Of a DNA stretch of 64,000 bases, positions 1-64,000 are shown piece after piece. Both the position numbers and the translations under genes were made by a program. The stretch covers positions 1-64,000 of IMG/VR virus record IMGVR_UViG_3300037247_001314; one strand, written 5' to 3'. The notes beneath the pieces were generated by a model that saw only the letters and a list, made by a program, of their open reading frames with translations, searched no databases and was not told the origin of the DNA. How positions within the stretch are numbered: the stretch's first letter is position 1; each line of letters opens with the position of its first letter. This stretch comes from a virus.

Positions 1-389
1 TCGAGCGTCCATTGGAGGTGGGCGAGCACAAGGATTATCTCACGGGTAAACGGGTCCATGACGTCAAACTCGACGCCGCGGGCAAGCTCAGCACGCGAAA
101 TGCCGATTTGTCGACGGAGGCGAATACTGGCGAAGGTGTTAGTGAACGTGCCTTTGTAGACGCGCTGGTTAGGCTTGGCATCTGCGGGCTTTGGCCATTC
201 AAAGTTGAACGTGAACTGCCGGGACATGCGCTTTTTGGTTTCAGCGTCGAGATCGTCCTTATCGGGCTTCTTCTCCGCCTCCTCGACGCGTTCCTTGCTG
301 TCTGCTGGGCCATCGAGGTTTGCGAGGGCTTCTTTGATGTGGGCGGGCTGCTCTGCGCCGCCCATGGTTTCGAACTCGGGGTTTGCCAT
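1..389 (-). CDS. Tail assembly chaperone-like protein (runs off the window edge)
   Basis: ATG at 389 with AAGGAG RBS; frame open to the window edge (MANPEFET...VYKGTFTNTFASIRLRRQIGISRAELARG); lies directly after the tail tube as in SPO1/Twort-like phages. Not in the ORF track because it is truncated. Confidence 0.65.
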   Translation of the reverse strand, partial: MANPEFETMGGAEQPAHIKEALANLDGPADSKERVEEAEKKPDKDDLDAETKKRMSRQFTFNFEWPKPADAKPNQRVYKGTFTNTFASIRLRRQIGISRAELARGVEFDVMDPFTREIILVLAHLQWTL

Positions 390-434
390 GAATAGATTCT
401 CCTTGTGTCTGGAGGGCTAGCCTAGCGCAGGCGC

Positions 435-467
435 AAAAACAAAGGGGCCACATTTGGGGCCCCTTTG
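435..467 (-). terminator. Intrinsic terminator after the tail tube gene
   Basis: Minus strand CAAAGGGGCC-loop-GGCCCCTTTG followed by TTTTT. Confidence 0.7.
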
Positions 468-493
468 CTCGCACAGTTGTCTGGACGTCTGAA

Positions 494-940
494 TCAGATC
501 TCAAACTCGTCTCTCATCCGAATGCCGACGAAGTCAACGTCGATGCCGACAATGCCCGTCGCATCAATGGAGAAGTTTCTCGACGTCACCGCCGCTTGTT
601 CCAGCGTCATGATGCCGGCGCCGGTCTGGTTGTCCTCAATCGCCACCGTCAGGAGACCCTGCGTGATGACGTTGCTGAGGTGCTCTTCGGGGTTGCTACC
701 CAGCTTGGGGAAGTAGCCGAGGCTCTTGAGCGTGGTTCTGACGACGCGCACAAAGCCCATCGAGAAGTTGACGCGATACCGAGTCGGCACGTTCTCCTCG
801 ACTTGGATGTTGTCGAGGGCCTCCACAGGCTCGTACTGAATCTGCTCGCCGCCAGAACAGTTACGCGCATAGCCGACTTTCTTGCCGGCAATAAGCAGCC
901 TGGCGCGTGCGCCAGTGAAGACCAGTCCTTTTTCTGCCAT
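494..940 (-). CDS. Tail tube protein
   Basis: 148 aa directly after the sheath; VFTGARA...GKKVGYA...YEPVEALDNIQVEENVP pattern typical of Twort/SPO1-type tubes; AGGAG RBS. Confidence 0.8.
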   Translation of the reverse strand: MAEKGLVFTGARARLLIAGKKVGYARNCSGGEQIQYEPVEALDNIQVEENVPTRYRVNFSMGFVRVVRTTLKSLGYFPKLGSNPEEHLSNVITQGLLTVAIEDNQTGAGIMTLEQAAVTSRNFSIDATGIVGIDVDFVGIRMRDEFEI

Positions 941-970
941 GACTCACTCCTAAAGGTGGCCTGTCTGGAC

Positions 971-3301
971 CTAGCTGGTTCGCAGCTGAGCCAGACTCAC
1001 AAGGTGTACGACGATGCGCACAAAGTTGATGGGGATCACAGGAGCCATTTCGACGCTCATATCCATGATGTCGAGGATAAGTTCCACGTCTAGGTTGCGG
1101 AAACCGACAAGAACGAACGCATCGACCAAAAGGCCCAAAGTTGAGACAGCGTTTGCACGCGCTGAAGTTTCTGTCCCCGAGAAACCATTTTTCCCGACGA
1201 TAAACTCCATGTTTGTGCGGAAGTTGAACACCGCGAAGTTAACAGCCTCGTTGACGCTAGCCTCAACGAACGCGAGATTGTTGTCCTTCAGGTGCGAAGT
1301 GACGTTGCGTACAACACGACGACCGACACCCTCGACGTCTTCGAGAAAGCAAGCGCCCCCGGTAATCATCTCCTCAGCGTCGTCAGTGGGATTCCAGGTG
1401 CTGTGCTGCCTGAATCCGGTGACGTTCATAAACTTGTGCGTGAGGCTGGTACCGACGGGCGAGCCCGCCTGCGCGCCAGCTACGATAGCCCCGAGAAAAG
1501 GCGTCTGGTACTCAGTGAGGTCCCCAGCTGGTGACGGGCGTTCGATAGCTTGGCCAAACACTCGCAAGTGTCGCGTGTTGAGGTTGACGATTGCCGCTTT
1601 GTATTCGGTCTTCGATGGCACGTCGGTGAGCCCGCTATTCAGCACACCGACAAAGCCATCACGCTCTGAGCGACCAATCCCGCCCATGAGTTCGATATGG
1701 GCATCAAGCGCAGCTGCGACAGCTGGGTCTCCAGACAGGTCAACGATGCTGTTGACGCGGACCCGCTTGAGCAGGTTGAGCGCGGTCTGGTAGTCGGCGA
1801 ACGTCGCGACGCCCTCAGAGCCTCCCGTGAGAGGAACCGGCGTGCTCGTGTTGTCTGGAACGCCAGTGGCCCCCGTCGACACGGCCGCAGTAATCAGCTG
1901 CGAGTTTTGGTTAATCCAAGTGACGATGGCGTAAAGGTCTGCGGTGTAATCAAAGTCCGCGGGGTCGAGGATTGACTGGCCCACAAGGTCGACATCAAAG
2001 TTGGCGGGGTCAAAGTTGCTCTGCCCAGTGAGCAACGTGTAGATGAAGCCCTCTGTCGTCGGTCCAGACACAATCTGCTGCTTGCTGTTGAAGTAGTCGT
2101 TGACCTTCAAGATGGTGTCCTGAACGGAGGTCAGGGCTTTCGCCGCTTCGACAGTGACGGTAACCGTCTGTGCTAGCTCGACGTCGCCGAGCACGAGCAC
2201 GTCGAAGAATGCGTAGGTGTCTGCCACAGACGGAACCGGAGTAGTGCCTATGAGTGCCACCACTTCCTTCAACGTTGCGCCAGCGACATCTCGACCAAAG
2301 ATGATGACGTCCTTGGTGGACGCGCCCGAAGACACCAGCGTCAGTGCCGCGTTGTTCACCCAGCAGTTGTCGCAGGTGATGAGGCCTTCTTCGGTGTTAA
2401 CTCCCGCAGGAAGCGTAAAGACGTCGACGCCAGCGCCACCGAGCTCGCGCACAGTAATGATGCCTACGCTCGTGCCCGTCACGCGTGCGCCCAAGAGGTC
2501 ACCCGCAGTCCAAACCACAGTGCCCGTTACCACCGTAGTGCCGTCAGACGCGTCGGTTGTCAGGAGTTCGATGGTGGGGACGCCAGCGACGAGGCCAAAG
2601 AGCTCCACAGATAGGCTTGTGTCACCTGCAGCAGCTGACAAGATTTCAGCAGCAACGGCGGTGATAGAGTTGTCGAGGTCGCCGTCTTTACCAACTGACG
2701 CGCGCGTGGCCACCACAGTCGTGTTGCCAGCAGCGTCGACAGTGGCGACAGCCGTGTCAAAGCCGTCTGGACCAGGAACGTAGCTGAGCTTGCCAAGTGT
2801 TTCGCCTCCGAGGTCGTCTTGGCTTTCGACGAGGTCCTCAAAGGTGATGGTGATGAGCTTGCCCTCAGTCGTCCCGTCCTGCAGATCCACGGTGATCTGC
2901 TCGGTGAACGCGCCGTAATCCTGCGACGTGAGGTCAATCGCGGGTCCATCGCTGTTGGGCAGCACGCCCGTTGATTGCACGGCCGGGTTGGCCTTCATCG
3001 CGACGTACTCGACGGCGCCCGCTGGGATGTCGGGGTCCTTTGCCGGCGAGAAGAGCATGTTGGCGACGTCTTTCAGCTGGCCGCTCCTGAACGCGCGGCT
3101 GGCCTTCTCGGCGCTGGTGTAGCGAGTAATGTCCTTCGCCTCGGTGATGTCCGAGACCGGTCGACCACCAACTGCTGTCCCGAGGACGGCAACGATTCCA
3201 GACGCCCCGATGGACGCAACATCCAATCCAGACGCGTCCACCTCGGAGTATGGGCCCGGAATACTGATCACGCGACCATTAAAAAAGATTGAAGTAGCGA
3301 T
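971..3301 (-). CDS. Contractile tail sheath protein (probable start at ATC 3301)
   Basis: PGPYSEVDAS N-terminus, LTGGSEG motif, GTSLTHK, PVIPINFV C-terminus; GAGGAG RBS 6 nt upstream of an in-frame ATC giving ATSIFFNGR. Confidence 0.9.
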   Translation of the reverse strand: MATSIFFNGRVISIPGPYSEVDASGLDVASIGASGIVAVLGTAVGGRPVSDITEAKDITRYTSAEKASRAFRSGQLKDVANMLFSPAKDPDIPAGAVEYVAMKANPAVQSTGVLPNSDGPAIDLTSQDYGAFTEQITVDLQDGTTEGKLITITFEDLVESQDDLGGETLGKLSYVPGPDGFDTAVATVDAAGNTTVVATRASVGKDGDLDNSITAVAAEILSAAAGDTSLSVELFGLVAGVPTIELLTTDASDGTTVVTGTVVWTAGDLLGARVTGTSVGIITVRELGGAGVDVFTLPAGVNTEEGLITCDNCWVNNAALTLVSSGASTKDVIIFGRDVAGATLKEVVALIGTTPVPSVADTYAFFDVLVLGDVELAQTVTVTVEAAKALTSVQDTILKVNDYFNSKQQIVSGPTTEGFIYTLLTGQSNFDPANFDVDLVGQSILDPADFDYTADLYAIVTWINQNSQLITAAVSTGATGVPDNTSTPVPLTGGSEGVATFADYQTALNLLKRVRVNSIVDLSGDPAVAAALDAHIELMGGIGRSERDGFVGVLNSGLTDVPSKTEYKAAIVNLNTRHLRVFGQAIERPSPAGDLTEYQTPFLGAIVAGAQAGSPVGTSLTHKFMNVTGFRQHSTWNPTDDAEEMITGGACFLEDVEGVGRRVVRNVTSHLKDNNLAFVEASVNEAVNFAVFNFRTNMEFIVGKNGFSGTETSARANAVSTLGLLVDAFVLVGFRNLDVELILDIMDMSVEMAPVIPINFVRIVVHLVSLAQLRTS

Positions 3302-3311
3302 GACTTACTCC

Positions 3312-3740
3312 TCAGCTCTGCATCCCTACGGGGCGGGCTTGGAACTGCTCAAAGAGTTCACGCCACCGCGCCATGGTGTGCTTGGTGTGGTCGTTTTGTT
3401 TTGCCCACGACGTGAAGCCGGCCAGCTGGTCGTCTTTCTCCGCCGTGGCACGGACGAAAACCTTGAGAGGCACTTCACCGGTCGCTTGCTCGCGTCGACG
3501 CAAGCGGGGTCCGGCGAGCACTCGCCCTTGGCCGTCTGGATTTGTTTTGGGGAGAGCTTCGAGCTTCGCGTCTCCGGGAGCTCCGAGGGAGGCAGGATCG
3601 ACCACCACGGTGGAAAGCTTCTTGCGGTCCTCGGCGGTCATGGGGCGAGACGCAGTTGCATTGCCCTCAGCGTCAGCGGGAGTGACGAGGACCCCCTTGG
3701 TGGAGGTCTTGGCGGGTGTGCTGCTGCGTGTTTTAGCCAT
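3312..3740 (-). CDS. Hypothetical virion-module protein
   Basis: Clean ORF with GAGGGAG RBS, in the position of the small gene preceding the sheath. Confidence 0.6.
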   Translation of the reverse strand: MAKTRSSTPAKTSTKGVLVTPADAEGNATASRPMTAEDRKKLSTVVVDPASLGAPGDAKLEALPKTNPDGQGRVLAGPRLRRREQATGEVPLKVFVRATAEKDDQLAGFTSWAKQNDHTKHTMARWRELFEQFQARPVGMQS

Positions 3741-3744
3741 CTGC

Positions 3745-4461
3745 TTATTCTCCCTCGGTGAGCGGGTTGACGATAGTAACGAGCGTCTTCACGCCGCCTA
3801 CAGCTTCTCCTGGCGTGCCCGGGTCATGCACGTGGATGCCCCCAACCTTCCATGCGCGGCCAAAACCGTCTGGTGTTACTTGGTTGTACTCCGTGGAGCA
3901 GTCGATAGTGAAGCGCCGCACAAAGAAGCCGGCAGGCATCCAAGCTTTGTCTGGAGCCAAATCGCTACCTGAATAGCTGAGGTGCAGCAGCCCACAGCCT
4001 TTGAGAAACTTATCCTTGGCGACAAGAAAGCTTTTGAGCAGCTGGTAATAGTAGAGCGTGATGTCAATGTGCTGCGTGATGACGAGGATGGTGTACTGGT
4101 GCTTCCAGATGGAACCTGAGATTGGCGCACCATAGTTGGCTACGCTCGGGTCGTCGAGCAGCTGCCCAGTCTCGTCGCCCATGAAGTGCGTCTCCTCATT
4201 TTCGCCCGTGAGCGTGAGGAAGAACCCCGGAAACTCCGACTCCCCGTGCGGGTAGCCGTGCTGGACGACGGGAGCACCTCGGTTGGTGAGGTCGTCGTCG
4301 TTTTCCCAGTAGGACCTCACGCGCGCGGCCTCGACCGCGCCAATGCCGAACGAAGGGTTGGGTACCTCCGCATCCGTAAACAGCCGCTCGATACTCGCTG
4401 GATCGGCGGTAACCTCGTCAATGCCGTCCTTGATGGCTTGGAAAAGAAAACGTTCAATCAC
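3745..4461 (-). CDS. Neck/tail terminator-like virion protein
   Basis: Probable GTG start at 4461 (VIERFLFQAIKDG); synteny upstream of the sheath; ITLYYYQLLKSFL and LSYSGSDLAP motifs. Confidence 0.6.
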   Translation of the reverse strand: MIERFLFQAIKDGIDEVTADPASIERLFTDAEVPNPSFGIGAVEAARVRSYWENDDDLTNRGAPVVQHGYPHGESEFPGFFLTLTGENEETHFMGDETGQLLDDPSVANYGAPISGSIWKHQYTILVITQHIDITLYYYQLLKSFLVAKDKFLKGCGLLHLSYSGSDLAPDKAWMPAGFFVRRFTIDCSTEYNQVTPDGFGRAWKVGGIHVHDPGTPGEAVGGVKTLVTIVNPLTEGE

Positions 4462-4508
4462 TGAAAGAGGGCCCCTTGCCCATACCCGGTATTGCGACAT
4501 ACTCGGGT

Positions 4509-4922
4509 ATGCCTAGAACTGAAGCACAAAAGCGTTGGCGACGTGAAAACCGAGAACGTGAGCGGGAGATGGATAGAGTCGCGACATCTCGACGACGACG
4601 AAACAACTATCCCGCTTTTAAGTGGAAAGAAATCAAAGCTGGGGCTGTTCGCCGCAACCTTCTCTTCGAGTTGTCCAAGGAAGACGTCCAGACGATCTTG
4701 GCGCGGCGCTTCTGCGAGATTTGCGGCGTAGAAACCAAACAAGGTGGCTGCGAAAGTGATCGTCGCACAACACCCTCGATAGACCGCGTCGACAACGCGA
4801 GCGGTTATACAGTTCAGAACACCGCACTTCTTTGTTATCGATGTAATACCCAAAAGGGGGACATGACTCTCGCCGAGGCTGAGCGGTTGGTTGCTTGGTT
4901 GCGTGTTCGCTCTCATCATTGA
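4509..4922 (+). CDS. HNH-family (EndoVII-like) endonuclease
   Basis: CEICG...SIDRVDNASGYTVQNTALLCYRCNTQKG; the only credible plus-strand gene, inserted within the structural operon. Confidence 0.8.
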   Translation: MPRTEAQKRWRRENREREREMDRVATSRRRRNNYPAFKWKEIKAGAVRRNLLFELSKEDVQTILARRFCEICGVETKQGGCESDRRTTPSIDRVDNASGYTVQNTALLCYRCNTQKGDMTLAEAERLVAWLRVRSHH

Positions 4923-5707
4923 CCAAATAACGCAGCGAACGCCTGCGGTGCGATTCTGTCCACGAACTTCTCAACGTCGCCCGTCAAGTTCGCAGCTTCA
5001 ATCCCGGGATGGTTCCATTTGTCTGGAACTGCCTCGGAAATCATGCGGAACGTCGTGAACGTGGATTGCGTGGCCGACTTATACGCTTTTTCTTGGCGCA
5101 CCATGCCCGCGTAGATGTCGGTGGAGTGAGCGGCTTTCAGCTTCGGTGCAATCCCCGCAGCTAGCCGGCCGCCGTAACTCACCTTCCCGCCCGGCTGTCC
5201 AGACGTTGGCGCGAGCTTCTTTGCTTGCTTGTAAACTGCGCGCCCAAGTTTACCCGCGTTCTCGACGAGGGAGTGCCCTTCGTACGCGCGTCCCATCGGG
5301 ACGCCACCACCTTGGCCAGCAGTGCCCGGGGTCTGGTGCCGGAAAGGAATCGCTCGGTAGAAATGCCCGTCGGCCGCTTTGCGCTTGCCCGCTTTGCCTG
5401 GGGACGCCAGAGGCACGTTGGGCCCGAGCAGCGTGGTGTGCATGTCGTAAGCGTCTGCCCCGAGCTCCACCATGTTGGGCAGCACGCCGACGAGTTCGAT
5501 GCTCGCAGTGAGGCCGTCGATCTCAATCTCTTGGATGCCGTTGATGTAGTCGCGACGTGTCGAGGTGAGCCGCTTGCCCGCTAACTGGATCCAGTACGCG
5601 CGAGCCCCCGCCATGATGTCGCGCAACACCATTTCCAGATGTGGCGTGTCCAGCGAGGCCAGTAAGGCGTCGTCGACGACATCAGAGATAATGACGGTGG
5701 TGATCAT
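4916..5707 (-). CDS. Neck/tail-completion-type virion protein
   Basis: FYRAIPFRH and FTTFRMISE...KWNHPG motifs; synteny with the neck genes. Confidence 0.6.
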   Translation of the reverse strand: MITTVIISDVVDDALLASLDTPHLEMVLRDIMAGARAYWIQLAGKRLTSTRRDYINGIQEIEIDGLTASIELVGVLPNMVELGADAYDMHTTLLGPNVPLASPGKAGKRKAADGHFYRAIPFRHQTPGTAGQGGGVPMGRAYEGHSLVENAGKLGRAVYKQAKKLAPTSGQPGGKVSYGGRLAAGIAPKLKAAHSTDIYAGMVRQEKAYKSATQSTFTTFRMISEAVPDKWNHPGIEAANLTGDVEKFVDRIAPQAFAALFGQ

Positions 5708-5709
5708 GG

Positions 5710-6552
5710 TTATTCGGGGTTAAGCGGCAGATGTTCCAGACGTACCATTACTTGCTGAGGCAAATGGACGATGTCCCCTTGTGGGGTTGTCGTCCTCGAC
5801 TTCTTTTGCTTCACCAGCGTCGTGCGGTTCAGTTTGGAGTGTTCCATCACAACCCAGGCGGGTCGGCAAATATAATGCAAGGCGATGCGGGTTCCTGCTG
5901 CCGGCTCCTTTCCTGTGTTCCAGACAATCTCACCTGCGACAACGGTCAAATCATGCTCAGTATATTCCGTGGCGACACTGCGCACCAGATTCAGAGCGCA
6001 GATGGGGTAGCGTGGCTCGATGAGGCTGGTGCCATCGGCTTCGATGACTTCGCTGTAAACCATCGTGTCGTCGAGGCTAATAATCCGGTCGTAGTAGCCA
6101 AGCTTGTTACCTGGTCGCACCGTGCACGATGCAGAGCCAAAAGCCCAGCGCCCAAGAACGGTGTAGATGTCGGGCTGACTCGTGGCGCTCACCATGAGCG
6201 CTTTGATGACGACAGCTTTAGCTTTGGCGACGATAGCGCATTGCGCGGGGTCAAGAGCGCCGATGGCTTTCTCATCCGCTACGTATTCATGCGGTGTGAA
6301 ATAAAGCCACCCAACGGCGTTGCAGAGCGTGCACTCGGGGTCTGGTTGCTGCGACTGTGGGTTTGGCCCCGTGCACGGGCAGAGCGCGCCGCGCGCCCAC
6401 GCGTAGCGAGGACACTTCGTCTCAATGAGTAAATCGAACGCGGTGTCGTTGACTTTGTTGAGCGTCTTAAAGTCGACGCGCTGGCCGCCCTCCTTGACGT
6501 CGACGGGCAACCCAATCACACCCGCGCCAACGAAACCTCCGCCGCTGCTCAT
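5710..6552 (-). CDS. Head closure/neck protein
   Basis: WARGALCPC...PDPECTLCNAVGW and LGYYDRI motifs characteristic of Twort-like neck proteins. Confidence 0.7.
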   Translation of the reverse strand: MSSGGGFVGAGVIGLPVDVKEGGQRVDFKTLNKVNDTAFDLLIETKCPRYAWARGALCPCTGPNPQSQQPDPECTLCNAVGWLYFTPHEYVADEKAIGALDPAQCAIVAKAKAVVIKALMVSATSQPDIYTVLGRWAFGSASCTVRPGNKLGYYDRIISLDDTMVYSEVIEADGTSLIEPRYPICALNLVRSVATEYTEHDLTVVAGEIVWNTGKEPAAGTRIALHYICRPAWVVMEHSKLNRTTLVKQKKSRTTTPQGDIVHLPQQVMVRLEHLPLNPE

Positions 6553-6566
6553 ATTAGCCCACCCCT

Positions 6567-7262
6567 CTATTTAGAGCGGTAAGCACCTTCAACTCGCTGT
6601 CGGTGACCGCGCTGGTACTCGTTCCAACCCACACCATGTCGGTACTTAGTTTGCCCCCCACAACCACATTTACAGAAGGGAGGCTCCTCGCGCTTGACGC
6701 TAACTGGCACCTTGACGTTGGCATGGCCGTGGGCAAACTTCGCCCAGCCGCGAACACGTTTCCACCTAACCGCAAGACCGCAACCACAACCACACTTAGG
6801 GGGCAGCACGCCCTCCGGAGGTAATCGCCCGCAGACATCTGGATGACTCTGATGTTCTTTCGCGTGGCATCGACGACAGAGAGGAATAAGACTCTCGTCG
6901 TCACCAGGACGTTGGTGGTGTGCATGAACATTCTCTTTTGTACCACAACGCAGACAAGGTCGGCCCACCACCAAACGTTGGCGCGCTTGTTTATACTCTG
7001 TTGTTGTGTAAACACCAGCTCCTGGTCGAGGTTCAACGTCTCGTAACCGTTTACCTGCATAACGTCGACGTGCCGCCTCACGTTGTTTTTTGCGCGTCGC
7101 TTCAGAAGTAGTCTGGCCCAGTCGAGCCCCTGGTTTATTACGAGACGCATGCCCCTTCCGGTAACGAGACCAGCCTTTACCTGGTCCCCAACGAACAGAG
7201 GCGCCGCACCCACATGCGCACGGGGGAGCGGGCTCAGCTGTGGGCGGGAGGTAGGTAGCCAT
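6567..7262 (-). CDS. HNH homing endonuclease with CxCGCG repeats and a NUMOD3-like segment
   Basis: Three CxCGCG...GH repeats, SEATRKKQREA, CLRCG...HAHH...LIPLCRRCHAKEH. Confidence 0.8.
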   Translation of the reverse strand: MATYLPPTAEPAPPCACGCGASVRWGPGKGWSRYRKGHASRNKPGARLGQTTSEATRKKQREAARRRYAGKRLRDVEPRPGAGVYTTTEYKQARQRLVVGRPCLRCGTKENVHAHHQRPGDDESLIPLCRRCHAKEHQSHPDVCGRLPPEGVLPPKCGCGCGLAVRWKRVRGWAKFAHGHANVKVPVSVKREEPPFCKCGCGGQTKYRHGVGWNEYQRGHRQRVEGAYRSK

Positions 7263-7291
7263 TCATCCAATGTTAGCTCGATATGGTATTG

Positions 7292-8353
7292 TCACGCAAC
7301 CCGCATGCGTAACCCCTTATAAGTACGAATGAGTTCGGGGTACTGATCTTTTAATTCCTTTGTATACTGTATAATTCTGGCCCCAAACCCAGCATTTGTC
7401 GCCGAGCTCGTCGTGTTGAACGACTGACTCAGACTGTCGAGGGAGATGCTCTGGCTCGCGATGCCAGCGCCCCCGAGGAGGTCACCGCCAATGTTGAGCG
7501 GGCCGAAGCTCGCTTCCTTGCCAATGACGTCTTTGATGTTCAGCGGCAGCGGATTGTCGGCGCCGAACCCCGCGAAGTAGGTGAGGCGAAACGCATTTGG
7601 GATGAACTTCGACGAGCGCAACCCTCGTAGCGCGTTGGCCGCCTGCGTTCCTGAGAAGCTGATTCCAGATGACGAGTCCGGCACAAGGTGCAGCTGGCCA
7701 AAGTCCTCCTGGAGCTGAAGCCAAGACGCGGGAAAGGCTTGCGCCACTTGCCCAGGCAGCATGAGTTCCACAACGGGCAATGTTGTGGCGTCGTCCTCAT
7801 CGTTAAGGATGGGAAACTCATCCGTGAGGAAAAACATGAAGGTCTCGGCGTCTTCACGAAACCAATCGTGTTTCTCGACGAAGCGCTTTGGGCACACCCG
7901 GACCTGCACCTTTTGCTCAAACTTCGCGATAGCGGCTTGGATGTAATGAACGTAGACCCTGTCTGGAAGCGGGATGCCTTGGTCGTTAGAGAGCGCGTCC
8001 TCAAGGCCGTACAGGTAGATGTCCTTGAGCTCCTGCACCGTTAGGGTTTTTTCGAACGTAGCGTCGACTGCCGGCGTGATGCCGAAGCGGACATCAACCG
8101 GAGTGCCCGGCACTGCGCTGTTCTGGAGGACGGGCTCATACTCCCAACCCTTCAGCGCAAGCTCGTCGAGGAAAAAGTAGTTGTAGACACCCGCCTGAAC
8201 AGTGACGGGGTCAATCTTGGTGACCAACGCAAAATCTTCGCTGGGTTTCTTTCGACGCTCCAGACGCACCGAATCGTAGCCCGCGGTCAGCAGCGACTGC
8301 GGGTCAGGGATGAAGATAAAAATCTTCGCTGGGTACGTCTGGATTTCAGCCAT
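7292..8353 (-). CDS. Head-tail adaptor/neck protein
   Basis: IPNAFRLTYFAGF and GAGIASQSISLDSLSQSFNTTSSATNAGFGARI, typical of the SPO1/Twort neck protein. Confidence 0.75.
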   Translation of the reverse strand: MAEIQTYPAKIFIFIPDPQSLLTAGYDSVRLERRKKPSEDFALVTKIDPVTVQAGVYNYFFLDELALKGWEYEPVLQNSAVPGTPVDVRFGITPAVDATFEKTLTVQELKDIYLYGLEDALSNDQGIPLPDRVYVHYIQAAIAKFEQKVQVRVCPKRFVEKHDWFREDAETFMFFLTDEFPILNDEDDATTLPVVELMLPGQVAQAFPASWLQLQEDFGQLHLVPDSSSGISFSGTQAANALRGLRSSKFIPNAFRLTYFAGFGADNPLPLNIKDVIGKEASFGPLNIGGDLLGGAGIASQSISLDSLSQSFNTTSSATNAGFGARIIQYTKELKDQYPELIRTYKGLRMRVA

Positions 8354-9068
8354 CGGTAACTCCCGTGATGAAGCGGAAGTCGCCCGAGGCTACCGTCTTG
8401 CGTCGGTTGCGTCGCACTTCGAAGGTGACATTGTTCGCGTCTATCCAGATGGTACGGCCAACCTCCATGTTGAGGTCGTCGATAATCTTCGTGATGAGCG
8501 CTGGCTTCAGCTCGTTGGCGCCAGTCCCATCAGTAAGGTTGAGGATGTCACCAACCTTCGAGAGCAAGAACTTTGTGGCCGCGCCGACGACGGTGTTCGT
8601 TCCGTTGACGACAGTAACGTCCCCTATTTGGCTTACGCCCGCCCGCTCTTCGTCCTGGATGTTGGCTTCCAGGTCCCACGCGTGCTCGGGGTCCTCGTCG
8701 CGCGCGACCGTGCTCTCGTCGGTGTCGAGGGTGTCCGCTGTGTCAATCAGAACTTCAGCTTGACCAAGCGTGTCCCCAGCTTGCGCAAGGTACCGAATAT
8801 CGGAAGAGCCTCTTTGCGCATCTTTAAACAACAGCGCGTCGACATTGTCGTCAACGCCGGGGGTTCGCTTCGAGGCGTAGCGGAGAATGATGTGTCGATC
8901 GGCTGTACCGTCCACGGATTCGTGAAGATTGATAGGGAGCCGCGGCAAGGGCACCACGTCAGGGTCGGTAAGGTCTGGCTCCGTGACCGTGACTAGAAAC
9001 TCGTCGCTGTCGCCCTTCACGAGCTCCAACAGTTGGTCGAATACGTCCACTGTGGGGTCAACGGCCAT
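8346..9068 (-). CDS. Acidic beta-rich virion protein
   Basis: Coupled ORF; GDVTVVNGTNTVVGAATKF fibre-like motif. Confidence 0.5.
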   Translation of the reverse strand: MAVDPTVDVFDQLLELVKGDSDEFLVTVTEPDLTDPDVVPLPRLPINLHESVDGTADRHIILRYASKRTPGVDDNVDALLFKDAQRGSSDIRYLAQAGDTLGQAEVLIDTADTLDTDESTVARDEDPEHAWDLEANIQDEERAGVSQIGDVTVVNGTNTVVGAATKFLLSKVGDILNLTDGTGANELKPALITKIIDDLNMEVGRTIWIDANNVTFEVRRNRRKTVASGDFRFITGVTDG

Positions 9069-9071
9069 CGG

Positions 9072-9365
9072 TCAGTCCTTGCACTCTACGTGAGCAGCGA
9101 GAGCCTTCTGGCTCTGCACTAAAGCTTGTAACGCAGATTGCGTCTGGACAACAGCTGTGATGGTGGACTGCGGAGCTACCTCTGCCATGAACTCGGTGGG
9201 TACGCCGATGAAACCTTGAAACTCTGCCGCCGAGGCTACGAGCGCTTGGGCTTGTTGCTGCTGCGCAATAGCCGCCTGCAGCTCGTGCCCCACAATCACC
9301 TCGACAGTGAGCGGATTGGGGCCGCACCACCACCCGTACGAAATCATGGGGAGAAACTTGCTCAC
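9072..9365 (-). CDS. Hypothetical protein
   Basis: Start overlaps the stop of the upstream gene. Confidence 0.5.
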   Translation of the reverse strand: MSKFLPMISYGWWCGPNPLTVEVIVGHELQAAIAQQQQAQALVASAAEFQGFIGVPTEFMAEVAPQSTITAVVQTQSALQALVQSQKALAAHVECKD

Positions 9366-9877
9366 GAGAGTTTTCGGCGAATGAGGATGTCTGGAAGAGA
9401 CGGATTAAATAGCGTCTGCACAGCGATCTCGCCGGTGCGGTTGATGTCATCTGCTGCGTCGGATTCAGTGTCGTAGATGTAGATCACCGCGCCTGATGGA
9501 TCGCCACTTGGCCCGTAGCCGCTGACAATGACGCGAGAGTTTTCTCCGAGAAGCGCCAGCACCCGCTTAGCGGTTTCGTCTTGGTCTCGAGCCCAGACAC
9601 GAAACTGTGCCGGCAGCGGCTCGAAGCGGGTGCTCCGTGTCGTGTGCAGCGCGTCTTCGTAAACGACGATGTAGCCTGCGATGGCGCCGGCCTCTGACGG
9701 CGTCCAGATGGCAGTGTACTGGCCGTCGGAGCCCACTGCGGTGAAGTCGATGGGGCTTTCAGGCAAGAGCGTGTCGTCGCTTCTGCGCAGCACCATGCGG
9801 GGAAAGGAGCCCGTTTCATACCCCTCCAAGCCGATGGAGAGGTAGAGCGGAAGCCCAACCTGCGCTTCGATGCTCAC
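9362..9877 (-). CDS. Virion protein, Ig-like N-terminus
   Basis: GQYTAIWTPSEAG and RVLALLGEN motifs; coupled ORF. Confidence 0.5.
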   Translation of the reverse strand: MSIEAQVGLPLYLSIGLEGYETGSFPRMVLRRSDDTLLPESPIDFTAVGSDGQYTAIWTPSEAGAIAGYIVVYEDALHTTRSTRFEPLPAQFRVWARDQDETAKRVLALLGENSRVIVSGYGPSGDPSGAVIYIYDTESDAADDINRTGEIAVQTLFNPSLPDILIRRKLS

Positions 9878-10215
9878 TCACTAGCCTCCGCCAGCTGCAG
9901 GTCTAGTGCGCGCAGGCGCCGCCGCGTCGTGGTCCGACGGGCAGCAATCTGGCAGCGGGTAATGTCCAGATGGGCCGAAACTTCGCGACCTGTGCGCAAC
10001 TTTGTCTGGACATCGAGGGCGTCCTGCAATGCTTCTTTCGTGAGCACACCATCAGCGACGAGAATGTCCCCGAGCTTGTCCTTCGTTTCATGCTGCCGAG
10101 CAAGAGCGTCGACCAGCTGACTCGCGTTGATGAGCCCCATCTCCCGAAGAACGACGCCGATGGTAGTTTTCTCCTCGTCATACTGTGGGGTTTTCTTGTC
10201 GCGTCGCCAAAACAT
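9874..10215 (-). CDS. Stand-alone MshEN (c-di-GMP-binding) domain protein
   Basis: Tandem TIGVVLREMGLINASQLVDALARQ and KLGDILVADGVLTKEALQDALDVQ match RLGxxLxxxGLIxxxxLxxxLxxQ. Confidence 0.75.
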   Translation of the reverse strand: MFWRRDKKTPQYDEEKTTIGVVLREMGLINASQLVDALARQHETKDKLGDILVADGVLTKEALQDALDVQTKLRTGREVSAHLDITRCQIAARRTTTRRRLRALDLQLAEASE

Positions 10216-10229
10216 GTCGCTCCCGTGCC

Positions 10230-10517
10230 TTAAGGTTGTGGTCGTTGTTGTTGCTGTAATCGGTCAATACCTTCGCGCACCTTAGTCAACTCAGCCACCT
10301 GTTGCGTCGTGAGCGCGTTCTGCTGCGTCGAAAGTAGGTTCTGCTCCACGGTGGCCTTAACAAGCTCTGTGGTGGTGTTGACGAGGGACTCGCGCAGCTC
10401 AGCCTGAAGGTCGCTCAGGGCTTCGTCCTTTTTCCAATACATATACGCAAAAACTGCAGCGAGGCCGAAGCCTCCAGCTTTCGCAAAAATATCTGCCAGT
10501 TGCGCGACGATATCCAT
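10230..10517 (-). CDS. Holin-like membrane protein
   Basis: Single N-terminal TM segment (GGFGLAAVFAYMYWKK) followed by a coiled coil. Confidence 0.45.
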   Translation of the reverse strand: MDIVAQLADIFAKAGGFGLAAVFAYMYWKKDEALSDLQAELRESLVNTTTELVKATVEQNLLSTQQNALTTQQVAELTKVREGIDRLQQQQRPQP

Positions 10518-10556
10518 AGTTTCCTAAAATAGCGCCCCCACGCGTCGTTGTCAGTT

Positions 10557-11138
10557 TCAGCGAGAATCGACTACCGCATTCACCCCGGTTACATCTGCGG
10601 CGTCATTCACGGATGTTTTGAGAGTTGTGCCAGCGTCGAGTGTCGCTCGCACGGCAGCAATGGCAGCAAGCGCAAAAGCGTGCACAGCAGCTGCGTCGGC
10701 GAGCGACACCGTGCCCGTGTCGTCGATGTTGTTCCAGACAACAGGATAAGCGAACGACGCATCATTCCGCATGTCGTCAGCTGCCATAATCTTCAACTGC
10801 GCGGGAAGGGACAGGCTGAAATAGTCACCGCTTGACGCTGGGTATTCAAAGCCAACAGCGATGAGTTCGTTGGTGCGCGCGTCGACTGCCTGGTTTTTAC
10901 TAGCCTTGCTCGTCGCCAGCACGCGAGCAGTGCTGGCTGCTTTGTATGTAGCAATCGTGGTGCCCAACAGCGCTTCGTCTGGGGCGGAAAGGTCTGTCGG
11001 CGTGGTGACGACGACAGCGGTGTCCGACATGCTCACCTTAAACAGAAGCGAAGGTAGGGCGCTTTGGATTGCAGCAGCTACGCCGACGTCTATGTCCCAG
11101 CGCGTGTCGAGGGCACGTGTGAAGTTGTAGTCGGTCAT
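10557..11138 (-). CDS. DUF4376-like tail-fibre-associated protein
   Basis: VDARTNELIAVGFEY...WNNIDDTGTVSL...TLKTSVNDA pattern. Confidence 0.6.
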   Translation of the reverse strand: MTDYNFTRALDTRWDIDVGVAAAIQSALPSLLFKVSMSDTAVVVTTPTDLSAPDEALLGTTIATYKAASTARVLATSKASKNQAVDARTNELIAVGFEYPASSGDYFSLSLPAQLKIMAADDMRNDASFAYPVVWNNIDDTGTVSLADAAAVHAFALAAIAAVRATLDAGTTLKTSVNDAADVTGVNAVVDSR

Positions 11139-12427
11139 AAAGTGTACTCGATCAGTAGTCCGTAATAGTGGATAACACCTCCCACGCTTACCTGACTCAC
11201 AAGGACACCACCTTGGTCGCCCGCAGCAAGTACACTTAGTACAGGCGTTATATCAATCTCAACAAATTTGTCGGTTAAGCCAGTGAAGTCAAACACTGTC
11301 GTCGTGTCGACCTCGCCGTGCTGATCTATCGACTCACCAGCAGCTACGTTGCCAAACTTTGAGGAAAGGTCGATGTTTTTACCAGAGCCGGCCGATGCAG
11401 AGGTTGGCTTGGCCACCAACACGGCTTTAGTTATCGCAGCTGCGAGTATTGGTACATAGAAGTTGAATCGAGCACTACCGGTAGATGGTATGCTAAGAGA
11501 ACGTCTATCCCCGTCATTGCCGTTGTAGTCGGCTTGAGCCCAAATGCAGCCACTATTCAACGCATCTAGAGCCGTTTTGTCTGCGGCAGACATGAAACCA
11601 TTAAGAGAGTCCGTAGCCACGGCGTGAAAGGTTACGCCAGTAAGGTCCCCGTGCCCGTGCACGTGGTCGCCGCGCGAGAGTAAAGCCGACGTGCCCGTAT
11701 CCGCTGTCCCGAGAGCTGCTGGCGTAGCGTCACTGCGCAAGAGCACCTCGACGGGATTGCCGCTCGCATTGCCGACCCAAAACTTATTCTCGGCGACGTT
11801 TGGTAATGCGTTCGAGCGCAACGCGCCACCGACGTAGACAATCCCGCTAGCGTCAACCTTCAGCACGGTTGCGATTTTTTGGATCTTTGTTGTGGCTCCT
11901 GTTGGCAGAGTGCTTATTAGCTCTCCGGGTGTTTTGGATACATAAAGATTGTCGCCAACAGCAAAACTGGAAGTGTCGATACCAGACAACTCGCCGCTAA
12001 CGCGCACGTCGCCACTGGCACTATTGGTAAAGGATTGCGCAGATATCCCGAGGGCAGGCAGCAAGGCCGGTTGGTCGGCGTCAGAAAGCTCGACGAGAAT
12101 CGTCGAATCACCGGCGTCGTACCCATCGATGAAGACGGTTTTACCTAGGGCAATAGTGCCCGCAGTTTTCTTCTTGCATTTGACCGTCGTGCTGTCGGTG
12201 GTGACCGACGACACTTGGCCCCACGTCGGTGCGGTGGTCAGAAGTATCCATATGCTGTTGTCGTCAGCCTGACGCGCAAACTTGTAGACGTCGTCAGCAG
12301 TAAGGGCGTCAGTGGGACCATCGCTGGGGGTATGGCTCCCGCGCGCGGAGGCGTCCGCGTACACCCAAGAGATGGGGCAGTGGATGCCGTCACTTGGTCG
12401 TTGGTCCTCGTGCCCCCCGCCACTCAT
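11135..12427 (-). CDS. Fibre/decoration-type virion protein
   Basis: GELSGIDTSSFAVGDNLYVS, SRGDHVH and GFMSAADKTALD fibre repeats. Confidence 0.6.
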   Translation of the reverse strand: MSGGGHEDQRPSDGIHCPISWVYADASARGSHTPSDGPTDALTADDVYKFARQADDNSIWILLTTAPTWGQVSSVTTDSTTVKCKKKTAGTIALGKTVFIDGYDAGDSTILVELSDADQPALLPALGISAQSFTNSASGDVRVSGELSGIDTSSFAVGDNLYVSKTPGELISTLPTGATTKIQKIATVLKVDASGIVYVGGALRSNALPNVAENKFWVGNASGNPVEVLLRSDATPAALGTADTGTSALLSRGDHVHGHGDLTGVTFHAVATDSLNGFMSAADKTALDALNSGCIWAQADYNGNDGDRRSLSIPSTGSARFNFYVPILAAAITKAVLVAKPTSASAGSGKNIDLSSKFGNVAAGESIDQHGEVDTTTVFDFTGLTDKFVEIDITPVLSVLAAGDQGGVLVSQVSVGGVIHYYGLLIEYTL

Positions 12428-12981
12428 GTTCGTGTCCCGTAAAGCAGTTCGCCTCGTCGATTAGTTAGCCACCCGCGACGTCCGACGATTGGTTGCGTCA
12501 GTTCAAATGATGAACCATCTCTGGAAAATAGAACCTGCCCGACCTCAGTCGGCACTGGTAGTGAAATAGTGATGGCCGCTCCGAGTTCTTCAAGTGCAGT
12601 CTGAAGGTTTGTTGCCGCGACGTTAGGAACAGACGAGGGATCGATGCCGACCTTGAGCGCGCCGCAGGGGTGTTTGAACTCGACGCTGCCGCCTGTGGAA
12701 TCGGGGAGCGCGGGCGTAGCCGTTAGCGTGTCGTTGCTTGGGACCGTGTCGACGACGTAGGTGCCGTCGCCCGCCGAGGCACCAGTGAGGACAAAAATAT
12801 CACCAGGCTCGACGGTCTCGTCGCCAATAGACAGGCCAAAATATGGCGCCGAGAGATTCATGGTCATCAGGCCAGACACAACATCTGTCACCGACGTGGT
12901 TTTGAACGAAACAGTGCCATCCGACGCCAGCTCAATGGCGTCGACGATTGCACCGTCCTCAATGTCCGTCTTATCAACCAC
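12424..12981 (-). CDS. Virion structural protein
   Basis: GDGTYVV beta motif and ATNLQTALEEL repeat. Confidence 0.5.
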   Translation of the reverse strand: MVDKTDIEDGAIVDAIELASDGTVSFKTTSVTDVVSGLMTMNLSAPYFGLSIGDETVEPGDIFVLTGASAGDGTYVVDTVPSNDTLTATPALPDSTGGSVEFKHPCGALKVGIDPSSVPNVAATNLQTALEELGAAITISLPVPTEVGQVLFSRDGSSFELTQPIVGRRGWLTNRRGELLYGTRT

Positions 12982-12984
12982 GAA

Positions 12985-13383
12985 CTACCTCTTAGTCTTG
13001 CTCGCCTTCTTCTTGGACGCCTTCTTCTTGGCGGCGGCTTCCTTTTTCTCTTCGGCTTTGTTCTCAGCCAGTTCTTTTTTCTTTTTGGCCTCTTTCTCGA
13101 TTTCTTGCTGCTCACGGATGAGCTGAGTGTTGATGGCGTTGAAGACTGTGGTGTGTAGGGACCTGAAGGCGCGAGCTTTGGCCTCGCTAGCGGCGGCTTG
13201 CTCCCGCATTGTGGCCGCAGCCGCTTCTTCTGCTTGTGCTTTAGATTCAAACTCGTTGAGCATCGTCATACCCAGCACATGAACCCTGCCACTGTTCTCG
13301 TCAAGCTTGAGGAGTTCGTTCGATACCCGTCGCACATTTACAACGGCTTCGGCGTGGTTCATTTCAGGTGTTGGATCGCTCAT
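12985..13383 (-). CDS. Hypothetical coiled-coil protein with a Lys-rich tail
   Basis: Start MSDPTP overlaps the upstream stop; KKKASKKKASKTKR tail. Confidence 0.55.
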   Translation of the reverse strand: MSDPTPEMNHAEAVVNVRRVSNELLKLDENSGRVHVLGMTMLNEFESKAQAEEAAAATMREQAAASEAKARAFRSLHTTVFNAINTQLIREQQEIEKEAKKKKELAENKAEEKKEAAAKKKASKKKASKTKR

Positions 13384-13631
13384 GGAGTAAGTCCGTTCGC
13401 AAGAGCAAAAGCCTGCCACTTTTCCGGCTGCTCTTTTTTTAGCTTCTTGGCGTGATTGGCAACGCGCATGCACGCTTCGCAGTAGACTTTGCCTTTACCC
13501 TCCTTTTCAGTAACGAGAAACCACCTCATGACCTTCTTGCCAATCATCAGCGGTGCGTGATGCCCGGAGGCGCAGAGGCGCCCTGGCGGCGCCTCTACGT
13601 TCTTCAGAGTCAGGTCAGCTGGAGCCTGCAT
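13380..13631 (-). CDS. Small Zn-finger-like protein
   Basis: CASGHH...YCEAC; abuts both neighbouring genes. Confidence 0.5.
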   Translation of the reverse strand: MQAPADLTLKNVEAPPGRLCASGHHAPLMIGKKVMRWFLVTEKEGKGKVYCEACMRVANHAKKLKKEQPEKWQAFALANGLTP

Positions 13632-15488
13632 TTACGCGTAGACAAGCCACTCAGCGATGTCGCCGACCTTGACTTTGTTGTAGACGGTGACTGTCGTTGA
13701 CGAGGTCTCGTCGTAATCATGGCCACCTTCGGTTCCATCACCCGGCGTGCGGAGTTCTTTGCGCCAAAAGAGGATGAGGTTCTGGCCGCTGTTGCTGTCA
13801 GGCGTGTACGTGCCGCTTGGGATCGTGAGAACGGCACCGACAGCCACCGCCACAGTCAGCACCTGGATGACGCGTGTGAAGTTCGAGCCGGCAACAGCGT
13901 CGGACAGCGCCTGTAGCGACGCCGTAATCGTCTCGCCATCGGTGAGGATGGCGCCAGTGTAATCCCGGTTTCCGATTTCGGTGTTGAGGACGTTGAGCGC
14001 TTCTACGACGTCGGGAGTAGCATCGGGGAGATCCGACCACGCAAAGAAGTTGGTCGTGGGTGTGAGGAGACCGCCAAGGTGTGTGACCCCGTCGGCAAGA
14101 AGGTCGCTGAGAACATCCTGTAGGTCGTTGATGCGCTGACTGAGACCAGCGTCGCCGACAAGGCCGTTAGCGAGACGGCGTCGAAGAGCAACATCACTCA
14201 TCGAGTCCATGCGCTCACGAAAACCGTAGACCATGTTCACCGACGTGGGCTGGTCACGTTCCCAAGTATACACGTTGGACACGGACAAAGCGGCGCCTGG
14301 CGCGACATGGAAGAACTGGACTTCGACCTCGTTGGGCTCGGTAGCGGACCCGGCAAAGGTGATGCCGTAGACGCGGTCGCCATAGTCAGCGTCGCCGCCA
14401 GCGAAATCGGAAACCAAGAAGCCGGCGTTGGCCACAGTTTCAGTGGCAACGGCTCCGGCTTGAACACCGGGGTTTGCGTGGGTGAAGTTGACCGTCGCAG
14501 CGCCGCCGCTAACGGCAGTCACCAGCAAGCTCGGAGCGGCAAGGATGGCTGCCACCAGAGCGTCGCGAATAAAGTCGGCGGTCTCCGTTCCCGTGTGGTC
14601 AACAGAACGAGAGAACTCTGTTTCCGCATGCGATCCGTCATCGTCAAAAACGAAGACGGTGGGCGTGTTGACCCCGTCGTCAATGGTAACGAAGTCGGTG
14701 TCGGCGCCGACTGCGAGTAGCGATGCAGCAACGGTGGTGAAGTCGCCGACTTCGCTGCCGAGCAACGTTAACGGCTGGCCAGTGGCGGGGTCGTAAATCT
14801 CGACGTAGCTGGCCTCAAAGACGCCAGCATCTGCGCCGTCCTGAATGGGGACACCCGTGCGATCGACAGCATCGGCGTGCGTTAAGTTGCCTGCATCGGA
14901 AAGCGTGACGAGGGTATCTCCCTCAGCCACGGCTTCACCTAGCGCCTCGCGGTCCGTGACCAGGGCTTTGGAGTCGAGGGAGATGAGGTTGGTCAGGCTC
15001 TTGTCGACGTTTGAACCGATAGCAGTCGGTCGCACGTACGTCGGGATGGCTGCATCAAACGCTACGCCCTTGATGTTGGCGCGGTCGCTGAGCGTGTAGT
15101 TAACGTTGTCTTCAAGCGAGTATCCCTGCCGCTCGGTCCAAGTGATGGAGCCGTTGTTGGCGTCGGGCGCCACAGCCGAGGCGTTAACCACGTCGACAGT
15201 GTTCGCGTCGATGTGGTTAACGATCAGGAACTCGCCGTTGTTGCCGCCGCTGGCTGCACCTGAAAGGCGCAAGAACTTATGGAGAGATTCGGCGGTCATA
15301 CCCGTGAGGCCGCTGATCCGTGCCTGGCCAGCAGGGGCGCCTGCGATGACGTTGGCAGCTACGCCTGTTTGACCAGTGATTGCAGCGCCGAGGAACAAGC
15401 TCTCTTCGCCATAAGGGAGGGCGCCACTCTGATTGAGGGACCCAGCGATATCGATCTGTTGGTCCAGAAGACCGGCAAGTGCACTCAT
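13632..15488 (-). CDS. Large virion structural protein
   Basis: 618 aa, acidic and Gly/Ala/Thr-rich; NNGEFLI and ITASLQALSDAV motifs; AGGAG RBS. Confidence 0.6.
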   Translation of the reverse strand: MSALAGLLDQQIDIAGSLNQSGALPYGEESLFLGAAITGQTGVAANVIAGAPAGQARISGLTGMTAESLHKFLRLSGAASGGNNGEFLIVNHIDANTVDVVNASAVAPDANNGSITWTERQGYSLEDNVNYTLSDRANIKGVAFDAAIPTYVRPTAIGSNVDKSLTNLISLDSKALVTDREALGEAVAEGDTLVTLSDAGNLTHADAVDRTGVPIQDGADAGVFEASYVEIYDPATGQPLTLLGSEVGDFTTVAASLLAVGADTDFVTIDDGVNTPTVFVFDDDGSHAETEFSRSVDHTGTETADFIRDALVAAILAAPSLLVTAVSGGAATVNFTHANPGVQAGAVATETVANAGFLVSDFAGGDADYGDRVYGITFAGSATEPNEVEVQFFHVAPGAALSVSNVYTWERDQPTSVNMVYGFRERMDSMSDVALRRRLANGLVGDAGLSQRINDLQDVLSDLLADGVTHLGGLLTPTTNFFAWSDLPDATPDVVEALNVLNTEIGNRDYTGAILTDGETITASLQALSDAVAGSNFTRVIQVLTVAVAVGAVLTIPSGTYTPDSNSGQNLILFWRKELRTPGDGTEGGHDYDETSSTTVTVYNKVKVGDIAEWLVYA

Positions 15489-15505
15489 TTTCTATCTCCT
15501 GGCCA

Positions 15506-15802
15506 TCAGGCCGCGTAATACGTGGCTCTCAAAACAGACCGCGCGTTCGGTGTGAACGAAAGTAGGGTCACCGTATCAAACCCACCCCCAGAATCCGAGA
15601 CGATGAAATCCCCAGGAGGCTGATTCGCCACAATGCCTTGGTCAAGGAGTCGACCGTTGTGGGACAAGGCGAGAGTGATTCCACCTGGAGTATGAAGAAA
15701 GGCCTCTGCTGTCTGGAAAATACGGGGGTCCCCCGTGGCTACCAGCGCTACACCAATGCGGAATGCGCTCGGGGGGATAGCACGACGCCGGACGAGCAGC
15801 AT
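15506..15802 (-). CDS. Small virion protein
   Basis: HNGRLLDQG...DFIVS...LRATY beta-domain. Confidence 0.5.
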   Translation of the reverse strand: MLLVRRRAIPPSAFRIGVALVATGDPRIFQTAEAFLHTPGGITLALSHNGRLLDQGIVANQPPGDFIVSDSGGGFDTVTLLSFTPNARSVLRATYYAA

Positions 15803-15805
15803 GGC

Positions 15806-16093
15806 TTACCCCTTGCGGTGCAACACCATGACGGTCACAGACGCAGTGCCTCCAACGCCCTTAAGCCAAACCTGGCTGTCCTCGATGGCCTCGGAGAAAT
15901 CTTCAGACGTCCCAATCTCCCAAAAGTTGGTGCCGGCGTCAAAATCGGCCTCGGTAAAGAAAAGGCGTACCGGGAAGGTAGCAGCGCGAATCTTTAGCCG
16001 CATCGAGAGCGCTTGAAACTTCCAGATGCGCCCCGTTGTGTCGATGTCGTCGGTAACTACGCGGGCAATGCCCCCACGAGACTGAAAACCCAT
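15806..16093 (-). CDS. Small virion protein
   Basis: GAGGAG RBS; beta-rich ORF. Confidence 0.5.
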   Translation of the reverse strand: MGFQSRGGIARVVTDDIDTTGRIWKFQALSMRLKIRAATFPVRLFFTEADFDAGTNFWEIGTSEDFSEAIEDSQVWLKGVGGTASVTVMVLHRKG

Positions 16094-16161
16094 GTGCGCT
16101 CTCCTCTAAGGCTTTGAACTCGGGGCTGCTAATCCCGAGCTCTGTGTCCAGACAGCGAAGC

Positions 16162-16509
16162 CTACTCCGCTGGCGCCTGGTCGATGAAGCGGCCAACAAC
16201 CAAAAGGTTGTGGACGTCGGTGTCCGCACCGACCAGCACATTGAAGCCGCTCTGGGTCTTGGTGCTCTCGTCGACGGTGCAGGCTTTGCCCTCCACCTGC
16301 GAAATGACGACGTAGTCGGTGTCCGCCATCTTTTTGAGGCCGAGAGCCTCAAGGTCGACGACGAGCGGAGCGGCACCGCTTTGAGTCACGAGCTTCGCCT
16401 GCATCCCCTGTCCGCCAACAGGGGAAGCCGTGACGTGGTCAATGCCCTGGTCAGCCATGACCGGGATGTGGGTGCTCATTTTCTTTGGTGATGCATCTGC
16501 TCCGGACAT
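16162..16509 (-). CDS. Head fibre/decoration-like protein
   Basis: MADTDYVV...KTQSGF...LLVVGR pattern; AGGAG RBS. Confidence 0.5.
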   Translation of the reverse strand: MSGADASPKKMSTHIPVMADQGIDHVTASPVGGQGMQAKLVTQSGAAPLVVDLEALGLKKMADTDYVVISQVEGKACTVDESTKTQSGFNVLVGADTDVHNLLVVGRFIDQAPAE

Positions 16510-16549
16510 ATCTTGCTCCTACGCCGTCTGGACGTTGTTGGTTGGTGGC

Positions 16550-17569
16550 CTAGTCCCCGTCGGGATACATCGCCTGCGCGATGCGTTCAACAAGGGTGGC
16601 CGCTCCGATGTTGGAAGCGTACTTCACCTCGTAGCCGTCGGCCATTTTCTTCAAAAACTCGATGGGCATGTCTGCATTGGGCTCGGGCCAGTTTCCAGAC
16701 GTCTCGAAGGTCTCCGTGGCAAATCCAGATTCGGCGAGCGTTGCCATGAGTTCCGTCTTGGCCGCCTCAGCTTCTTCCGCTTCCTTTGCAGCAGCAGCTT
16801 CTTCCGCTTCCTTGGCCGCCTGTGCCGCAACTTCAGCCACCGACTTCGGTGCGGGCTTGCCGTCACCAGTCGGGACGGGCGGAACGGCCCCGAGAGGGAG
16901 CAAGCCTGCGTCGGCGACACCCGCCATGAAGTCCGCAACGCCATGGTGCCCCTTGGGCTCCTCGCGCTCTTTGTCGAGGTTGTAGGCTGCCATGAGCAGG
17001 TCAGCTTCGGTAAGACCGAGTTCTTTCGCGAGGTCCTTGAGTACCTTCTTCGAGTAGCTGCCGAAGGGGCTGCTCATCTCGTCTTTGGTCTTGGGCTCTG
17101 GTTCCTTCTGCGGAACGGTGGCCTCGACGGCAGCCACCTCGCGGGCGAGCTGGGAGTGCTGGGGAGTTCCACCGCCAGGCTTGATGTCGGCGTTGCGGGC
17201 GATGTGCGCCGCACGCGCTTGGTTGAGGTGGTCTTGATTGAAGTTGTAGCCGTTCGCATGGCCCACCGACTTCAAAAGCTCAGAGAACGTTTGGCAGCCT
17301 TCGCACTGCTCCTGGATGGCGGGCTGAGCAGCCACGAGCGCTACGAACTCTTTGGCGCTGTTTAGCGAAGGTCTCGGGATGGTGGGGCGACCGCGCTTGT
17401 TTTGGTTTTTCGTCTGGAGGATCTGGTCAGTCCAGCCCGTGTTCAGGGCCTTGTTGAGGTTGGCCTCATCCTCGACCTCAATGCAGAGATTGTTGTCCAC
17501 GTCGTAATGCGTGTCGTTGATGAGGATGGACTTGCCCTTCATGTGAGCGGAGCGCGTCTGAAGCATCAT
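16550..17569 (-). CDS. Post-capsid protein with Nif11-like and C-terminal helix-extension-helix-like domains
   Basis: Start MMLQTRS; KEFVALVAAQPAIQEQ...GHANGYNFNQDHL; C-terminal LKKMADGYEVKY...TLVERI. Confidence 0.55.
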   Translation of the reverse strand: MMLQTRSAHMKGKSILINDTHYDVDNNLCIEVEDEANLNKALNTGWTDQILQTKNQNKRGRPTIPRPSLNSAKEFVALVAAQPAIQEQCEGCQTFSELLKSVGHANGYNFNQDHLNQARAAHIARNADIKPGGGTPQHSQLAREVAAVEATVPQKEPEPKTKDEMSSPFGSYSKKVLKDLAKELGLTEADLLMAAYNLDKEREEPKGHHGVADFMAGVADAGLLPLGAVPPVPTGDGKPAPKSVAEVAAQAAKEAEEAAAAKEAEEAEAAKTELMATLAESGFATETFETSGNWPEPNADMPIEFLKKMADGYEVKYASNIGAATLVERIAQAMYPDGD

Positions 17570-17602
17570 GATGTTTTCCCTTGTGAGTTTGAGGCTAGCC
17601 CC

Positions 17603-17646
17603 AAAGCAAAGGGGCGCGCGACCAAGCATAGGCCGTGCGCCCCTTC
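17603..17646 (-). terminator. Terminator after the major capsid gene
   Basis: AAGGGGCGCACGGCC-loop-GGTCGCGCGCCCCTT then TGCTTT. Confidence 0.6.
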
Positions 17647-17682
17647 TATTCCAGACGCCGCTTCCCTGCTAGGGGTTAGGCG

Positions 17683-19122
17683 TTAGGGCTGCCCCTTGAA
17701 GTTGGGGGCTCGACCGATGTTCCGGATGAGTACGGCCTTGCCCGGGGCATAGAGCACCGGAACTCCGTATACTAATTGCATCCAACGGATTGACGTCGAC
17801 ACGGTGGCCAGCGGCACCTTGAGGAATGGCGCCAACTGTTTCCAGCTGAGGCACTCAAGGTTCTGTTGCCAAAGGATGGCGATCGAGGTGAACGGCAAAC
17901 GATCGTTGACATCGTCGAAGGTGAACTCGCCCGCGCCAGCGGTGTTCGGGGTGCGAGCGATCTGCCGTTGTTTGCCAACAGCTCCGCCCTTTTTGGTGCG
18001 GTAGAGTTCGTACCACTTCACGCCGACGGCAGACCCGGGGGTCACACCGAACGTCATCTTGTCGCCTTCAGCAACGGCAATAGCACTGCCGTCGACAGCA
18101 ACGGCAACGCTACGGCCGAAGTCATTGTGCGCGGACACGCTGTAGAAGTAGGAACCTGCGTCTTCAGCGTCAAAGAGCGAGCCAGCGTCGGCCGGGGTTG
18201 TTGCGCCAGTCGAAATCGTTGGTGTCGCAGGACGCTGTGCGGCGTCGCCGGCCGCGGTAGCTTTCGGCGAACCGCCATCATTCACGAAAACATTCGGCTC
18301 AAAAAGCACATCGCCGGCCGGGCTGGTGAAGCCCTTGATATCGAGCCCAACCATCCCGTCCTTGCGCTTGTCCAGAAGGTCGTAGCGCCCCTTCGGGAAG
18401 AAGCTCTTGACGAGGTCAGCCTTAATCTTCGGATTGAGATGCAGGTGGGTCGGAATCCCGAAGTTCGGGTCGTCGCTGATGGTGAGCGCAGCGTCAATGA
18501 GGATGTCCTCGTCGAGCGGCTTACCACGCTGGTCGATGATGTTGTCAGCCGGCGCGTTGTCGGTGATGAGCTTCTCGTAGCCGTCAAACTGAATAGTCGA
18601 CAGCGAAGAGTCAGCGTAGAACAACGCACGCTCGACGATGCGCAAAAGCCACATCGTCCCCGCCACCGTTTCGTTTGCGATGACGTTGCCATGCGCCGGA
18701 CGAATCAAGCTCATCACGTGACTGACTGACCTGGTCGTGCCCAGGAACTTCACGGCCGCGTAGCGTCGAGCGAACGTAGAATCGTCCTCGGGAGGCAGCG
18801 CGCCCTCCGCGATGAAGCCCTCGATTCCTTCGCCGTAGCTCGAAATCTCGTTGTGCTCCTCGACGGTGTTGTACGCCGCGAGCTTGGGAATGGCCTTGAA
18901 CAGCCGGATGTGTTCCATCCGGTAGGTGACGTTCTTCAACGTCTGCTCGAGCGACTCAACGCGCAGAGGGAACCCCTGCCCCGGAGCAGCGCCCGGGTTG
19001 TTGATGTCGTTGCCCGCCGTGAGGGCCTTGTTCAGGTGGTCGAGGTCAGATTCCGAGAACGGATTTCCCGGCCCGAACCCGTCCACCCCGTCGTAGTCCT
19101 TCCAGGACACTTGGTCGATCAT
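17683..19122 (-). CDS. Major capsid protein (SPO1/Twort-like)
   Basis: LNKALTAG, LRVESLEQTLKNVT, KFLGTT, WKQLAPFLKVPLA, LVYGVPVLYAPGK...NIG; AAGGAG RBS. Confidence 0.93.
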   Translation of the reverse strand: MIDQVSWKDYDGVDGFGPGNPFSESDLDHLNKALTAGNDINNPGAAPGQGFPLRVESLEQTLKNVTYRMEHIRLFKAIPKLAAYNTVEEHNEISSYGEGIEGFIAEGALPPEDDSTFARRYAAVKFLGTTRSVSHVMSLIRPAHGNVIANETVAGTMWLLRIVERALFYADSSLSTIQFDGYEKLITDNAPADNIIDQRGKPLDEDILIDAALTISDDPNFGIPTHLHLNPKIKADLVKSFFPKGRYDLLDKRKDGMVGLDIKGFTSPAGDVLFEPNVFVNDGGSPKATAAGDAAQRPATPTISTGATTPADAGSLFDAEDAGSYFYSVSAHNDFGRSVAVAVDGSAIAVAEGDKMTFGVTPGSAVGVKWYELYRTKKGGAVGKQRQIARTPNTAGAGEFTFDDVNDRLPFTSIAILWQQNLECLSWKQLAPFLKVPLATVSTSIRWMQLVYGVPVLYAPGKAVLIRNIGRAPNFKGQP

Positions 19123-19209
19123 GATGGTCTCTCCTTAAAGAGGGTTGTCTGGACGATTGTCTGGACGATGCGAGCTCGCTGTCACCGAGCTCAAGGGTGA
19201 AGCAGTTGG

Positions 19210-19887
19210 CTAGGCCGCCTGCGGGGAACGTTGAGCTTTAGCGACCGCCATGACCTCTTGGGCAAGGCCCTTGGAGAGTTCAGTGGCAATCTCGTACTTC
19301 GCGATGGCGGTGGACATGTTTTCGCCACCCTTCGAGAACCCGCCGTTCTCCTGAGAAATCGTCTGCATGACGTCCAGGACTTCGCTCTTCGAGAGCTTGT
19401 TGGCCGCGGGAGGTTGGCCAGCGATTGGCCGCTCGACGGGAGCAGCAGGCCCGAGCCCTTTGCTGAGGACAGGACCCGCGGGTTGACCCGAGAGGGCCGC
19501 CACTTGGTCGGAAAGGCTCTTCACCATTTCGCCCATCTGGACGACGCTGGTGGCGAGAGCACAGCGGAACTGGTGCTCGCTGCCTTCGCCCTTTTCGATG
19601 CGATCGGCGAGAACAGTGAGGGCGTCGACGACACCAGCGTGCTGCTCCTTGATATAGGGGCTCACGTCGACGCTCTTCACCAAGGCCTCCGTCTGGAGCG
19701 GGGCGGTAGCTGCCGCTGCGAGTGTGCCCGAGCCGCCAAGGCTCTTGAGAAGCTCTTCGCGCTCCTCGGGAGTAGCAGTGCCGGCGTTGGCCTTTTCAAA
19801 AAGGGCCTTCGATCGAGCAGCCGGGTTGCTCGCCTCAGCCGCAGCGGTGAGGGCATCCAAGCCCGTCTGGAGTTGTGTTTGGTCCAT
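19210..19887 (-). CDS. Scaffold-like protein
   Basis: Between protease and capsid; start MDQTQ with GAGGAG RBS; many hxK[SG] sites. Confidence 0.6.
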   Translation of the reverse strand: MDQTQLQTGLDALTAAAEASNPAARSKALFEKANAGTATPEEREELLKSLGGSGTLAAAATAPLQTEALVKSVDVSPYIKEQHAGVVDALTVLADRIEKGEGSEHQFRCALATSVVQMGEMVKSLSDQVAALSGQPAGPVLSKGLGPAAPVERPIAGQPPAANKLSKSEVLDVMQTISQENGGFSKGGENMSTAIAKYEIATELSKGLAQEVMAVAKAQRSPQAA

Positions 19888-19901
19888 TTGTTGGGGTCTC
19901 C

Positions 19902-20744
19902 TCAGAGCCTTCCGTGCTCTGCCAGGGTTTCGAGCGTGCAATATGCGCGCTCTGCGAAAACGTGGTCGGCTCCGGGGAACCGAGTCAAAATGAGGGCGAG
20001 AGCCTCGCTCTTGCTGATGCGCTCGTCTTGCTGCGCCGCAAGGTCTTTCTCGTCGCTCTCCAAAGATTGGGGGGACAAGATGCGACCGGCACCTTCGCCA
20101 GTGGTCGAGCCTTGGGTACTTGGGTGCTCGCCAGCGGGGGCCGCGTTGCCAGTCGTCGCCGTCATAGCCTTGATGGCTTGCTGCGCAGCTTCTTCGTCGC
20201 CCTCTTCGATAGCCACCATGCTCTTCGCCAAACACTCCAGACGAGTACCAAAGCCTATGGGGCAGTTGGTAATAGCGGTGTGCTTTACGATCGCTTCAGC
20301 GACGGTCTTGCGGTTAGGGCCTGTGCGCCGGACGACATCACCCTCGATGGAAAAACCGAGGCGGCGTTCATTGCCCGCTTTTGCGAGAGCACGGCCAAGG
20401 TCCCAAATACGGTTAGCGCGCGGAGTGTCGACCATCCAGCCTTCAGCCCACGTGCCGTTCGCGTCGGCGGTTTGGCCGTCCGGCAGCAACTCGCCTTTTT
20501 GGAAACGACGCACACCCGTGGGATAGCCGAGGGGTGAGTCGGTGTCCTTGCTGTGGTTGTCGTTGAACCAACCACTCTCCAAAAACGGCTTAAAGTTGAG
20601 CCCCTTCTGGACGACGATTTCACCTTGCTTGTCGAGGATGTCTGTCGAAATAATACCAGCGATGCGCCTTCGCATTCCACGCGGACCGCTAGCCTTCTCA
20701 AAGAAGGACAGCGGAGCGAAGAACTTGAAAGGGTCAGCACCCAT
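19902..20744 (-). CDS. Prohead protease
   Basis: ISTDILDKQGE, GWFNDNH, LGFSIEG, AITNCP. Confidence 0.88.
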   Translation of the reverse strand: MGADPFKFFAPLSFFEKASGPRGMRRRIAGIISTDILDKQGEIVVQKGLNFKPFLESGWFNDNHSKDTDSPLGYPTGVRRFQKGELLPDGQTADANGTWAEGWMVDTPRANRIWDLGRALAKAGNERRLGFSIEGDVVRRTGPNRKTVAEAIVKHTAITNCPIGFGTRLECLAKSMVAIEEGDEEAAQQAIKAMTATTGNAAPAGEHPSTQGSTTGEGAGRILSPQSLESDEKDLAAQQDERISKSEALALILTRFPGADHVFAERAYCTLETLAEHGRL

Positions 20745-20763
20745 TGCTCATCTCCAAAAACAG

Positions 20764-20813
20764 AAAAAGGCGAAGTCCAGACAGAGCATCAAAGCTCCCT
20801 CTGCGACTTCGCC
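20764..20813 (-). terminator. Long terminator/attenuator-like hairpin in the protease leader
   Basis: GGCGAAGTC...GACTTCGCC with inner stems, then TTTTT, about 20 nt before the protease ATG. Confidence 0.55.
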
Positions 20814-20871
20814 CCTACTCGAACCCTCAATCGGTTCCTAATCGGGCCCACGCGCGTGCGTTAGGTTGTCC

Positions 20872-21108
20872 TTAAGATGTATCTGTACGTCCAGATGGAG
20901 TCAAGCTTCCGCTAGGGACGACATAGCGCTCTGGCGCCAAATCCAAACCATCGTCCAGACGAATAGGCAGCTCCACAGATTGCTTGCACCAATGACATTG
21001 TGCTCGCGCGACGCCCTTGTCGTCGAAGCGAACTATCCCCTGAATGCGCAGACGCGTCTCGTCGCCCGCCTTCTGGAGCAGTCTGTTTTTGCAATGCGGG
21101 CACCTCAC
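20872..21108 (-). CDS. Zn-ribbon protein (Mu Com-like)
   Basis: MRCPHCKNRLL...AQCHWCK. Confidence 0.55.
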   Translation of the reverse strand: MRCPHCKNRLLQKAGDETRLRIQGIVRFDDKGVARAQCHWCKQSVELPIRLDDGLDLAPERYVVPSGSLTPSGRTDTS

Positions 21109-21455
21109 TACAAAAACTCCTTGAACCGTTCCTCGAGCCTCGTTTGAGCCTCAGCCTCATTTGCCGCTGTTGGCCAATCCTCATCGGGGAACTGCGTGCC
21201 GAGTTCGGCGTAACGCTGCACCGTCGGCCAGAGCAGAAGGATAATGCCCTCAGCTGTTGGCACACGCAGGATACCGTCCTCGGGGTCATCAAGGAAGTCA
21301 GGGTGCTCGTCCAGAAAGGGGAGCCACAACTTCCCATTGCCCGGAGTGTTTGATAGCTGGAGTCGACCCGCAGACATGCTCACCTTCACGGCAGCTGTGA
21401 GCGGTTGGCGGGGGGAAACGCGCAAGTCGCGCACGATGTAAATGCCGGCTTTCAT
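21108..21455 (-). CDS. Hypothetical protein
   Basis: ATGA-coupled to the 2465-aa gene (MKAGIYIV). Confidence 0.55.
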   Translation of the reverse strand: MKAGIYIVRDLRVSPRQPLTAAVKVSMSAGRLQLSNTPGNGKLWLPFLDEHPDFLDDPEDGILRVPTAEGIILLLWPTVQRYAELGTQFPDEDWPTAANEAEAQTRLEERFKEFL

Positions 21456-24400
21456 GCGCCCACCTTCAGACCTTTGCACGCGTCCTTAAGTGCTGTGTCG
21501 GTCTGAGTACCCGTGAAGAAAAAGTCGTCGACGGGGACACCATTGATTTTGGTCTTGCCGGCAGTCTTCATCGTGTTGATGAGTTCGCTGCGGATGGACA
21601 ACGAGCGGCACCACACCCCGGCGATGTCCTCATGAGCGACGCCGTTTTCGAACATCACCTCGTGATTGCTACTCGTGAGCTTCAATACCTCTTCTTCAGG
21701 CTTGCCTGTGTTCTTCGTGTCGGACTGGATTTGCGAGCCGTAACGATCGTGATGATGCGCCCAATAGTCTGCGCGCTTGAGGACACGCGGATGGTAGATG
21801 TAGCGGACCTGCGTATCGCTGTCGTCGTAACCGTGCACTGAACTTGCACCAGGGCCGCCCTTGCGCGCGACGCGCACCATCGTGCCCGCAGCGCCGCCCG
21901 TGTTGATGTCGTCGCTAGCTTGCGAACTCTTTGGCGCGGTGCCGTTTGTGTAGCCTTGTTTCCTCGATGGGATGCCTGTCTCGCTGAGCAAGATTGACGC
22001 TGCAGCTCCCGGGGAAGCCCCGCCTGTGTGCGCGAAGTAGACGTCCTTGAGTTCCTCCTTGCTGAAGCGGTCAAACCAGACAGTGTGCGCTCCGCCAGCG
22101 CCAACACGAATCTCAGCGGTGTCGACGTACTTCGCGTAGTCCATTTTCTTCAGCTGGCCATCCAGCCAAGCCTCGTCAGCATACTTGCGCCTGTCGAGGT
22201 CGTTACCGTCGATGTCGTAGAGCCAGTGCCCGCGCGTGCCTAAGCCACACTTCACGATTTGACTCTTGATGAAGAGCCGCTCTGCATCAGCGTCGTGGGT
22301 GCTAGCCGCGAGCTCGGGGGAGACGCCTGCCATCTGGAGTACGTGTTGCAGCTCTGTCTGGACATCTTTCGAGACGGGAATGCGCGCGACGAGACGCCCA
22401 CGCATCGCTACCCCTGCGGCTTGCTTTGGATCGTCTGTCTGGACGTATTTACCAGCTTGGTACATCGTGCCGTTTTGGTGACAAACGCCGACGTAAGAAC
22501 CCCCATCGGTCTTGCCGTCGTAGCCACCCCAGCCGCCTTCGATAGGCGTGTTGCCTTTCTTGTGCAGCCCCGTGTCCTCGTCGTAGATGTCGAAGCTTGG
22601 TGCTCCCTTCTTGTCGACCGGATGGTAGTATTTGACAACGCCCTTCGAGAGCTTTGAAGCGTCAGGCTCAAAATGCAGAAGGTCGCCGGTGAGCTCGTAA
22701 TAATCTTCGCCGTCTGGGTTGTCGACGCGGCGCACACTCACTTGGTGGTTTTGCCAAAGCCCTGCAGCGCCGTGCCTGATGGAATGGCCCCAGTGCCCCA
22801 TCTTGAACGAGTCGAGCGCAGCGAGGTCCCCTTCGTTATTCACCGCGAGCCCGCCCTGCTTTTGTGGGCCGAGTGCGAATGGCACGGGTGCTTGCACAAA
22901 CGCTGGCGGAAGCTCGGGGAGTATCGGGGTGACTTCCTTTGACGTTTCAAAGGCAGCGTCGAGGTCGGCCTTCGACACCGTGAAGACGGTACTGACGGAT
23001 ACCTGCGGTTCCCCGTGAGCAGTGATACCCTTTGCCGCTAAATACGCTGCAGCGTCTTCCTTTACCTTCGCAGAGACGCCGTTGAACTTGATGACAAGTT
23101 TGTCGGGCTCGCTGTCGTGCGCCTTAATCTTTTTCGGTTTCCCGGGCTCGATAGCCGTGAGGTCCGCGAGTACAACATCCCGCACCGTTTTGGTGACAAT
23201 CTCGTTAACCTCAAAGGTGGTGCCTTTCGGGTAAGTCAGACCATCGTGCGCAGCCTTGAGATACTTAGCGTCTGGAAAACGTTTCGCGAGCGCGCTCTTC
23301 TTGACGACGAGCATCGTTCCAAGGGGCGAATCGGAATCCGTCGAGGGTGGCATTCCCTCCCAGTTCTCCACAGACGTGTGGAACGCATTCGCGTCTTTGC
23401 CGGCGAGCAAATAGTTACCCTTGCCGTCCTCATGAACGTGCAGGCCTGCAGTGTAGCCTCCGTCTGCTAGCTGCTTCTGGAAGTGTGCGAGTACAAGCAA
23501 GTCCTCCGCGTCGGTCGGCTTCAGATTGTCTTTCGCCCACGCAGTCCAAGCTTGCGCTTTCTTGATTTGCTCCGAGTTGACGGGAACCTTGGGCTTCACC
23601 ACCTGGAGCGTGACGGGAGTCTTTTTCTTTTTGACCTTGTCACCAGGCCACTGAACAGACGCCCCACCTGCGTCTTTCACTAGGCTCGCTATTTGGTGCG
23701 AGGCGTAGACGCCAATGCCTTCACCCATCTTGTCGACACCGGTGAACTTCGAGTACGGCTTCCCACCGTCGGCCGTGAAGATGTCGCCCCACTTCGTGTG
23801 GAGCTTCACGTTCGCAGGGAGTTCTTTGATTTTGTCGTTGATGGTCGTCGACTTGAGATGGCCGCCGAGTGCCTTGACTTTCTTCACGCCCGACGGGTGC
23901 GAGGGCGTCTTCACCGTCAACGGGTCGACGACGACAGAATGCGTAGCGACTGATGTGTTGCCGTAGAGGTTGCCGTCGTTACCCTTCCAATAGGTCACGT
24001 TCTCTTTGACGAGTTGAATGCCAAACTTGTGGTCGGAATGCAGGACCGTCCCCACAGGGAGAGCCTTGAGTTCTGCCGGCGTCATCGAAGAAAAGTTACC
24101 CAGCGCGGGATCGAAACCGGCGTAGCCTGAATCGCTCTCCAACGTGAAGTCGGCCACGAGACTCGACGGGATGCCTTCCGACATCGGCTCGCCATCGTCA
24201 CCGATACCGGCCCAGTTACCGTTGGCGAGCTTGACGAGCTTGTCTCCAGACTTCACATGCACGCTGGCCCCAACGGGAGCCGCCTCGAGCGTGTCGACTG
24301 AGTTCACCGGCGATGTGCCGGGCCAGTCGTAGTTTGGCGCCGGAGTAATTGTTGGCGGGGTGGACGCAGCCTCGATGGCAGTCGTCTCAACAGCAAACTC

Positions 24401-27400
24401 TTTTACTGTTGCGCCGTGGTCCCCGAGCAGGCACCACGCGTTTAGGGCTCCTATGTGGGCCTGTGCCGGCTTGAGCGGAGCGAGGTTGTGGTCGTCGATA
24501 AACGTTTGAAGTACACCAGCGGCTGAGAGGCTTGCTCCCGCATTTGGATAGAAACGGAGAACATGTTCGCCACCGTGTGGGCTCACGGTGAACTTGCCGC
24601 CGTACTTCTGCTGCACCGACTCTTGCTGGATGTAGTCGCCGAGCACCATCTTCGTGACGACGGCTTTCGTCTTTTGCTCGGGGGGAATGTCTTGTGGATG
24701 GGCGCCGATGGCGGAGTCAGCCGTTATTAGCGCAGCATGGGTCGCGAAAGTGTCGTCTTGAGCGAACGCAGCAGTGTCGAGGTGGAATGCTTCTTCCATC
24801 GCTTCGTAACTGCCAGTTTTGCCGAGCGCGCTCCCGAGCGCGTAGAGCGCCGTCTGATTAGCGTCCCCGTGCGTGACGGCGCCATCCTCATTAACCGCTA
24901 CAAACTTTACTTGCCAAGGCGCACTACCATCGGTGTTGTACCCACTTGCTGTCGTCGTAATCCAAGTTTTTTTGCCCTTCCATTCGCCTTGTAGCCAAAC
25001 GCCCGTAGGCGGAACCCATGGATCCCAATGCGGACTTTTCATGCCGTAGGTTTTGTCAGGCTTACCTGGAACCGGAGCACCGGCGAGCTTCTGCGCGTTT
25101 GTCCAGACGGCTTCCTTCTCAGCAAAATCGGGTAGCGATTCCTTCGTCGTCACGACTACCGGCCCTGGGTCGCCAGAGATAGACGGGGTGGCCGGGGACC
25201 AACCAGAGAGTAATAGCTCAAGCGGAGTAAGCTCTTTTGGTTCAGGCTGCACAGTGCTTACAGGGTCGTGGGGCATCTGGACGAGCCATTCGAACGACTC
25301 GGGCTGAAAGTCCTTTGGGCTGAATGCGAACTCATCGCCAAGTTTTTTGCTGTACCACTTGCTGTCGTTGTGCTTGGTGTAGGTGTCCTTATCGTGCGTC
25401 ACCGACGAGCCCGGAGCCATCGCGGTAAGTTCGGCTACCGTCAACGGCTTGGCCCCGGAGCCACCAGCTGCGCCTGGCTGATGGATGATTTTGAGGTCGC
25501 TAGCTGCCATCTCCGTTGCAGAGAAGTTTGACCCGATGGTGTTGACGTAGCCGTCAGCAACTTTTTTATACGTGTAGCCCGCTGAGTCCTTGAGCACAGA
25601 GTTGAGAGGAAGTTTTGAAAGCTCGACAAGAGACGGAAGTTTCGCGCCTTTCCAAAGAAGTTTGCTCTCAACGTCTGGAACTGGCCCCGGGAGCACCTTC
25701 CATGTTGTGGAACTCAACGGGAGAAAGTCCGGGTGCGTAACGATGTTGGTGCCAACTGCGACCCATTGCTCGTCAGACTCTTTGATGAACGCCTTCTCAC
25801 CGTTGTTGATCATTGAGCCGAGCGGCATGGCCGCGAGCTCGGCCAACGTGAGTTCTTTTGCGCCAAATAGCGCGGGCAGCACGCCTAGGGGCAGCGGCGA
25901 CTGCGCTGCAGGGGCGTCGGGGGCGAGGACCTTCATGCCGCCATACCCAGACGATGCGTCTCCGGCGATATCGGAACTCAGCTGCTCGTCGGATAACGCA
26001 GGAATATCGGTGATGCCTAATGGCTTCCATCCAGACGCAGTCTTAACCCAACCATCCTCGCCAGGAAGGGTCTCTGGGCCCGGCTTGGATCCCGGCTCGC
26101 CATAGACGAGCATGGTGCCTTCAGGAAGTGCAGCGAGTTCGTCGCCACTCGGAAGTTTCCAATCGTCCCAGCCCGGCTCTCCGGGCGCGCTCGGGGTGAG
26201 CGGCGTAGCGAACGTCATGAGTTCGCCGCTCTTTGGTTTCACGCCAAAAAACTCCCAACCACCTCCAGACGCAACCTTCGTCTTGCCGGTTTGCTTCTTA
26301 TAATCCGCTTTGTCCTCGTAACCCTTCTGGCGGAGCCAGACCCAATCACTTGCTGCCGACAGGCTTTTGAAGGTTTGCTCTGCATCCGCTGCAGCACCGG
26401 GGACACCAGCGATAGAAACCTTGAAGCCTTCTTCCAACACTTCAAGGTCGACCGCTACCTCGTACTCTTTTGTTCCAACGCCAGTGGGCGTCGGTAACAC
26501 AAATGGCTTGAGCATCGTGTGCTTGTGCCCAACAGGAAGCGGACCGCCCTTCTTTGGGTAGACGGGGTTCGCGAGGATGGTGTCCTGGACAACAAAGTCA
26601 GAAATCACCTCAGCCTTAGGCGCGAGCCCGACGACGGGCTTGGGGGGAGGGGGCGGCTTGGGCTTTTTGAGCTGCTGGGTCGCCTTCGCTGCTGCGGAAA
26701 CAGACGGGAGCAATAGCACGGGTTTGAGCCCCGGGCTGGAGGCAGAGAACGCGCCGTACTCTGTCGCTGCACCATTCGACGCTACAGAATAGTATTTGAA
26801 AAGAGGGGCGCCGTCTGGAGATTGGTGAGCGACATAAATGTCAAACGATCCACCTCCGTCGAGAGCTTTGATGACGCTGCCGGGGAGCGGAAGGTTGGCG
26901 GGCCAATCATGTGGCACCGTCGCCTTCGCGTGCTTGGCTGCAAACAACTTCGCAGCATTTGGGATGAGTGCGGAGTCAGCGATGATGCCGTCCTCGACGG
27001 TGGCCAGCATCTCGTGCAGCGTGAGCGCCTTCTGCTCAGGCGTGACCTTCTTTTCAGCGACGAGTTCTTCGTACGTCTTGCTCGCAATGGTAGCTGCGCC
27101 TTGCAGCCCCGCAGCCTTGAGGTCCTCTGCAAACTGTTCCAACTCAAAGAGCTTCGTCGCGCTGAGCGCGATGCCGTTCTTCTTCTTATCCGACGAGTTC
27201 ATGTCTAGCGGAAGATTCTTGTTGAACAGCTGAGTGCCGTCAGCTGCTGCCGCTGGCGACGGGTAGAGTATGAACTTGCCGTCTGGAAACTGCGCCTGCA
27301 CCTCCATCTTGCCCGAAAACGGATTCAGCTCAAAGGCAAACGCAAACGTGTTGCCCGCGACCTTCACAGACGCGTAGTAGCCCGGGCCCGGATAGTTGCT

Positions 27401-28849
27401 TGGCCATCCAGAGGGGTGCGGACCACCTGGATGCATAACGGTCACCTTGCCCTTTGTCATGGGCCAGCCAGGCACTTGGGCGACGTCGACGGGCTTGGCT
27501 GCTTTATCCTCGACAGGAGCCGCCGCGGGCGGACCTTCGTCTGCGCCGGGAATCGTGACGCTCTCACCCGTCATCTCCGATAGAAACGTTTCCCAGTTAC
27601 TGCGCAAGTCTTTGAACCGCTGCTCGATGAGTGCCCATTTTTTCTTAGGCGTGAACCCGTCAAGACCAGCGCCAGCTTCTTCGAGATAGGGCGCGACGAT
27701 GCTGTGGTACTGCTCCAGCGACAGGTTCTTCTCGATGCTGTTGAGCACCTCAGCTGCAGCCTTCACCGGATCGCCTTTGATGTCGCCCTGCTGAAAGAGC
27801 TTCCACATCGCGTTGTAGGCCGGCGAGCTCGGGTTGAGCTTGTAGCTGTCGCTAAGCTTGTCAGCGCCGATGGCCTTGAACGCTTGTCCCTTGTCGAGAG
27901 CAGCGATGTCGCCGTCCATCGTGTGGACGAAGTTGGCGCCGTGGCTGTCGTGGTTGCTCATCATCCAGTCGAGCACTTGGTGCTGAACAAGACGTTCAAA
28001 GTGCTTCTGAAGGACAGACGTCTGGACGCCGTGGTCGCCGCTCACCTCATTGCCGATGTTACCCTTGCTATCGATCCACGACAGGAGCACGCCTTTGTCG
28101 CCCTCGTGCGTGACCATCTCTGCGTCTGGATAGAGCTCGGGCTCGGGGAAGACGAGCTTGGCCACGCGGTTGAACACTTCTTCAGCGCGGGACACCCAAG
28201 TCTGGCCGTTGTTAGTTTTCCAAGCGTATTGATTCCCTTTGTCGTCAACGACAATCTTGCCACCGTGGGTTCCGCCTAGCGCGCCTTTGAGCTTAAGTGT
28301 CGCGAGCATCGTGTCGGAGAACGGAGGGTCCTCGTCAGCGCCGGAAGCGCCCTTCGCTGCCCACGCGACCAACTCGTCTGCATGCGGAATGAGAGGCTCG
28401 CCGACGTGGTCCCACAGCGACGAGGTCTTCACTTTCACCATGCCGCCAGTAGGCACGGTCTTAAGGTCGGGGAAAGAATCCGTGAGTTTCTTAGCGTCGG
28501 CAGCAGACACCACGAACACGCCCGCGTAGCCGTGCCCTTTTGCTGTGACGCCTAGCTCGTCGAGCCAGGCTTCTATTTGCTTGGCGTGGTCGCTATCTGC
28601 GGGGTGCTGCGCCGGGGGCGCCTTTAGAGTCTTTGCCGCGGTCTTCTGCGCTTTGAGTTTCTTCGCAGCCGCTGACCCGCCGTAGACAGGCTTGCCGTTC
28701 TTCCAGCCAACAATCTTTCCACCTTTGGGGCCGATGGCGATTACGGCCATGCCATCCGCGTAGCCAAGCTTCGGCTTCGGGGCCTTGCTTAAGCCGCCAT
28801 GGGCCTTGGCAAAGACAGTGGGCTCAATCGCTAGTGCTGTCTGGAACAT
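21452..28849 (-). CDS. Giant multidomain (polyvalent-type) protein: PI3K/HipA-like kinase, RAMA-like domain, 7 short repeats, C-terminal ART-like domain
   Basis: LGGTHGG..YAWK..AEEV..DWMMSNHDSHGANF..LDKGQAF; FKSLSAAS..GGGWEFF; ELxxLPxG repeats; FAH..SILLSETGIPS..HEVMFENGV..DI. Confidence 0.7.
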   Translation of the reverse strand: MFQTALAIEPTVFAKAHGGLSKAPKPKLGYADGMAVIAIGPKGGKIVGWKNGKPVYGGSAAAKKLKAQKTAAKTLKAPPAQHPADSDHAKQIEAWLDELGVTAKGHGYAGVFVVSAADAKKLTDSFPDLKTVPTGGMVKVKTSSLWDHVGEPLIPHADELVAWAAKGASGADEDPPFSDTMLATLKLKGALGGTHGGKIVVDDKGNQYAWKTNNGQTWVSRAEEVFNRVAKLVFPEPELYPDAEMVTHEGDKGVLLSWIDSKGNIGNEVSGDHGVQTSVLQKHFERLVQHQVLDWMMSNHDSHGANFVHTMDGDIAALDKGQAFKAIGADKLSDSYKLNPSSPAYNAMWKLFQQGDIKGDPVKAAAEVLNSIEKNLSLEQYHSIVAPYLEEAGAGLDGFTPKKKWALIEQRFKDLRSNWETFLSEMTGESVTIPGADEGPPAAAPVEDKAAKPVDVAQVPGWPMTKGKVTVMHPGGPHPSGWPSNYPGPGYYASVKVAGNTFAFAFELNPFSGKMEVQAQFPDGKFILYPSPAAAADGTQLFNKNLPLDMNSSDKKKNGIALSATKLFELEQFAEDLKAAGLQGAATIASKTYEELVAEKKVTPEQKALTLHEMLATVEDGIIADSALIPNAAKLFAAKHAKATVPHDWPANLPLPGSVIKALDGGGSFDIYVAHQSPDGAPLFKYYSVASNGAATEYGAFSASSPGLKPVLLLPSVSAAAKATQQLKKPKPPPPPKPVVGLAPKAEVISDFVVQDTILANPVYPKKGGPLPVGHKHTMLKPFVLPTPTGVGTKEYEVAVDLEVLEEGFKVSIAGVPGAAADAEQTFKSLSAASDWVWLRQKGYEDKADYKKQTGKTKVASGGGWEFFGVKPKSGELMTFATPLTPSAPGEPGWDDWKLPSGDELAALPEGTMLVYGEPGSKPGPETLPGEDGWVKTASGWKPLGITDIPALSDEQLSSDIAGDASSGYGGMKVLAPDAPAAQSPLPLGVLPALFGAKELTLAELAAMPLGSMINNGEKAFIKESDEQWVAVGTNIVTHPDFLPLSSTTWKVLPGPVPDVESKLLWKGAKLPSLVELSKLPLNSVLKDSAGYTYKKVADGYVNTIGSNFSATEMAASDLKIIHQPGAAGGSGAKPLTVAELTAMAPGSSVTHDKDTYTKHNDSKWYSKKLGDEFAFSPKDFQPESFEWLVQMPHDPVSTVQPEPKELTPLELLLSGWSPATPSISGDPGPVVVTTKESLPDFAEKEAVWTNAQKLAGAPVPGKPDKTYGMKSPHWDPWVPPTGVWLQGEWKGKKTWITTTASGYNTDGSAPWQVKFVAVNEDGAVTHGDANQTALYALGSALGKTGSYEAMEEAFHLDTAAFAQDDTFATHAALITADSAIGAHPQDIPPEQKTKAVVTKMVLGDYIQQESVQQKYGGKFTVSPHGGEHVLRFYPNAGASLSAAGVLQTFIDDHNLAPLKPAQAHIGALNAWCLLGDHGATVKEFAVETTAIEAASTPPTITPAPNYDWPGTSPVNSVDTLEAAPVGASVHVKSGDKLVKLANGNWAGIGDDGEPMSEGIPSSLVADFTLESDSGYAGFDPALGNFSSMTPAELKALPVGTVLHSDHKFGIQLVKENVTYWKGNDGNLYGNTSVATHSVVVDPLTVKTPSHPSGVKKVKALGGHLKSTTINDKIKELPANVKLHTKWGDIFTADGGKPYSKFTGVDKMGEGIGVYASHQIASLVKDAGGASVQWPGDKVKKKKTPVTLQVVKPKVPVNSEQIKKAQAWTAWAKDNLKPTDAEDLLVLAHFQKQLADGGYTAGLHVHEDGKGNYLLAGKDANAFHTSVENWEGMPPSTDSDSPLGTMLVVKKSALAKRFPDAKYLKAAHDGLTYPKGTTFEVNEIVTKTVRDVVLADLTAIEPGKPKKIKAHDSEPDKLVIKFNGVSAKVKEDAAAYLAAKGITAHGEPQVSVSTVFTVSKADLDAAFETSKEVTPILPELPPAFVQAPVPFALGPQKQGGLAVNNEGDLAALDSFKMGHWGHSIRHGAAGLWQNHQVSVRRVDNPDGEDYYELTGDLLHFEPDASKLSKGVVKYYHPVDKKGAPSFDIYDEDTGLHKKGNTPIEGGWGGYDGKTDGGSYVGVCHQNGTMYQAGKYVQTDDPKQAAGVAMRGRLVARIPVSKDVQTELQHVLQMAGVSPELAASTHDADAERLFIKSQIVKCGLGTRGHWLYDIDGNDLDRRKYADEAWLDGQLKKMDYAKYVDTAEIRVGAGGAHTVWFDRFSKEELKDVYFAHTGGASPGAAASILLSETGIPSRKQGYTNGTAPKSSQASDDINTGGAAGTMVRVARKGGPGASSVHGYDDSDTQVRYIYHPRVLKRADYWAHHHDRYGSQIQSDTKNTGKPEEEVLKLTSSNHEVMFENGVAHEDIAGVWCRSLSIRSELINTMKTAGKTKINGVPVDDFFFTGTQTDTALKDACKGLKVGA

Positions 28850-28881
28850 GGCACCACCCTACTCGGGATGCGGAGAGGGGG

Positions 28882-29193
28882 CTACTGAGGAACGACGAAG
28901 GTGACTGCCTTCTTCTTTTTCTTTTTGGGAAAGCTTTTGCTGAGTGCAACCTCCAAGTCGACGTCGTCTGGCAGCGCGTGCTGTTGTGCGAGTTCGCCAT
29001 CAATGCGGATGTCGTAAAAGGTGCCGGCGAGTTCAGGATTCGCCCCTTCAATGAGCAAATCGCGCTTGCCCGCTACCCACGCACGCGCGTAGTCGCCAAG
29101 CACCTTCATGCCCTGCGGCGTGAAAGAGCCGTCGTCGTTCTCCGTCGCTAGCGCTTTCGAAAGCTCGACCGTTATCTGGATGTGCTCAACCAT
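28882..29193 (-). CDS. Hypothetical protein (LSKA/LSKS sites)
   Basis: Coupled to the MuF gene; poly-Lys then AVTFVV tail. Confidence 0.55.
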   Translation of the reverse strand: MVEHIQITVELSKALATENDDGSFTPQGMKVLGDYARAWVAGKRDLLIEGANPELAGTFYDIRIDGELAQQHALPDDVDLEVALSKSFPKKKKKKAVTFVVPQ

Positions 29194-31687
29194 TGCTCGC
29201 CTTCTTTCTAGCGCGGGCTCGTTGCTGGATGAGTTCGTACGCTTTCTCCTGCGTCTTCTGCGCGTTCTTGGTGCGTGTTTCAGCGACGGGGATGTGTGGA
29301 TTGTCCTCGCGGAAGTTCGCTACCAACGTCGTGCCGATGTCTTGGCGCCGATGTTTCTTTGCGACAACGAGGTTGGTACCGTCGTACTTCGCGATGGGCT
29401 TGCCCTCATGTGTCACCACGTAGTTGGCGCGGGTCGCATCGTCGTTGTGCCCACGATGCACTTCGAACTTGCTGCTGTGCCCTTCAACCTTAAACTCCTC
29501 GGGCTTCACGTGCTCAGTAAGCTTGCTGTGCTTGGGCACGAGGTCGCTCGCGTGGCCGGCTTTAGTCCGTTTGGGTTTACCGAGAAACTCTTCGCGGGAC
29601 ATCTCGTGCGCGTGTTTGTCGGCGTAGATGGGCTTTCCAGCCGCAGTGTGCCCCACCACCTTGCCCCCGCGCGAACCTTCTCCAGCCTTGTTCACGAGGT
29701 CAATAGGTTTGCGCTCCCCGTCGCCCTCGATGATGCGCGCGTCGTCGGTCTGCTCGGGGTAGCGCGGTCGGCCTTCCAGTTGCACAGGATGCCACTGACC
29801 CTCTGGCTGCCGTGTTGCTCCGCGGTTGGTCGGCACATCGCGCATCTGGAAGCTCAGGCGCTCCACCTCGCGTTTGTGCTCTTCGGCGCGGTTCTCCGTC
29901 TCATCCGGCGTGATGATGTTCTTCGTGTTCCCGTGTGCGTCGGCGATCGGGTAGATCTGATTGTCGACTCCGCCCCCGAACACATAAATCTCGGGGTCTC
30001 GACGCACGATGACGTCAGCGCGGTGCTGTGCGTCTTGAAGGTACGCAACTACGCCAGCTACGTCGTGTGGGTTGTGGGGTTTGTCTGGAAGGTCGGCTTG
30101 GATGTTCACCCCGCCGCCGCTGCCCTCCTTGAGGATGAACTGTCCGCCGCCAACAGCAAACGCAGCACCGCTCACCCCCTCGACGTGGGGCAACGCTTTG
30201 AAGAGGGTAACTGCTCTCCGGCGAAGTTTTCGGCGCACCGTGAACCGCGCTTCAGGCTCCAGCGGCGCAGGCGGTGGTGCTACAGGCGCAACGTAGTTTG
30301 GGTTGGGGATAATAAACTCAGGTTCCGCTTTCACAAGCTTGCGCGGTTTGTCGCGCGTGGTCGCGAGTTCCGTTTTGAGCTTGTTCATCGACATCGTCGT
30401 CATGCTGCCGAAGAACCCTTTGTCATCGTAGTTGCCAATGTACGCAGCCTTTGCTTCTGCCGCCGACGAGAAGCCCAGCATAATCTTGTCCTCGTCGTAG
30501 CCCTCAAACTTGCCCTCCAACGTCCGCTTGCGCTGATGCACAATGTACGCGCTTGGCGCGAGCGGGTTTGGGCCGACGAAGCAGTCGACGTGGTCTCCGT
30601 CGACGCCAAGCGTGCGCCGGATGTAGCCGTACGGCCAAAGCATGACGGTTGCGCCATCGGTCTTGTTCTTGTGGTCTTTCCAAAACCGGAGGCCTCCCGC
30701 CCCATTCTCAATAGCCACATCAAGCCCCTGGAACTGCAGCTCTCCGTCCAGACGGTACGCCTTCACCAACGCATCCATATGGAGCGCTTCCAGACGCATA
30801 GCCTTCTCAACGTCCTCAGAGTCCCCTTCGTACTCAACGCCAAACTCGCCGGCAGGAATCATCGTGCCGTCCTCGTCGTAACCCCAGCCCGCAGGAACGC
30901 GCACGATTTGGCATTGGCAGTTTGGGTGAATGGCGCCGATGCAGGCCACCCAGTCAGCAGCTTTCTTGCCTACGTTCGCGCCCGGTGGGGCCAACTGCGA
31001 GAGCTTGAAAATGATGGGAGCGCCATCTGGACCGAGGTGGAGGCGCTTGCAATGTTTGCACGCATCCGGCATCGGAATGAGCGAGACGCGCGCTTCGGGG
31101 CCGTACTGTTTACGGAAGCCATCGCCGACACCCTCCTGCATGACGTTGTGGTTTTCGGTGATGGCAATGCGGTCGAGATCCCGCGTCCAATCCTGCATCG
31201 AATGCCCGAGCCTACTTTTGAGAGTCCCTACTGTTTTCCGGGAGGCAATCTTCTCAGCCGTCTCTGTCCGGATTTTACCCTGCAGCTCTCTGCGCTGTGC
31301 GCGGTCTGCCTCGACAAGGACCTGCCCTGTCTGGAGATCGATGGTATTGCCAAGTCCCACGACGTACTGCGCAGCATTTAGCTTTGCTGTCTGGACAGCC
31401 TGCACTTCCACCGCCGACAGTGGGATGGGGTTCTTTGTGAGTTCAGCTTTCACCTTGGCAAGGTCCCACGTCGGCATGTTGGGGTCCTGGAGCTTGGCCA
31501 CCAGCTGGCCGTAGTTGTACGCCGTCTCGAACAGGTCCTCGTGGCCTTCCAAAAGGCCAGCGTCCTGCAGCTCTTTCACCATCTCCGGTGGTATAGCGGC
31601 AGGGCCGAACACGTCGACGACAAAAGCCGCGTTGTGCTTCTGGATGATGTCCTTCACCACGCGCAGGAGCTCGGGAGTGAGTTTCAC
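29186..31687 (-). CDS. MuF (SPP1 gp7-like) head morphogenesis protein fused to inorganic pyrophosphatase-like and GNAT-like domains
   Basis: RIAITE..DACKHC..IHPNCQC (MuF); IENG..YGYIRRTLGVDGDHVDCFVG..DEDKIMLGF (InPase); VVAKKHRRQDIGTTLV (GNAT motif A-like). Confidence 0.85.
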   Translation of the reverse strand: MKLTPELLRVVKDIIQKHNAAFVVDVFGPAAIPPEMVKELQDAGLLEGHEDLFETAYNYGQLVAKLQDPNMPTWDLAKVKAELTKNPIPLSAVEVQAVQTAKLNAAQYVVGLGNTIDLQTGQVLVEADRAQRRELQGKIRTETAEKIASRKTVGTLKSRLGHSMQDWTRDLDRIAITENHNVMQEGVGDGFRKQYGPEARVSLIPMPDACKHCKRLHLGPDGAPIIFKLSQLAPPGANVGKKAADWVACIGAIHPNCQCQIVRVPAGWGYDEDGTMIPAGEFGVEYEGDSEDVEKAMRLEALHMDALVKAYRLDGELQFQGLDVAIENGAGGLRFWKDHKNKTDGATVMLWPYGYIRRTLGVDGDHVDCFVGPNPLAPSAYIVHQRKRTLEGKFEGYDEDKIMLGFSSAAEAKAAYIGNYDDKGFFGSMTTMSMNKLKTELATTRDKPRKLVKAEPEFIIPNPNYVAPVAPPPAPLEPEARFTVRRKLRRRAVTLFKALPHVEGVSGAAFAVGGGQFILKEGSGGGVNIQADLPDKPHNPHDVAGVVAYLQDAQHRADVIVRRDPEIYVFGGGVDNQIYPIADAHGNTKNIITPDETENRAEEHKREVERLSFQMRDVPTNRGATRQPEGQWHPVQLEGRPRYPEQTDDARIIEGDGERKPIDLVNKAGEGSRGGKVVGHTAAGKPIYADKHAHEMSREEFLGKPKRTKAGHASDLVPKHSKLTEHVKPEEFKVEGHSSKFEVHRGHNDDATRANYVVTHEGKPIAKYDGTNLVVAKKHRRQDIGTTLVANFREDNPHIPVAETRTKNAQKTQEKAYELIQQRARARKKASNG

Positions 31688-32070
31688 CCGAGACGCTCGT
31701 AGCGCGGGTTACCGGGGCCCCATCCCGGTACGACACGAACGGCACGCGCCCTACGCGCCTTTGGCTTGAAAATACGGCGCCACCACGGCACGCGACCAAC
31801 GCGCACGATCTTGTCTACGACGTTGTACGCGGCTGTCTTCGGGATGTCCTTCCAGTACGCAATGTGTTCCACACTAAAAGTGACGTTCTTCGGTGCCGAA
31901 AATCTCAGGCGGGGATCGGGTGTAAAAAACGCGATGGTGCGGCCGTCGTTTACGAACGGCTCAGGAAGCTTAGGCGCGGGCTTCTGTCCAAGCTCAAGGT
32001 TCGCTGTGAGCATTGCTGCGGCGAGGCCAACACCGAGCTTTGCCAAAAATCCTCGTCGTGTGTCGCTCAT
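31684..32070 (-). CDS. Tat-signal protein containing a major-capsid-like peptide
   Basis: MSDTRRGFLAKLGVGLAAAML; KNVTFSVEHIAYWKDIPKTAAYNVV. Confidence 0.6.
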   Translation of the reverse strand: MSDTRRGFLAKLGVGLAAAMLTANLELGQKPAPKLPEPFVNDGRTIAFFTPDPRLRFSAPKNVTFSVEHIAYWKDIPKTAAYNVVDKIVRVGRVPWWRRIFKPKARRARAVRVVPGWGPGNPRYERLG

Positions 32071-32522
32071 GTTGCGTTCCCATCTTTCACGAGCGCAGAT
32101 TTCAACAAGCCGCAAAGCTCGTTGACGCTCATACCGTAAAGCGGGCCGTCTTCCTCGAAGTCTTCGTCGGTGTGCCCTTGCGCAATGAGCGCCGCCTTCA
32201 TCTTAGCAAATGCAGCTTCCTCAATGGCCACTACTTTTGCGGTGTAGTCGGGGCTCTCGCTTTTGATGGTGTGGTCGTCGACCGCTTGGAGAATCTCCGC
32301 CACCATGCGGTCGTACCCTCTGGTCGCGCGTGAGCGCATGCTCCCGTGAAGTTCACGGAGCGCTTGGTGCTTGAGCACGGGTTCGTGCGCGTGCAGGGAA
32401 GCCTTCTGGAGCGCGTTGGCGAGCTCGGGCGCATCGACTGCAAGCGCCTTCGCGAGTTCGTCGAGAAGGTCAGAGCCGCGCTCTGCGAGTTCCCCTTTGG
32501 TGGCGTCCAGACGTAGCCTCAT
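32067..32522 (-). CDS. Hypothetical head-module protein
   Basis: Coupled ORF (MRLRLDATKGE) with LAKA, LQKA and LLKS sites. Confidence 0.55.
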   Translation of the reverse strand: MRLRLDATKGELAERGSDLLDELAKALAVDAPELANALQKASLHAHEPVLKHQALRELHGSMRSRATRGYDRMVAEILQAVDDHTIKSESPDYTAKVVAIEEAAFAKMKAALIAQGHTDEDFEEDGPLYGMSVNELCGLLKSALVKDGNAT

Positions 32523-32926
32523 GGCGTTATGGGATCTCCCCACACCGCCCAAAGGAGTCGCAGGTCTGCAAGCGGAGTGACCTTCAGCGACGTGACGATA
32601 GCCTCCATGAACACTTTCGCGTCTGGAGCTTTAGGCGCGGTGGCTACGTCGGTCTGTCCTCGACGCACCTGGATGACTTGCCCGCTGTTGTTGATTTCTA
32701 GGTCGAAGTCGTTATCGGCTCGCAAGAAAAAACCGTAGATGGTGGTGGGGCCACCGAGGGGGACATCAAACTCGCCGGCAGCAAGAGTGATGTCCCTGGT
32801 GTCGTTGCCCTGGCTAGCGAAGCCGTCGAGGATGGTCTCCGCTAGGACGTCGCTCAGTCCGAGCAAGATGGAGGTGCCATCTTTGTCCTCAGTGAAACGT
32901 GGGTTGACGGTGTGTCGAATGCGCAT
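32519..32926 (-). CDS. Hypothetical virion protein
   Basis: GGAGG RBS; beta-rich; directly after the portal. Confidence 0.55.
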   Translation of the reverse strand: MRIRHTVNPRFTEDKDGTSILLGLSDVLAETILDGFASQGNDTRDITLAAGEFDVPLGGPTTIYGFFLRADNDFDLEINNSGQVIQVRRGQTDVATAPKAPDAKVFMEAIVTSLKVTPLADLRLLWAVWGDPITP

Positions 32927-32935
32927 AGCGCCTCC

Positions 32936-34852
32936 CTACAGGTCGAGGTCAATGTGCAAAACTGCGGCTCGGCGCTCGGCCTTCTTCAGTTTCGTAGCAA
33001 GGTGTGCGCGCTGGCCATCATACTGATCGGCGAGGGCGGACTCTCGCGCTGCGTGCGCCTTGTACTGCACAGCTAGGGCGCGAGCTTGGTCCCGCTCCAC
33101 TTTCAAATCGTGAATGGGCTGCCCCTTGCGTAGCGCCGCATCCGCGCGCATGGCCTCGGTAGGTGAGTGCGTCCAGAGACCGTCGGCGCTCTGAAGCCAA
33201 CCATCCATCCATCCCATCGACTTCGCAGCCGCATCAGGCTTAGCAGGCTTGCCGGGAGGACCACCCTCAACGTTGTTGCTTGCGCCTTCGTCGTCAGCCG
33301 CGTTCTCATTCTGGATGCCATCGAGTTCGCCGCCGAAGCCGTCGTCTTCCTCGCCAGGCTCGGGGGGAGGGGCGAAGTCGCCGACCTCCATGTCCTGCTG
33401 AGCGGCCATCGTCTTGTTCTGCATCCAGACAGGGTTGAGGATGACCTCGCCTTCGCCGTCTGGAAGCGGTGGCAAGTCTTCTTCGGCACGCACTTCGTCC
33501 ACGGTCTTGTACGACGACACGAGCTTGGTGTTGAGGTCTGCGAGCTCCTCGGGCGACGCAGCGTCGAGCCCCACGAAAGCAAACTCGAAGTCCTCGTCGA
33601 TGCGGTGGACGAGGTACGACGACAACCGGTGCGCGATGAACCGAAGCAGCGGTTGCAGCCCTTTGTCTTTCGAGTTCGCGAGCTTCTGTTTGTTGTTGCT
33701 CTCAAACATCGACGATGCGCCGCCGCTGTCGCCGTACTTGAAGTTGATTTCAAGCGGGTCCATCCCATAAATGGCGCACGCAACCTTGATGAGGAAATCG
33801 AACCACGCGCTAAACTCCATGTCTTTGTTGGACTCTTGGAGCTTGATGTATTCCAGACCTTCGGCGTTGGTGATGGGAGTTTTGAACGCGTTCTCGATGC
33901 CGGCGACCATCGAGTACCAGTGTCGACGGAAAGCGCGCAGCTGGCGCTCAGGCACCGCACCCTTGAAGTTGATGATGCCCTTGGAGCTTGTGCCTTGACT
34001 GAAAAACTTTTGGTTGTAGTCCCATGACCAAAGCAGCGACGTCACCGTCGTGATGAGCATCTCCGTCTCAGCAACGCCGTAGCCTTGGTTGCGAATGTCG
34101 GTGACGGGGTTGCGGATGCCGAAGCACAGTTGGTCCGCGCCATACTCCGCGGTGACGAGGCCATCATAAATCTGGACGTAGCGCGTCTCGTCTGGGTTCC
34201 CTTGGTAGTGGAGCTTGGTGGTGTCTGCGATGCGCAACGTAGCGCCGTCGACGGCGTAGAAGTCGAAGGGTTTGTGCCCGCGGTCTTCGCGCACCTCAAA
34301 ACCCATCTGGTCGTAGGTGAGCGCGTCGCGAGTGATTTTGCGAAGGAACGTCTCAAAGTTGTCACGGGCGTTCGGGGTAGCCTCGTCAGCCACCTTGCCC
34401 GTCGTCATCATCCAGTTGGTGATTTCTTTGCTCATCTTCTCGCTGGCACGAGAGGGGGCTGCCTTGCGGTCGCGCAGCTGAATGCGGAAACCTGTCTGGA
34501 ACTTATCCTCTTGCGGCATCGAGAACGACGCCAGCTGGTCGGTGCGAGTTTTGATTATCGCCTGGAGGATGGGCATGCGAAAGACCATCGCCTGCAGCGT
34601 CGAATAGCTGATGGAGCTCGGGCGCTCTTTATACCCGAGCGCGTCGATGACGCTGAACGGGTCCCAAAAAAGTGCCTTAGGCTCCGCCGTGGGGTCGCCA
34701 ATCTCCGACGGGTGCATTGCAGCGGTCGCAGGTGTGTTCTCCGACGGCTGTGCACCATCGTCGTCCTCGTCACCCTGAGCTTTGGCGAGGACGTCGAGGG
34801 CAGCTACCGAAGCAGCGCCCGCGGCGTCTCGCATGGTATCGAACAACCCCAA
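32936..34852 (-). CDS. Portal protein
   Basis: IIKTRTDQ, RDALTYDQ, FYAVDGATLR, YNQKFFSQG, NKDMEFSAW, SKDKGLQPLL, TVDEVRAEEDLPPL. Confidence 0.92.
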   Translation of the reverse strand: MGLFDTMRDAAGAASVAALDVLAKAQGDEDDDGAQPSENTPATAAMHPSEIGDPTAEPKALFWDPFSVIDALGYKERPSSISYSTLQAMVFRMPILQAIIKTRTDQLASFSMPQEDKFQTGFRIQLRDRKAAPSRASEKMSKEITNWMMTTGKVADEATPNARDNFETFLRKITRDALTYDQMGFEVREDRGHKPFDFYAVDGATLRIADTTKLHYQGNPDETRYVQIYDGLVTAEYGADQLCFGIRNPVTDIRNQGYGVAETEMLITTVTSLLWSWDYNQKFFSQGTSSKGIINFKGAVPERQLRAFRRHWYSMVAGIENAFKTPITNAEGLEYIKLQESNKDMEFSAWFDFLIKVACAIYGMDPLEINFKYGDSGGASSMFESNNKQKLANSKDKGLQPLLRFIAHRLSSYLVHRIDEDFEFAFVGLDAASPEELADLNTKLVSSYKTVDEVRAEEDLPPLPDGEGEVILNPVWMQNKTMAAQQDMEVGDFAPPPEPGEEDDGFGGELDGIQNENAADDEGASNNVEGGPPGKPAKPDAAAKSMGWMDGWLQSADGLWTHSPTEAMRADAALRKGQPIHDLKVERDQARALAVQYKAHAARESALADQYDGQRAHLATKLKKAERRAAVLHIDLDL

Positions 34853-34860
34853 GGGAACCT

Positions 34861-37371
34861 CTAGTCGTCGAAGGAAAGCCCATCTGGAGCGTAGACGTCA
34901 CGGCCGGGAACCGGCCGGCGAAGGCCAGGACCCTTGCTGTGGGTCTGCGGCACTCCAGACGCGGGTGCTGGCGACATGCTCTTTTGCATCGTTCCAGACA
35001 GTCGGTCAACCCCACACTCGGGGCACTTGGTCAGCGCCTTCATCACCTGCGTGTTGCAAGCGGGGCACGCTTGGCTCTTGGTAAGGTCGTTGCCCAAGTC
35101 AAAGCCGGGCTGCCGACCGTGGTAGCCGAACGAATCTTTGTCGCTGTTGAGCAGCTCCATACAATCTTGGTCGCTGATATCCGTCATGATGATGCCGCCC
35201 TTCATCATGACCTTTATCTGACGACCATTTTGCAGCGGGGCCTCTTGGCTGGGGCCCACCCCGAGACCCAACTGAACGTCGGCTTCGCCCTTGCGCATCG
35301 CTTGGACAGCAGCGGCACGACGCTGTTGCTCGGCGATGACCTCAACGTCGGCGTGCAGAGGCATGCCGGTCTGCGCGTCGAGGCCGCTCTTGGAGAAAAG
35401 CTTTGAGGAGCTTTCGTTCTGGTGCAGGCCTGGCGAGCCAACTTGGGGGTTGCTTCCAGACGGAGCGCCGGGGCTCATTCCAGACGCACCGCCATGGACG
35501 TCGTGCGTCTTAGCTCGCAACGAGCTTTGGTTGCCGGTATGATTCGGGCCGTAAGCGGGCCCCCCTTGGCTGCGCTTTTCCCCAAGACCAGCGGCGCCGG
35601 TCTGTGGGCTCGACGCTGAGGCTGCGGCCGAGCTTGGGTGGCCTGGCATCGGAGCAGTCGCATCACCGTAGGCGTTGCCTCCCTGGCTGGCTGCTGAGCG
35701 CTGCGCGCCCTGTGCGCCGTACGCGCTCGCGGGAGCTCCAGGGATGATAATCATCCCGTGCTCGTCCTTCATCTTGTCGGTGTCGTTGGGGTCGTCGGGT
35801 GTGAACTGATCGGTCGTTCCCGTCTTTCCAGACACAAGGCTGTTTTGTGGCACGTCAGGCCCTCCTTGATTAGCGCCGTAAGCGTCGCCGGCAGCGCTGT
35901 TCACTTCATTGATTCCAGACGCGCCAGTGCGAACTGCCGGTCCTCCGCCGATGCCCCCATGAGCTCCGACGCCATCGAGCCTACCACCTTCCTCGGTGCG
36001 GCTCACTTCGACGTTACCGGCGTAGCCATTGCGCTCGTCGAGGCCTTGCCGCACACCCTTTGGTAGGGGCTTACCGGTCTTGCCCATTCCGTAGTCCCCG
36101 GTGCCCGGCCCGAGATTACCTTTTCGAAGCCAATCGACAAGGCCGCCGTTGTCGCTCGCAAAACTCTTCTTGGTGTCGTCGGGCACAAGAATGCCCCCCA
36201 CTTTCTTCATCCCATACTTAGCAGCGGAGAGGCCTTGTCGCACAACTGCGCCATCCCCTGAGACGGCATCCTTGCCCGTGTGCTTCTTATGCAAATGATG
36301 GTCGTGGTCACCAGCTTTGGCTTCGTCGTGAAAATCGTCCGCCATGCGCTTAGCTGCGGCAGCACGGGTAGCGGGGTCAAACGCATGGGAGCCACCACCT
36401 CCTGCGCCGCCCATGTCCTTCTTGTATTTCTGTGAAGCGCTCGCAAGTAGGTGCCCGTAGAGCTTCGTTGCTTGAGCGTGATCGTATTTTCCAGACGCCA
36501 TTTTATTGACGAGGTTTTTTCGAATCGGCTCGTGCTGTTGGCGGTGCAGATCGCCGTCGTTCTCCGTGAACATCTGGAGTTCGCGGCTTCCTTCCGCGTC
36601 GTGGTGCTTTGCTGTTGGCGCTGACTTGCCCGAGTGTTTCTTGTCACTCCAAGGGATCTTGTGTGCGGGGTCCGCCCACTTGCCGCCGCGGGCTCCTATG
36701 TACGGGCCCGCTTTGCTGAGGCTATCGCCCTCCTCGACGAGGCCAGCGTAGCTCTTGGAGAACGTGTCTTCAGCAGCGACATCAAGCGCATCGGCTTCAC
36801 CGGCATCGCTGAGCCAAGCGTTGAGCCCCTTATTCATCTCAGAGTAGTCGCCGCCCTTGGCCGCCATTGGTGGGGGGCCTTCGTTGCTCTCGGCGCCTTC
36901 TTCTTTCGCAGCTTCGGCTTCCGCTTCGTCTGGAGCGTTCGCATCCACACCGTCGTCGTCACCATCGGCTTCCGTGCCACCTTCAACGTTTTTCTGCTCA
37001 GCCGGTTTGTCGCTACCGGTCCCACCTTTGAGAAGGTAGTCGAAGCCACTGGAGTCCATTGCGCGTGCTGCGGGCGCGGGAGCGACTGGGGCGGGTGCTC
37101 GAGCGGGCGCTGCAGTTTCCCCACCCTTTTCCAGACGCTCGCTTTTGGCAATGTGCCACTCGTAGCGCTGTTGATGGGCGGTGGTTTGCTCATCGTCGAC
37201 AAGACCGAGCACGACTTCGTCAGGTGCGTCTTGGCTCTTATGCAGGGCACGGGAGGCGTCGCGTGCGAGCGCATGCGCATCGGCGGCACTCTTATGGAGA
37301 GCAAGCGTGTCGTGCTGGACCGCTTGAGCGGTGGCTTCTTGGGCCTTATCGGCGAGGTCGGCGTATTTCAT
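34861..37371 (-). CDS. Low-complexity polyprotein with many hxK[AGS] sites (probable internal head protein)
   Basis: More than 15 such sites; KAGPYIGARGGKW tag; ELQMFTENDGDL..KNLVNK..GKYD module; C-terminal CPAC..CPECG. Confidence 0.65.
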   Translation of the reverse strand: MKYADLADKAQEATAQAVQHDTLALHKSAADAHALARDASRALHKSQDAPDEVVLGLVDDEQTTAHQQRYEWHIAKSERLEKGGETAAPARAPAPVAPAPAARAMDSSGFDYLLKGGTGSDKPAEQKNVEGGTEADGDDDGVDANAPDEAEAEAAKEEGAESNEGPPPMAAKGGDYSEMNKGLNAWLSDAGEADALDVAAEDTFSKSYAGLVEEGDSLSKAGPYIGARGGKWADPAHKIPWSDKKHSGKSAPTAKHHDAEGSRELQMFTENDGDLHRQQHEPIRKNLVNKMASGKYDHAQATKLYGHLLASASQKYKKDMGGAGGGGSHAFDPATRAAAAKRMADDFHDEAKAGDHDHHLHKKHTGKDAVSGDGAVVRQGLSAAKYGMKKVGGILVPDDTKKSFASDNGGLVDWLRKGNLGPGTGDYGMGKTGKPLPKGVRQGLDERNGYAGNVEVSRTEEGGRLDGVGAHGGIGGGPAVRTGASGINEVNSAAGDAYGANQGGPDVPQNSLVSGKTGTTDQFTPDDPNDTDKMKDEHGMIIIPGAPASAYGAQGAQRSAASQGGNAYGDATAPMPGHPSSAAASASSPQTGAAGLGEKRSQGGPAYGPNHTGNQSSLRAKTHDVHGGASGMSPGAPSGSNPQVGSPGLHQNESSSKLFSKSGLDAQTGMPLHADVEVIAEQQRRAAAVQAMRKGEADVQLGLGVGPSQEAPLQNGRQIKVMMKGGIIMTDISDQDCMELLNSDKDSFGYHGRQPGFDLGNDLTKSQACPACNTQVMKALTKCPECGVDRLSGTMQKSMSPAPASGVPQTHSKGPGLRRPVPGRDVYAPDGLSFDD

Positions 37372-37406
37372 GTCAGAACCTTAGCTGAAAGAGACGTTGA
37401 GGTCTT

Positions 37407-38513
37407 TTACCCCTTGGAGCCCGCTGCGCCCAGCTTCTTCACGGCAGCAGGTTTGAGATTTCCGCCCGCGTGCGAAAGTTCGCCAGCGCGGACAGAATCC
37501 CGGATAGCATCTTTGATGAGCTCGTCGTCGTAACCGCCGTAGCCCTTGAGGTCGTCAAGGGAGCAGCCCTTGCCTATGCGCTTGACAAGACCAGCCCGGC
37601 ATTTCTTCTTGAGCACGTCGCGTCCAGACACATGTGCGCCGTCTTGTTTCGCGTAGTCGTCCTCGTTGTAGAAGTAACGGTGCTTGCCCGTTTCCTTATT
37701 CGTCACACGACGGTGGTAGCTACCCCCTCGGGGGTCAGCCTTCCGCATCGACTCATCAAAGTCAGGATGCGAATCGTCGCCGGTGTCGTCATAAATCTGC
37801 TTTGCGAGTTCACGACCAGCTGCGTCCATCGCGAGGCAGTAGCGTTCGCCCGCGCTGAGTTCGCTTTTTCGCAAACCTTGCAACCGCCGCTGTAGACGCT
37901 GCGTCTCGTTGTGGTTGTCGCCATGGTCTCGGTAGTAGCGCGAAGCCCTGACAGTGACAGCTTTGCGCTGCACGGGATCTAGCTGCATGTACTGCAGCTG
38001 GTGGTTGAGCGACGTGCGAAAGTTGACCTCGGGATGTCCTATGTTGTCCCGCACCTGCGTCTGGATTTGCTGCTCTTGCGCAAGAGAGAGCGCAAGCCCG
38101 CGCGTTACGCCGGCTGGGCTGTGCACGGGCTCGTTGAAGCTCAAGAGCTTTGCAGCCGTCCGACCCCCACGAGGCATCGCCGTCAACGCGCTCGGGATGG
38201 TCATGCGAGGGATTTGTCCAGACACGATGCCTGTTGCCTTACTCAGCCCGCCGTTTGCTTCAGTCATCGTGTCGAGGTCGTACTGAACGCCAGTGCCGTA
38301 GAGCCCACTATCATCGACGCTACCAAGCATCGGCTGGTTGTCGGTGACGAGGACATGGAAGCATTCGCCGCTCTTCTCCGTCTTGCTTGTGAACGTGCCG
38401 CCCATCGCTTGATAAACGCCTGAGACGTAGGCGTAGTTTTCGCCTTGGCCTTGCTCTGCTGCCTTTTTTTCCGCGCGCTTCCACTTGTCGTGGTCGGTGA
38501 CATTTGCCGGCAT
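37407..38513 (-). CDS. Probable internal head protein with a ChaB-like N-terminus
   Basis: DKWKRAEKKAAEQGQGENYAYVSGVYQAMGG; MRKADPRGGSY..GKHRYFY. Confidence 0.55.
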   Translation of the reverse strand: MPANVTDHDKWKRAEKKAAEQGQGENYAYVSGVYQAMGGTFTSKTEKSGECFHVLVTDNQPMLGSVDDSGLYGTGVQYDLDTMTEANGGLSKATGIVSGQIPRMTIPSALTAMPRGGRTAAKLLSFNEPVHSPAGVTRGLALSLAQEQQIQTQVRDNIGHPEVNFRTSLNHQLQYMQLDPVQRKAVTVRASRYYRDHGDNHNETQRLQRRLQGLRKSELSAGERYCLAMDAAGRELAKQIYDDTGDDSHPDFDESMRKADPRGGSYHRRVTNKETGKHRYFYNEDDYAKQDGAHVSGRDVLKKKCRAGLVKRIGKGCSLDDLKGYGGYDDELIKDAIRDSVRAGELSHAGGNLKPAAVKKLGAAGSKG

Positions 38514-38566
38514 TCAGACTCCGAGCTGTAGTGTGGCCTGTTAGGCCCGGTGCTGTCGATTTCTGT

Positions 38567-40501
38567 CTACCATTCAAAATCCTTATTGCCGAGTCCTGGC
38601 AAATGGCGCCAGGCGAGTTCATCTGGATGCAGCTGGTCGTCTGGCACGAGGGAGGCCTCCTGCGCTGACCGTGTTGCTCGCGGGCCCACAAGATTCTCGA
38701 CGGTGAGGTGCTGAGCGATAAAGTCTTTGATGGCGTCCTTAGGCGCGTCCTCGATTTCGACGTCGCCGCCCCACTCCTGCAGCAAGTCGCCCACAGGGTC
38801 GTCCCCCCACTGTGCTGCGTCCGGCTCGACCATCTGTTGGTCCAGGAGTTGGTCAAGGCTGAGGTCGTCGTCGCCCTCCTCACCAAAGGAGAAGCCAAAG
38901 GCCCCTGCCCTGACCGCGCAGTTAGCGATCCAGAAAGCCATCACCGTGTCGTCGTGAGAGCCGACGCCTTGGAGCTTGCCCTCCAGCCACGTGAAGTGCC
39001 GCATTTCCTTTATCCAGATGTCGCTCTTCTCGACGCTCTCTTGGTCGCCGCGGGGAATGCGCACCTTCGCGTTTTCCAGCAACACGCGCAGCTGGGGCAC
39101 GCCGCCTTCGAGGGTGTTTTTGTTCATCGTGTGCGTGTTGCCTGAAGGTTGCGCCGAGTTTGACTTCTTGGTTCCAGACGTCACGAACTTGTAGATGGGC
39201 AGGTCAGTCTCGCGGATGAGGTCATCAGCAAAGATGCGTTGCATTTGATTCGATTCCAGATAGATGAGGTCAGCGTCGTACTTTCGCCCGAGTGCGTTGA
39301 TGAGTCCCAGTTGTTGTTTGTATTCCAGACCGTGGTGGCGTTGGATGTCGATGATCCATCTGTTGCGTGCTTGGTCCAGACCGAGGACGAAGCCGACGGT
39401 GTAGTCCGCCCCCGTCGACGTCGAGATGGCGAAGTCGAAACCAATGTAGAAGCTCGTGATGCCGAGCTCCTCGTAGTACGCACGCGTCTGCCCCATCTTC
39501 ACGCCCAGCTGCTCGGTAGGCGACCCTCGGAAGAGTCGGCCGGGGAACAAGCTCATCTCGTCGCTGATGGGCTCGCACATGAACTCGCGCGTGAAGCGCA
39601 CGCTCTTGATTTCGAGTTCGCGCTCTTCGAGAGACTCGACGACAATGCCTTGTTCCAAGTAGCGAAGCCGTTCGGCCTTCGTCGCGCAGAATCGCTCGGG
39701 CCACAGCGCCTCACCTGCCAGATTGCGTGCTGCGTATTTGCGGTAGCAGTAGCGTTTGTTCTCAGCGAGGTCAGCGTAGAGGTCGGCCGCGTGGAACGGT
39801 GTGCCCACGACGATGACCTGGCCGCCAGGGTTCACCATGTTTGTGATGGCCGTGTAGAAGTAGTCTATGTGCTTGTTGCGAACGAGTTCGCTATACGCGT
39901 CCTCGTCGTTGAGCCCGTCGTCGACGACGATCCAGTCAGGGTGGGCTCCGCGGATCTTGGTGCCGAAACCGCGCGCGTAGATTTTATGGCCGTTGGCCAA
40001 AGTGATCTGAGTCTTGCTCCAGTTGCGCGCTTTGTTCTTCGGGTTGAGGAACGCAAGCTTGGGGTTGCTCTCAATCTCCTCTTTGATGTCTTCGAGGATT
40101 CGAACAGCCTGCTCTTGCGTCGCCGAGAAGATGTAACCTCGACCACCAGGCATGAACGCCGCTTTCCAAATAGGAAAAGCGAAGTCGAAGAAAAATGTTT
40201 TTCCGTGATTTCTCGGGGCCAACACGCAGATGCGGTCTTCTTTGGCGACGAGTTCGTCCCACTCCATGTGGTGTTCGGCGACGATGAAATGGCTGTTGTA
40301 GGGAGCCTGCACTGGCCCAGACAGACACTCGCTCGCGAAGAAAGCGCATGACTCCCGCATCATCTCGATGGTGAGCGCGTCCCAGTCGTCGTCGCCACCT
40401 TCGACCGCAGCGTGGGCACGACGTTCTACAGCGTCGTCGTCCCACTCGGGAACGCCGCTACTAAAGAGCTCACCAAATCCGTTAGCCGGCATTGCCATCA
40501 T
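38567..40501 (-). CDS. terL: Terminase large subunit
   Basis: Walker A APRNHGKT, Walker B WIVVDD, VGTPF, FTREFMC, nuclease IGFDFA..DYT and HDDTVMA. Confidence 0.95.
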   Translation of the reverse strand: MMAMPANGFGELFSSGVPEWDDDAVERRAHAAVEGGDDDWDALTIEMMRESCAFFASECLSGPVQAPYNSHFIVAEHHMEWDELVAKEDRICVLAPRNHGKTFFFDFAFPIWKAAFMPGGRGYIFSATQEQAVRILEDIKEEIESNPKLAFLNPKNKARNWSKTQITLANGHKIYARGFGTKIRGAHPDWIVVDDGLNDEDAYSELVRNKHIDYFYTAITNMVNPGGQVIVVGTPFHAADLYADLAENKRYCYRKYAARNLAGEALWPERFCATKAERLRYLEQGIVVESLEERELEIKSVRFTREFMCEPISDEMSLFPGRLFRGSPTEQLGVKMGQTRAYYEELGITSFYIGFDFAISTSTGADYTVGFVLGLDQARNRWIIDIQRHHGLEYKQQLGLINALGRKYDADLIYLESNQMQRIFADDLIRETDLPIYKFVTSGTKKSNSAQPSGNTHTMNKNTLEGGVPQLRVLLENAKVRIPRGDQESVEKSDIWIKEMRHFTWLEGKLQGVGSHDDTVMAFWIANCAVRAGAFGFSFGEEGDDDLSLDQLLDQQMVEPDAAQWGDDPVGDLLQEWGGDVEIEDAPKDAIKDFIAQHLTVENLVGPRATRSAQEASLVPDDQLHPDELAWRHLPGLGNKDFEW

Positions 40502-40541
40502 CGACTAGGTTGCCGTGGTCCAGACAAAATGTCCAGACGAG

Positions 40542-40820
40542 TCAATGCACAGGGTTGAGCAGTCCCACTTTTTGCATTGACGAATAGATACGATCGGCGA
40601 GCGTTAGCGCCTGCCCCTGGATGAGGAGCAAGTTGTCTTCGTCGAGGCCACCTTGCTGCGCGGCAAGACGCCAAAAAGCAGCGTTAGCTTCAGCCGCGAG
40701 CAGTTGCGCCTGGACATTGGGCTGCACGCCTTGTTCGTTCTCGTATTCAGAGGTCAGCTTGACGAGTTCGAGGCCGAGTCCTGCACCTACGCCTTGTTGA
40801 ATGAAGCCACTGCGGGGCAA
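40542..40820 (-). CDS. Hypothetical protein
   Basis: Helical ORF upstream of terL; start uncertain. Confidence 0.45.
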   Translation of the reverse strand: MPRSGFIQQGVGAGLGLELVKLTSEYENEQGVQPNVQAQLLAAEANAAFWRLAAQQGGLDEDNLLLIQGQALTLADRIYSSMQKVGLLNPVH

Positions 40821-40823
40821 TGC

Positions 40824-41036
40824 CTAATCGACCAAAGCAAACAGATGCTGGGACAAATGTGGAGCTGTAACGATCGCCAGAGTTTCCCAACCACCTTCAC
40901 CGTCCGCGATAAGAGGTGGATCGATGACGTCAGCCGCTATCACGTTTCCCCGTCTTGGTGGGCCCTTTCGCGGTCGATGCCACGCGTAACGTTTCTTGGC
41001 TTTGCCGCGAATGATGGTGCCCGCTTCAATCTGCAT
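40824..41036 (-). CDS. Hypothetical protein
   Basis: Probable start MQIEAG after GGGGAG. Confidence 0.4.
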   Translation of the reverse strand: MQIEAGTIIRGKAKKRYAWHRPRKGPPRRGNVIAADVIDPPLIADGEGGWETLAIVTAPHLSQHLFALVD

Positions 41037-41057
41037 GCTGCAGCATACTCCCCAACG

Positions 41058-41088
41058 AAAAAAGGCCGCAACCGTTGCCGGTGCGACC
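41058..41088 (-). terminator. Intrinsic terminator
   Basis: GGTCGCACCG-GCAA-CGGTTGCGGCC-TTTTTT. Confidence 0.75.
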
Positions 41089-41450
41089 CCTTCCTCATAA
41101 CCGGGTTTATCGTGCAAGCACGAGGCACCCCGGTGGCCCCCAGTTACGGGAGTGCGCGGTTTCGGCTTTTAAGGGCCGTTCCATACACCCTCGGGGCATG
41201 CCCCCGAGCGCTCTGCGATGTATCCGCTCCCGTAACTTGCGCCACGCTCACGTCACACCATCGGCCGTGTTTCAAGCAGAGCTCATCGTTACCGACTCAC
41301 CCCTCAACACGACTGACCCTTCGCTGGTGGATAACGACGTCACCGCCAAAACCCGCGTCTGCTGTCTCCAGGTAGAAGAAACACCTCCAAGGAGGATGCC
41401 CCGCTTTGCCCGCTTGTTCCCCCGAAAGGAAACGCGCTTCGCTGCGCCAA
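41058..41450 (-). ncRNA. Candidate structured non-coding RNA
   Basis: No credible ORF; nested inverted repeats (AGTTACGGGAG/CTCCCGTAACT, CTCGGGG/CCCCGAG, CGGGTTT/AAACCCG); ends in a terminator. Confidence 0.45.
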
Positions 41451-41513
41451 CGGGACGTGTTGTCTCAAACGTCTGGGCGACCGTCAAGAACTTTTTTCAC
41501 ATCCGTCGCTTTT

Positions 41514-41954
41514 TTAGATGTGGATGTCAGCCGCTACGGCCACATCGATATCCGCGCCGGCAGTCGGCGCCGTATCAATGTCGAAGCTCAGCACATCGCC
41601 GGGCGCGAGTACCTGGTTGGCCGGGTCCAGATCGGTGGTGCTCACCGCAGTACCGTCCGAGTCGGTGTTGGCCACCGTAAGATCGGTGACTCCGCCCGCG
41701 GCAAGCGCCGTGACGCCGTTGATGTTCACGTCTGGAACCGTGCTGCCACCCGAACCAGTCGTGCCCACCTTCATGCGCACTCGACGAAGGGTCATGTGGC
41801 GCTCGGCGATGAAGCTGAGCTTTTTGCCCGTTGTAACGGTCCCAGCAACGAAGCCGCTGAGCGGCACCTGTCGCGCAAGTTGCGCGAGGATGCCGGGGGA
41901 TTGATGGGCGAGGTCAGCAGGGTTTAAGTCGAGAGGGTTGCGGTAGGTTTCCAT
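41514..41954 (-). CDS. Beta-sandwich virion-like protein
   Basis: AAGGAG RBS; DVNINGVT..LAPGDVLSFDID. Confidence 0.55.
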   Translation of the reverse strand: METYRNPLDLNPADLAHQSPGILAQLARQVPLSGFVAGTVTTGKKLSFIAERHMTLRRVRMKVGTTGSGGSTVPDVNINGVTALAAGGVTDLTVANTDSDGTAVSTTDLDPANQVLAPGDVLSFDIDTAPTAGADIDVAVAADIHI

Positions 41955-41999
41955 GGTCGGCTCCTTATGGGGGCGTCCACTGTACTTGCCGCAAACTCG

Positions 42000-42464
42000 T
42001 TACGCTACAGGCGGTGGCTCCTGGCTTTCGCCCGCATGCGTGAACACGACGTGCCAAGGTTTCTTAGCTTTACCGAACTGGCCGAATGCGGCCGGATTGA
42101 GCACGTCCATCTCGACGTGACCCCGACGTGGTCCTCGCTTGTCGTAGTTGTCGACGTCTGGACCAAAGCCAAACGTCGCACACTGCTGTGTTTCGCCGTA
42201 GTCGATAACCTTGTCCAAACGCCAGTCCGTTTCCTCGTCGGCCGGTGTCATGTCGATGTAATAATAATCGCCGACGGTAAACTGCTGCTCGTCGTCAACG
42301 TGAGCCTTGAAATGCATCTCCGCCTTTCCAGACGGCGTTGCCTCCCAGAACTGTTTATTCTCGGGCGCGCCCTCGTCGGCGCTGACGGGAAGGAACTCGT
42401 AGCTCCGATAATGGTCCCAAGTGTTGGTGCTGCTCATGCAGCGAAACTTTGCGCGAATAGACAT
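42000..42464 (-). CDS. Hypothetical protein with an internally duplicated small beta domain
   Basis: MSIRAKFRC..ENKQFWEATPSGKAEM..FTVGDYYYIDM; second copy RGHVEMDVLNPAAFGQF. Confidence 0.6.
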   Translation of the reverse strand: MSIRAKFRCMSSTNTWDHYRSYEFLPVSADEGAPENKQFWEATPSGKAEMHFKAHVDDEQQFTVGDYYYIDMTPADEETDWRLDKVIDYGETQQCATFGFGPDVDNYDKRGPRRGHVEMDVLNPAAFGQFGKAKKPWHVVFTHAGESQEPPPVA

Positions 42465-42540
42465 TGGCGTCTCCGGTGTTGGTTCAGTTGTGAGACGCCG
42501 CGCGGTTGGCCCAGGTCGTGGCACCCTGGTTGAGTTCAGT

Positions 42541-44496
42541 CTACCAAGTGTCCTCGGGCAATGCACCTTCAGCTGGCGAACCGTCTGCGTACGTATGGAA
42601 CACGCGGAGACCCGTGACGGGGTCGCGAGTAGTGCGCGCTTCACGCTCCTCTAAATAGCGCCGCTCGGATTCTAGGCGCAGGTGCTTTTCGGCACCGTGC
42701 ATGAAACTGACGATCCCGATAACCCCACCAAACAACACCGAGCCCACAATAATAGCAACAGTAAACATCAGCGCACCTCCTTAGTTGTGTTCGTTCTCTC
42801 TTCCAAATAGTAACGCTCTTCGCGCTCCCATTTGCGTTGCAGGATGCGGTCGACAAGCCGCGGATTTCTCTGCACCCCTAGCGTGTACCCCGCGAAGAAC
42901 CCGAACATTGCGCCGACAGTCACGAATAACCAGTCAAGCATTGGCGTCCAGACGCGCAGCTTTCCATCGAGACTGATTCCAACAGCGCTTGCAAGTGACC
43001 TCGTCCCAATCGTCGGTAAGCCGGCATCCGTACTGCGCCGCACACGACGCGAGCTTCTTGTTATACGGATCGCGCATATGAATCTTCCACCTCGGAGGGT
43101 TCGCGCTATCGACGAAAGACTTTTCTTCCAGACGGGCGGGCTGCGTATGACAAAGCGCCTTAAGTCGCCCCAACTCTTCCAAGAGTTCGGGGTCACTACC
43201 CGCTGGCCACCACATCGTGCCGTGCTCATCAGTCCAGCCGCCCTCAACATTGAGCGACTCGCCGGCAGCCTTCTCTTCTTTCGGGGCGGGTTGGTCTTCG
43301 ATGACTCCCTGCTTCCGCAGCCGAGCGTTTGTTTCCTCGATACGCGTATCGGTCGCCGTAATGGCAGCGCCCCACTTCTCCACCGCCGCAGAGGTAACAC
43401 CGTACTGCTCAGCGACGTCGTCAACTCGGGCACCGTTCCGCACAGCGCGGGCAGCCATCGACCTATCCCTGTTTGTGAGCATTGCCATCTGAAAGTCCAG
43501 ACGCGCACCAGGCACGAGCAGCGTGCTCATGCAGTTCCGGTGAGCTTGCATCAGTGTACGCCCGGATCTTGTCGTTCAGATCGTAAAGTGTCCAGACACT
43601 TTTCCCATTCCGAAACGCCCAGCCTGCTGGCCCACCCAGCTGCCTGCCTCCTGGGAGCGTTTCCTGTTCAACGACGAGGTCAATACCAGCTGGATGATTC
43701 ACGAGCTTTCTCCCCTTCTGCATGTTCAATGAGATCGGTGGACTGCGCGAGCAGTTCTGCCTTCGCCGCAGCGTCGAAGGTGTCCGGTTCTTCTGCAAGC
43801 TTCTTGAGTCGCCGAGTGACGCGCAGCATCTCCCATCGCCAATCGGTTTGCACCTTGGTGTCGTCGTCTTCTCCCATGTAGTCCTCCTTAGACTTCCTCG
43901 GGCTCTCCCGTCCAACTGCCGCTGAGTGCTCTTGTGGTCATTGAACCGAACGCGCGGCCCAAAGCTTGGCGGGTCGCAACAGGTGCGCTCACGGGCGAGG
44001 TGGGGGCTTCTGTCGACGCGTCTAGACTATTGGTATTATCCCTGTGGGCCAGAGCCGCGCTTGGAATATCTCCGCTGTGGTTCAGCATGTACCTCGCAAT
44101 ACCTTTGGAGCATTCGGTGGCCTCTACTTGAATCGCTACTGCTTCCTCGCGCGGGAGTTTGCTGGCCGCGGCAAATCGTCTCCAGACAGAAGCCAACTGC
44201 TCAACCCCAGCAAGCACCGTAGTCATTGGGACCTTCGCGTCGCCGCCGTTGGCGCCAACGAACTTGTCTACACATTTGAGCAGCTCAGTGCTGAGCGCGT
44301 GCGCGCATTCGTGGGCTCGGTCCTGTCGTTGTGCAAAATGGCGAAAACACTTCTCGTGCGACGTGAAGACCGTTTCCTGCACCGCAATGGAATGCCCCGG
44401 CACTATCGGCTTGCGACAAAAAGGACAGATGCCCAACGGCTGCGTGGCCAGCCCCAGCATTACCTTCTCGAAGTCGAGCCCTTTGATGAACATCAA
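42541..44496 (-). other. Run of small hypothetical early genes (42541-42768 membrane protein, 42934-43551 HTH-like, 43680-43877, 43888-44496)
   Basis: Closely spaced minus-strand ORFs with RBSs or overlaps. Confidence 0.5.
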
Positions 44497-45089
44497 AAAT
44501 CTCCCGCGATGGTGAACACACCTTTGGGGCCGATCGCTTCCTCACCGGGAAAGCAGGCCTCTAACGCTTTCAGGATCCGCCGCTTGAGCTCCGGAGAACA
44601 CTTCACGGCCCAACCCTTCCAGACAGGCTTCTTAGCCTTCTTAGGCGCAGGCGCCCAGAGGGCTTTGCGGTTTGTCCAATCAATATTTTGCTTGATCAAC
44701 CCATTAAACTTCTTCGACACATACGGCGTCTGGACAATCAACACAGGGCAGAGCTCGGCCTGGAACATGGACTCGCCACGGGTGAGGGTAATGACTTTCT
44801 TGATGAATCGCTTGCGCACGATTTCACCAAAGTGAGGGAAACCCAACGCAGCTACTTGGTCGGCCAGATGCATCTTCTGCGCATTTGACGTTGTTGCCAG
44901 CGCTGCGAGAAACACCAGCTTGTTAGCCTCTTGCCGCTGCTCGTCGGTGGCGCAGTCGCTCACCATGTACTTGCTGCGGCAGATGGGGCCGATGCCCGTC
45001 TCTACCGACACCGCGTCTAGCAGCGGCTTGCCACAACAGACGCAGTTGATAGCGGTGAGCAGCGTAGCTTTTGCGTTCAAGTAACCCAT
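44493..45089 (-). CDS. DUF6011-like Zn-finger protein
   Basis: CVCCGKPLLDAVSVETGIGPIC. Confidence 0.7.
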   Translation of the reverse strand: MGYLNAKATLLTAINCVCCGKPLLDAVSVETGIGPICRSKYMVSDCATDEQRQEANKLVFLAALATTSNAQKMHLADQVAALGFPHFGEIVRKRFIKKVITLTRGESMFQAELCPVLIVQTPYVSKKFNGLIKQNIDWTNRKALWAPAPKKAKKPVWKGWAVKCSPELKRRILKALEACFPGEEAIGPKGVFTIAGDF

Positions 45090-45095
45090 AAACCC

Positions 45096-45133
45096 ATCAT
45101 AGCAGCGGGCATACTGCTGTCAAGACATTTGTC
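45096..45133 (-). promoter_or_regulatory. Repeated early sigma70 promoter, copy 1
   Basis: GACAAATGTC-TTGACA-16 nt-TATGAT. Confidence 0.75.
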
Positions 45134-47634
45134 GATAAAGTGCGACCGCGCGTCGCTTTTTCTTTGGCCCCAGTACGGCTCTCGCACGCCAATCAAACTC
45201 CTCTGCTGTCCCGCGGAGAACAGTAGCCAGTCGGCCAGCCCGATCCCGAGCCTTACCTAGGGAGCGGTAAGGCGCATCGTGGTCGCAACGGGCGGTGGTC
45301 TCCTGGTGCTGGGCATGAACGGTGTACGTTTTGAACTGCGGCTGGTGTTCGATCCATACGTCCCAAGTTCCATGATCGAACTTCGGTTCCCAGCGTAGTC
45401 CGGGCCCAAAGTTGGTCCCGCTGCCCTCCTCAGGAACGGCGCAGCTCTCTAAAATCTGAGCAGTGAGTCCAAACATGCAAATCACCAAATCCAAGAGAGC
45501 GTGACCGGCCGCCGTTTCTTCTTTGGCGCCGAAGTAGGGAGAAACTCCCAATCGTAAAGCGTCGCGTCCTCGTTAGTTTTAGCAGGATCTAGCACCGCCG
45601 AACCGAACTGGCTGTTACTGCCGAAGAACTGCTGTTGCGCTGATGGCCGATACTTCCGACGAGCAATGAGTCCTAAGCGCTCCGCCGCCATCAGCGTCTG
45701 GCGCATGCGGTCGACGTTGTCCGAAACACCGAGTTCACCCGCCATCATCACGAGCTTCTCGCCGTGGATTATGAATCCGGTCCAGCTCGACGCCACCAGA
45801 GCCTCCCAAGCCTTGCCCCCGTGGAGTTCCAAAATCTGTGCGTCAGTGAGTCCAGACATCAGCAGTACCCCGGCGTGCGCTTGAGCCTGCGAAACTGTGC
45901 AGCCGGATCCAGCACCACGTACTCCTTGCGCTCAGTGCGCCTACCGTCGACGAGGTATCTGGACACCCTCCACGCCACCACAGGCGCCTCAAGGCGGGCG
46001 AGGTCCATGAGCAACGACATATCCCGGCCGTGAAGGCTAGCCCCCTTCCTGTCCAGACGCTTGCGTAGGACGTCAGCCGTCACCGTCTTGGGCCTGACGT
46101 AGAAGCAGTCCGGGGTTTTGGCGTAGCGGTAGGGCGTGTCTGGAACCATCTGGTCTGCCCGCACCAGCGGGGTGGGTTTGTCCTGTGGTGGGTTGATACG
46201 GCCCACTCTGCCAGCAGCGAGCGCCTTCACGTTGGCGATAACGATGTCCCCCGCGGATATCAAGATGGTTTCCCGCGGGGTTTGTTGGGCGAAAGGCAAA
46301 TCTTGCTGTGCGGTCGGCACCTGCAACGTCACGCCGCGCTTCTTTTTCTTGCGAATCTTTTTCTTCTTGGGGAACATACTCAGTCCCCCACGAGGGTAAA
46401 GGTCTGCGCGTCGGTAGTCTTGGTGACGAGAAAGGTGAACCCGTTTATGCGCACCCAACCGGCCAAGTCCTCCAGTTGTCCAGCAAGCACTTCGCGTTCC
46501 TCGTCGTCAAGGTCGGCGCGATTGAAGGCAAGTAAAATATCTTCCAGGCAGCGATGCGGATCCATTAGTCTTTCCCCTCTTTTTCCAGACGCCGACACTG
46601 TTCATTGTAGAGCGCGGGCGCCATCTGCCCCTTCTCTGTGATTTGGTAATGGCCTTGCTTGATACGCACGACCAAGCCGAGTTGCTTGGCGCGTACGAGT
46701 CGCGTGTGAGTCGCGTTGCTCGCTAGGTCTAACCGCTTCTGCACTTCTGCAGCGCGCAGCGTCGCATTGGGAGGGAACACCATCAGCAACTCCAAAATGT
46801 TTCGAGCGATGCGCCTACCAGCCACCGGTGTTTTAGGCGCACCAGACGAAGGCTTTAGGGCTGGGGCGGATGTGAGCACTGCGTAGGCGTCAAGGAGACT
46901 GAATAACGGCGACACGTACCGCGCGTCTACGGGGAGGCCGAGGCGCCGCACATGGTCTTCGGCGAGACGCTTTACTCGCACCTCATTACGAAGATACTCA
47001 AGCTCTACTTCTGCAGCCTGAAGTTTTCGCTCACTGTGCACCACCACGAGAGCATGGGTTTTTCCGAGGCCCTTGCTCACCCAATAATCCCGGCGCTTTT
47101 CCGCATGCTCGTCGGAGAACGTCACGAAGACCTCGCAGTCTCGCCAGCGCGAGCCTCGCAGACTTCCTCAATATCCTCAAACTCGTCCCAGTCAAAGTTG
47201 GCCTCCACGAGCTCGTCATAGAGCTCGACGCTGAGCGTCTTCTCCAAGTCGTGGCGAATCTTCACACAGGCTTGGTACATAGCCTCTATTTTGCGGCTGT
47301 CGTAGTCGAGGTCACTGGCCCAATCCTCAAAGCTTTGGTCGGTTCCAGACGCGTCCGTGACGAAGTGCCCCCTGCCCTGCGAAAAGACCACCGTGGCGCT
47401 GCGACGCCCTTGGTGTTGCAGGCACACCACCCAATGCGAGCAGCCTGTCTTGTAGTTCGTGCGGCGCTCTTCAGGCACCTCCGCGTCGGTCGCGGGTCGC
47501 ACAATGGCAACCACCTTCTCGCTGTCGTCGACAGCGTCAGCTTTCGGCAGCCTGCGATAGACCTGCTGCCGGTTCTGTTCGTTCTGCTCGAAGTCGTGGA
47601 TGGTGCGTGGGTTGCTTGTTGTCTGGAATGGCAT
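45120..47634 (-). other. Small hypothetical early genes (including wHTH protein 46565-47125 and 47122-47634)
   Basis: Coupled ORFs; wHTH-like LVRAKQLGLVVRIKQGHYQIT; SFEDWASDLDYDSRK motif. Confidence 0.5.
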
Positions 47635-47652
47635 GTGGTGCTCCTTGCATCT

Positions 47653-47698
47653 AGATTACCAGCGGGCATATTGCCTGTCAAGACATTTGTCTAAGTTT
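47653..47698 (-). promoter_or_regulatory. Repeated early promoter, copy 2
   Basis: AGACAAATGTC-TTGACA-17 nt-TAATCT, then AAGGAG RBS. Confidence 0.8.
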
Positions 47699-47700
47699 AG

Positions 47701-48909
47701 TTAGATCTGAATAGTGACAGCGCGCTTCACTGGGCGGCGTTCCAGATAAGCGCTTATGAACGCCTGCGCTTGCGGAGCGACGATAGCGTTTCCGTAGGCG
47801 CACAATCGCCCCACGCGGTTGGCAACCCCATGAGCCAACGGGAATGTGCCGGGTTCAACTGGCCGGGCTTTTCCGTCGGTGCAGGGGATCCAGTCAGCGT
47901 CTCCCCAATAGCTCTCTCCGCGTCCAAGGCTAGACAAGCGCAACCGTGCTTCGTCCCGTGCTTGGCCTTCTGCGTTCGGCTGCGTCCTCTGGCGTCGTGC
48001 GCTTGCGGTGTCGTCCAGTGCGCGGCGTGCAACGCTGCCGCCTTCAGAGCCACCCCTCCTTGCCGTCCCGGGGGTATCTGTGGCCCCGTGCCGTCGTTCG
48101 CTCGGGGTGTGGGCCAATGGGCCCGCGTCGCTCTCGTCGGCAGATCGTCGTGTGTCGCTGACCGCTCTTTCCCAACTGACCTCGTCGATGCTCCCTTGTG
48201 GTCGGTGGCGTTCGGCGTCGGCCAAGTTGCCAGCTGCGCTTGTAGGTTGAGGCTGGTCAGCGACACACCCAGCTTGAATCCCTTCGCTATCGCCGCTCTT
48301 TTTCTCGCCAGGAACTGCTCCGGCGTGCCTCCCGCTTCGCGCGCTGCAGGCGTTGCCCATGGAGCCGCTTCTTCGACCGATAGGTTGATGTTGCCGTTTG
48401 CCACGCTCGTCGTGGGCAGACCAATAGAGTCGTTTCCTTTGGTGCGGGGCACCGAAACCACAAGCCGCGGTAACTGCCGCCCCGACGGTGTATCCGCCAC
48501 TTTCCAGGTCTGTCGATACAAGGTCGAGCCAAGTTTCGCCTGGCTTACCCGCAACCTGTTCGCCAAAGATGTTGTGAGGAGCGCACTGCTCAATGAGCCA
48601 GAACCAGGAGGGCCAGAGGTGCCGCTCGTCAGCAAACCCCGCTCCTTTGCCTGCCGCGCTGAAAGGTTGGCAAGGACAACTTCCAGTCCAGACGGGACGG
48701 TCATCGGGCCAACCCGCGTTTCTGAGCGCCAAGCTCCAGACACCTATTCCCGCGAAGAAGTGACATTGTGTGTATCCTTTCAGCTCCGATGGAGTGACAT
48801 CCTCAATGCTCCGCTCATCGACGTCACCAGGTGCGATATGTCCTGCAGCAATAAGATTGCGGAGCCATTGCGCAGCGTAAAGGTCAATCTCGTTGTAGTA
48901 CGCGACCAC
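47701..48909 (-). CDS. C5-cytosine DNA methyltransferase, alpha polypeptide (motifs I-VIII and X)
   Basis: [36 protein letters not shown]. Confidence 0.9.
47754..48743 (-). CDS. Methyltransferase beta polypeptide in an overlapping frame (TRD-like repeats plus motif IX); true start uncertain
   Basis: [32 protein letters not shown]; [13 protein letters not shown] (motif IX-like); architecture as in M.EcoHK31I. Confidence 0.7.
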
Positions 48910-48926
48910 AGGGTCACCTCAACCGT

Positions 48927-48972
48927 AAACTAGCAGCGGGCAATATGCCTGTCAAGACATTTGTCTAAGTTT
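48927..48972 (-). promoter_or_regulatory. Repeated early promoter, copy 3 (upstream of the MTase)
   Basis: AGACAAATGTC-TTGACA-17 nt-TAGTTT. Confidence 0.75.
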
Positions 48973-49145
48973 CTTCAGTCGCGGTCTCGAGGCTCTTTGC
49001 GATCATCTCCTCAATGGCAGCCGAGGGGATCGGCCATTTCTTCGCGCGCTCACGAAAAGCATCAGGGTCTTTAGCTATCGTCACTCTATCTGCGTCAGGA
49101 ATGCCCGTCGTAGCGTGCTCCCATGAGTCAAAAGCTGCGGCCCCA

Positions 49146-50360
49146 TCAGTCATCGCCATCTCCCAGTTTATGCGCCGTCACTTCCGCCTTAGGCGCCTCA
49201 CTGGAGCCACGCCAGAACGGAGCGCGAAACTTCCAGACGCGTTCTGTGCGCCCCTTGCCCGAGGCGAAGCGTTGCCAATGTCCAGACACCAACGTGCGCA
49301 CCTTGAGTTCTGACCGACTAGCTGCAGACACCTCGTCGACAGCTGTGGGCATGGTGCGGTTGAGCTTGACGCTGCGACCGAGGACAATGCGAGGTTGCTT
49401 GGGGAGCTTCTTGTGCTCGACGACAAGCTTTGCGCGCTTCTTATTTCGTGCGCTGGGCATCTTCTGGATGCGCTGCCACAACTTTCGCGCTGCCGGATTA
49501 GCTTCGATGTGCTCGCGCTCCGCGACGGGCGACGTCGTGTAGAACAGCAGGTTCATCACCCACCGAAAGCAGTCGACCCACATATGGGCTTCGCGTTCCA
49601 TCCCCTCGTCGTCTTGAGGGAGGTTGCGCTCTGCGCGTTGGTCTTTGGGTATCTGGACGCTGGTGAACACATCGGCCAACGTCTTGGCTATTGGCTCGTC
49701 ATCGAAGAGCGGCATGAAGAAATGCGAAAGCGCGTCGTCGTGCACATCGTCAGTTATCCCGCGAGCAGTGAGTAGCAAGCGCAGACCTCGCATACCCTCG
49801 TGCTCATCAGCAGCGACATAGGCGCCGGTGACAGGGTGCCAACCTGTCTGGATGCTAATGGTCTTGAAACCAAGCTGCTCAGGCACTTCCAGATAGACTG
49901 TTGGGAACGGTAGCTGCAGGTCCCGCCCCTTGATGCCGCGGAGCTCTGTCAAAAGCAGCTGCTGCGCTAACCCTGGCGATGGTGAGAACGTGTGCCGGCC
50001 GCTCAGCCGAAAGCGCGCTGTCTGCCACGCCATCATCGCTTGCGTGAGCGCTTCGCCCGTCGCTGCTGCTGCGCTGTAGCCAGCCTCTGCCCCAAGCATT
50101 CTACTCGTGCGATAGATTTCTAGGCCGTGGACGGTGGTGGTGTACCAGTCGTCGAAGGAAACGTCTGGACGCTCAGTCAGCGAGCGCTCAGCCCAGACAC
50201 TTTGCAGCGCTAGCATGCCCATACCTTTATCCCGCTCAACGAGGTCCAGGAGCACACGCGTGAGCGGTGCGTCCCCCCACTTGCCCGCCTGAGCGCGGGC
50301 GCTAGCGAGGTGTGGGTCGATAATGCGCTCGTAGTGGTGTTGGTTTTGCTGCTCAGTCAC
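49146..50360 (-). CDS. Hypothetical phage protein
   Basis: 404 aa; LQLPFPTVYLE; C-terminal VSGHWQRFASGKGR..APFWRG motif. Confidence 0.65.
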   Translation of the reverse strand: MTEQQNQHHYERIIDPHLASARAQAGKWGDAPLTRVLLDLVERDKGMGMLALQSVWAERSLTERPDVSFDDWYTTTVHGLEIYRTSRMLGAEAGYSAAAATGEALTQAMMAWQTARFRLSGRHTFSPSPGLAQQLLLTELRGIKGRDLQLPFPTVYLEVPEQLGFKTISIQTGWHPVTGAYVAADEHEGMRGLRLLLTARGITDDVHDDALSHFFMPLFDDEPIAKTLADVFTSVQIPKDQRAERNLPQDDEGMEREAHMWVDCFRWVMNLLFYTTSPVAEREHIEANPAARKLWQRIQKMPSARNKKRAKLVVEHKKLPKQPRIVLGRSVKLNRTMPTAVDEVSAASRSELKVRTLVSGHWQRFASGKGRTERVWKFRAPFWRGSSEAPKAEVTAHKLGDGDD

Positions 50361-51148
50361 TTGGCTGCTCCTCGAAGCAACATGCGAATCGTAAAAAGAG
50401 CCTCGTCGGCGGCCAGCGTCGTGTCCTCCGCTATACGGGACAGCGTCTGAAGCAGTACCGGGGTCGGCTCTGGCGTGGGCATCGGAGGTAGGATCTCGAC
50501 CTCAGGCCCAATAGCAGTCTGCTCAAAAACGTGGGCCGGAGCATCAGCTGCGTCGAAAACATAAAGGACGCCGTCAGCAGACTTGCGCAGTGTTCCGTTG
50601 CGGAGCAACTCGCCTACACAACCGTAGCTGCTACTGCGCTTAGCGTAGAGCACCCTCGCGAGTTCGGCTTTAGTCTTAGGCCGCGCTGCGAGGGACCCCA
50701 AGATTTCAGCGCGAAGTTCCACGTAGGTATCGTTCTGATTGTTGTTCCAAGGGTAACCCTGTCCTCGCTGTGGCCCAAGCGCAATAGGTGCAGACACTGT
50801 GCGCTCCAAAGGCTCAACCGAAATAAGAGGAGCAAACAGCGGTGGTGTTCTCCGGGAAGCGTCCCGAGGGCGAATGTGTTGTACGCCGACGGGAGCGGCA
50901 AACTGTTTAGGTCCGTAATATTTGCGGCTACGAACCCCACCCAGGCGCTTTCCCTCCACAACATCGACCCAACACGCAGAAATACGATCAGCTGCGTTCA
51001 GCAGACAAAGCGCCGCGCGAACTGTCGAGTCACTGTAGCGTTTGGACACGTCTTGGGCGGCGCGGATGTCGTCAGCCGGCGAGAACTCAGTTAAGGACTC
51101 GACGATACTAAGAACGTGCTGCTGCGCTTCTTTTGACGCTGACTTCAT
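50357..51148 (-). CDS. Winged-helix DNA-binding protein
   Basis: ILGSLAARPKTKAELARVL..VGELLRNGTLRK. Confidence 0.55.
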   Translation of the reverse strand: MKSASKEAQQHVLSIVESLTEFSPADDIRAAQDVSKRYSDSTVRAALCLLNAADRISACWVDVVEGKRLGGVRSRKYYGPKQFAAPVGVQHIRPRDASRRTPPLFAPLISVEPLERTVSAPIALGPQRGQGYPWNNNQNDTYVELRAEILGSLAARPKTKAELARVLYAKRSSSYGCVGELLRNGTLRKSADGVLYVFDAADAPAHVFEQTAIGPEVEILPPMPTPEPTPVLLQTLSRIAEDTTLAADEALFTIRMLLRGAAK

Positions 51149-51177
51149 CTTATTTTCCAGACGTTGGGGGTTGCCCC

Positions 51178-51217
51178 ACGATACACAGCGGGCAATGTGC
51201 CGTCAAGACATTTGTCT
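51178..51217 (-). promoter_or_regulatory. Repeated early promoter, copy 4
   Basis: AGACAAATGTC-TTGACG-17 nt-TATCGT. Confidence 0.75.
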
Positions 51218-51218
51218 G

Positions 51219-51255
51219 AAAAAGAAACGGCGAGACACATGGCCCCGCCGCTCCA
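51219..51255 (-). terminator. Terminator downstream of HU
   Basis: GAGCGGCGGGGC-CATGT-GTCTCGCCGTTTC-TTTTT. Confidence 0.55.
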
Positions 51256-51375
51256 ATCCGCTGTTCTTATGGCCCTTGGTGAAAGTCCCTCCCCAAAGCG
51301 GGGTAACCGCCCGCGGCCTCGCTACTCCCCCTCGACGGTGGGCGACCTTTCGGCCTTTCCCACCCACAGTGATTT

Positions 51376-51669
51376 CTATTTGCGTTTGCCCAAAAGGTCC
51401 TTGAAGACCTCCGTCGGCTTGAAACCGACCGTGTTGTGCGCGGCCTTCTTCCACGTCTCGCCCGTGGTTGTGCCCGGCACCTTGCCCGAGCTCGCTTTCT
51501 TGTGGCGCTTCTTAAAGGCGCCAAAGCCGCTCAACGAAAAGCGGCCTTCCGTCTTGACGCTGTCCATCGCCTGCTGCTGGAAACTCTCCAGCGCCTTGGT
51601 AGCTTCGCTCTTGGAAATGCCGGCGTCGGTCGCGATGCCCTCGATGAGGGCGGCCTTGGTGATGCTCAT
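51376..51669 (-). CDS. hup: HU family DNA-binding protein
   Basis: ITKAALIEGIA..SKSEA..LSGFGAF..VGFKP. Confidence 0.9.
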   Translation of the reverse strand: MSITKAALIEGIATDAGISKSEATKALESFQQQAMDSVKTEGRFSLSGFGAFKKRHKKASSGKVPGTTTGETWKKAAHNTVGFKPTEVFKDLLGKRK

Positions 51670-51753
51670 ATGCTCTGCTCCTGGGTGCCCAGTGTGGGCG
51701 AGGTTTGCGCCTTGTGTACCTGTCTGGACGCGGTGTCAAGGGCTCTGTCGCAT

Positions 51754-52323
51754 TTAGTCCGGCTCGATAAGCTTCTGACCATCCGGCACGGTCGCCTGTG
51801 CCCACCACGCGGGAAGCCGCATGCGCAGCGGGCTCACGGTGCGCGGCTGCCAAGGTCTGGACCACGAGCGTGGATCCACCTCGGTGTTGGTCCACCAAAT
51901 AGGTTGTCCTGGCGCGCAGCCGACGAGATAGCTGTGCCCCATGGGCCCGATGATGTTGAGGTGGCCTACGACGGCAGTGCCATGCTTCCGCAGAGCTTTG
52001 ACCATTGCTATCCCGCCCGACCCATGCATCGTCGAGCAGCAGCGCAACCAGAGCAGCCTGACGTGCTTCCAGCGCTTGTCACTGCGAGGCAAGACCTGTT
52101 TGCCGATGAACGCTTGGCCCGGCGAGCCATGCCCCCAGAAATGGAGCTCAACGTCGCTGCCGATCTCGCGACATTTGTTGAGGACGTCGTACCAGGACGT
52201 CGCTGCTACGACGTGGTCAAAGCGCCAACCAAAGAGAGCTGCGCCAATAATCCAAGTGCGCGCAACGCTGAAGAATGGTGCGGGGGTTGCGTCGTAGGCG
52301 AGGATGCGAACGGGTTTGGACAT
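51754..52323 (-). CDS. DUF4347/caspase-fold-like protein
   Basis: LHFWGHGSPG and LWLRCCST (possible His-Cys dyad). Confidence 0.5.
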   Translation of the reverse strand: MSKPVRILAYDATPAPFFSVARTWIIGAALFGWRFDHVVAATSWYDVLNKCREIGSDVELHFWGHGSPGQAFIGKQVLPRSDKRWKHVRLLWLRCCSTMHGSGGIAMVKALRKHGTAVVGHLNIIGPMGHSYLVGCAPGQPIWWTNTEVDPRSWSRPWQPRTVSPLRMRLPAWWAQATVPDGQKLIEPD

Positions 52324-52372
52324 GTGGAGGCCTCCGCGAAGTGCTTACCCCGAGGAGGCCTTCACGTCATCG

Positions 52373-54058
52373 TCAGGCTGCCAGCTTTTGCATAGCGCAT
52401 CGAATGTGATGGGGTAGGTGCGCGAGGGGTCGGCGGACGTCAAAGCCCGAGGCCACAGCGATATCGCGCAGGAGCGCCCCCATCGAGACTGCGTCCCGCT
52501 CAGCGTGATTCTTGTCCGCTTTGCTGTTGCTGGCCTCTGCCTGCGCTGAAGTGCAATGTGACCGCGCGCTTGCGAGGTCGGTCTTTAGCTTTTCGATTTG
52601 AGTCATGGCTTGCCCCCTTCTCTGCGGTTAGATGTCCAGACGAGTATATCGGTTCGGTCAACATCGTGCGGGCAACGCGAGACATGTCTCCCATTTCAAA
52701 CGCCGCAACGCGCACGCTGTTAGACACCGGCGCACCTTCCAGACAGTTTTCGATTCGTTTCGCTTGGTCGCAAAGTGCATCGAGCACGACGCCAAGACGC
52801 TTTAGTCGCACCGCTGGGTCTTCGGGGAAATGCTGCGGGCCGTCCTCGAGCTTGGTCTCGTAGCCCATGCACGTGCCGCAACCTGGCTCAAAACAATACA
52901 GAGTATGGTGGACGATACGGTAGAGTTCTTTCTCCCGCTTCGACAGCTGCGTTGGTGTCCGGCCCTGCTTCTTCTTTGCCATCCCAACAACCGTAGGCAT
53001 ATCTCCAGACAGACGTCCAGACCGGCCAGGCTATTCGGTAGGGATTTCGCCGTCTTCGTCCGGTCGATCGAGGCAGTTGAACGTCTTGTCGGAGAGCACA
53101 CCGTTCTCGCTGGCAATGGGATTGTGGGCTTGCGCCGTCGCCGCTTTGCGCTTCTTTGGGCGCGGCTTGGGGGATGGGGCTTCGGGCGCATCGAGTTCTT
53201 CCAGACGTTTTTCCAGATGGTCGCCCACCTCGCTGATGAGCCCGATAGTTCGTTCTAGCGCGTGCTTGGTGCCCTTCCCGCCACGGATGAAAAGCTCAAC
53301 ACCAACCTTGCCCCCAACGATGAGCCCGTCGAAAAGCTTGTCCACTAGCGGATGTTCTTCGGTCTTTTTGTCGTCGTCAATCATCACTATCAAGTGTCCC
53401 TTCAATGTTTTGGGCCTCCTCCCAAGTGTCGGCGAGCCCCCTGAGAGTTTTAGGGAGGGAGGCCATGTCACACTCAACGGCGGGCAGAAGCCCGCTAGAC
53501 GTGGTCAACTGAATCGTCACCGGTCGTGGGTCTCTTGCGAGTTTGACTTCCTCGTCACTCGGCATCGTCACCGCCGCTCAGTTCAGCGCTCACCATGCCG
53601 CCAAAGGTTATTTTCTTTCCGCTCGCGTCATACGCATGCTCAATGATGCGCTTACCGGGGATGGCCACAAGACCGCCGCGCTTCGCTGCACCTTCGTACT
53701 GGGGAGCGGCCTCGTGTCCCGTGACGAGAGGGCCACCGTTGGCTAGCTGCGTAAGCTTATCATCCGTCACCGCCACCCCAGTGACGGGCGTAGCCTCGTC
53801 GCACTCCTCTTTGGTGAGCACGCGGTTGAGGTATTCCTCTGCGATGCCGATGTGGCTCACCTCCATACCGAAAGATTCACCGTCTGGACGAATGCCGAGC
53901 TCCTCAACGCGCTCCTCAGCTTGGCGCACGTTGCCGGCCTGCACGATGACCACGCCGCGGAATACGTCGTTGTCCATGTAGCTCAGCCACCACAGCTGTG
54001 CGCCGGTGACGTAGCCCGCTGCCGGTTTGTCGCTACCAACGTCGATCGTTTTAGCCAT
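52373..54058 (-). other. Small hypothetical early genes
   Basis: Coupled minus-strand ORFs (52373-52606, 52500-53000, 53031-53384, 53377-53571, 53555-54058). Confidence 0.45.
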
Positions 54059-54611
54059 CGCTGATAACCTTATTGGCGTCTGGAAGTTGTTCGCCTGCGA
54101 TGCCCACCACTGACTCCAACTCGTCAACAGGGATCTCAGCCCCCTGGCGGTGGTGGTCCGCATCGAACCACTGGACGGCGACAATGGGCGAGTCATACTT
54201 CAACCAGACAATCGTCATCAGCTGTGCGCTGGTTTTGCGTTTCACGGTCGTGCCGATACGAAATCGATTACCAAAGGTTGTAAAGCTGTCAGCGTGCATG
54301 TCCCGGCGTTCGCGCGCGCGGTTGAGTTCGATGCTCGCCTCCGTGACCACTTTGTCGCTGAGGAACTTGAATCGAGGAACTTCAGTGCCGTCATCCAACA
54401 CAACCAGCTCGTTAAACTCTTCCTCGCTGCGCACCCACCACCGACCTTGCTCGTACAAACGCCCCTCTGCGGTTTGCTGACTTTCTTCCACAGCCAAATA
54501 AATAATGACGGGGGTTCCCTCCCGCCCATTGGTAGCGTCGTCGGCACCCGCCAGCACTCGATACTGTCCGCCTTTGTAGTGTTCGTATAGACCGGCTTTC
54601 GTTTTAACCAT
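54051..54611 (-). CDS. DUF1653 fused to a YodC/DUF2158-like domain
   Basis: GLYEHYKGGQYRV..WVRSEEEF..VPRF; FRIGTTVKRKTSAQLMTI..VQWFD. Confidence 0.65.
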   Translation of the reverse strand: MVKTKAGLYEHYKGGQYRVLAGADDATNGREGTPVIIYLAVEESQQTAEGRLYEQGRWWVRSEEEFNELVVLDDGTEVPRFKFLSDKVVTEASIELNRARERRDMHADSFTTFGNRFRIGTTVKRKTSAQLMTIVWLKYDSPIVAVQWFDADHHRQGAEIPVDELESVVGIAGEQLPDANKVISDG

Positions 54612-57600
54612 CGCTGCCAACTCCGCTGCGATGTGGGCCCGGGAGGCGGCTGTAATAGCAACCCCCGTCGTGGTCCTTCGCAAGTCGACAACGAAGCTCA
54701 GGCGCGTCTGGATAATGTTTTGAGCAGAGGACCTTTGTTGGAGCGGGCGGCTCAATCTTAGACTTAGCGTCGATGAGGCTGGGGGTCGTAAGGTCGATGG
54801 TCCCGTCTGTGTGTCTCACGCCTTTAAGCGCAAGGGCTAGGCCCGCGAGTGTGTTGGCTGCTGCATTTGCTCTCGGCGTATCGAAAAATGAAAACTCGAC
54901 TACAGCCGCATCGCCCTCCATCTCGACAGCGTGAACGTAGCCGACGATGTCTTCGACTTTCTGGCTGAAGTCCAACGTCACGTAGAGCCTATCCACGTTG
55001 GCGCGCTCCACCATCGAAGCAATAGCCTCACGAGTGAAAACGTCCTGCCCGTCGTCACCGGCACGAATGAGTTCCATGCGATGTTTCACTCTCTCAGCCA
55101 TCACTTTTCTCCTCGTCGGTGTCTGGAAGTTTTCGGAGGGCAATAGCTGCGTTGCGGCTATGCGAAGCGGACACCGGTAGCCCGCCAGCTGTAACAGCAT
55201 CTGCGTGGTTGTCTAACCACCTCGCGCAGCGCTCCCGTTCGCCCGCCCTAATCGCTGCGCCGTCGTCAAACGCTCGCTGCACCTTTGCAGCGTTGAGCGT
55301 CTTCGTCTTTTCGCCCAGTCGCCTGAGTGTATCGTCTCGACTGGTGTTCGCATCAGCAAGGTCAGCGCGCGCTTTCGCGAGTCGCGTGAGAAGTTCTCGA
55401 GCGAAATCAGTTGAGGCGCCAGGCAAAAGGCTTTGTAGCCGCATGCGCGCTGCCTTTATCACCGCGTCCTCGTAGTCAGCTGGCATCAGACTTCTCTTCG
55501 TGCTTCGCGATAGCCCATATCTCGTCGATGAGCGCATGCAGTTTAGCGGTTGCTGGGTGCCCCTCGGGGAACACCGCTTGGCGCAATAGCTGGATGCCGT
55601 CAACGATAGCACCGTGCGGCTTGCCGTTGCGCCCCTTGTCCCTCGTGTCTTCCAGGCTACTCAACGGGGTGCCGTGCTCGTCGACGTCGCTGTAGCAACC
55701 GACGCGGATGCCCTTGACCAGCTCGGCAAAGCACTTTGGGCAGAAGTCCCACTCCCACTCGCCGAAGGCTTGAAAGAGCAGCGGGTTCTCGGGGTCATCG
55801 CGGTTGATGGCCGAAAGCCCGCTGCGTTGCCGCACTGTTGTTGTCTGGAAGCCGACACCAGGGCGGACCTTGCCTTCCTCGTCATCGTCGGGGACGGACC
55901 AGCTCTGCCCGTGCCTTGGGACGTCACGCCCGCCTCGGTCCTCCGTCCTACACTTGTCGCAGACAAGCCCGATGGTGGGGCATTGCGGGTGTTCGCGATT
56001 GAGGAGTTTCACGCGGAAGCTTTCTCAAGCTGTCTTACGAAGGCACGGAAGGGGGCCGGGTCATGCCCCTTGAAGTTTGGCGACGTCTCCATCGTGTGCA
56101 GCAGCTCCTTAGCTGCCTTGAGGAAGGCACCCTTGTACGGATGACGTCGGAGCAAGTTGCGGACGGTCATCGGATAGGTCGAGGGTGCGGGGACACCGAA
56201 GGCTTCGGTGGGTAGTTCGGACGCGTGAACCATGTCTCAGCCCCCAAACACACGACGGCTAAGAAGATTGCGAACGGTGGAGAGCGCGTGTGCACCTTCC
56301 GACCCCTCAGGAAAACGGCCGCCGTTCGCCACAGCATCGAGTTCAGCAAACACGTCTTTCTCGACGGTAGCGAGCTTCTCCTTAAGCTCTTTTATCCGGG
56401 CAACAGCGGCGAGCGCTGGGTCTTCGAGGTTCTCTCCCCGACAACCCACTAAAAACAGGTCAGCGTTGGCGAGCTTGACTGCTGTGACCTGGCGATCGAG
56501 AGCATCCCGCTCTTCGCTGGCCTCGTCTGGACGCTTCAAAACCACAGTATTGTCTGGAAACGATTTTTCGCAAAGAGCGTCTTGCTCAGCCCGGTGCGCG
56601 TTAGTCGCCGTCTGCACTTCGCCGGGGAGATCGTCAGTGCCCCAACAGTTGGGCAGCACTTTCGTCCAACAAATGCCCTTTTTCGAGACGAGCGTGGCGC
56701 CGACAGGGGCAGCTTCGAGTTCTTCGACGGAGTAGCTCATGACGGCTTTCCCTTGCGTTCCAGACGGAGCTTATCATTGGAATCCCGCAGCAGGGCGTTG
56801 GACTCCTGTATGTCGTCAATCTTGGCCTGCAGGTTTCCGTTGGCCTCGCGAAGTTTATCCTTGTCGGCGCATACGCTCCGCAGGCTCTCCTCAGTACGAT
56901 CGTGATTCGCTTGGAGCGCGGCTTGTGCCTCGAAAAGCTCGTTGTACGCTTTTTGCAAATGAGAGGCTTCAGCCTCGGCGGCCCTGTCCTCGGGAGGCAA
57001 CACACCGGCTTGCTCCAGCAATGCCCCAATGTCCAGACGCTGCACCTCGTCGGCCATGCGGTCTTTGCCTAGCCGTCGGAGCTCGTCAGCTATGACGTCA
57101 CGGTACCGGTCCGCCAGCTGCTTCAGTTCGGACACCATCACGCGGGCGAGTCGTTCATTCATCTTTTCGGTCATCGGATTCTCCTTGGTTGGGTGTCGCT
57201 GCTTCTACATCTTCCAGAGCTGCTTCGGCAGCTTCCAGATAGGCAGAACCCTCGTGAACCACGCCGGATACGCTCGGGGCAGCAGGTTCGGCCTCAGCCT
57301 TAGCACTCACCCGACTCGCGGCTTTCTCCCACAACAAACGGCTGACATTGTGCCGTCGCTGACGAGAAGCCCCCGAATCTTTCTCGATAGCGTGCAAAGC
57401 CTGCTCCACCATTGCAGACTGTTCCAGACAAATCGCGAGATCGGTAGCTGCACGCTCAGGATTACGTTCAGCGTCATCGGACCGCAACACTGCGTCGACG
57501 CGGGTCACAGCTTCCGCGACTGCACCAACGAGGCCACGCTGGTTGTAGGTCATGCCCTTCAGCATATCTTCGACGTCAGCATGGGGGTGCCCAGGGCGAA

Positions 57601-59567
57601 CGGGCACTTGCTCCGTGATGTTGCCACCAAACGTAGTCACTTGCGCGCCGTCCTCGACGAGCGAAGTCATCTGCATGCGGATAGTGCTGGCCGCGTCCGC
57701 AAAATCGTCGGCGTGCTCTCTCTCGTACGCTGATGGGTCTGGATTCATAACTAAGCATCGCGCAAGTGAGTTAGCTAGGTATTCCAGATACTCAGCGACT
57801 TCGGCCAAAGTTTCGCGGCTTGGTTTTTTCATTCGGGCTGTCCTTTGAGGTCTGCGAGATAGCCGGCCAAGCGGCGCCTCTCAACGTTTCCTAGTTCCAG
57901 ACGTTGCACATCCGGCTTCGGTGGGGAAGGGGGCAATGTGCCTCCTGCCATAATAGGAACGAAGGCCCGGCCATGGCGCTTACTCAGCTCTCGAATAGCA
58001 GCCTCAACTGTCTGGAAAGCTATCTGCCCGCAAAGCATCGTCTGCCACAGCTGCCATTGCTCCTCGATGCCTTTGTTATTGCGTAGCACCACGGGCAGGC
58101 AGTCGCCCAACATCTTGAGCTCGCCCTTGTTCGGGTTGCGGCTCCATATCTCGAAGCGGCCGGGGATGCGCTCCGAGGTCTTCATGAGCGCGGTGCTGCC
58201 CTTGAACTCACGGCGCATCGCTGCGTCTGGAAAACGAAAGCCGAGCTCCAGCTTGCCATGCCTCCAGAGGACGTAGCGAAGCCGGCTCTGGCGCTGCATG
58301 TCTGGAGGTCGTGGGCGGAGGTAGATGTCCTCGTCGCCTACCGCATCGTCATACACTTGCTCTGCGACTGTCTCGCCTGCAGGGCCGTAGATTTCGTCAG
58401 CCTCGACCACGTTGCGTCTGGAATGCCACTGGCCGTGGCTCATGACGAGAATGAGTTCTTTGCCGTCGTCAGCCATCAAAGCCCCTTCGTCTACCCCACT
58501 CGTCGCGTGGGTCGCGCATCTCTTCCAGTTGTCGGGCAAAATCATCTGCGCGAGCTCGCTGCTCGTCGTGCTTTCTAACCAAGCTAATGACGGCAGCGCG
58601 CCTGCGCTCGCTGATAGGCCATTCGCCCACATCGCGAACGGTAGAGGCCACGACAGCCTCCGACACAGGACTGAGCCGTGCGATGCAGGTTTCCAGTCGC
58701 CGACGTTCACGCGTAGCCCAGTTCAGCTGCGCTTTAACAGCTTTGCGCTCCTCATCGGCTTGAGTGTAGAGCGCGCGGTGAACGAGCGCAGTTTTCTCGC
58801 TCAGGTGACTGTCCTTCAACTCGTCGCGCTCTTTGCATACATTCTTGTAGAGCTGCTCCATCTCCGCTGCGTCTTCGCGTATCTGAGCGGCCTCCTCTTT
58901 CGATATTGAAGAATCGCATGTCGGGCAACAGCCTTGGTCGTCGTCAGTCATCCGTAAAGTTCTTCTCGCTGAGCTTTTTCCAATCGTCCTCGTTGCCGTG
59001 AGCGAGGAGAAAGTTGTGCTTCATGGTTTCCAGTTGCTGGCGATAATCAGGCAAACCAACAGGCGGGTCGGCCACGGACAAACGAAAGCCCCCAGTGGTC
59101 ACAGCGGACGCACCGATTTCAGCCATGTGTTCACCAGCGGCGACGATCTTTGCCTCTAGTTCTGGATGTTGTTTCGTATAGTCAACCATTGCTCTCCCTA
59201 GCGGTCACCTGTCGGTTCCCATCACGTCTGCGGTTGTATCGACGTCGTCGCAGCGAGGTGGCTACGAGGTCAGCGTTAAATCGCCCGCTGTGGATGCCTA
59301 GCAGCAACACACAGGCAGCATCCCATTGCGTGTCGTCGAGGTCGACGAGCTTGGTATCGGTGGTGGTTCGTATCTGCGCCTTCATGTCGTCTCGTCGTCA
59401 TCCTCTGTAAAGGCAAACTCAATGCGGCGCAGACTCGATTGGTTCTCCTTGTTGACCAACCCAAGTAACCGGTCGACGAGTTCTGGCGGAACATCTCCGT
59501 GGGCGAGAGGAGCTAGCGGAAGATATTTATTTGCTTGTTGGCGGTACAGAGTCGCTCGACATTTCAC
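54604..59567 (-). other. Array of small hypothetical early genes
   Basis: Tightly coupled ORFs with ATGA-type overlaps. Confidence 0.5.
56237..56740 (-). CDS. Hypothetical protein with an ELxxxPVG repeat domain
   Basis: MSYSVEELEAAPVGATLVSKKGICWTK resembles the repeats of the 2465-aa protein. Confidence 0.55.
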   Translation of the reverse strand: MSYSVEELEAAPVGATLVSKKGICWTKVLPNCWGTDDLPGEVQTATNAHRAEQDALCEKSFPDNTVVLKRPDEASEERDALDRQVTAVKLANADLFLVGCRGENLEDPALAAVARIKELKEKLATVEKDVFAELDAVANGGRFPEGSEGAHALSTVRNLLSRRVFGG

Positions 59568-59944
59568 AGCGCACCTCGCTCGACCAGGAGCTCGCGCACC
59601 TTCACCCAGTCGACGTAGGGCCGCGGAGCATCGTGCTTCAACGGACAGCCAAGTGCTGCATCGTCGATGTAAATCTGCGCATAGGCTTTAGGTGACGTCG
59701 TCCAATCCTGCGCAGGGTTCCGCTGAACGCCGTAGAGCGGGATGTCGTTTGCTGCGTACCAGTTGACTGCGTCTTGTAGCTTCTCATCGCAGCGCATTGT
59801 CCACAGAATGAGCCCGTGCCCAGCGGCGACGAGTTCTTTCTGCACCTCAACAGCACCGGGGAGTGTGCCACCGACGTTGGGATACTCGTGATAAACGCAG
59901 GTGCCGTCAAAGTCGACGCAGATGTTGAGGGACATTGCTTTCAT
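59564..59944 (-). CDS. HAD-type phosphatase (BT0820-like)
   Basis: ICVDFDGT, LILWTMR, SPKAYAQIYIDD. Confidence 0.8.
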   Translation of the reverse strand: MKAMSLNICVDFDGTCVYHEYPNVGGTLPGAVEVQKELVAAGHGLILWTMRCDEKLQDAVNWYAANDIPLYGVQRNPAQDWTTSPKAYAQIYIDDAALGCPLKHDAPRPYVDWVKVRELLVERGAL

Positions 59945-60143
59945 TTAGTTTTTCTCGACGCGAAGGTTAAAAGGTTCGCCGCAATCAATCTCACCGGAAT
60001 GACACCACTCCTCGTCTGGCTTCCCATCGTTGCCCTCAAGCCCCTGTAGGGGCCGGTCCTCTGCGAGCTCGATCGCTTTCGCTTTTGTGGGCGCCTCGAC
60101 GTGGGTGTGCAGCGAGATTGTACCGAGTGCGGCCACTACAAAC

Positions 60144-60776
60144 TTAGGCATTCGTCAGCTCGCCGACGTCGTCAAACACAACGGGGATACGACTCCGAAA
60201 CTCGGCCAGCATAGGGCGCGTTATTTCGCGAAGCTGTGGGTGAGCTGTGTCGGGTGTGCGCATCTTGAAAAAGTGCCGCCACTCGCGCAAGTTCGCGGTC
60301 ATCACGATTTCGGTCTTGAGGCTGTTGGGCAAGACCGAACGAGCCATCTGTGGGCTGGCACCTGCATCGAGCATCTGGAAGTAAATCGACTCCGCAAACA
60401 ACACCCCCGCCCGCCAGGCCTCAAATGTCACCTCGTCCACATGTGGTCGCGGATCGATGACGGTGATTTCCCGACCGAACTTGTTCTTGGTGTAGTTGCA
60501 GTAGCGCGTCGACTCCTGCGAGTAGGACGCAAGACGATGACGCACAATCTCGTGAGAGATGCCGCGGTCGCAGATGATCCGCACGCTCGCGGACTCATGT
60601 TCGATGACCGTCTCGTGGCCGCGCTTGAGCACCATGGCCACAAACTTCTGCGAACTGTCATCCGTGATTTTGTCCTCGGACTTGTAACAAGTTCGCCCAG
60701 CCAGCTCGATGCGACGCAGCATCTCGTAGCCGTTGATAAGTGACACAATCTCGTAGGATGACTTAACGATTTTCAT
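60144..60776 (-). CDS. thyX: Flavin-dependent thymidylate synthase
   Basis: GHETVIEH, RHRLASYSQESTRY, NLREWRHFF, AHPQLRE. Confidence 0.95.
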   Translation of the reverse strand: MKIVKSSYEIVSLINGYEMLRRIELAGRTCYKSEDKITDDSSQKFVAMVLKRGHETVIEHESASVRIICDRGISHEIVRHRLASYSQESTRYCNYTKNKFGREITVIDPRPHVDEVTFEAWRAGVLFAESIYFQMLDAGASPQMARSVLPNSLKTEIVMTANLREWRHFFKMRTPDTAHPQLREITRPMLAEFRSRIPVVFDDVGELTNA

Positions 60777-62071
60777 GATTCTGGTTCCTTGTCGTCGAGG
60801 ACGTACGCAACAGCTGCAAGACGCGTAGCAGTGGTTGTGCCCTCGGGGTTGCAATGAGCGAGCGTGCTCAAGACGATAGCCTCGTCATGTTTGCGCGCAA
60901 GGCCATCGGTGCTCGCTTCCTCTATTTTCGCCACGATCGCGTCAATCTTTTCGCGACACTCATCTGCGTCCCTCCAACAGGCTCGTACACGAGAGTGGTG
61001 GCTGTAGCCTTCGCGGGCCAGCGATCTCAGTTTTGGAAGCAGCTCTCGAACGCGAGCCAGTTGAGCAGCGAGCTCAGCGTGCGCGTCACCAAGAGCAGAG
61101 ACAAGGTTCGCAGGATCGCGAGCCTGGTCGTCGAAAGGAACGCCGAGGTGTTCCTCCACGCTCTGCCGAAGTGCCAGCACCACCTCGTCCTCTTGGGGCA
61201 CATCACCCCACTCTGTGCGACGCGTGAAGCTCGGCTGTGAATGGATTTCGTCGTCTAGAGCATATTGCGCCATTGTCACCAAAGCGCACGCTGCACAGAA
61301 CTCAGTAGCGTCTCCACACCAAACGACTGTAACTTTCGCTTCGTCTGGACAATCTTCACATTTAGCCATCGTTATTTCCTTTCAGGCCCAACGTGGAAGT
61401 CGCAATCGCCAGCTTCGTCTGGACAGTCTTCCCCCGAAGTGCATTTGGATTTGTAGCCGGACGTGCAGCCCGGATCGATTTCGTCGCAAGGCGCGAGGTC
61501 GGAAAGCAGACAAGCGCACTCCCCGTCCCTGTAGAGGCCGTCGAAGCCGTTAGCCTTGAGGTACGCGCCAGCCATCCCAACGACAGTTAGCGCTTTCGGT
61601 TTCTTGTCACCGTTGGCTGGCGCGTACTTGGCCAACTTCTTCGCCAGGTTCACGGATATCTTCCGCTGAGCGTCGAGGTCAGCGAGAGCCTGCGTCAGTC
61701 GCTCTAGGGTGGTGCTCACGTCTCCCCCTTGGGCTTGTCGACGTCAGCTCTGAGGTCGACATTGACCGACGCCGTGGGGGTGGGCACCCTGAGCGTGACC
61801 TTGCCTCGCAGCTCCTTGCCCGGCATCCAAAAAACGCCTTGAAAACCGTCAATCTCACCTTGCGAAACCAAAAGGGCGAGACTTTTGAGCCACTCGGCGA
61901 CTTGACCGCGCTCGAGGTGAGCGCGGTCAAAGGTGGTGCCGGGGGGTACGTCAATATTAGGCACCCACGTCTGGGGCTTGCCCTGTACTTCTCGCGAAAC
62001 ACGGCAAGCCTCAGTCATCGCCATGCGCAGCGAGCTATCGATGTGGGAAATGGATTCTTCGTTGTCGTCGG

Positions 62072-62572
62072 TCATACTTTTTCTTTCTTAGCCTTCTTGG
62101 TCTCAGCGCCAAATGGCCTACGCACGATGCGCTCTTTAGCGTTGAAATGTTTGCAGCCCTCGTAGGGGCAGGTGGACTGACTGTTAGGAAACGACGAGCA
62201 CATCCGCGGTCGGTCCTCGTAGTCCAGACAGTTGCGTGTCTCGCCATCGAAATACTTGCAGGTGAAGAAGTTCACGCGAATGTCGTCGCGGTCATCCTGG
62301 CGCTGCGGGTGTATTGGGTTCCGCTTGTGCTTACCAAGGGGGATGAGCATGTCGGCAGCCTTCTGGACGTCGCGCCAACGCTCGTGCGCTCTCTCCCACG
62401 TTCCATCGCAGGGGTAGTCGTTCCACGTCGGCTCTACTTCCTCGCGCGCCATTTTCTTGAGGGTAGTCAGCGAGAACGCCGCGCAACAATAGCCTTTGCA
62501 GCTGTTGGTCTTCGCCACCGTTTTGGGTGCAGACAGCTTTGGCAGCGAGTTCAGATTTGAAACTTTAACCAT
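62072..62572 (-). CDS. YkgJ-like Cys-cluster protein
   Basis: CKGYCC..CKYFD..CLDYEDRPRMCSSFP. Confidence 0.75.
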   Translation of the reverse strand: MVKVSNLNSLPKLSAPKTVAKTNSCKGYCCAAFSLTTLKKMAREEVEPTWNDYPCDGTWERAHERWRDVQKAADMLIPLGKHKRNPIHPQRQDDRDDIRVNFFTCKYFDGETRNCLDYEDRPRMCSSFPNSQSTCPYEGCKHFNAKERIVRRPFGAETKKAKKEKV

Positions 62573-63377
62573 TGAGGTGCTCCCGTGCGCGAGCTAGCCA
62601 CTCAGTGGTGTTGACCGACCGCTGTGTGAATGCGCTGGTTACGCGGTCACCTGCTTTGTGTTCCAGGAGGAACACAGCGTCGTCGACGATAGATCGACTG
62701 GTCGTGTCTTTTGCGCGCAAGCTCTTGACGTACTCGCGCACCGCGTTCTCCTTGCAGCCGTCGACCTTTTCGAGCGCAGCGAGCCACTCGTCGAATCTGT
62801 CGTCAGTCATCGGGGGCATAGTCCGCGAGCCTCCGCGAGTAGCTGTTCAAGCACGCACTCGCGTTGTAGTGATTCCAGAATCGCTTTGGCGTCTTTGCGC
62901 CGCAGTGGGAAGCCGTCGCCGTTGTCCCAACCGGCTTTCGCGACGCCGCCAATGAACTCGACGAGAGTGTTGACGGCGACGTGGGTAGACTCATACCCCT
63001 GCAGCGCGAAAGCTCGTCGATTGAAATCGCATTTCTTCCACGTCGACGGGGTAGCCCATTCTTCAATGCGGAGGGTCTTGATGGTGTCCGCCTGTCTATC
63101 GATGCCGACGACGCGGCATTGCTGAGCCCAACGGTCAATGAGCAGCTGCCCAATGCGAGCAACTTTGAAGGTGAGGATGTCGCCGATGTGTAAGCTCACA
63201 CACGTCTCCGCTCGTCGTAGTCGTTGCGTTTGCGGAACTCGCGCACGGCCGTGTCAGCTTCGCACGCCGCCTGCGCGCACCCGGAACAGGTAACCACCTC
63301 AGCATAGACGCGCGTCCACAGCTGGCGCTCGTGGTCGTTCTTAAACTCTTCCAGTTGGTGCATCTGGACCTCCTACC

Positions 63378-63854
63378 CTAGACAACACTGGAGGTGTCTG
63401 GAGTGCAACCTCTTTTCTTTCGTCGGCGTGACATTTCTCGATGACCCCGCGGAGACAGGCTCACCCACGTGTGCCCTTCCTTGCGCACCACCGTTAGCCG
63501 CCCCGCTTCCTCAGCGCTCTTCACGTGGGCTGAAGCTGTCGACTGGGGCATGTCTAGGCCGTCGCGAATGTCCTGCAGCCTGAGCGTGCTCGCGCCCACG
63601 TAGAGCATGAGAACGAAGTGCCTGATGGGGATGAGGTCAGAGCGCGATGTGGGCATCGTCTGGAAGATGCTGCGGGCGAGCTCGCGGTCAGCGCGTCGCG
63701 GGCGGCACGCTGGGATGTGTCGGCGTTTGCGGGCCGCGTAGATCGCCTGCACCGAGACGTCCAGACGGGTGGCCAGCACCTGGTCCGGCACTTCCCCTAG
63801 AGGTTGCTCGTCCCACGCGACGCCACGAGGGGCAGATGTGCCACTTTTAGCCAT
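63378..63854 (-). CDS. HTH plus MarR-like wHTH transcription regulator
   Basis: Start MAKSGT with GGAGG RBS; LGEVPDQVLATRLDVS; IRDGLDMPQSTASAHV..VSLSPRG. Confidence 0.65.
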   Translation of the reverse strand: MAKSGTSAPRGVAWDEQPLGEVPDQVLATRLDVSVQAIYAARKRRHIPACRPRRADRELARSIFQTMPTSRSDLIPIRHFVLMLYVGASTLRLQDIRDGLDMPQSTASAHVKSAEEAGRLTVVRKEGHTWVSLSPRGHREMSRRRKKRGCTPDTSSVV

Positions 63855-64000
63855 GCTGCCTCCGCACTCCCCCACCCCCGAAAGGCCCCATAAATGCCAG
63901 CAGATCACCCTAAGTCGGATACTCCTCTAGCTTTTTTCGCTTTTTGAGGGGATTAGCCGATCACCTTGAGCCGTGCCCGCCGCTCATTGCGAATGCGCAC

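Follow-up and report, generated by a model that had tools for sequence, protein, structure and literature searches.

A head-operon gene of an uncultured phage encodes a Tat-type signal joined to a segment homologous to the capsid N-arm

The head operon of an uncultured marine sediment phage contains a gene, P0001, whose product combines a Tat-type N-terminus with a segment that shares ancestry with the N-arm found in major capsid proteins of the SPO1 type. The phage was recovered from a metagenome and has a genome of 106.8 kb, within which the window analysed here is a stretch of 64,000 nucleotides. We conclude that P0001 is a genuine lineage-restricted accessory gene, co-transcribed with the head genes. 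Our preferred reading, which we hold with somewhat less than even confidence, is that P0001 derives from a partial duplication of the 5' end of the capsid gene and that its product would now be a Tat-targeted accessory protein of the membrane or periplasm.

The P0001 gene (128 codons plus stop; complement of 31684..32070) is located directly downstream of the portal gene within the head operon, between the portal and MuF-like, InPase-bearing polyvalent head proteins. It is translationally coupled to its neighbours on both sides, as its ATG overlaps the stop codon of an upstream 161-aa ORF (ATGA) and its stop codon overlaps the GTG start of a downstream 833-aa MuF-like minor head protein (GTGA). 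We found neither signs of lysogeny nor tRNAs in the window. The closest cultured relatives of the phage by terminase and capsid are only 30-38% identical, and the metagenome-assembled genomes that hold the closest capsid relatives are labelled Myxococcales, Latescibacterota, Lentisphaeria and Planctomycetota, all diderm phyla, although binning makes this weak evidence for the Tat reading set out below. The P0001 sequence was present in one DNA run, probably the source sample, and no RNA run was listed with it. Searches of phrog and Pfam with P0001 returned no match. A second ORF in the same genome bears a short piece of the portal protein, as seen in an all-against-all BLASTP of the ORFs.

In P0001, homology to the N-arm of major capsid proteins of the SPO1 type covers residues 46-93 (complement of 31792..31935), with a well-supported core at residues 61-87 (complement of 31810-31890). 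Over this core, P0001 and residues 63-89 of the resident major capsid protein (MCP) align ungapped with 16 of 27 residues identical (pairwise BLASTP, E 8e-8), a stretch that contains the 16 identities in 25 residues noticed in the sequence-only reading of this DNA. The MCP was the only other match to P0001 in a translated search of the whole genome (E 1.6e-5), and the pair gave the top inter-ORF match in the all-against-all BLASTP of 791 six-frame ORFs (E 2.4e-5). An HMM made from 15 family members and covering the N-arm of the MCP (its residues 44-100) matched P0001 at E 8.7e-10, and profile-profile comparison with hhalign aligned P0001 and the MCP with 98.2% probability (E 5.6e-14), columns 47-96 falling on columns 47-96. 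From these alignments, we regard the true homology of the P0001 body to the MCP N-arm as solid. At the DNA level, the 81 nt that encode the core are 68% identical to the MCP gene, the same codon is used at 10 of the 16 identical residues, and the two differ with a pN of 0.26 and a pS of 0.57. The segment is thus an old copy and, as the sequence-only reading had stated, not a recent one.

The resident MCP (P0002, 479 aa; complement of 17683..19122) is of the SPO1 Gp6.1 / phi812 type, with matches to phrog_752 (E 2e-83), PDB 9vel (E 1e-80) and PDB 5lii (E 1e-25). By the hhalign columns, its segment homologous to P0001 comprises residues 46-95 (complement of 18838..18987), which start about 13 residues past the inferred maturation cut (Lys32|Ala33) and would for this reason form the N-arm of the mature chain. 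Residues L30, K32, A33 and L34 are invariant in the 15 family members, which places the cut in an L-x-K|A-L site, and the mature phi812-type chain (9row) begins 24 residues into the 5lii precursor. MCP residues 46-95 are 100% identical between this phage and the sister phage described below, despite a pS of 0.70. The AlphaFold2 model of the MCP (9-row alignment) had a mean pLDDT of 41 and was confident for the insertion domain alone; since it could not be used to place the N-arm, we based the N-arm assignment on alignment to 9vel, 5lii and 9row.

P0001 does not contain a complete HK97 fold, as it has 128 residues in comparison to about 450-480 and only its residues 46-93 align, to MCP residues 46-95. 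It shares about 50 homologous residues with the SPO1/Twort-type capsid proteins (SPO1 Gp6.1, 9vel; phi812, 5lii), but the E-loop, P-domain and A-domain are missing, and with only the N-arm present P0001 cannot form a shell. A complex prediction between the mature MCP (residues 33-479, 9-row alignment) and P0001 residues 31-128 scored 0.00, where the mark is 0.32, and speaks neither for nor against binding. The segment is followed by a very basic Arg/Lys/Trp/Pro-rich tail, residues 94-128 (complement of 31687..31791), that is predicted to be disordered. Within this tail, 12 residues (complement of 31696-31731) provide a second match to the MCP, at residues 13-24 of its propeptide (complement of 19051..19086); 8 of the 12 residues are identical and none of 300 shuffles reached the score, while the DNA is identical at only 20 of 36 positions.

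The N-terminal 31 residues of P0001 (complement of 31978..32070) have the features of a Tat-type signal or anchor: a short n-region, a twin-arginine motif, an h-region and a conserved Lys-Pro. The two Arg codons (complement of 32053-32058) lie in a T-R-R-G-F-L motif at residues 4-9, and the h-region consists of 14 uncharged, Gly/Ala-rich residues (12-25; complement of 31996-32037) that precede the Lys-Pro. The NCBIfam Tat-signal model TIGR01409 gave residues 4-23 a score of 17.4 bits, above its curated cutoff of 16.7, in agreement with the twin-arginine signal proposed from the sequence, and among the 791 ORFs of the genome P0001 has the sole Tat-like N-terminus. The Pfam TAT_signal model did not match P0001, and the orthologue P0003 scored 12.8 bits with TIGR01409, below the 16.7 cutoff. 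P0003 has the same T-R-R-G-F-L motif and likewise 14 uncharged h-region residues, and both Arg codons differ synonymously between the two phages with the Arg pair retained. Upon inspection, we recognised no Ala-x-Ala cleavage site at the end of the P0001 h-region, the only A-x-A occurring early, before Met20. AlphaFold2 predicted helices at residues 4-11 and 14-28. P0001 resembles a SAR or signal-anchor lysis protein in its Gly/Ala-rich helix, but it has no catalytic domain or second hydrophobic segment, and its gene lies in the head operon, not in a lysis cassette. We also considered whether the N-terminus is a diverged capsid propeptide and rejected this as unsupported, since residues 1-46 of P0001 and of P0003 scored no better than 3000 shuffles against an HMM of MCP residues 1-45.

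Searches of ~15 billion proteins identified a single homologue, P0003, which is encoded in the same slot of the sister phage G001. The sequence-only reading had asked of any homologues that they retain the capsid segment, and P0003 has retained the signal as well as a capsid piece that, at 49 aa, is longer than that of P0001 (E 5e-12; hhalign 98%) and is 33-41% identical to the MCP segment. The two orthologues are identical at about 9 of 27 positions in the capsid segment, in comparison to 16 of 27 for P0001 and the MCP, and they have lost different halves of the capsid module. Conservation differs strongly along their length. Residues 1-31 are identical at 23 of 31 positions (pN 0.18 vs pS 0.72, with synonymous sites saturated), whereas pN approaches pS in the linker (0.58 vs 0.65) and in the capsid-like segment (0.43 vs 0.45). 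The Tat-type signal is therefore the most strongly selected part of P0001; the body outside the signal evolves near neutrally and the capsid-like core is moderately constrained. With an overall identity of 36%, compared to 57-90% for its neighbours, P0001 is the fastest-evolving gene of the head module, yet its frame is open in both phages despite saturated synonymous sites and several indels. The mature part is hydrophilic and strongly basic (pI 11.4, 20 Lys plus Arg in 96 residues). Structure prediction points to disorder, with a mean pLDDT of 48 from AlphaFold2 (12-row alignment), where the N-terminal helices alone were predicted, and a pLDDT of 0.34 from the ESM Atlas, which held no usable neighbour for the mature part.

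The sister-phage protein was also the only relative found in an exhaustive phmmer search of 1.84 billion representatives, word-seeded searches recovered P0001 itself only, and pattern scans of IMG/VR and 185,579 species genomes added no further family members. The gene is absent from more than 60 related phage loci and from L003, a phage whose portal is 62% identical; at 41 portal-anchored loci, we found no Tat-like ORF and no N-arm-bearing ORF except P0003. In other phages the place of P0001, flanked by the 161-aa ORF on one side and the MuF-like gene on the other, is taken by unrelated and varied small ORFs. This distribution indicates that P0001 is an accessory gene, not a core assembly factor, and that its position is like a moron-like accessory slot. 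Known late-operon morons and superinfection-exclusion genes, such as lambda bor and lom and HK97 gp15, usually have their own promoter or terminator and act in lysogens. P0001 has in common with them a small, patchily distributed and fast-evolving (putative) membrane or periplasmic product and a variable slot in a structural operon; it differs in being translationally coupled within the head operon and in being built from a capsid fragment. A search for other short N-arm proteins gave 34 matches, none of which carried a signal; each was the N-terminal part of a capsid protein, cut off at a contig end or at a shared break point. In the literature on Tat-signal phage head proteins and capsid decoys, we found nothing directly relevant.

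To account for these features, we infer that the most likely origin of P0001 is a partial duplication in which the first ~100 codons of an SPO1-type major capsid gene were copied. The capsid-like piece is equally distant from the N-terminus in P0001 and the MCP, and this solid, collinear homology fits a 5' partial duplication; as the first 46 residues have no detectable propeptide similarity, only collinearity argues for duplication of the whole 5' end. The P0001 counterpart of the acidic propeptide would now be a twin-arginine signal or signal-anchor, by which the host Tat pathway would bring the small, basic, unstructured protein to or across the cytoplasmic membrane late in infection. Small unstructured hydrophilic proteins are a kind of substrate that Tat can carry. 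The selected activity would reside in the targeting segment plus the basic tail. The N-arm piece would not be a capsid copy that is being maintained but a remnant in partial decay, still under moderate constraint. Chance capture of a gene fragment, which the sequence-only reading had allowed for, fits in part: the piece probably stems from a partial gene duplication, but the ORF itself is under selection. In its T-R-R-x-F-L at residues 4-9, its h-region and the basic residues that follow, P0001 resembles Tat signals and uncleaved Tat signal-anchors (TIGR01409). It differs from them in that the passenger is a 97-residue, disordered and very basic capsid fragment in place of a folded or cofactor-containing enzyme, that no clear Ala-x-Ala is present, and that the signal is more conserved than what follows it. 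Several observations weigh against the Tat reading, among them the lack of a recognisable Ala-x-Ala site, the score of P0003 below the TIGR01409 cutoff and the silent Pfam model. A pI above 11 is unusual for the mature part of a periplasmic protein, and a signal that is better conserved than its passenger is atypical, such that the N-terminus may act beyond routing. The N-arm core may still bind something, since it is not neutral relative to the MCP, and the location beside head-packaged polyvalent proteins, together with the protease precedent described next, fits docking into the prohead.

That P0001 docks into the prohead is the alternative we take most seriously, although we consider it unlikely. 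The N-arm-like piece would serve to target this small basic protein to a prohead under assembly, which it would enter with capsid protein, scaffold or protease; P0001 may then be an internal DNA-binding or ejected protein, and its first 30 residues would act as a propeptide or, once ejected, as a membrane-active segment. In addition to the coupled position of the gene between the portal and the MuF-like polyvalent head proteins, there is a precedent in the prohead proteases of related phages, which contain a copy of the part of the capsid protein that extends from the maturation site into the N-arm. This stretch is clearest in the protease of L026 (23 of 38 residues identical to its own MCP, E 3e-11) and is matched in those of L040 (E 1e-5), L010 and L011 (E 0.003) and, by profile, of a phage from a Planctomycetota MAG (E 1e-5), so N-terminal modules of the capsid have found further use in this group, in head proteins other than the capsid protein. 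P0003 keeps the module part common to the proteases, but P0001 lacks the half that they share, and the resemblance of the window's own protease is non-significant (E 1.2). A basic disordered tail would suit DNA contact inside the head. The T4 internal proteins are likewise small, basic, fast-evolving and patchily distributed accessory proteins encoded among head genes; they reach the prohead by means of a short peptide near their N-terminus (PMC9958956). However, the T4 capsid-targeting sequence is ~10 residues long, is not capsid-derived and is removed by the protease, whereas the candidate module of P0001 is a capsid N-arm homologue with no evident cleavage site and is preceded by an export-like N-terminus. 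In place of the L-x-K|A-L site of the capsid family and the Lys|Ala-Leu of the proteases, both orthologues have an invariant Lys-Pro at the equivalent position, and prohead docking leaves both the Tat-consensus fit and the top conservation of the N-terminus unexplained. The same Lys-Pro could instead make P0001 an uncleavable pseudo-substrate that regulates the prohead protease, with its capsid-like stretch following Lys-Pro where the capsid has the Lys|Ala cut. P0001 Lys30 is two residues off the position of capsid Lys32, and the capsid module of the relatives' proteases suggests that it is recognised by the protease; we nonetheless rate this as the most remote of the readings, as residues 1-46 resemble the capsid N-terminus no better than shuffles do, the relatives do not need the gene, and the Tat signal goes unexplained.

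The remaining alternatives give the membrane or the capsid segment a different part. It is improbable, though conceivable, that the N-arm piece still works as a docking strand, with the Tat-type anchor keeping it at the membrane, and couples a head component (capsid subunits or the prohead protease, whose relatives contain the same capsid module) to the cytoplasmic membrane or Tat translocon late in infection, or that P0001 carries a bound partner out via Tat hitch-hiking. The sequence-only reading had suggested an anchor for prohead assembly. In such a role, a Tat-like helix in the membrane and an N-arm piece that recruits capsid subunits would nucleate the prohead in the manner of T4 gp40 with the membrane-bound portal initiator. 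A membrane-targeting N-terminus joined to a capsid-derived piece, encoded in the head operon just downstream of the portal, is compatible with such a role, and in T4 a viral chaperone assists the start of proheads at the inner membrane (PMC9958956). We give this only a slight chance: the gene occurs in only two phages and is absent from L003 and from about 40 other relatives that have these head genes, which rules out a general need for it in prohead assembly, a Tat signal would place the capsid-like part on the periplasmic side, and the body is weakly constrained. A decoy or sponge for host defences that sense the N-terminal part of the capsid protein, or a factor that interferes with related phages, had likewise been proposed from the sequence and appears very unlikely. 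Rapid evolution is typical of conflict genes, the homologous capsid segment is invariant between the two phages, and the portal piece in a second ORF would be a parallel. A decoy should, however, track that invariant segment, while P0003 is no more than 33-41% identical to it, the two orthologues have lost different halves, and the body is near-neutral and predicted to be disordered; the lower similarity of the orthologues to each other than of P0001 to the MCP fits decay from a capsid-like ancestor under moderate constraint better than a maintained decoy. Moreover, known capsid sensors are cytoplasmic, out of whose reach a Tat signal would remove P0001, the late-operon gene would be expressed at the same time as the real capsid protein rather than ahead of it, and no defence or anti-defence family matched P0001. 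SaPI CpmB and PICI Ccm are satellite capsid or scaffold look-alikes, Ccm being a full-length capsid homologue, that hijack the helper capsid. Any protein with a segment in common with a head-assembly protein could similarly compete for the contacts which that segment makes, but CpmB and Ccm are satellite-encoded, cytoplasmic and without an export signal, unlike P0001. The decoy and assembly-anchor proposals find no support here. Lastly, there is a small likelihood that P0001 is a young or decaying functionless ORF, a leftover of partial capsid-gene duplication that is open by chance or through its neighbours' translational coupling. The near-neutral evolution of residues 32-128, the lack of a predicted fold and the restriction to two members are what such an ORF would show; the strong purifying selection on residues 1-31, the moderately constrained N-arm core and a frame open in both phages at saturated synonymous sites and across several indels argue otherwise.

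With only two members, both in uncultured phages, the general importance of P0001 is limited unless analogues turn up. If the Tat-targeted partial duplicate that we favour is indeed exported, this phage would be building a new envelope-targeted accessory protein from its capsid gene's 5' end. P0001 would then be a clear example of a gene born when part of a structural gene was duplicated, and a rare instance of a Tat substrate encoded in a head operon. If the N-arm piece still docks, it would be a capsid-derived targeting module that, with the protease stretch, could be used to load SPO1-like heads. Were a docking strand at the membrane or Tat hitch-hiking to be true, P0001 would represent a new way in which a phage puts part of its capsid gene to another use.

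The IMG/VR record, assembled from a marine sediment metagenome, is rated 99% complete at 106.8 kb, and the window, covering its initial 64 kb, has a G+C content of 58.5%. The head module consists of minus-strand genes at 17.6-40.5 kb: the large terminase (38567-40501), an 836-aa head protein (34861-37371), a 638-aa portal (32936-34852), a 135-aa ORF, a 161-aa ORF (32067-32552), the gene for P0001, the 128-aa protein studied here (31684-32070), an 833-aa MuF/SPP1-gp7-like minor head protein with an InPase domain (29186-31687), a 2465-aa protein, the prohead protease (19902-20744), a scaffold-like ORF and the major capsid protein (MCP; 17683-19122, phrog_752). The ATG of P0001 shares bases with the stop codon of the preceding 161-aa ORF, as does its own stop codon with the GTG that starts the MuF-like gene, so that P0001 is embedded in the operon by translational coupling.

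The 836-aa and 833-aa head proteins have in common a ~27-residue motif around G-P-R-G-G-K-W-x-D (74% identical across phages), which is repeated several times in large proteins of the related phage L003 (4466-7033, 7408-10866) and perhaps serves as a shared tag of polyvalent proteins packaged into heads. The first ~40 residues of the 161-aa ORF are found again at the N-termini of far larger proteins in related phages (L040:10623-11576, L028:12765-17573, L043:1327-1590 and L003:4466-7033), as if this ORF were a detachable leader module. The portal gene of the sister phage (L004:10001-13042, plus strand) encodes 1013 aa versus 638 aa here, with ~375 residues inserted after portal residue ~285 that have intein or homing-endonuclease-like features.

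The sequence-only reading had proposed a twin-arginine (Tat) signal in P0001, and this was supported: the NCBIfam Tat-signal model TIGR01409 matched residues 4-23 at 17.4 bits, above its curated cutoff of 16.7 bits. The N-terminus reads T-R-R-G-F-L followed by 14 uncharged, Gly/Ala-rich residues, and no other ORF of the phage genome has a Tat-like N-terminus. Because the signal agrees well with the Tat consensus and is strongly conserved, Tat targeting of P0001 is probably real. On inspection, no clear Ala-x-Ala site closes the h-region, which makes an uncleaved signal-anchor as likely as a cleaved signal.

The capsid piece proposed within P0001 was confirmed. BLASTP aligned P0001 residues 61-87 with MCP residues 63-89 without gaps (16/27 identical, E 8e-8), and, its own gene aside, P0001 matches the whole genome at the MCP only (E 1.6e-5); when 791 six-frame ORFs were compared all against all, only three inter-ORF matches emerged, with this pair ranked first. 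With an HMM covering MCP residues 44-100 in 15 family members, P0001 was found at E 8.7e-10, a stronger match than to the resident MCP alone, because P0001 carries family-consensus residues absent from the resident MCP (e.g., Trp vs Phe). The matching 81 nt are 68% identical, with the codon shared at only 10 of the 16 identical residues, in agreement with the earlier view that this is an old relationship and not a recent copy.

Separately, residues 114-125 of the P0001 tail (31696-31731, minus strand) matched MCP propeptide residues 13-24 (19051-19086, minus strand) at 8 of 12 positions, a score reached by 0 of 300 shuffles but not collinear with the main match. This stretch includes G-P-G-N-P, found only in this phage's MCP and, among the orthologues, only in P0001; all third codon positions of the pentapeptide differ between the two genes. 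The second-best inter-ORF match in the genome joined residues 503-532 of a 646-aa ORF that has no family match (L007:3616-5556, minus strand; genome 67616-69556) to portal residues 293-322 (14/30 identical, E 1.4e-4), another instance of a fragment of a core protein lying within a different protein.

The MCP itself is of the SPO1/Twort type, matching SPO1 Gp6.1 (PDB 9vel) at E 1e-80 and phi812 (5lii) at E 1e-25, with only about 37% identity to any cultured phage. Residues L30, K32, A33 and L34 are invariant across 15 MCP family members, and the mature phi812-type chain in 9row starts 24 residues into the 5lii precursor, which corresponds to about residue 33-35 of the window MCP; on these grounds, residues 46-95 are predicted to be the N-arm that opens the mature HK97-fold chain. 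Several related metagenomic capsid ORFs (P0030, P0031 and P0033-P0036), on contigs of up to 15 kb, stop matching right after a conserved A-Y-N-T-V (MCP residue 87) and continue with unrelated residues, a pattern suggesting that introns, inteins or endonucleases insert repeatedly at one site of the capsid gene. The nearest relatives of the capsid (60-63% identity) were located within chromosome-level MAG records of Myxococcales (L048, CP070713.1) and Latescibacterota (L049, CP070677.1), which may hint at host phyla or reflect assembly or binning artefacts.

When 1.84 billion cluster representatives were searched exhaustively with HMMER, one P0001 homologue, P0003, was recovered; no more came from word-seeded searches, IMG/VR scans or scans of 185,579 species genomes. 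P0003 (142 aa) occupies the same slot in a 110-kb sister phage with terminal repeats, retains a Tat-type N-terminus and has kept the capsid segment, matching MCP residues 47-95 over its residues 48-96 (49 residues, 41% identity, E 5e-12). In a profile-profile comparison, the two small proteins matched 15 MCP N-termini with 98.2% probability (E 5.6e-14), columns 47-96 aligning to columns 47-96. As the capsid-like piece thus lies equally far from the N-terminus in both families, we infer that P0001 and P0003 may have been born by partial duplication of a capsid gene's 5' end; their residues 1-46, however, scored no better than shuffled sequences against the capsid propeptide profile.

We surveyed 39 metagenomic loci anchored on the portal and five MAG genomes with the closest capsids. 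In this set, the N-arm profile matched full capsid genes and proteases only, and the slot that separates the 161-aa-like ORF from the MuF-like gene held unrelated small ORFs or was empty, with no Tat-like ORF; in L003, whose portal is 62% identical, it measures 375 bp and lacks a related ORF. Occupants elsewhere include a 140-aa P-loop (kinase-like) ORF (L012:9652-10074, plus strand) and unrelated ORFs of 70-107 aa. This variety marks the slot as a hot spot for accessory genes, of which the P0001 gene is one, and this argues against a general assembly role.

P0001 is 36% identical to its sister-phage orthologue; the corresponding values are 57% for the 135-aa ORF, 64% for the 161-aa ORF, 79% for the MuF-like protein, 83% for the portal, 80% for the protease and 90% for the MCP. 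By Nei-Gojobori counts between the two genes, the signal (residues 1-31; 23/31 identical) had pN 0.18 and pS 0.72, with both Arg codons changed synonymously, as against the linker (pN 0.58, pS 0.65), capsid-like part (0.43, 0.45) and tail (0.44, 0.65). Strong selection thus falls on the targeting segment, and the body is near neutral. The body is hydrophilic, very basic (pI 11.4 and 9.9 in the two orthologues) and disordered by prediction. The MCP N-arm segment is 100% identical between the phages even though synonymous sites are saturated (pS 0.70); against this invariant sequence, the 27-residue core gave pN 0.26/pS 0.57 for P0001 and 0.40/0.70 for P0003, pointing to moderate constraint in the P0001 lineage and weak constraint in that of P0003. 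The orthologues retained different halves of the arm, as decay from a capsid-like ancestor would predict and a maintained mimic of an invariant target would not.

Prohead proteases of relatives carry a copy of the capsid stretch that begins at the maturation site K|A-L-x-A-G and includes the start of the N-arm, 40-70 residues before their C-terminus. Such copies were found in L026 (16764-17528, plus strand; 23/38 identical to its own MCP, E 3e-11), L040 (11943-12827, plus; E 1e-5), L011 (7070-8125, plus; E 0.003), L010 (17960-18799, plus; E 0.003) and L077 (1342-2118, minus). For a Planctomycetota-MAG phage, the profile match had E 1e-5; the protease of the window itself has a weak counterpart (20040-20177, minus) that was not significant (E 1.2). 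The copy is presumably a self-cleavage site plus docking module, and it indicates that capsid N-terminal modules are reused in other head proteins of this phage group. The part shared with the proteases is retained in P0003 and lost from P0001.

Should Tat targeting be real, P0001 is most simply explained as an accessory protein made late and directed to the membrane or periplasm, its capsid piece being largely historical, and we tentatively favor this reading. Targeting of P0001 and P0003 to proheads by their N-arm piece draws its main support from the protease precedent and fits the gene neighborhood and basic tail, but it leaves the Tat signal unexplained and we consider it rather unlikely. 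An anchor for prohead assembly at the membrane is improbable given the narrow distribution and expected topology, and a protein of no function is equally so in view of selection on the N-terminus. Still less probable is a decoy for capsid-sensing defenses, as the invariant target is poorly tracked and export would carry the protein away from cytoplasmic sensors; a pseudo-substrate, for a protein that lacks N-terminal similarity to the capsid, is the least probable of all.

We found no phage protein joining a Tat signal to a capsid N-arm described in the literature. The nearest analogies to P0001 are Tat signal-anchors, T4 capsid-targeting sequences (PMC9958956), satellite capsid and scaffold look-alikes, and morons in late operons. 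This type of protein is real and strange but limited to two uncultured phages, and we infer that P0001 represents an accessory gene of the phage that originated from a fragment of a structural gene.
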